From IMG/VR virus record IMGVR_UViG_2579778660_000003: a DNA stretch of 9,567 nucleotides; one strand, 5' to 3'. Below, piece by piece: positions 1 to 9,567 of this stretch. The notes under the pieces were generated by a model. It saw only the letters and a list, made by a program, of their open reading frames with translations. It was not told where the DNA came from and did not search any database. The stretch comes from a virus. Lineage: Duplodnaviria > Heunggongvirae > Uroviricota > Caudoviricetes. A program made the position numbers and the translations under genes. Numbering within the stretch: position 1 is the first letter of the stretch; every line of letters begins with the position of its first letter.

Positions 1-1053
1 TTACGGGGTAATGCCAACCGCTGCCGCCACTTTGTCGCCACTTGGCAGCGTTGCCAGAGGATTGAAACGGAGCGCCGTTTCTAGATGATCCGGTGCCAGA
101 TGTGCGTAACGCATAGTCATTTTTATATCGTGGTGTCCGAGAATTTTTTGTAAGGCCAGAATGTTTCCACCCGACATCATGAAGTGCGCCGCAAACGTAT
201 GGCGCAGAACGTGTGTGAGTTGACCGCGAGGGAGCACGATAGACGTTTTTTCCATCACGGATAAAAATTGAAAATAGCAGTCTGTGAAGAAATTGAACCC
301 ATCAAGCGCCATGATCTCTTCGTAAAGCTCTTTACTGATAGGGATGCTTCTGTTTTTCTTCCCCTTCGTTCTGACAAAGGTAATTCGGTATTTGGTCACC
401 TGTGAGCGGGTAAGATTTACGGCTTCACGCCAGCGTGCGCCTGTGCTTAAGCATATCTTAACTACCAGTGCCAGAATTGGGTCCTGACGTTTGCAATCAG
501 CCAGCAATTCAACAATCTGCTCATGGGTAAGCCATGCCATCTCTTTTTCTGCGATGGTGAATTTTCGCATGTTCTCCAGTGGGTTCGGATACGACCATTC
601 GCCCAGACGGGATAGTTCGCTAAAAACACTACTTAGATAGCTTTGCTCCAGGTTAATGGTGACCGGGCTTGCTCCTTTCTTCCATTTCTCGCTGAAGTAG
701 ATCTCGCCTGTCAGGCGTTTATCTCGATAGTGGGCAAACATTTTAGAGGTGAGATCGGTTGCAAGAGGATTGCCCAGAGCGTCAACCATCAACAGCAATT
801 TGTCATAGACATGCTGCCCAGCTGTCAGAGATTTACCATGTAGTTTGAACCATAGCTCAACCACGTCTTTCAGTGTTCGACGATCCACTGATTCACCCAG
901 CCAGGGCTTTGCTTCGGTTTCTTCCATCGTGTGGCGCTCAAAAGCCAGTGCTTCGCCTTTGGTGGCGAATTGTTTACGCACACGACGCCCACTTCGTCCG
1001 GCGGGGTAACATTCGCAAAGCCATTTCCCTGTGGTTAGTTTTCGTACTGCCAT
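1..1053 (-). CDS. int: Tyrosine integrase, P2/186 family (complete, 350 aa)
   Basis: ORF on - strand with stop TAA at 3-1 and ATG at 1053-1051. The translation shows the tyrosine-recombinase signature directly: TGARWREA (box I Arg), HVLRHTFA (His-x-x-Arg) and GHHDIKMTMRYAHL (Tyr nucleophile). The N-terminus MAVRKLTTGKW...RKQFATKGEALAFE resembles P2/186 Int as I recall it (not searched). Confidence 0.9.
   Translation of the reverse strand: MAVRKLTTGKWLCECYPAGRSGRRVRKQFATKGEALAFERHTMEETEAKPWLGESVDRRTLKDVVELWFKLHGKSLTAGQHVYDKLLLMVDALGNPLATDLTSKMFAHYRDKRLTGEIYFSEKWKKGASPVTINLEQSYLSSVFSELSRLGEWSYPNPLENMRKFTIAEKEMAWLTHEQIVELLADCKRQDPILALVVKICLSTGARWREAVNLTRSQVTKYRITFVRTKGKKNRSIPISKELYEEIMALDGFNFFTDCYFQFLSVMEKTSIVLPRGQLTHVLRHTFAAHFMMSGGNILALQKILGHHDIKMTMRYAHLAPDHLETALRFNPLATLPSGDKVAAAVGITP
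19..40. repeat. Left copy of 22-bp direct repeat CGCTGCCGCCA(C)TTTGTCGCCA; putative attL core, lying inside the int 3' end
   Basis: Seen in sequence: 19-40 matches 6713-6734 at 21 of 22 positions (C at 30 versus T at 6724), with unrelated flanks. The two copies sit at the expected prophage ends (int 3' end and just after the ogr stop). Confidence 0.5.
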
Positions 1054-1077
1054 AAAAAGCCCTCATATCAGAGGGCT
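1054..1077 (-). terminator. Putative rho-independent terminator downstream of the cargo gene, abutting the int start codon
   Basis: Stem AGCCCTC (1058-1064) / GAGGGCT (1071-1077) with a 6-nt loop. On the - strand the stem is followed by a U-rich tract (plus-strand AAAAA at 1054-1058, running into the int ATG). Not energy-scored. Confidence 0.4.
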
Positions 1078-1135
1078 AAATTTAACTGTATATGTAACCA
1101 GTAATCAATGTGTGATTACTATGAAACATACATTG

Positions 1136-2812
1136 CTAAGCAACATGTAGTTCATCGTTGGCGGAAGTGGCTGCTTTGCGCTCCTGCTCAATAGCTAGAG
1201 ACTCTCTATATTCTTTCGCCTCTGCAAACATTGTCCAGTGGGCGTTGATGTTCATGTCTTCAATAACTGATTTGATTTCTTTTAAATTTACGTTAAAAAA
1301 CTCTTTTCGTGAGTTAATTTTATTGACCTGCTTTTCGTTGAAAACTTTATGCAGATGGTTTTCTAATGATGGTGCATCATCACTATAAATCATCGCATGA
1401 ACATCGAACGAAAAAGGAACACTAGCATCTCCGAGTTCACGAACACGATCAAGTGGTTCAAGGCGGCGTGTCATTCCAATTTTATATACATCTTCGCCAA
1501 ATGAACCAATATTACTAATGATATAGACGTGGCCTGATCTGGTTTGTTGAGCCATAGAAATAGCTCGTTGATTTTTAGCTTCAGCTTCTTCATATTTTAA
1601 CTGTAGTTCAGCTATTTTTTGCTCTAAAGCTAAGCGTTGTTCTTCATTTGCAAGCATAAGTTCTTTCGTTGCTTTATTTATAGCTTGCTGAATAGCTTTT
1701 TCTTCTTTTTCAGCTTCTTTTATCGCTTTTTCATATTCTCTACGAGCTCTTTCCTCTTCACGAAGCTGTTCTTTAATCCTTCTTTGCTCTTCTTTTTCTT
1801 CGAGCATAATTTCATTAACAGCTACACCCCATTTTAGCTCGTTGAGTCTTGCCTGAAGATAGATGTCACTTATTTTTGCGGACCTAAAGGCAGAGCCATT
1901 GTAATTTACTAGTTGAAATGCATCTTTTATTTCTTGGGAAAGTTTTCCAAAATTGTTGTGTTTGACTTTTGATAAAATACTGTCAACTCTTCCATTGAAG
2001 GCATCCAAAACAAAGTTTATGGCAGTATTACGCCTGTTTTGCTCAACATAATCACACGAAGCAGCTTTATTAGTTTTTATTAATGATTTGGTTAACTCTC
2101 TGGCTTTTTGTAATTCCTTGCCTGCATCTGTAAATTCATAATTTTCTGCCAGCTCATCAAGTACACTACGGTTAGGGATGATCCATTCATCACCATAACC
2201 TTCAATTTTATTTTTCATTGATTTTGCAACTGCTTCATATTTTTCTGCAAACTCTTTAGCTTCATATGCTGAACCAGCAATCTCCTTTGCTCTTTCTTCT
2301 GCATCAGAAATAATTTTTACTGCATTGTCATTAGCATTTGAGATTAGCTCATTTGCTTTATTATTAGCATTATCAAGACGTTCTTTGGCTTTCAGGCGTG
2401 CATCGCGAGCGTCTTTGGTGATTGCTATAGCTTCGCTATTAGCGTTGCTTATTGTCATCTGAGCTTGATAATTTGCTTCGTTTACTGTTTTAGCCGCCTT
2501 AATTTGGGCTTCATCTATTTTTTGCTTGGCTATTGAGTCCGCATTTTTTATCTTATTCTCTGCATCCATTACTGCGCTGTGCAATTCTTCGTATTGCCAC
2601 AATGGTGCTGCTCGCCCTTCAAGCTCTAATAATTCTCGTACGGTCTGTGCTAGTTTTTCTTGATTTTCAATCAGTTGGTTAGAAAGGGCTATGTTGTTAG
2701 CTGTCAGGTTATCTATAGCCGCTTTGTGTTTTTTACTTTGTTTAAATAATATTACAGCTAGAACAGGGGCAAGAAATGCTAATAAGAGTATAACGATGGC
2801 AAATGAATTCAT
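1136..2812 (-). CDS. Prophage cargo protein, 558 aa: N-terminal transmembrane helix, long coiled-coil segments, DUF4041-like central region, C-terminal T5orf172/GIY-YIG-like domain; candidate anti-phage effector
   Basis: ORF with ATG at 2812-2810, preceded on the - strand by AAAGGA and a 7-nt spacer (RBS). It starts 20 nt after the cI stop. Residues 4-23 are hydrophobic (FAIVILLLAFLAPVLAVILF). Residues ~40-200 and ~335-415 are Ala/Lys/Glu/Asn/Gln-rich and coiled-coil-like. Residues ~427-517 read GHVYIISN...VYKIGMTRRLEPLDRVREL...PFSFDVHAMIYSDDAPSLENHLHKVF, which has the spacing of a GIY...YIG...R...E nuclease core (T5orf172 type). The DNA is visibly AT-rich relative to the neighbouring genes. 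Confidence 0.85.
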   Translation of the reverse strand: MNSFAIVILLLAFLAPVLAVILFKQSKKHKAAIDNLTANNIALSNQLIENQEKLAQTVRELLELEGRAAPLWQYEELHSAVMDAENKIKNADSIAKQKIDEAQIKAAKTVNEANYQAQMTISNANSEAIAITKDARDARLKAKERLDNANNKANELISNANDNAVKIISDAEERAKEIAGSAYEAKEFAEKYEAVAKSMKNKIEGYGDEWIIPNRSVLDELAENYEFTDAGKELQKARELTKSLIKTNKAASCDYVEQNRRNTAINFVLDAFNGRVDSILSKVKHNNFGKLSQEIKDAFQLVNYNGSAFRSAKISDIYLQARLNELKWGVAVNEIMLEEKEEQRRIKEQLREEERARREYEKAIKEAEKEEKAIQQAINKATKELMLANEEQRLALEQKIAELQLKYEEAEAKNQRAISMAQQTRSGHVYIISNIGSFGEDVYKIGMTRRLEPLDRVRELGDASVPFSFDVHAMIYSDDAPSLENHLHKVFNEKQVNKINSRKEFFNVNLKEIKSVIEDMNINAHWTMFAEAKEYRESLAIEQERKAATSANDELHVA

Positions 2813-2832
2813 TTTAAAATCCTTTTACTATA

Positions 2833-3429
2833 TTAATTCGAGACTATTGTACTTCTTATACAAGCAACCACTTCAATATCAGAAAATGCACATTCAAAGC
2901 TATTCTCTGCTGTTGTAATTTTAATCATTCCTTTAGGAAGCCTTGTGATTTTTCGAATGGAATAGGTTCCGTCGATATTGATTAACCAGTTTCCATCAAG
3001 TACTTCAGAAAATTTTTGATCACAAATGTATGTGACGAGTCCATCCTGAACAACAATTGGTGATGAAAGGTTTGCAGGAAGAAATGATGAATCGAAGACA
3101 TATGAACCGTCTTCAATCATTTTGCCTGCGGCAAGGCGAAACTTAACAAGCTCTTCTGTAGCTGCTGTCAGCGAGCTTTGCTTAAGGCCTTGTCCGGTAG
3201 TTAACCATTTGAGGGAGGTTCCTGTTTCAAGAGCACATTGGATTATCCAGTCAGCAGGAAATGTATCCCGCAAATACCTGTTCGCTAGTGTGCTTTTTGA
3301 TACTTCCAAGTGATCAGCTAAAGCCTGTCGTGTCGTAAAGCCATAGGCTTCGACTAATCGCTCAATCGCAGCCTTACCACCTTTATTGGGATTTATTTTG
3401 ATCTCACTTGGGTACTTTGATGTTGACAT
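2833..3429 (-). CDS. cI: 186-type CI immunity repressor (198 aa)
   Basis: ORF with ATG at 3429-3427 and TAA at 2835-2833. The N-terminal region ERLVEAYGFTTRQALADHLEVSKSTLANRY...CALETGTSLKWLTTGQG matches the phage 186 CI family HTH region as I recall it. It is divergent from the apl/cII operon, as in 186. Confidence 0.85.
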   Translation of the reverse strand: MSTSKYPSEIKINPNKGGKAAIERLVEAYGFTTRQALADHLEVSKSTLANRYLRDTFPADWIIQCALETGTSLKWLTTGQGLKQSSLTAATEELVKFRLAAGKMIEDGSYVFDSSFLPANLSSPIVVQDGLVTYICDQKFSEVLDGNWLINIDGTYSIRKITRLPKGMIKITTAENSFECAFSDIEVVACIRSTIVSN

Positions 3430-3474
3430 ATCTCTTTTGCGATCCTAGTATCAGTTTTGTACCCAATTGGGTAC
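3423..3474 (+). promoter_or_regulatory. Putative rightward lytic promoter (TTGACA-17 bp-TAGTAT) followed by a 16-bp perfect palindromic operator GTACCCAATTGGGTAC
   Basis: Seen in sequence: TTGACA at 3423-3428 (overlapping the cI start codon), a 17-nt spacer, TAGTAT at 3446-3451, then the palindrome at 3459-3474. The 10-mer TTGGGTACTT recurs at 3408-3417 and 3467-3476. Assignment as pR and a CI operator is inference from position in the cI/apl switch region. Confidence 0.4.
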
Positions 3475-3524
3475 TTGTCACGATTACTACAGGCTCACCA
3501 CAAGCCAATAGGAGATGTTGCACC

Positions 3525-3746
3525 ATGACCCCTAACATTTCAATAACTCTGAATACGCCACACGTCACAATCGAGCGTTATAGCGAACTTACTGGTCTTT
3601 CAATCGACACAATCAACGATATGTTGGCGGATGGTCGCATTCCTCGTCATCGTCTTCGTAAAGACAAGAAAAGAGAAAAGGTAATGATCAACCTTGCTGC
3701 TCTTACCGTTGATGCACTTACTGATTGCAATGTTGTATTCAACTAG
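3525..3746 (+). CDS. Apl/Cox-type excisionase and transcriptional regulator (73 aa)
   Basis: ATG at 3525 with AGGAG at 3510-3514 (10-nt spacer). Small basic protein with an HTH-like segment [26 protein letters not shown]. It is the first gene of the rightward operon opposite cI, the position of apl in 186 and cox in P2. The upstream part of the track ORF (from 3408, TTG start) overlaps cI and is rejected. Confidence 0.7.
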
Positions 3747-3778
3747 TTCCATTTTGGGATACATCAGAGGTGTCGACC

Positions 3779-4288
3779 ATGTTTGATTACCAAGTTTCCA
3801 AACATCCACATTTTGATGAAGCCTGTCGTGCATTCGCACTGCGCCACAATCTGGTGCAACTGGCAGAACGTGCGGGCATGAATGTGCAGATTCTGCGGAA
3901 CAAGCTGAACCCAGCTCAACCTCATTTATTAACCGCACCAGAAATCTGGCTGCTTACCGATCTGACTGAAGATTCAACGTTGGTAGATGGTTTTCTGGCA
4001 CAGATTCATTGTCTGCCATGTGTACCGATTAATGAGGTAGCAAAAGAGAAACTGCCGCATTACGTCATGAGCGCAACTGCAGAGATCGGGCGTGTTGCAG
4101 CAGGTGCGGTATCTGGTGATGTAAAAACTAGTGCCGGTCGTCGTGATGCTATCAGCAGCATTAACTCTGTAACACGACTGATGGCGCTGGCTGCTGTTTC
4201 ATTGCAAGCCCGTTTACAGGCTAATCCTGCGATGGCGAGTGCAGTTGATACCATGACTGGCCTTGGTGCTTCATTCGGTTTGCTGTGA
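3779..4288 (+). CDS. cII: CII-type lysogeny-establishment regulator (phage 186 CII homologue, 169 aa)
   Basis: ATG at 3779 with GAGG at 3767-3770. The translation [45 protein letters not shown]...[22 protein letters not shown] closely resembles 186 CII as I recall it. It directly follows the apl-like gene. Confidence 0.8.
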
Positions 4289-4295
4289 GGTGTTT

Positions 4296-4592
4296 ATGCT
4301 GACGAAAGAACCATCATTTGCATCGCTGCTGGTAAAACAAAGCCCGGCAATGCACTACGGTCACGGCTGGATCACGGGTGAGGATGGAAAACGCTGGCAT
4401 CCATGTCATTCACAAGATGAATTGCTGTCTGAATTGACCACGAGGAAACGGAGAAAGTCCAAATGTATGCGGCAGAAAGTGAAGTGGTTTATCAGTTTCG
4501 TTACAGAGGGGAGAGTTATTCAGTACCTGAAGATGATTTGCTCTGTTGCTATCCGTCATTGTCGGGCGATGGCAGTTACTTTTTCACGTTAA
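4296..4592 (+). CDS. Hypothetical early-operon protein (98 aa as drawn), in the position of a fil-like gene; the 3' third is doubtful
   Basis: ATG at 4296 with GAGG at 4287-4290, overlapping the cII stop. The first ~55 residues look protein-like (MLTKEPSFASLLVKQSPAMHYGHGWITGEDGKRWHPCHSQDELLSELTTRKRRK). The remainder overlaps the next, better-supported ORF out of frame and is Cys/Met/Trp-rich. Confidence 0.4.
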   Translation: MLTKEPSFASLLVKQSPAMHYGHGWITGEDGKRWHPCHSQDELLSELTTRKRRKSKCMRQKVKWFISFVTEGRVIQYLKMICSVAIRHCRAMAVTFSR

Positions 4593-4687
4593 AGGATGGG
4601 ACGTTTTTACGGGGAGAGCAGGTTAAAGAGACGATACGAAAAAATGTATCTCCTCTTGAGCGTTACCGTAAGAACAAAGAACGATAG
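4463..4687 (+). CDS. Hypothetical early-operon protein (74 aa)
   Basis: ATG at 4463 with GGAG at 4450-4453 (9-nt spacer). Balanced composition (MYAAESEVVYQFRYRGESYSVPEDDLL...). No family recognised. Confidence 0.5.
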   Translation: MYAAESEVVYQFRYRGESYSVPEDDLLCCYPSLSGDGSYFFTLKDGTFLRGEQVKETIRKNVSPLERYRKNKER

Positions 4688-4709
4688 CTGCGTTTGGGGG
4701 ATATGAAGT

Positions 4710-5051
4710 ATGGCAATTAATGGCGCTGCAGCAACTGTTCCATTAAGCCCCGGTGAACGCCTGAATGGACTTAATCACATTGCGGAGTTAAGGGCGAAAG
4801 TTTTTGGCCTGAATATTGAGTCAGAGCTTGAGCGGTTTATTAAAGATATGCGTGATCCACGGGATATCAATAATGAACAAAATAAACGGGCACTGGCTGC
4901 CATATTCTTTATGGCAAAAATTCCAGCTGAACGTCATAGCATCAGCATTAATGAGCTGACCACTGACGAAAAGCGGGAGCTGATTAAAGCAATGAATCAT
5001 TTTCGTGCAGTGGTGAGCTTATTTCCCAGACGGCTAACCATGCCGAATTAA
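4710..5051 (+). CDS. Hypothetical early-operon protein (113 aa)
   Basis: ATG at 4710, G-rich stretch upstream, same orientation and tight spacing as the neighbouring genes. No family recognised. Confidence 0.6.
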   Translation: MAINGAAATVPLSPGERLNGLNHIAELRAKVFGLNIESELERFIKDMRDPRDINNEQNKRALAAIFFMAKIPAERHSISINELTTDEKRELIKAMNHFRAVVSLFPRRLTMPN

Positions 5052-5118
5052 CCAACTAATGAAATTAATGGCGTAAACCCGCCGGGCATCCATTTATCTA
5101 AATTCAGGAGAATTGATT

Positions 5119-5352
5119 ATGCGTAATATTGAAACCCTCACGACTAAAACCGGACCGGATGACGCAGGGCTTAATATTTTACTGACAGAGGCTCGTCTGG
5201 AAGAACGCCGGGCAAGGGCTGAAGCAATGGCTGCTCGCCTTGATAGCCTGGCGTGTCATATCTCATCCCGCCAGCTAAACCACGTGGAAGCGGCAGAACT
5301 GCTGCGCGTGACTGCTGAAGCAATCCAGAACGAAGCGCAGGAGATCCACTAA
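5119..5352 (+). CDS. Hypothetical early-operon protein (77 aa)
   Basis: ATG at 5119 with AGGAG at 5106-5110 (8-nt spacer). The track ORF begins 6 nt earlier at a TTG. The stop TAA overlaps the next start (TAATG). Confidence 0.6.
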   Translation: MRNIETLTTKTGPDDAGLNILLTEARLEERRARAEAMAARLDSLACHISSRQLNHVEAAELLRVTAEAIQNEAQEIH

Positions 5353-5579
5353 TGGCTGATGCAATGGATCTCGTACAGCAGCGCGTTGAAGAAGAACGCC
5401 AGCGCCATATCCGTGCAGCCCGTGCCAAATCACCGGGCGTGTCACGCGTACTTTGCATTGAATGTGAAGCGCCAATTCCGCCAGCACGACGCCGCGCCAT
5501 TCCGGGAGTGCAGCTTTGCATTACCTGTCAGGAAATCGCAGAACTGAAAGGCAAACATTACAACGGAGGTGCTGTATGA
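5352..5579 (+). CDS. TraR/DksA-family C4 zinc-finger protein (75 aa)
   Basis: ATG at 5352 overlapping the upstream stop. Contains CIECEAPIPPARRRAIPGVQLCITCQE (CxxC-17-CxxC), typical of phage TraR/DksA-like proteins in P2-family early operons. Confidence 0.75.
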   Translation: MADAMDLVQQRVEEERQRHIRAARAKSPGVSRVLCIECEAPIPPARRRAIPGVQLCITCQEIAELKGKHYNGGAV

Positions 5580-6403
5580 GCACCATCCTGAAATGGGCGG
5601 GAAATAAAACCGCCATTATGCCAGAACTGAAAAAATACCTTCCTGCTGGCCCGCGACTGGTTGAACCTTTCGCGGGTTCCTGTGCTGTGATGATGGAAAC
5701 GGATTATCCCAGCTATCTGGTTGCGGATATTAATTCTGATTTAATCAACCTCTATAAAAAGGTTGCCGCTGATTGTGAATCGTTTATATCTCGCGCCAGA
5801 GTTTTATTTGAGATCGCAAACAGGGAGGTGGCTTATTACAACATAAGGCAGGAGTTTAACTGCTCAACTGAAATTACTGATTTCATGAAAGCGGTATATT
5901 TCCTGTATCTCAATCGTCACGGTTACCGTGGTTTATGTCGCTATAACAAGAGCGGGCATTTCAACATTCCCTACGGTAATTATAAAAATCCGTATTTCCC
6001 TGAAAAAGAACTTCGCACATTTGCAGAAAAAGCCCAACGAGCAACGTTTATCTGCGCCAGCTTTGATGAAACGCTGGCGATGTTGAAGGCGGGAGATGTG
6101 GTGTATTGCGATCCGCCATATGACGGTACGTTTTCCGGCTATGCCAACCGGGGCAACGCTGAACGGGCAGCGAAAATGCAGTGGGAACGTCTGCAACGCG
6201 GCGTTGCGTCATTCTCGCTACAACTGGCGGAAGGGCGGGCAGATCTCTACACGGAAATGCCTGTGAAGGTCAGTGGTTTTAAACAGCCGATAGATGATGC
6301 GGAATGGACCATTACGACTCTGACACATACCGTCAGCCCGGATAACGGTTTTACGACCAGTCTGGAGCTTGAAGTGAGGATTGATGATTTCGAAATGGAA
6401 TGA
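5576..6403 (+). CDS. D12-class N6-adenine DNA methyltransferase (Dam-like, 275 aa); the C-terminal ~90 aa are atypical and may be a deletion fusion
   Basis: ATG at 5576 with GGAGG at 5565-5569, overlapping the upstream stop (ATGA). The N-terminus ILKWAGNK...[11 protein letters not shown] and the catalytic DPPY (about residue 177-180) are the Dam family signature. After DPPY the sequence (…[34 protein letters not shown]) does not resemble the Dam C-terminus I remember. Confidence 0.75.
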
Positions 6404-6429
6404 TTCTTCGCAATGGAGAACTTTTAAGT

Positions 6430-6456
6430 TTGCAAAATGGAATAATGCGGTATCAT
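6430..6456 (+). promoter_or_regulatory. Possible sigma70-type promoter for ogr
   Basis: TTGCAA at 6430-6435 and TATCAT at 6451-6456, but the spacer is only 15 nt (alternative -10 CATTAT at 6454-6459 with an 18-nt spacer). Weak, position-based. Confidence 0.25.
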
Positions 6457-6493
6457 TATTGTGAATTTAGCAAAAATGGGGAGAACTCGAAAA

Positions 6494-6712
6494 ATGATGA
6501 TTTGCCCACTGTGTGGAAGTGCCGCCCATACTCGCAGCAGTTTTCAGGTATCTTCATTGACCAAAGAGCGTTACAACCAGTGCCAGAATATTAACTGCAG
6601 CCATACTTTTGTAACCCATGAAACTTTTGTTCGTTCGATTGCAACGCCAAAAGAGTCAAATCCGGTTCAGCCGCATCCAATGAAATCAGGACAGGTGGCG
6701 CTCTCTCTTTGA
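6494..6712 (+). CDS. ogr: Ogr/Delta-family zinc-finger late-gene transcription activator (72 aa)
   Basis: ATG at 6494 with GGGGAG at 6478-6483. The translation MMICPLCGSAAHTRSSFQVSSLTKERYNQCQNINCSHTFVTHETFVRSIATPKE...PHPMKSGQ matches P2 Ogr (CPLC...HQCQNVNCS...) as I recall it. Stop TGA at 6710-6712, immediately before the right repeat. Confidence 0.85.
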   Translation: MMICPLCGSAAHTRSSFQVSSLTKERYNQCQNINCSHTFVTHETFVRSIATPKESNPVQPHPMKSGQVALSL

Positions 6713-6734
6713 CGCTGCCGCCATTTTGTCGCCA
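6713..6734. repeat. Right copy of the 22-bp direct repeat; putative attR core
   Basis: CGCTGCCGCCATTTTGTCGCCA at 6713-6734 matches 19-40 at 21 of 22 positions. It lies directly after the ogr stop, where attR is expected in a P2-family prophage. Confidence 0.5.
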
Positions 6735-6798
6735 TCGTTAAAAAACAGTGCTTCTAACGTCATGATTTTAAACGGCATAAATTTCAGGCAACAAAAAA

Positions 6799-6835
6799 CC
6801 CATCAACCTTGAACCGAAATGGCGGGGGTGATGGG
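6799..6835 (-). terminator. Possible terminator hairpin downstream of ybjL
   Basis: CCCATCA (6799-6805) and TGATGGG (6829-6835) can pair, and on the - strand the stem is followed by a U-run (plus-strand AAAAAA at 6793-6798). The loop is long (23 nt), so this is weak. Confidence 0.25.
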
Positions 6836-6947
6836 CTCCACAAAATGGGGACATCAAAGAAAAGCAGTGGCACTAATTAAGACTGATGCCCTGCGGAAAA
6901 GTTCTGCGGTTGTGCAAAAAAATTTCATTTTCAGGGCAACTTCAGTT

Positions 6948-8633
6948 TTATCCTAATCCTGGCCATACCATGACGATGATTGTCCCTGCCAGCGTCAGCA
7001 GGACGTTGGCGATTGCGTAGGTGCCCGCATAGCCCAGCGCAGGGATGTTACTGCGAGCTGTATCACTGATGATCTCCATTGCCGGCGCGCAGGTGCGTGC
7101 GCCCATCATTGCGCCGAACAACAGTGCGCGGTTCATTCGCAATACATAAGCACCGAACAAGAAACAGATAACCACGGGCACAAGACTGACAATTAATCCG
7201 GCAATCAACATCTGACCGCCAATCGCGCCCAGGCCGTTATTAATACCGCTACCGGCGCTCAGACCAACGCCTGCCATAAACACCATCAAGCCGAACTCTT
7301 TCACCATGCTTAATGCACCTTGCGGAATGTAACCGAAGGTCGGGTGGTTAGCACGCATAAAGCCCAGCATAATTCCGGCGAATAACAACCCGGCAGCGTT
7401 CCCCATGCCGAAACTGAATGTGCTGAACTGGAAGGTGATCATCCCGATCATCAGCCCAATAACAAAGAAGGCGCAGAATGCCAGCAGGTCAGTGACCTGG
7501 CTGTGAATCGAGATAAAGCCGATGCGATCGGCGATGGTTTTTACGCGGCGGGCATCGCCGCTGACTTGTAAAACGTCACCTTTGTTAAGCACGACGTTGT
7601 CATCTATCGGCATCTCAATCTGGCTACGAATGACGCGGTTAAGGAAGCAACCGTGATCGGTCAACTTCAGTTGTGCGAGACGTTTACCTACAGCGTTATG
7701 GTTTTTAACGACCACTTCTTCAGTGACGATACGCATGTCGAGAAGGTCACGATCGAAAACTTCTTTACCGTTACGGAAGCTGGGATCGAGTCGGGCATGG
7801 GCGTCGGGATAGCCTACCAACGCTATTTCATCGCCCATTTGTAGCACGGCATCACCGTCTGGATTTGCCAGAATCCCGTTACGTCGAATACGTTCAATGT
7901 AGCAGCCGGTTTGTCGATAAATACCCAGTTCACGCAGATTTTTGCCGTCGGTCCAGGCCACCAGTTCCGGGCCGACGCGATAGGCGCGGATCACCGGTAA
8001 ATAAACCTTACGGTTGGCATCAGTGTCCAGGCCACGTTCGCGGGCGATTTGCTGGGCGCTGGTCTGTAAGTCCTGATGCTGCAATTTCGGCAAGTAACGC
8101 GCACCAACAATCAAACTCACCAGACCGATTAAATAGGTTAAGGCATACCCGAGGCTCAGATTATCCAGTGCCAGTGAGAGCTGCCTGCTTTCCATGCCGG
8201 AATGACGCAGTGTATCGCCAGCACCGACCAGAACCGGTGTCGACGTCATAGAGCCTGCTAACATACCGGCCGTCAGGCCAATATCCCAGCCAAACAGCTT
8301 ACCTAACCCTAAGGCGATCACCAGCGCACTGCCAACCATCACCAGTGCTAACATTAGGTAATTTTTCCCATCGCGAAAAAAAATGGAAAAAAAGTTCGGT
8401 CCGGCTTCGACCCCGACGCAGAAAATAAACAGCATAAAGCCAAGATTAAGCGCATCGGTGTTAATGCTGAAATGTTGTTGGCCTAATAACAGCGATACGA
8501 CTAAAACGCCAATGGAATTACCCAGTTGGATCGAACCAAGTCGTAACTTTCCGAGACATAGCCCAAGCGCGAGGACCACAAATAATAACAGAATGTAATT
8601 CCCATTTAACAATTCGGCGACGTTTATATTCAC
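6948..8633 (-). CDS. ybjL: Putative transporter YbjL (561 aa, multi-pass membrane protein with a central soluble region)
   Basis: The translation [39 protein letters not shown]... is the E. coli YbjL sequence as I recall it. GTG start at 8633-8631. Hydrophobic N- and C-terminal thirds flank a charged central domain. Confidence 0.9.
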
Positions 8634-8902
8634 GGAGGCTAACTTCTTGTTTACTAGTAAGCTGTTGAAAGAAATGGTAATTTACGATAATGTTTTTTAC
8701 CAGAATTCAGGGCGCAGATTCATTCAGCGCACCTAAACGATAGTAAAGTAACAATATATTTTACTAGTGTAATCACATTAGGTATCAACGGCTATATGAA
8801 TTGCGTTGGCCTATATTAGCATGGAATGCGAAGCGGCTTTATCTTACTGAACGCCACACTGGCGAAAAATGTGTTCGATAGACGCAGTGTCAGGAGGAAC
8901 GA

Positions 8903-9280
8903 GTGAAACATAAACAACGTTGGGCGGGGGCAATCTGCTGTTTTGTCCTCTTCATTGTGGTGTGCCTTTTTCTGGCGACGCACATGAAAGGCGCTTTTCG
9001 GGCTGCCGGGCATCCTGAAATCGGCTTGCTATTTTTCATTCTTCCTGGAGCAGTCGCCAGCTTCTTTTCACAGCGTAGAGAAGTCCTGAAACCTCTGTTT
9101 GGCGCAATGCTGGCGGCACCCTGTTCGATGCTCATTATGCGGCTGTTTTTTTCACCGACGCGCTCATTCTGGCAAGAGCTGGCATGGTTACTAAGCGCGG
9201 TGTTCTGGTGTGCGCTGGGGGCACTGTGTTTCTTATTTATCAGTAGTTTGTTTAAACCACAGCACAGAAAAAATCAGTAA
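8903..9280 (+). CDS. ybjM: Inner-membrane protein YbjM (125 aa)
   Basis: GTG at 8903 with AGGAGG at 8892-8897 (5-nt spacer). The translation MKHKQRWAGAICCFVLFIVVCLFLATH... matches E. coli YbjM as I recall it. It is divergent from ybjL and convergent with grxA, as in the K-12 gene order. Confidence 0.85.
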   Translation: MKHKQRWAGAICCFVLFIVVCLFLATHMKGAFRAAGHPEIGLLFFILPGAVASFFSQRREVLKPLFGAMLAAPCSMLIMRLFFSPTRSFWQELAWLLSAVFWCALGALCFLFISSLFKPQHRKNQ

Positions 9281-9299
9281 AGCCCTCAACGCGAGGGCT
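9281..9299. terminator. Hairpin between convergent ybjM and grxA (putative bidirectional terminator)
   Basis: AGCCCTC (9281-9287), loop AACGC, GAGGGCT (9293-9299), lying between the two stop codons. A U-tract is present on the - strand side (plus-strand AAAAAA just upstream at 9268-9273, after a short spacer). Confidence 0.4.
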
Positions 9300-9309
9300 T
9301 GTCAGACGA

Positions 9310-9567
9310 TCAGGCGTCCAGATTTTCTTTCACCCATGCAGCAAAATCGGTATAGCCGCCGATATGTTGCTGATCGACAAAAATCTGCGGCACGGTTTCT
9401 ACGGGTTTACCTGCCTTTTGTTGTAGATCTTCTTTAGTGATCCCTTCCGCACGAATATCTACATACTGATACTGAAAATCATCGCGTTCATTGCTCAATT
9501 TCTCAGCCAGATCTTTTGCACGCACACAGTAAGGGCAACCCGAACGACCAAAAATAACGGTTTGCAT
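9310..9567 (-). CDS. grxA: Glutaredoxin 1 (85 aa, CPYC active site)
   Basis: The translation MQTVIFGRSGCPYCVRAKDLAEKLSNERDDFQYQYVDIRAEGITKEDLQQKAGKPVETVPQIF.DQQHIGGYTDFAAWVKENLDA is E. coli GrxA. The start codon is at the window end (9567-9565). Confidence 0.95.
   Translation of the reverse strand: MQTVIFGRSGCPYCVRAKDLAEKLSNERDDFQYQYVDIRAEGITKEDLQQKAGKPVETVPQIFVDQQHIGGYTDFAAWVKENLDA

Follow-up and report, generated by a model that had tools for sequence, protein, structure and literature searches.

The closest complete relatives of the element described here are the full-length 186-like prophages of the rcdA-rybB-ybjL locus, such as E. coli BS15R-A (NZ_CP063349.1), vB_EcoM-813R9 (ON470620.1) and Klebsiella phage KP12 (OM835953.1). 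Coliphage 186 itself (NC_001317, Eganvirus) has the same gene order and switch, with cI directed leftward, apl, cII, fil and the small early ORFs rightward, and a B/ogr-type activator after D that adjoins attP. Defective members of this family are also familiar: the K-12 remnant reportedly comprises the C-terminal part of D, ogr and attR, the ogr genes of K-12 and B are both said to be functional, and retrons Ec67 and Ec86 are reportedly located in 186-related prophages. P2-like phages have defence hotspots, the main one lying between gpA and gpQ, beside cos (Rousset et al. 2022, PMC9122126; NAR 2026, PMC13586616). SNIPE has been published as a membrane-bound single-protein nuclease against siphoviruses (Saxton et al., Nature 2026, PMC13190303), which stops lambda and other siphoviruses and spares myoviruses (PMC13190303).

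In this study, we have analysed a stretch of 9,567 nucleotides (the window), which corresponds to the E. coli rcdA–rybB–ybjL locus carrying a 6,891-bp remnant of a 186-like (Peduoviridae) prophage, and which is 100% identical to NCBI GCA_000627855.1 contig JJMD01000057.1. Whereas 186 integrates in a tRNA-Ile gene, the remnant lies at the 3' end of the sRNA gene rybB, a site occupied in about 20% of E. coli genomes. In our view this island is very probably a "grounded" 186-like prophage of recent origin, whose full-length parent measured about 34 kb. The host features to its right are:

6790-6868, minus strand: rybB sRNA gene (Rfam RF00110, 100.3 bits; comparison with the empty K-12 site)
6948-9567: host flank, with ybjL at 6948-8633 (minus), ybjM at 8903-9280 (plus) and grxA at 9310-9567 (minus), from ORFs and the annotation of homologous loci

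The element is bounded by two att cores of 14 bp each, AACAAAAAACCCAT. The attR core (window 6790-6803) lies within the 3' terminator tail of rybB, and because this tail is itself the att core, a complete rybB is regenerated by the phage arm. The attL core falls just outside the window, 75-88 bp before its first position (source contig L005, 4338-4351), so that the ends given in the preliminary description (19-6734) have to be replaced by these two cores.

Comparison with an intact prophage (L003) locates the deletion and an ORF running across it:

5576-6403, plus strand: chimeric Dam'–'D ORF, 275 aa (Pfam; alignment to L003)
6140-6142, no strand: deletion junction with TAT microhomology (alignment to L003, with dam on the left, L003 9142, and D on the right, L003 36885)

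In alignments to intact prophages of the rcdA/ybjL site, the left arm ends at window 6142 and the right arm begins at 6140. Window 1-6142 is 99.85% identical to L003, and window 6140-9567 aligns to L003 36885-40312, the missing DNA amounting to 27,742-27,745 bp (about 27.7 kb) from the 3' end of dam through most of D. The right-arm segment is 100% identical to D in at least 16 genomes with an intact D. The mapping of this single junction against intact prophages of the same site bears out the earlier proposal that one internal deletion joined dam to the D/ogr region. It also confirms the loss of the replication and structural genes, since those listed in L003 between 9143 and 36887 are absent from the window: in the early part A, a DinI-like Tum homologue and two cargo ORFs; further on Q, P, O, N, M, L, X, holin, lysozyme and LysABC; and finally R, S, V, W, J, I, H, G, invertase, FI, FII, E, T, U and the 5' part of D. 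A 186-cos-like 19-mer, present in L003 at 12633, has no match in the window at up to five mismatches.

The Dam-like gene, previously counted among those kept, is in fact broken and fused in frame to the 3' end of D at window 6142. The Dam part consists of the first 189 residues of the chimera, broken off 8 residues past the DPPY motif, and the D part of the last 87 codons (264 bp) of the tail/baseplate-hub gene D, in frame. Accordingly placed Pfam matches cover residues 7-193 (MethyltransfD12, profile positions 1-201 of 253) and 182-254 (Phage_GPD). The chimera is predicted to be non-functional either as Dam or as D.

This ORF bears directly on whether the island might be a naturally compact mobile element, namely a satellite of P2/186-like helpers or a mini-phage. 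Its int, apl, both att sites and Ogr/Delta-family activator do superficially resemble the parts of a P4-like satellite, but Dam'–'D joins two genes that every full-length relative has in complete form, separated by 27 kb. Contrary to the refuting condition named in the preliminary description, intact relatives are not compact in this way: in them about 27 kb, with A, tum, cargo, cos and the capsid, lysis and tail genes, lies between dam and D-ogr. The arrangement of the window occurs in none of the complete genomes. The window has no cos site, and ORFs, Pfam and PHROGs reveal in it neither a primase/replication gene nor sid, psu or delta-like capsid-redirecting genes, which makes such an origin exceedingly improbable. 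A short-read assembly collapse joining dam and D, against which the preliminary description had cautioned, is possible a priori, and we consider its probability negligible. The two sides of the junction share only the 3 bp TAT, leaving no repeat to collapse on, and the identical 275-aa chimera is found in 4-7 contigs of separate NCBI and Logan/ENA assemblies (GCA_000627855.1, in a 338.7-kb contig; EZJ97893.1, EZK32200.1, KDA69438.1, MFL4345031.1, Logan ERR10901370), produced by separate projects and assemblers, with junction-bearing contigs of up to 338-716 kb. Moreover, 11 analogous junctions are present in complete, mostly long-read genomes.

The junction could also be the last of several nested deletions in a prophage that was already defective. 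Such stepwise erosion would be in keeping with relatives that carry more than one junction (E308 has four, three of them mapped at junction level; EC05, AHB21 and E. coli B have two each), and with the re-use of breakpoint sites, which would allow a later deletion to start at an older junction. Strain MB7671, whose host flanks are near-identical to those of the window, bears a larger remnant in which O is joined to D; its D'-ogr-attR arm, however, differs from that of the window at 13/664 positions (2%), and this rules it out as the progenitor. Given that the window holds one junction only and that intact prophages elsewhere match its right arm at 100% identity, we regard erosion in steps as quite unlikely, even though a one-step origin is not provable, as later deletions erase older junctions.

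The grounded prophage retains the following features:

1-1053, minus strand: int, tyrosine integrase, 350 aa (Pfam Int_N + Phage_integrase, E 3e-32; phrog_1)
1058-1077, minus strand: terminator-like hairpin AGCCCTC-TGATAT-GAGGGCT then TTTT, adjoining the int ATG (terminator scan)
1136-2812, minus strand: cargo gene, SNIPE / PD-lambda-1 homologue, 558 aa (PADLOC PD-Lambda-1, E 4e-120; Pfam DUF4041 + T5orf172/MUG113)
2833-3429, minus strand: cI immunity repressor of the 186-CI type, 198 aa (Pfam Phage_CI_repr + Phage_CI_C)
3408-3474, plus strand: lysis-lysogeny switch region (promoter scan; pattern searches; layout of 186 pR and CI sites)
3525-3746, plus strand: apl/cox-like excisionase and repressor, 73 aa (phrog_575 "Cox-like excisionase and repressor", E 1e-31)
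3779-4288, plus strand: cII lysogeny-establishment activator, 169 aa (Pfam Phage_CP76, E 3e-42)
4296-4592, plus strand: fil (profile scans; blastp against 186)
4463-4687, plus strand: orf74, overlapping fil (phrog_4312)
4710-5051, plus strand: DUF5347 gene (profile scans)
5119-5352, plus strand: DUF2732 gene, like 186 orf80 (profile scans; blastp)
5352-5579, plus strand: TraR/DksA zinc finger gene, like 186 orf81 (profile scans; blastp)
6429-6460, plus strand: promoter-like site 5' of ogr, TTTGCA-16-TATCAT (promoter scan; 186 pB annotation)
6494-6712, plus strand: ogr, 186-B-type C4 zinc-finger late-gene activator, 72 aa, intact (Pfam Ogr_Delta; phrog_603)

All the genes named for this DNA beforehand (int, cargo, cI, apl/cox, cII, early ORFs, TraR-like, Dam-like and ogr) were recovered from ORFs, Pfam, PHROGs and PADLOC. 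The stop codon of int is the first triplet of the window, and its product is identical to WP_000290937.1 of intact prophages and 56% identical to 186 Int (blastp). By the same comparison, identity to the 186 counterparts is 70% for CII, 68% for the TraR-like protein (orf81) and 54% for Ogr (186 B), and the small early proteins (4296-5579) are all identical to those of L003. CI is just 32% identical to 186 CI (blastp), and for this reason its immunity should differ from that of 186. The exact CI and Ogr proteins of the window are each found in at least 1000 contigs.

In the switch region, a pR-like promoter, TTGACA-17-TAGTAT, was picked up at 3423-3451 by a promoter scan, together with a perfect 16-bp palindrome, GTACCCAATTGGGTAC, at 3459-3474 and a third half-site, TTGGGTAC, at 3408-3415. 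By analogy with 186 pR, the palindrome and the half-site are putative CI operators, and the palindrome differs from the operator of 186. A simple promoter scan of the window picked up no pL-type promoter. At the other end of the element, the -10 hexamer of the promoter-like site before ogr is that of 186 pB, and a perfect palindrome, AATAATG-N6-CATTATT (6441-6460), overlaps the site; no counterpart of the CI sites annotated at 186 pB was detected upstream of the window ogr.

Judged by its sequence, the cargo is the known defence gene SNIPE/PD-λ-1. The protein matches both PADLOC PD-Lambda-1 profiles strongly and shares with SNIPE / PD-lambda-1 (PMC13190303) an N-terminal transmembrane segment, DUF4041 and a C-terminal GIY-YIG-type nuclease domain (T5orf172/MUG113). 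It differs in length, with 558 aa against about 491-496 in the profiles, and in an extended N-terminal coiled region, the profile match beginning at residue 105-122. The gene, of low GC (about 35% in the GC profile), starts 20 nt 3' of cI with a ribosome-binding site AAGGA; the short gap, the common strand and the lack of a terminator in between indicate that SNIPE and cI are most likely cotranscribed. The hairpin at 1058-1077 probably ends this transcript and holds down int expression in the lysogen. That SNIPE spares myoviruses (PMC13190303) fits its carriage by a myovirus prophage.

All together, these features allow us to propose how the remnant arose and what, as we infer from its genes, it would still express. 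A full-length prophage would have integrated at the 3' end of rybB and then suffered one illegitimate deletion of about 27.7 kb at the TAT microhomology. This event would have removed the 3'-terminal third of dam, gene A together with ori, Tum (the antirepressor under SOS control), cos and the cargo hotspot next to it, every capsid, lysis and tail gene, and all four Ogr-dependent late promoters. From its gene content, the remnant would be incapable of replication, lysis, particle formation and particle entry and, as the Tum antirepressor gene is deleted, of SOS induction or of any excision triggered from within. CI, made from a leftward lysogenic promoter, would still repress pR through the GTACCCAATTGGGTAC operator and thereby make the cell immune to phages that share its repressor, which are very common, and SNIPE, placed in the inner membrane, would cut incoming siphovirus DNA at injection, as in the published case. 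With Int, Apl, attL and attR intact, derepression of pR in trans, for instance by Tum from another 186-like phage, could lead to excision and loss of the 6.9-kb element, an event that seems possible in principle but would not be self-inducible. Ogr is intact and has its own promoter-like site, but the element no longer contains an Ogr-dependent late promoter, and any action of Ogr would be confined to other P2-like/P4-like elements, in trans.

The preliminary description considered a domesticated defence island plausible here, rather than inert debris. In a fuller form of this reading, CI, SNIPE, Int/Apl and Ogr would have been kept as beneficial and the deletion favoured for removing lethal lytic genes. 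The functions retained do look intact, as was then assumed: all retained proteins are identical to those of the intact prophage with the sole exception of S62L in SNIPE, a change private to the window protein in comparison with L003, and the cargo is a validated defence gene (PMC13190303). Gene intactness, however, is what any fresh deletion leaves. The junction is spanned in 0 of 5,426 complete E. coli genomes, the chimera protein forms a one-member cluster, and circulating intact prophages match the arms at 99.85-100% identity. A junction that is real and yet missing from all these genomes points to a young, clone-specific event, and the near-identity of the arms means that too little time has passed since the deletion for retained genes to be evidence of selection; their intact state reflects the youth of the event and does not demonstrate selection by the host.

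The argument for domestication also draws on other remnants at the rybB site. In at least 13 remnants with different deletions, int, cI, the cargo slot between these two genes, apl and ogr are all still present (13/13), the slot containing among relatives SNIPE, a KAP NTPase, a YdcA-family gene or a hypothetical gene. Four of these remnants end just past the second, cos-adjacent cargo hotspot, and one junction, common to 106 complete genomes, is fixed in a clone. Not one right breakpoint lies in the 387-bp stretch from the D stop codon to attR, whereas the final 870 bp of D contain 11. Defence genes in defective elements are also noted in a study of P2-like hotspots from 2026, which poses domestication as an open question (PMC13586616). 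Nevertheless, the remnants were found by a search that required both ends, so that the keeping of both ends is partly a product of the search; deletions of cI that leave lytic genes would be lethal, and cI retention therefore needs no benefit; and the deficit of ogr-free breakpoints is only marginal against expectation (about P = 0.03-0.08, in a post hoc test). We consider domestication an unlikely explanation of the island in the window, whereas the repeated survival of int-cargo-cI and ogr, in at least 13 independent remnants, plus the 106-genome clone, leaves some room for selection. As a separate and unexpected observation, the remnant junctions at this site re-use positions in D and are strongly enriched for TA crossovers (GGTA|TACC).

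Returning to the grounded prophage, its kinship is clearest with the full-length prophages of the rybB site, which share with it the attachment site, int, SNIPE, cI, apl, cII, fil, DUF5347, DUF2732 and traR, at 99.8-99.9% DNA identity up to window 6142, as well as the 3' end of D, ogr and attR. In addition they possess the roughly 27.7 kb missing from the window, in which lie the 3' end of dam, A, tum, the second cargo hotspot, cos and the full set of virion and lysis genes. In 186, int directly follows cI with no cargo between them, whereas the window has SNIPE at this position. The retron-Ec86-bearing E. coli B has a multiply deleted 186-like prophage at the same site, with a 402-bp D fragment, ogr and attR, but it keeps many capsid and tail genes, of which the window has none. 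In the K-12 remnant, at another locus, int and the repressor are gone and a D fragment and ogrK are left; the deletion endpoints of both the K-12 and the B prophages differ from those of the window. As in the P2-like defence hotspots, the cargo of the int-cI slot lies between conserved phage genes and varies among relatives; the gpA-gpQ hotspot has been deleted in the window, and the int-cI slot alone survives.

In E. coli K-12, the interval between rcdA and ybjL holds only the small RNA gene rybB, with a single, empty-site copy of a 14-bp core, AACAAAAAACCCAT, which corresponds to the tail of the rybB terminator. Occupied genomes carry this core in duplicate, one copy at each end of the insert, and the element in the window measures 6,891 bp from core to core. 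Its attL core falls in the source contig (L005), 75-88 bp before window position 1 and hence outside the window. A tRNA gene as the attachment site was rejected, since the window contains no tRNA genes and the site is an sRNA gene.

Ends of the element and attachment site
L005 4338: attL core AACAAAAAACCCAT
1-1053: int, tyrosine integrase gene adjoining the attachment site
6790-6803: attR core AACAAAAAACCCAT
6790-6868, minus strand: RybB sRNA, matching Rfam RF00110 over its full length (1-79) at 100.3 bits (gathering score 40)

All sequence to the left of about position 6800 is phage DNA, and the right third of the window belongs to the E. coli core genome (ybjL, ybjM and grxA, as seen from the ORFs and the annotation of homologous loci). 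The window and L005 share a private T-to-G change at position 6828 (A-to-C in the RNA), which falls within the terminator stem of RybB (5' arm) and is missing from all 15 other loci fetched, the sister Logan contig included. With this change, the predicted fold energy of RybB goes from -25.2 to -19.9 kcal/mol.

Full-length prophages of about 34.6 kb occupy rybB in many complete E. coli genomes, and their left arm is 99.8-99.9% identical to window positions 1-6142. The preliminary description had proposed that one large internal deletion joined the dam region to the D/ogr region, and that alignment with complete 186 and P2 genomes would map the junction. Alignment with the intact prophage of strain BS15R-A (L003, NZ_CP063349.1) bears out this structural interpretation and upholds the observation as a whole: the left arm stops at window position 6142, in dam, the right arm starts at position 6140, in the tail gene D (L003 36885), and the arms share TAT alone, which places the junction at 6140-6142. 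The window thus lacks 27.7 kb of L003. Lost with it are the 3' end of dam, A, a DinI-like homologue of the antirepressor gene tum, two cargo ORFs and the cos region, together with Q, P, O, N, M, L, X, holin, endolysin, LysABC, R, S, V, W, J, I, H, G, the tail-fibre invertase, FI, FII, E, T, U and the 5' 837 bp of D. The junction is in frame and creates a 275-aa protein, in which the 189 N-terminal residues correspond to Dam as far as DPPY and the final 87 come from the C-terminus of D; this chimera is unlikely to work as either Dam or D.

A 400-bp probe across the junction was searched against 5,426 complete E. coli genomes; one or other of its halves matched in 1,319, and no match spanned the junction in any of the 5,426. 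The exact chimeric protein, which forms a one-member cluster, is recorded for the NCBI assembly GCA_000627855.1, under three more NCBI protein entries and in the Logan assembly of ERR10901370, and on only 4-7 contigs, of up to 716 kb. Assembly collapse, a concern raised at the outset, finds no footing here, as there is no repeat capable of it at the junction and the chimera is present in both NCBI and Logan assemblies; the window and the NCBI contig are 100% identical, and the Logan contig departs from the window at two of 9,567 bases. The retained proteins are all those of the intact prophage, except for S62L in the cargo protein, and the D fragment is 100% identical to the D gene of intact prophages elsewhere. 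About nine substitutions, one of them non-synonymous, separate the 6.1-kb arm from its intact relatives, too few, and undatable relative to the deletion, to reveal purifying selection on the retained genes since the deletion. The deletion is young and confined to a small clone.

Pfam, PHROGs and PADLOC searches of the phage part recovered int, a 558-aa DUF4041/T5orf172 protein, a 186-type cI, an apl/cox-like gene, cII, fil, three small early genes, a TraR/DksA zinc-finger gene, the Dam-like ORF and ogr. The lysis-lysogeny switch, with divergent transcription, is therefore present (Phage_CI_repr and CI_C for CI, phrog_575 for the Cox-like Apl, Phage_CP76 for CII), and ogr, a C4 zinc-finger activator gene matching Ogr_Delta, lies downstream of the 3' fragment of D, next to the attachment site. 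Gene A with the replication origin, cos, and the P2-type capsid, lysis and tail operons are all found in collinear intact relatives and none is in the window, which confirms the earlier claim that the replication and structural genes had been lost: the element is a remnant rather than a complete phage. The fil product is 98 aa long, compared with 75 aa in 186, and fil shares 130 nt, in a different frame, with a conserved 74-aa ORF (phrog_4312; joint span 4296-4687); one gene caller merged the two spans into a single gene (L005 8721-9112).

The cargo protein, encoded between int and cI, matches both PADLOC PD-Lambda-1 profiles (E from 1e-116 to 4e-120). PD-λ-1 is now named SNIPE, an inner-membrane-anchored protein with DUF4041 and a GIY-YIG nuclease that cuts phage DNA during injection, protecting against lambda and many siphoviruses, with no protection against the myoviruses or podoviruses tested, and leaving an already resident prophage unharmed (PMC13190303). 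The cargo protein has the same architecture as the published SNIPE, an N-terminal transmembrane helix followed by DUF4041 and a GIY-YIG-type nuclease (PMC13190303).

Domains of the cargo protein, from its sequence and Pfam
Residues 4-24: hydrophobic segment
Residues 267-322: DUF4041
Residues 427-520: T5orf172/MUG113

Since SNIPE spares resident prophages and the myoviruses tested, its specificity would fit carriage by a myovirus prophage. The gene has a GC content of about 35%, against 45-50%, and starts 20 nt past cI, in the same orientation and behind a ribosome-binding site of its own; it is presumably read with cI from the lysogenic promoter. On its 3' side a hairpin with a T run abuts the start codon of int. 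This hairpin (1058-1077, minus strand), G+C-rich and followed by TTTT, is identical in sequence in intact relatives and probably terminates the cI-SNIPE transcript. No obvious ribosome-binding site precedes int.

A pR-like promoter lies between cI and apl, in a layout that resembles 186 pR with its CI sites.

3423-3451: pR-like promoter, flanked by the perfect palindrome GTACCCAATTGGGTAC and a third half-site

The exact CI protein is found on at least 1000 contigs; it should silence the early operon and make the host immune to phages that share this repressor. Since Tum has been lost, the element is not expected to respond to SOS induction, and the loss of A, the origin, cos and the late genes should leave it unable to replicate, lyse the cell or be packaged. 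Given derepression of pR in trans, excision would be possible, because Int, Apl and both att sites are kept. The ogr gene is intact and preceded by a promoter-like site, whose -10 hexamer is the same as that of 186 pB. Control of ogr by CI through the pR operator, in the manner of 186, found no support, as a pattern search found copies of GTACCCAATTGGGTAC and its half-site only at 3408-3474 and none near ogr. A different perfect palindrome, AATAATG-N6-CATTATT (6441-6460), overlaps the -10 hexamer TATCAT upstream of ogr; being unrelated to the pR operator, it raises the prospect that ogr may be regulated by something other than a pR-type CI site. No Ogr-dependent late promoter survives in the element, so that any role of Ogr would be in trans. 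A reading of the element as a P4-like satellite was rejected for lack of a cos site: a 186-cos-like 19-mer is absent from the window even with up to 5 mismatches allowed, and primase, sid and psu families are absent among its ORFs.

Of the 5,426 complete genomes, 1,063 contain the rcdA-attL-int junction and 1,105 the ogr-attR-ybjL junction, which puts occupancy of rybB at about 20%. With the source contig as probe, the two arms lie within about 11 kb of each other in 201 genomes, which must accordingly carry truncated prophages. Thirteen differently deleted remnants were mapped onto L003, and none of the 13 has lost int, the cargo slot, cI, apl or ogr. This pattern is compatible with selection for an immunity and defence module. 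The search, however, required both ends, so that their retention is partly built in, and loss of cI would be lethal while lytic genes remain. A second, differently biased sample yielded remnants with the right breakpoint in the tape-measure gene (EC71, E92, AHB21 and EC05). Domestication of the remnant is therefore possible but unproven. The view of the remnant as a domesticated defence island thus goes beyond the evidence, which for its junction says only that it is new: vertical persistence in a diversified lineage was not found (0 of 5,426 genomes, with the chimera on 4-7 contigs).

Truncated prophages are able to persist through clonal expansion, as a junction between the terminase gene P and D (the YD786 type) is common to 106 complete genomes. 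This remnant of about 17 kb, seen at positions 4426-21236 of L010 (NZ_CP013112.1) and in 105 further genomes, joins P to a 129-bp fragment of D; it has a different int-cI cargo and, at a cos-adjacent hotspot, a protein with an HsdR N-domain and a P-loop NTPase. At the same rybB site, E. coli B has a 186-like prophage with multiple deletions (L014, NZ_CP115179.1, 1-13768), in which a retron-type reverse transcriptase lies beside the portal gene and the right end consists of fragments of an invertase and of D (402 bp), followed by ogr. The host flanks of strain MB7671 (L009, NZ_CP127848.1) and L005 show 0-1 mismatch in 2.9 kb on each side, and their truncated prophages differ. The MB7671 remnant was rejected as the progenitor of the one in the window, since the D'-ogr arms are 2% apart despite the near-identical flanks; the same flanks, different remnants and divergent arms imply either independent lysogenisation or recombinational replacement of a prophage segment in one host background.

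The breakpoints themselves show an unexpected regularity. Among 17 junctions from 13 truncated prophages, mapped on L003 coordinates 6985-37088, TA is present in the microhomology of 12, compared with 3.6% of random junctions simulated with microhomologies of 2 nt or more. The retained left side is often GGTA and the retained right side is TACC at three sites, the product being GGTACC at three junctions; the window junction, GGC-TAT-GCC, fits the TA pattern. Right breakpoints also cluster: those of 11 independent remnants, the window included, fall in the 870 bp at the 3' end of D, and no remnant breaks inside ogr.

L003 36280-37088, of which window 6143-6403 is the counterpart: 3' end of D

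Three right-hand sites were each used twice with different left partners (L003 36389/36392, 36746 and 36822/36823), ATACCCGC being common to two of them, and a left-hand site in cII (L003 7111/7113) was also used twice. Three of the 14 GCGGTA sites in the prophage served as breakpoints, one of them twice, and an additional breakpoint is two bases off a fourth.

Several known activities were weighed as sources of this regularity. Chi sites as a cause of the clustering in D were rejected, as D has none and L003 has only those at 19241 and 38703. The tail-fibre invertase was not supported, as its natural sites (L003 27649 and 29521) have their crossover at TT/AA after ...ACC rather than at TA. 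Nicking by the A protein at origin-like sites was discarded because the 186 ori region is without the GGTA/TACC motif; by blastn, this region has no nucleotide similarity to L003. Restriction of the KpnI type (GGTACC) was not supported either: the prophage lacks this hexamer, yet GGTACC is outside the most-avoided palindromes. The TA/GGTACC junction bias is the most interesting lead from the locus. One mechanism, which we consider doubtful, is that sequence-biased breakage and joining would repeatedly trim 186-like prophages at rybB to a minimal int-defence-cI module plus ogr. Crossovers would occur at TA, typically with GGTA on the left and TACC on the right, and would return to favoured sites within the final 870 bp of D. 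Selection would preserve ogr for an action in trans, for instance upsetting the timing of late genes in incoming P2-like phages or assisting P4-like satellites resident in the cell. Were this so, the window would exemplify a recurrent path by which a phage becomes a host defence locus.

Taken alone, the remnant is routine prophage decay, of little weight: it is a new, strain-specific, defective P2/186-type prophage with a defence cargo, of a kind already well known. It does show that a phage-borne defence gene, SNIPE, and a repressor can be fixed as chromosomal assets in one step: without Tum, A, cos and the lysis genes, a prophage that endangers its host becomes an immunity-and-defence cassette that can no longer be induced. 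The comparative result is more useful than the single remnant, as the rybB site offers a natural series of independently truncated prophages, in which shared retention and specific junctions provide a tractable system for asking whether 'domestication' arises by selection, mutational bias, or both.

With respect to coliphage 186, gene order is alike and protein identities range from 32% (CI) to 70% (CII), with 54% between Ogr and 186 B. The term '186-like' therefore holds at the level of architecture; the element is distinct from 186 itself and has a different immunity. Between int and cI, relatives carry SNIPE, a KAP-family NTPase accompanied by another CI-like gene, a member of the YdcA family or a hypothetical gene, and at least two types of cI are found at this slot, one of 198 aa and the other of 189 aa or longer.

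Variable int-cI slots in relatives
L018 (NZ_OZ547226.1) 1640-4726
L017 1742-2518
L010 5570-7404

The different genes found there in relatives point to the int-cI slot as a small cargo-and-immunity hotspot, of the kind described for P2-like phages (PMC9122126, PMC13586616).

Follow-up and report, generated by a model that had tools for sequence, protein, structure and literature searches.

The window analysed here is a 9,567-nucleotide stretch of DNA catalogued in IMG/VR as the Caudoviricetes record IMGVR_UViG_2579778660_000003. It contains part of a 186-like prophage of the P2 family, in which a gene for a 558-residue protein lies between the integrase gene int and the immunity repressor gene cI, with all three in the same orientation (Table 1). 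The ORF of this cargo gene is intact and opens with an ATG at 2812-2810, while the stop codon of cI occupies 2833-2835. Direct reading of the sequence thus leaves a gap of 20 nt, within which an AAGGA motif lies 7 nt before the ATG. An earlier sequence-only reading had described a 558-residue ORF placed 20 nt after the cI stop with its own ribosome binding site, and this description holds in each part.

Table 1. Features of the cI-cargo-int region, in positions of the window; residue numbers refer to the cargo protein.
Feature	Position	Strand	Basis or remark
P2/186-type tyrosine integrase, 350 aa	1..1053	-	Pfam Int_N and Phage_integrase; downstream of the cargo gene, same orientation
Terminator-like hairpin: 7-bp GC-rich stem, 6-nt loop, then TTTTT	1058..1077	-	Terminator scan, RNA fold; between the cargo gene and the int ATG
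Variable block (cargo gene and most of cI) without DNA homology to related prophages that share the attachment site	1116..3176		blastn
CDS of the SNIPE/PD-lambda-1 homologue, 558 aa	1136..2812	-	ORF list, PADLOC, PHROG 1847, identical E. coli proteins
T5orf172/MUG113 GIY-YIG nuclease domain, residues 427-520	1253..1534	-	
Codon of Glu484, counterpart of SNIPE catalytic E414	1361..1363	-	Pairwise alignments; invariant in 85 homologues
Long charged linker helix between DUF4041 and nuclease, residues 331-425	1538..1822	-	AlphaFold2; identity to SNIPE
Globular helical domain, residues 195-330, with Pfam DUF4041 at 267-322	1823..2230	-	Pfam, invariant columns, AlphaFold2
Hendecad (11-residue) repeats, residues ~85-190, in the long N-terminal helix	2243..2560	-	Self-comparison, AlphaFold2 model
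Single N-terminal transmembrane helix (predicted), residues 4-23, then KQSKKHK	2744..2803	-	Hydropathy
Shine-Dalgarno-like AAGGA	2820..2824	-	Direct sequence reading; 7 nt before the cargo ATG, within the cI-cargo gap
186-type CI immunity repressor, 198 aa	2833..3429	-	Pfam Phage_CI_repr and Phage_CI_C; immediately upstream of the cargo gene, same orientation

The prophage that houses these genes is incomplete. Positions 1-6142 of the window are 99.8% identical to the 186-like prophage of strain AR_0085, which is intact, and the match includes cI and the switch region upstream of the cargo gene, which are likewise 99.8% identical. Past 6142 a deletion has joined the Dam methylase gene and the 3' end of gene D into a single ORF at 5516-6403, beyond which lie ogr and then the host gene ybjL. 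This deletion leaves a remnant of ~6.8 kb without replication genes and without any of the virion genes. A search of 5426 complete E. coli genomes did not find the deletion junction; the same remnant is present in draft assemblies.

The interval between int and cI is a variable slot. Homology to related prophages in blastn breaks off at ~1116 and returns at ~3177, so that the cargo gene and most of cI fall within the divergent block. In phage 186 itself cI and int abut and the slot is empty. REL606 and many other strains carry a 63-residue ORF at this position, strain 22-245 carries three genes including those for an N-acetyltransferase and an ASCH protein, and Klebsiella phage 4LV2017 encodes a protein of 349 residues there. 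Comparison of the interval across 186-like prophages had been proposed from the sequence alone as a check on whether it holds variable cargo, and the outcome agrees with that expectation. The CI proteins are just 44-55% identical between cargo types, indicating that cargo and immunity type travel together. Of the 5426 complete E. coli genomes, 165 have a full-length copy of the cargo gene, nearly always in the order int-gene-cI, and 1330 contain some of the prophage DNA around it. According to a 2026 survey, the integrase-primase region of P2-like prophages is a minor hotspot with 8% of their defence systems (PMC13586616).

The base composition of the cargo gene differs from that of its surroundings. 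The GC fraction is 0.369 in the cargo ORF versus 0.489 in int, 0.467 in the rest of the prophage and 0.514 in ybjL, in line with the earlier estimate by eye of high 30s against about 50%. The low-GC block extends beyond the ORF into the 3' part of cI (0.378). The recent acquisition that had been deduced from this composition is doubtful. The cI-gene-int module is also present in Klebsiella P2-like prophages, where synonymous sites are saturated, which makes the module old within the phage lineage; low GC was rejected as a dating argument on this ground.

Expression of the cargo gene is most simply explained by transcription together with cI. The lysogenic operon transcribed from pL/pE in phage 186 consists of cI and int. 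Here, the cargo gene follows cI at a distance of 20 nt, no promoter-like site was detected on its strand from the gene to the start of cI (2812 to 3429), and a terminator-like hairpin follows it. Together these features suggest a cI-cargo transcript that is made in the lysogen. The 82-nt spacer between the cargo gene and int folds far better than shuffled sequences (z = -5.0), and its hairpin belongs to the part that is common to prophages with other cargo.

The cargo protein begins with its sole strongly hydrophobic segment. Hydrophobic 19-residue windows are confined to residues 1-27 and peak at residues 4-23 with a Kyte-Doolittle value of 3.16, exactly where a single transmembrane helix had been placed by the sequence-only reading. 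Given the basic cluster that follows, the positive-inside rule predicts an N-out/C-in topology. The next part of the protein is a stalk built from 11-residue repeats. Its self-comparison score is 50 versus 28 +/- 4 in shuffles, with offsets of 11, 25, 36, 47 and 58 residues. The repeats are visible at the protein level only, as Tandem Repeats Finder returned nothing on the DNA of the gene. Searches with the N-terminal 264 residues against NCBIfam and, at low stringency, Pfam gave only sub-threshold matches to DivIVA, ATP synthase b and V-ATPase E. These were set aside as compositional or structural resemblance and not as homology. The same classes of hit are given for the N-termini of homologues with transmembrane helices in the SNIPE paper (PMC13190303).

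An AlphaFold2 model of the whole protein, computed from 85 homologues, is of moderate confidence, with a mean pLDDT of 74.7 and a pTM of 0.40. It predicts one unbroken helix at residues 3-179, joining the membrane helix and the stalk, followed by a second helix at 181-203. A small helical globular domain at 204-315 includes DUF4041 and leads into a helix of ~105 residues at 316-422 (given as 316-387 and 390-422). The model ends in a beta-beta-alpha-beta-alpha domain at residues 427-526. The two long coiled-coil stretches described earlier correspond to the long helices of the model, one to 3-179 and 181-203 and the other to 316-422. The Pfam profile for DUF4041 (PF13250, now named SNIPE) matches residues 267-322 at 3.1e-12, with 46.6 bits against a cut-off of 27. 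Residues K282, K284 and R322 of this region are invariant among homologues.

The C-terminal domain is a nuclease of the T5orf172 type. T5orf172 (PF10544) matches residues 427-520 at 3e-17 and MUG113 (PF13455) matches residues 443-520 at 4e-20, both above the curated cut-offs. The canonical Pfam GIY-YIG profile (PF01541) gives no match to the isolated domain even at E <= 10. Membership of the GIY-YIG superfamily accordingly rests on the T5orf172 and MUG113 matches and on the fold, which in the model has the three-stranded sheet with flanking helices expected of GIY-YIG domains. A sequence search of the PDB with the cargo protein returned no match, which means that no relative with a solved structure is detectable by sequence. 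The spacing GHVYI...YKIGMTRR...E, from which a GIY-YIG core had first been proposed, is present. G427, H428, V429, Y430, K444, G446, R449, R450, E484, N497 and N500 are invariant across 85 homologues that reach down to 47% identity. The catalytic residues suggested at that stage were Tyr430, Tyr443, Arg449/450 and Glu484. All of them except Tyr443 belong to this invariant set. Tyr443, at the second tyrosine position (the 'YIG' motif), is present here and in SNIPE but is replaced by phenylalanine in the consensus of the long-form subfamily. Glu484 aligns with E414 of SNIPE, at which an alanine substitution abolishes defence.

Searches of defence-system models place the cargo protein in a known family. 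The PADLOC PD-Lambda-1 model PDLC03976 matches residues 122-550 at 4.1e-120, covering positions 43-481 of a 491-position profile, and PDLC03977 matches at 1.1e-116; together the two models span residues 105-551. The protein also matches PHROG 1847 at 9e-133. Near-identical E. coli copies, at 99.6-99.9% DNA identity, carry the newer RefSeq name 'SNIPE associated domain-containing protein'. The accession of the closest of these annotated proteins (99.9% DNA identity) is not among the entries in the available part of the SNIPE paper's supplements. The profile searches proposed as a check on the sequence-only reading have thus returned significant matches both to DUF4041 and T5orf172 in Pfam and to PD-Lambda-1 in PADLOC, and the candidate single-gene anti-phage system of that reading belongs to a family that is already known and validated. 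The system is not new, since its architecture is that of a named and mechanistically understood one.

PD-lambda-1 was recovered by functional selection as a single-gene system of E. coli ECOR26 and validated in 2022 (Vassallo, PMC9519451). It was renamed SNIPE when its mechanism was worked out in 2026 (Saxton, PMC13190303). SNIPE is a GIY-YIG nuclease anchored in the inner membrane which cleaves phage DNA during injection (PMC13190303). Its topology was derived from PhoA-LacZ fusions and its localisation was also followed by fractionation and microscopy (PMC13190303). DUF4041 of SNIPE binds DNA and contacts the tape measure proteins of siphoviruses, and SNIPE associates with ManYZ, an inner-membrane complex that lambda needs for DNA entry (PMC13190303). 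Labelled lambda DNA is fragmented during injection and the cell survives, a direct form of defence (PMC13190303). An E414A substitution in the GIY-YIG domain abolishes both defence and toxicity (PMC13190303). SNIPE without its membrane helix binds the nucleoid, cuts the chromosome with double-strand breaks and is highly toxic (PMC13190303). A single transmembrane helix is found in 59% of the homologues in the SNIPE/PD-lambda-1 family. The earlier guess that the cargo protein is a membrane-tethered nuclease is consistent with this work, in which a member of the same family proved to be one (PMC13190303).

The SNIPE paper gives no sequence, and the reference was recovered from E. coli 118UI, where a lambdoid prophage has a 1503-bp 'DUF4041' gene that encodes 500 residues. 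Its identity was verified by primers oDS30, oDS31 and oDS93, which match the termini and the E414 region, and by residues 223, 250, 253, 257, 264, 305, 308, 319 and 414, which are as named in the paper. A second copy in phage PhiR26_1, annotated as PD-lambda-1, differs at one residue and passed the same verification. In BLASTP the cargo protein and SNIPE are 50% identical over 293 residues (265-555, E = 4e-77), with E484 on E414. Identity is highest in the nuclease, at 70% over residues 426-525, and falls to 48% in the linker helix (residues 331-425) and 27% in DUF4041 (residues 265-330). The N-terminal region, residues 1-264, has no meaningful alignment to SNIPE. Among homologues of the cargo protein conservation likewise decreases from nuclease to DUF4041 to N-terminus, the order that is also given for the SNIPE family (PMC13190303).

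The cargo protein has the full SNIPE architecture and its catalytic glutamate. Both are single-gene systems carried by temperate phages, and both have the same order of parts, with a transmembrane helix and basic cluster, DUF4041, a long linker helix and a T5orf172/GIY-YIG domain. The membrane helix of SNIPE at residues 5-25 is followed by KRIKK, parallel to residues 4-23 and KQSKKHK here. The two differ in that the cargo protein is 58 residues longer than the 500 of SNIPE, and its domains are shifted by 70 residues. This shift reflects a region ~70 residues longer at the N-terminus, where residues 1-264 with their 11-residue repeats are unlike the N-terminal 195 residues of SNIPE. The position of W257 in SNIPE, where a W257R substitution strengthened binding to the tape measure protein of Bas14 (PMC13190303), is taken by Lys327 in the cargo protein. 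Genomic placement differs as well. In a lambdoid phage, the gene for SNIPE is flanked by ren and the nin region and is encoded on the strand opposite to its neighbours, whereas the cargo gene belongs to the cI-int operon of a 186-like myovirus prophage. The association of SNIPE with ManYZ and tape measure proteins has been linked to its N-terminal region and the surface of its DUF4041. Given the unrelated N-terminal region and the 27% identity in DUF4041, the phage range and partners of SNIPE, such as ManYZ, are not transferable to the cargo protein.

The cargo gene is under strong purifying selection. Proteins that are 100% identical occur in public E. coli assemblies, including ones encoded in intact prophages. 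Compared with the Klebsiella allele, dN is 0.105 with dS saturated, and by part it is 0.05-0.06 in DUF4041 and the nuclease versus 0.18-0.22 in the stalk and membrane helix. The wider family comprises 3376 clusters (50% identity) at E <= 0.001, and 1406 at E <= 1e-30. Long-form relatives are found across Gammaproteobacteria and in phages of unrelated hosts, and one close long-form relative is encoded by itself in a Shewanella chromosome, away from any prophage genes.

These findings are best accounted for if the cargo gene is a member of the SNIPE (PD-lambda-1) family that provides single-protein, direct (non-abortive) anti-phage defence as cargo of a 186-like prophage, within its lysogenic cI-(cargo)-int operon, a reading to which we assign a probability of about 0.8. 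By the layout of the operon, the gene would be transcribed with cI in the lysogen and its transcript would end at the hairpin before int. Such transcription implies that the host would be protected continuously by the prophage, even as a remnant. By analogy with SNIPE, injection of DNA by a phage, probably a siphovirus, would bring DUF4041 into contact with the tape measure protein and with the incoming DNA, which the nuclease would then shred at its site of entry, and the cell would survive.

An abortive-infection or toxin-type effector has also been considered, in which infection would release or activate the tethered nuclease, leading to cutting of the host chromosome and death of the infected cell. 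That SNIPE turns on the chromosome once its membrane helix is removed (PMC13190303) indicates that such a domain can attack host DNA, and the regulation of the cargo protein could differ as its N-terminal region does. SNIPE itself, however, acts by direct defence, with surviving cells and degraded phage DNA, and the cargo protein shares a well-conserved nuclease and linker with it. With no hint of a cleavable or releasable anchor in the cargo sequence, an effector of this type is unlikely. Still less probable is a function in the phage's own biology, either as a T5orf172-type membrane-associated DNA-binding or nicking protein for DNA entry or exit, or as a selfish homing-type GIY-YIG element. 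The phage evidently does not need the gene, as phage 186 lacks it and most related prophages have other cargo in its place. The gene has also been kept in a remnant without replication and virion genes. The lone relative in the Shewanella chromosome and the defensive role of the characterised homologues (SNIPE and those of Streptococcus thermophilus) also point away from this function, although T5orf172/MUG113 domains occur widely in phage genomes and homologues are numerous in phages of unrelated hosts.

Homology does not guarantee function in this family. Two PD-Lambda-1 variants of S. thermophilus are 98.5% identical, yet one is active and the other inactive (bioRxiv 10.1101/2024.10.22.618286). 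Very few substitutions can thus abolish activity, and the cargo gene, in a prophage reduced by deletion, might be a silent or decaying passenger that has lost its function in this strain. The ORF is nevertheless full length and identical to proteins of intact prophages, it bears the mark of purifying selection, and the upstream cI and switch region has stayed near-identical to that of the AR_0085 prophage. A loss of function is hence improbable, at about the level of a role in the phage's own biology.

Within the preferred reading of SNIPE-family defence, the long-form allele may act on another route of entry or another range of phages, and do so independently of ManYZ. The transmembrane and hendecad stalk unrelated to that of SNIPE and the strongly diverged DUF4041 prompt this suggestion, which is tentative and somewhat doubtful. 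If true, the allele would represent a natural 'adapter swap' with which to test whether SNIPE-family nucleases owe their specificity to the N-terminal region. In any case, the unrelated stalk makes the protein a convenient natural variant for testing the specificity determinants of the family.

For annotation, the gene can be confidently named as a SNIPE/PD-lambda-1 family defence nuclease of a 186-like prophage. Novelty is limited to the different stalk and diverged DUF4041 of this allele, its location in a 186-like immunity operon and its retention in a remnant. The findings leave the current understanding unchanged and their biological interest is modest. A defence that acts on siphoviruses in the tested case is housed here in the immunity operon of a myovirus-type prophage. 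Its retention in the remnant fits the idea that hosts keep useful cargo of decaying prophages.

Comparison with other known systems places the cargo gene among several partial parallels. PD-Lambda-1 of S. thermophilus is called by the same family models and was shown to protect against siphoviruses (bioRxiv 10.1101/2024.10.22.618286), but its host is Gram-positive and its sequence is distant from the cargo protein. Zorya and Kiwa likewise work at the inner membrane while the phage genome is being injected. They differ in being multi-gene systems of unrelated proteins that are thought to sense envelope perturbation, where the cargo gene would provide a single tethered nuclease. The old and tin genes of P2 and the genes at the hotspot between gpA and portal in P2-like phages resemble the cargo gene in that a P2-family prophage expresses them as anti-phage cargo and the content of their slot differs between relatives. 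Their locus is gpA-portal and not cI-int, and the proteins and mechanisms are unrelated. The intact relatives of the remnant also carry other defence genes at the gpA-portal hotspot.

The prophage in the window is a deletion remnant. Its match to the intact 186-like prophage of strain AR_0085 stops at window position 6142, near the junction in a chimeric ORF in which Dam methylase sequence is followed by tail protein D sequence (table). The remnant retains int, the SNIPE homologue, cI, apl, cII, fil, and ogr, and has lost replication gene A together with every virion gene. Draft assemblies (L012 and L013) contain the same remnant; a search of 5426 complete E. coli genomes found no copy. The attR core repeat overlaps the 3' end of the RybB sRNA gene, which lies between rcdA and ybjL; the integration target of this 186-like prophage family therefore appears to be the rybB 3' end.

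Comparison with related prophages that share this attachment site and carry other cargo (L003, L006–L009) places most of cI inside the variable block, at window positions 1116-3176. CI proteins of prophages with unlike cargo share only 44–55% identity over their full length. Given this low identity across cargo types, the cargo gene and the immunity type seem, from sequence comparison, to be swapped together as a single module. A precomputed match to Pfam PF28068 is found on several 85%-identical homologues of the cargo-gene protein, including P0021, P0022, and P0024.

Downstream of the cargo gene, the 82-nt spacer that separates it from int (1054-1135, minus strand) folds into two hairpins with a z-score of -5.0. 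The first is long and imperfect and lies immediately past the stop codon, and the second is terminator-like with a U5 tail running up to the int AUG. The 3' arm of the terminator-like hairpin carries GAGGG, the sole Shine-Dalgarno-like element for int. This arrangement suggests that termination, masking of the int ribosome-binding site, or both hold int at a low level in the lysogen.

Additional genes lie between attL and int in some relatives, namely the prophages of strain 455 and REL606. This interval is a second, small cargo slot, and an attL-int cargo slot has likewise been described in P2-like prophages (PMC13586616). Intact relatives also carry further putative defence genes at the classical gpA-portal hotspot, comprising an ABC-three-component system, a reverse transcriptase (RVT_1), and an AIPR protein, and one prophage can therefore house two defence loci.

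Features of the remnant and of related prophage loci
Feature	Sequence	Position	Strand	Remarks
Fusion ORF	window	5516-6403	+	Dam methylase N-terminal part, tail protein D C-terminal part; junction near 6142
attR core repeat	window	6777-6803		27 nt; overlaps 3' end of RybB sRNA gene
RybB sRNA gene	window	6790-6868	-	Rfam RF00110, 100 bits
Panacea-domain protein and hypothetical protein	L008 (strain 455)	341-1569		attL-int
110-aa ORF	L006 (REL606)	1576-1908		attL-int
gpA-portal hotspot region	L002	17590-20300
gpA-portal hotspot regions	L010, L011, L014	about 1-3100

Follow-up and report, generated by a model that had tools for sequence, protein, structure and literature searches.

A deletion-generated chimera of dam and tail gene D in a defective P2-like prophage of Escherichia coli

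Remnants of P2-like prophages in which the late-gene activator, ogr, survives behind a 3' fragment of the tail gene D are known in E. coli. The cryptic prophage PR-X of strain K-12 is made up of yegZ and ogrK, and its D fragment, like the one described below, is located directly upstream of an intact ogr. The P2-like remnant of E. coli B and BL21(DE3) occupies the ybjL site and has retained ogr together with a 402 bp 3' fragment of D that was produced by an internal deletion. In BL21(DE3) (NZ_CP081489.1, 894889-895529; L005, 8624-9264), the final 402 nt of D are directly preceded by a truncated invertase (recombinase) gene and followed by an intact ogr, and this remnant constitutes a second case, in addition to the present one, of a deletion that ended inside D and spared ogr.

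Intact relatives of the Elveevirus type include the prophage of E. coli TKEC21-59 (NZ_CP092452.1), Klebsiella phage 4LV2017 (NC_047818) and the Escherichia phages Cartapus and vB_EcoM-813R9. Their genes are arranged in the order int, (cargo), CI, early operon, TraR-like gene, dam, A...D, ogr and attR. In these genomes dam (285 aa) and D (366 aa) are both full length, and replication, cargo, head, lysis and tail genes fill the roughly 27 kb that lie between them. The part of this interval from gene A to the portal gene is the known variable or defence hotspot of P2, and its cargo differs from one intact relative to the next: it contains a retron St85 effector and polymerase in Klebsiella phage 4LV2017 (10905-12888; L003/L002) and DprA-like and DUF2971 genes in the TKEC21-59 prophage (L008, 23976-26918); the region is lost in the DNA described here.

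In alpha-group methyltransferases, motifs V-VIII are found in the region after the DPPY motif, which also supplies the rest of the central sheet, and in the E. coli enzyme, EcoDam, the region between motif III and DPPY recognises GATC. The solved structure of the R-type pyocin baseplate (6U5H) includes, as chain C, a homologue of P2 gpD, the product of gene D, and the intact gpD of the parental prophage aligned with this protein over residues 15-354 (E=1e-54).

The DNA analysed here, a stretch of 9,567 nt referred to as the window, is a piece of the E. coli chromosome, and its right end (ybjL, ybjM, grxA) shares 99.9% identity with many E. coli genomes. It is identical to L006 (contig JJMD01000057.1, assembly GCA_000627855.1) over all 9,567 nt. 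Between rcdA and ybjL, a site that is occupied by intact prophages in many genomes, it contains a P2-like (Peduoviridae, Elveevirus-type) defective prophage. The gene order is that of the intact relatives, and the arms are 95-99.9% identical to theirs. The dam'–'D open reading frame extends from 5576 to 6403 on the plus strand and encodes a protein of 275 residues. A sequence-only reading of this DNA had proposed that the protein is a Dam-like methyltransferase, the last ~90 residues of which may have been derived from the 3' end of D by a deletion. The motifs that it quoted, AGNK, FAGSCAV and DPPY, and the C-terminal sequence were all found. The Dam identity of the N-terminus was upheld, although this part comprises 188-189 residues rather than the estimated ~180, and the tail does originate from D, its size being 86-87 residues. 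The open reading frame had been placed about 90 bp upstream of ogr and, with the stop codon ending at 6403 and ogr starting at 6494, the gap is indeed 90 bp.

The chimera consists of a dam-derived segment (5576-6142, plus strand), which corresponds to dam nt 1-567 and Dam residues 1-188/189 with DPPY at residues 179-182, and a D-derived segment (6143-6403, plus strand), which corresponds to D nt 841-1101, encoding gpD residues 281-366 and the stop codon. When phage and E. coli DNA sequences were compared with the window, those matching the left, dam part stopped at 6142 without exception, and those matching the right, D and ogr part began at 6139-6140 in every case, the abrupt switch in identity that the sequence-only reading had suggested looking for. 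The best breakpoint was tied after 6138 through 6142, against the E. coli TKEC21-59 prophage and Klebsiella phage 4LV2017 alike, because the four nucleotides CTAT at the junction (6139-6142), a microhomology, occur in both parental genes.

The intact prophage of E. coli TKEC21-59, which is inserted at the rcdA-ybjL site as well, was the best match for both arms (99.8% and 99.9%) and was used as the reference. The chimeric open reading frame was identical to this prophage at 826 of 828 nt. Both mismatches, at 5735 and 6037, were in the dam part, which has 99.6% identity to the dam gene of intact prophages, while the tail was identical to the 3' end of D at all 261 positions. Compared with the reference, 27,057 bp were missing, and dam and D had the same codon phase at the junction, so the fusion that had been suspected to be in frame, or nearly so, is in frame. 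The deleted DNA comprised the last 291 nt of dam, 32 whole annotated genes and the first 840 nt of D. Gene A of P2 holds the replication origin; the genes that were lost encode the replication endonuclease A, DinI-like, DUF2971 and DprA-like proteins, the portal, terminase, capsid and lysis proteins, and the baseplate, fibre, sheath, tube, tape-measure and U proteins, which agrees with the earlier proposal that the deletion had removed the replication and structural genes. The arms, which extend past ogr for another 2.9 kb of chromosome, differed from the reference at 11 of 6142 and 20 of 3425 nt with no indels, and all of the retained open reading frames were full length, so the deletion was recent.

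A single illegitimate recombination across CTAT would account for the loss of the 27,057 bp, and microhomology-mediated slippage or end-joining is the probable mechanism. The chimeric frame is open through the end of D because the two break points share the same codon phase; translation initiated at the dam ATG would thus continue into the last 86 codons of D and terminate at the native D stop codon. We assign a probability of about 0.88 to the interpretation that the open reading frame is a chimera created by a deletion within a P2-like prophage, now defective, and that its product is most likely inactive and has no function of its own.

Profile searches divided the protein at the same place. 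The Pfam D12 N6-adenine methyltransferase domain covered residues 7-193 (E=5.7e-60) and ended at position 201 of the 253 positions of the profile. Residues 182-254 matched positions 234-302 of the 305 positions of Phage_GPD (E=1.5e-5) with a score of 24.8 bits, which is below the Pfam gathering score of 30.1 bits. In PHROGs, residues 1-189 matched a DNA methyltransferase (5e-84) and residues 188-275 matched phrog_12925, a tail protein (2e-48). Since the Phage_GPD score was sub-threshold, the assignment of the tail to D rests on the DNA identity and the PHROG match. A full-length gpD (PF05954, ~366 aa, above threshold) is not encoded by the chimera, which has the final 86 residues only. The separate alignment of the tail that had been recommended gave no significant match to the intact Dam C-terminus (BLASTP E=1.7) and a match to D that was 100% at the DNA level; an end-to-end alignment with phage Dam, the outcome that would have refuted the sequence-only reading, was not obtained.

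The N-terminal 188 residues of the chimera are homologous throughout to EcoDam (PDB 2G1P, 4GOL and others), a methyltransferase of the D12 class or alpha-group, and include the FxGxG and DPPY motifs. Motif I of the D12 class (alpha-group, PF02086) is PFAGSCAV at residues 31-38, which corresponds, via the parental protein, to PFVGAGSV in EcoDam, and the catalytic motif IV, DPPY at residues 179-182, was invariant in the alignments. The target-recognition region between motifs III and IV (residues ~57-145) was also present, was collinear with EcoDam and had 99% identity to the intact phage Dam. The intact phage protein aligned with EcoDam residues 7-270 (E=3e-73). On this alignment the break in the chimera falls at EcoDam Y196, twelve residues past DPPY, and the equivalent of EcoDam residues 197-270 has been replaced. 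In an AlphaFold model of an intact homologue, which was of moderate quality (mean pLDDT 64; 68-87 in the 190-240 region), the segment past the breakpoint formed two helices (H196-211, H224-229) and three strands (E216-221, E234-241, E253-261), all of which are absent from the chimera. The chimera thus retains the AdoMet-binding motif I, the GATC-recognition region and DPPY, and loses the C-terminal third of the catalytic domain, that is, the region of motifs V-VIII with the last three strands of the sheet.

Because the motifs and strands that follow DPPY are lost, we infer that the chimera would be unable to fold into an active methyltransferase. Judged from the sequence and the model, the product is most likely catalytically dead and would probably be an unstable polypeptide. 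AlphaFold gives no measure of how stable a truncated protein is, and the alignment available for modelling the chimera wrongly pairs the C-terminus of Dam with the gpD tail. Of the 366 residues of gpD, only the 86 at the C-terminus are left, and this piece is not likely to form an independent folding unit; its counterpart in the pyocin protein, which has 329 residues, is roughly residues 250-323, and the remainder of that protein has no equivalent in the chimera. A sister chimera variant, P0004, has the substitution P132L at a position that is invariant across 27 intact Dams. This substitution may reflect relaxed constraint and was counted as support for the loss of function.

The rest of the remnant is well preserved. 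On the minus strand there are a P2-type integrase gene (1-1053), which is intact and encodes 350 aa, a cargo gene (1136-2812) encoding a 558 aa protein with DUF4041/SNIPE and T5orf172 domains that was classified by PADLOC as PD-Lambda-1 (E=4e-120), and an intact CI-type repressor gene (2833-3429). The PD-Lambda-1-type defence gene was spared by the deletion. In sister prophages at rcdA-ybjL (L009, L011), the position between integrase and CI is occupied by a small YdcA-like gene in place of the DUF4041/SNIPE gene, indicating that it is a variable cargo position. A strong promoter-like site, TTGACA-17-TAGTAT (3423-3451, plus strand), stands at the head of the early operon and is probably the early promoter, facing the CI gene. 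The operon, also on the plus strand, consists of a small gene in the Cox/Apl position, followed by CII-like, Fil, DUF5347, DUF2732 and TraR/DksA-like genes and then, as the last gene after the deletion, the chimera. The stop codon of the TraR/DksA-like zinc-finger gene (5352-5579, plus strand) overlaps the ATG of the chimera (ATGA, 5576-5579), an arrangement by which translational coupling is retained, and GGAGG lies 7 nt 5' of the start.

Downstream of the chimera, the native D-ogr intergenic region (6404-6493) is unchanged and includes a promoter-like site at 6429-6456. It is followed by an intact gene for an ogr/Delta-like late-gene activator of 72 aa (6494-6712, plus strand; PF04606). A candidate attR core, AACAAAAAACCCAT (6790-6803), has a matching left copy at L006 4338-4351, 87 nt before the start of the window, so that a 14-nt direct repeat flanks the remnant. 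As in PR-X, an intact ogr follows a 3' D fragment and the replication and morphogenetic genes are absent. The remnant is unable to replicate, to lyse the cell or to make particles, and it keeps int, CI, the early regulators, the PD-Lambda-1/SNIPE-type defence gene and ogr. The early operon would be repressed in a lysogen, and the chimera would be made only on derepression of this CI-controlled operon. The spacer that separates the chimera from ogr (6404-6493) showed no terminator-like site, so early-operon transcripts could now read into ogr; if such read-through occurs, expression of the late activator would be tied to derepression of the remnant.

Other variation was seen within dam itself. 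At dam nt ~517-521 (6092-6096), the window reads GGGAG where Klebsiella phage 4LV2017 reads GGGGG (L003, 2501-2505), the A interrupting the run of G residues. Many clusters of 224-aa Dam variants (P0034, P0037, P0038, P0043, P0049 and P0077) have in common a frameshift right after LKAG, at the G-run just upstream of DPPY, and the variant P0041 goes out of frame at the G-run and then returns to frame. These frameshifts may be the result of homopolymer slippage or of sequencing errors.

The chimera of the window type is rare. Its junction was found in none of 5,426 complete E. coli genomes, though 1,335 of them carry related dam or D sequence. It is represented by about 7 contigs, with recorded lengths of up to 716 kb, and by 4 protein accessions; one of the contigs, L007, differs from the window by 2 nt. 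In a clustering at 90% identity that comprises about 5.8 billion clusters, the exact protein is the sole member of its own. The window-type chimera is a lineage-specific accident.

One alternative, which we consider possible but unlikely, is that the deletion was not random but started from a site in dam (around nt 558-576) that is prone to breakage and gives rise to deletions extending to the right over different distances, the window being one outcome. The protein search found further in-frame Dam-gpD fusions in E. coli, each of which was named a Dam-family methyltransferase by its source. P0003 and P0004 (290 aa) join Dam residues 1-188 to gpD from residue 266, and P0003 was listed with 52 contigs and indexed in 98 blocks of the collection; a junction of the P0003 type was absent from the 5,426 complete genomes. 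P0002 (472 aa) joins Dam residues 1-252 to gpD from residue 147, and P0005 (456 aa), which was seen at the protein level only, joins Dam to about residue 219 (about nt 657) to gpD from about residue 116. At the DNA level, two fusions were located at the rcdA-ybjL site, one (L009, 8001-8873) with its junction after dam nt 566 and the microhomology TA, the other (L010, 8001-9419) with its junction after dam nt 756 and the microhomology GGGTAAA. L009 differed from the window at 35 of 566 dam positions, the first of them 23 nt from the junction, and the D differences began within about 10-27 nt. Since the two differ up to the junction on both arms, they are independent deletions. Descent of both types of fusion, that of the window and that of P0003, from a single event, for instance by way of a secondary 45-bp deletion, was considered and was excluded by the differences in the arms near the junction.

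The left ends of five independent rearrangements known at the DNA level were at dam nt 558, 558, 566, 567 and 571, a span of 14 nt that begins at 6133 in the numbering of the window, and their right partners were all different: an invertase gene, the 3' end of gpA, D nt 795, D nt 841 and dam nt 662. A sixth, P0018, is broken near dam nt 576 at the protein level. Among these left ends are positions 6558 in L011, 6558 in L012 and 1820 in L013. About 6 of roughly 17 events thus fell within 18 nt of about 300 nt, in a sample that was small and drawn from a ranked hit list and in which some events were seen at the protein level only and may be frameshifts. Because of how this sample was drawn, the clustering, which could reflect either a hotspot or a sampling effect, is treated as unexplained rather than established.

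Several observations argue against a break-prone site: 1) the fold of dam nt 480-660 as DNA was not significantly more stable than that of shuffled sequences (z=-1.7), and the sole solid stem was at the 5' end, about 60-85 nt upstream of the breakpoint cluster, 2) breaks across dam nt 520-700 were rare in complete genomes, where 1,224 of 1,226 carriers were contiguous and 2 were broken, and 3) the microhomologies at the junctions were short and ordinary (2-7 nt). CRISPR self-targeting was considered as a cause of the clustered endpoints and was not supported, as a search of 5,426 complete E. coli genomes with dam nt 520-700 at a permissive E-value gave no spacer-sized matches; 1227 of the 1229 matching records were full-length prophage dam. 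More doubtful still is the broader proposal that a preferred break site at dam nt ~558-576 and repeated rightward deletions, ranging from 90 bp to 27 kb, domesticate this P2-like prophage family and create Dam-gpD fusions again and again. If it were true, the window would be one case of a recurrent, site-biased domestication, in which the remnants are harmless and keep immunity, a defence gene and ogr. The independent fusions and the clustering of endpoints would matter only if confirmed by a systematic survey.

The possibility that the chimera is a functional new protein kept by selection, be it an altered methylase, a non-catalytic protein that binds GATC or AdoMet, or a decoy whose C-terminal gpD piece would poison the baseplate assembly of superinfecting P2-like phages, is very unlikely. 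Its appeal lies in an open reading frame that is intact and in frame, with the native ribosome-binding site and translational coupling preserved, and in the independent Dam-gpD fusions of other E. coli lineages. P0003 has the same dam breakpoint and occurs in many assemblies, and two independent lineages with fusions of Dam residues 1-188 to the gpD C-terminus could be read as a sign of selection. However, one third of random deletions would be in frame, and protein calls with two domains arise from in-frame fusions only. Furthermore, the catalytic domain has lost three strands and two helices and gpD its N-terminal three-quarters, and the gene is part of a repressor-controlled operon. The window-type chimera is limited to a handful of near-identical genomes, with none among the 5,426 complete genomes, and P0004 is substituted at an invariant Dam position.

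It is next to impossible that no deletion took place and that the protein, which the sources name simply DNA adenine methylase, is either a form of Dam whose C-terminus diverged naturally or the result of faulty assembly. A tail that is D to the last of its 261 nt and is followed by the native D-ogr spacer, with no similarity to the Dam C-terminus, is not a Dam variant, and an artefact of assembly is excluded by the parental overlap of 4 nt, far too short to mislead an assembler, and by the recurrence of the same junction in independent NCBI, ENA and Logan assemblies, among them the 716 kb contig.

The protein deposited under 4 accessions as 'DNA adenine methylase / Dam family site-specific methyltransferase' is misannotated, for it consists of a truncated Dam and a piece of a tail protein. 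The entries need a flag that marks them as a pseudogene or a chimera, and the protein should not be counted as an orphan methylase in surveys of methylomes or defence systems. The locus also offers a datable instance of prophage decay, in which one deletion, apparently mediated by microhomology, took every replication, lysis and particle gene.

The sequence-only reading had pointed to a D fragment beside ogrK in K-12, and correctly so; this is yegZ of PR-X, which is directly upstream of ogrK and the product of which shares 64% identity with the chimera's tail. PR-X differs from the remnant in the window in that it is only about 630 bp long and lacks an integrase, a repressor and early genes, and its D fragment, an annotated pseudogene, is unfused and lies at another chromosomal site, next to cyaR. 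The remnant of E. coli B differs in that the left breakpoint is in the invertase gene, many tail and lysis genes remain, and the fragments are annotated as pseudogenes. The feature described here is ordinary prophage decay, of the same known kind as PR-X of K-12 and the remnant of E. coli B.
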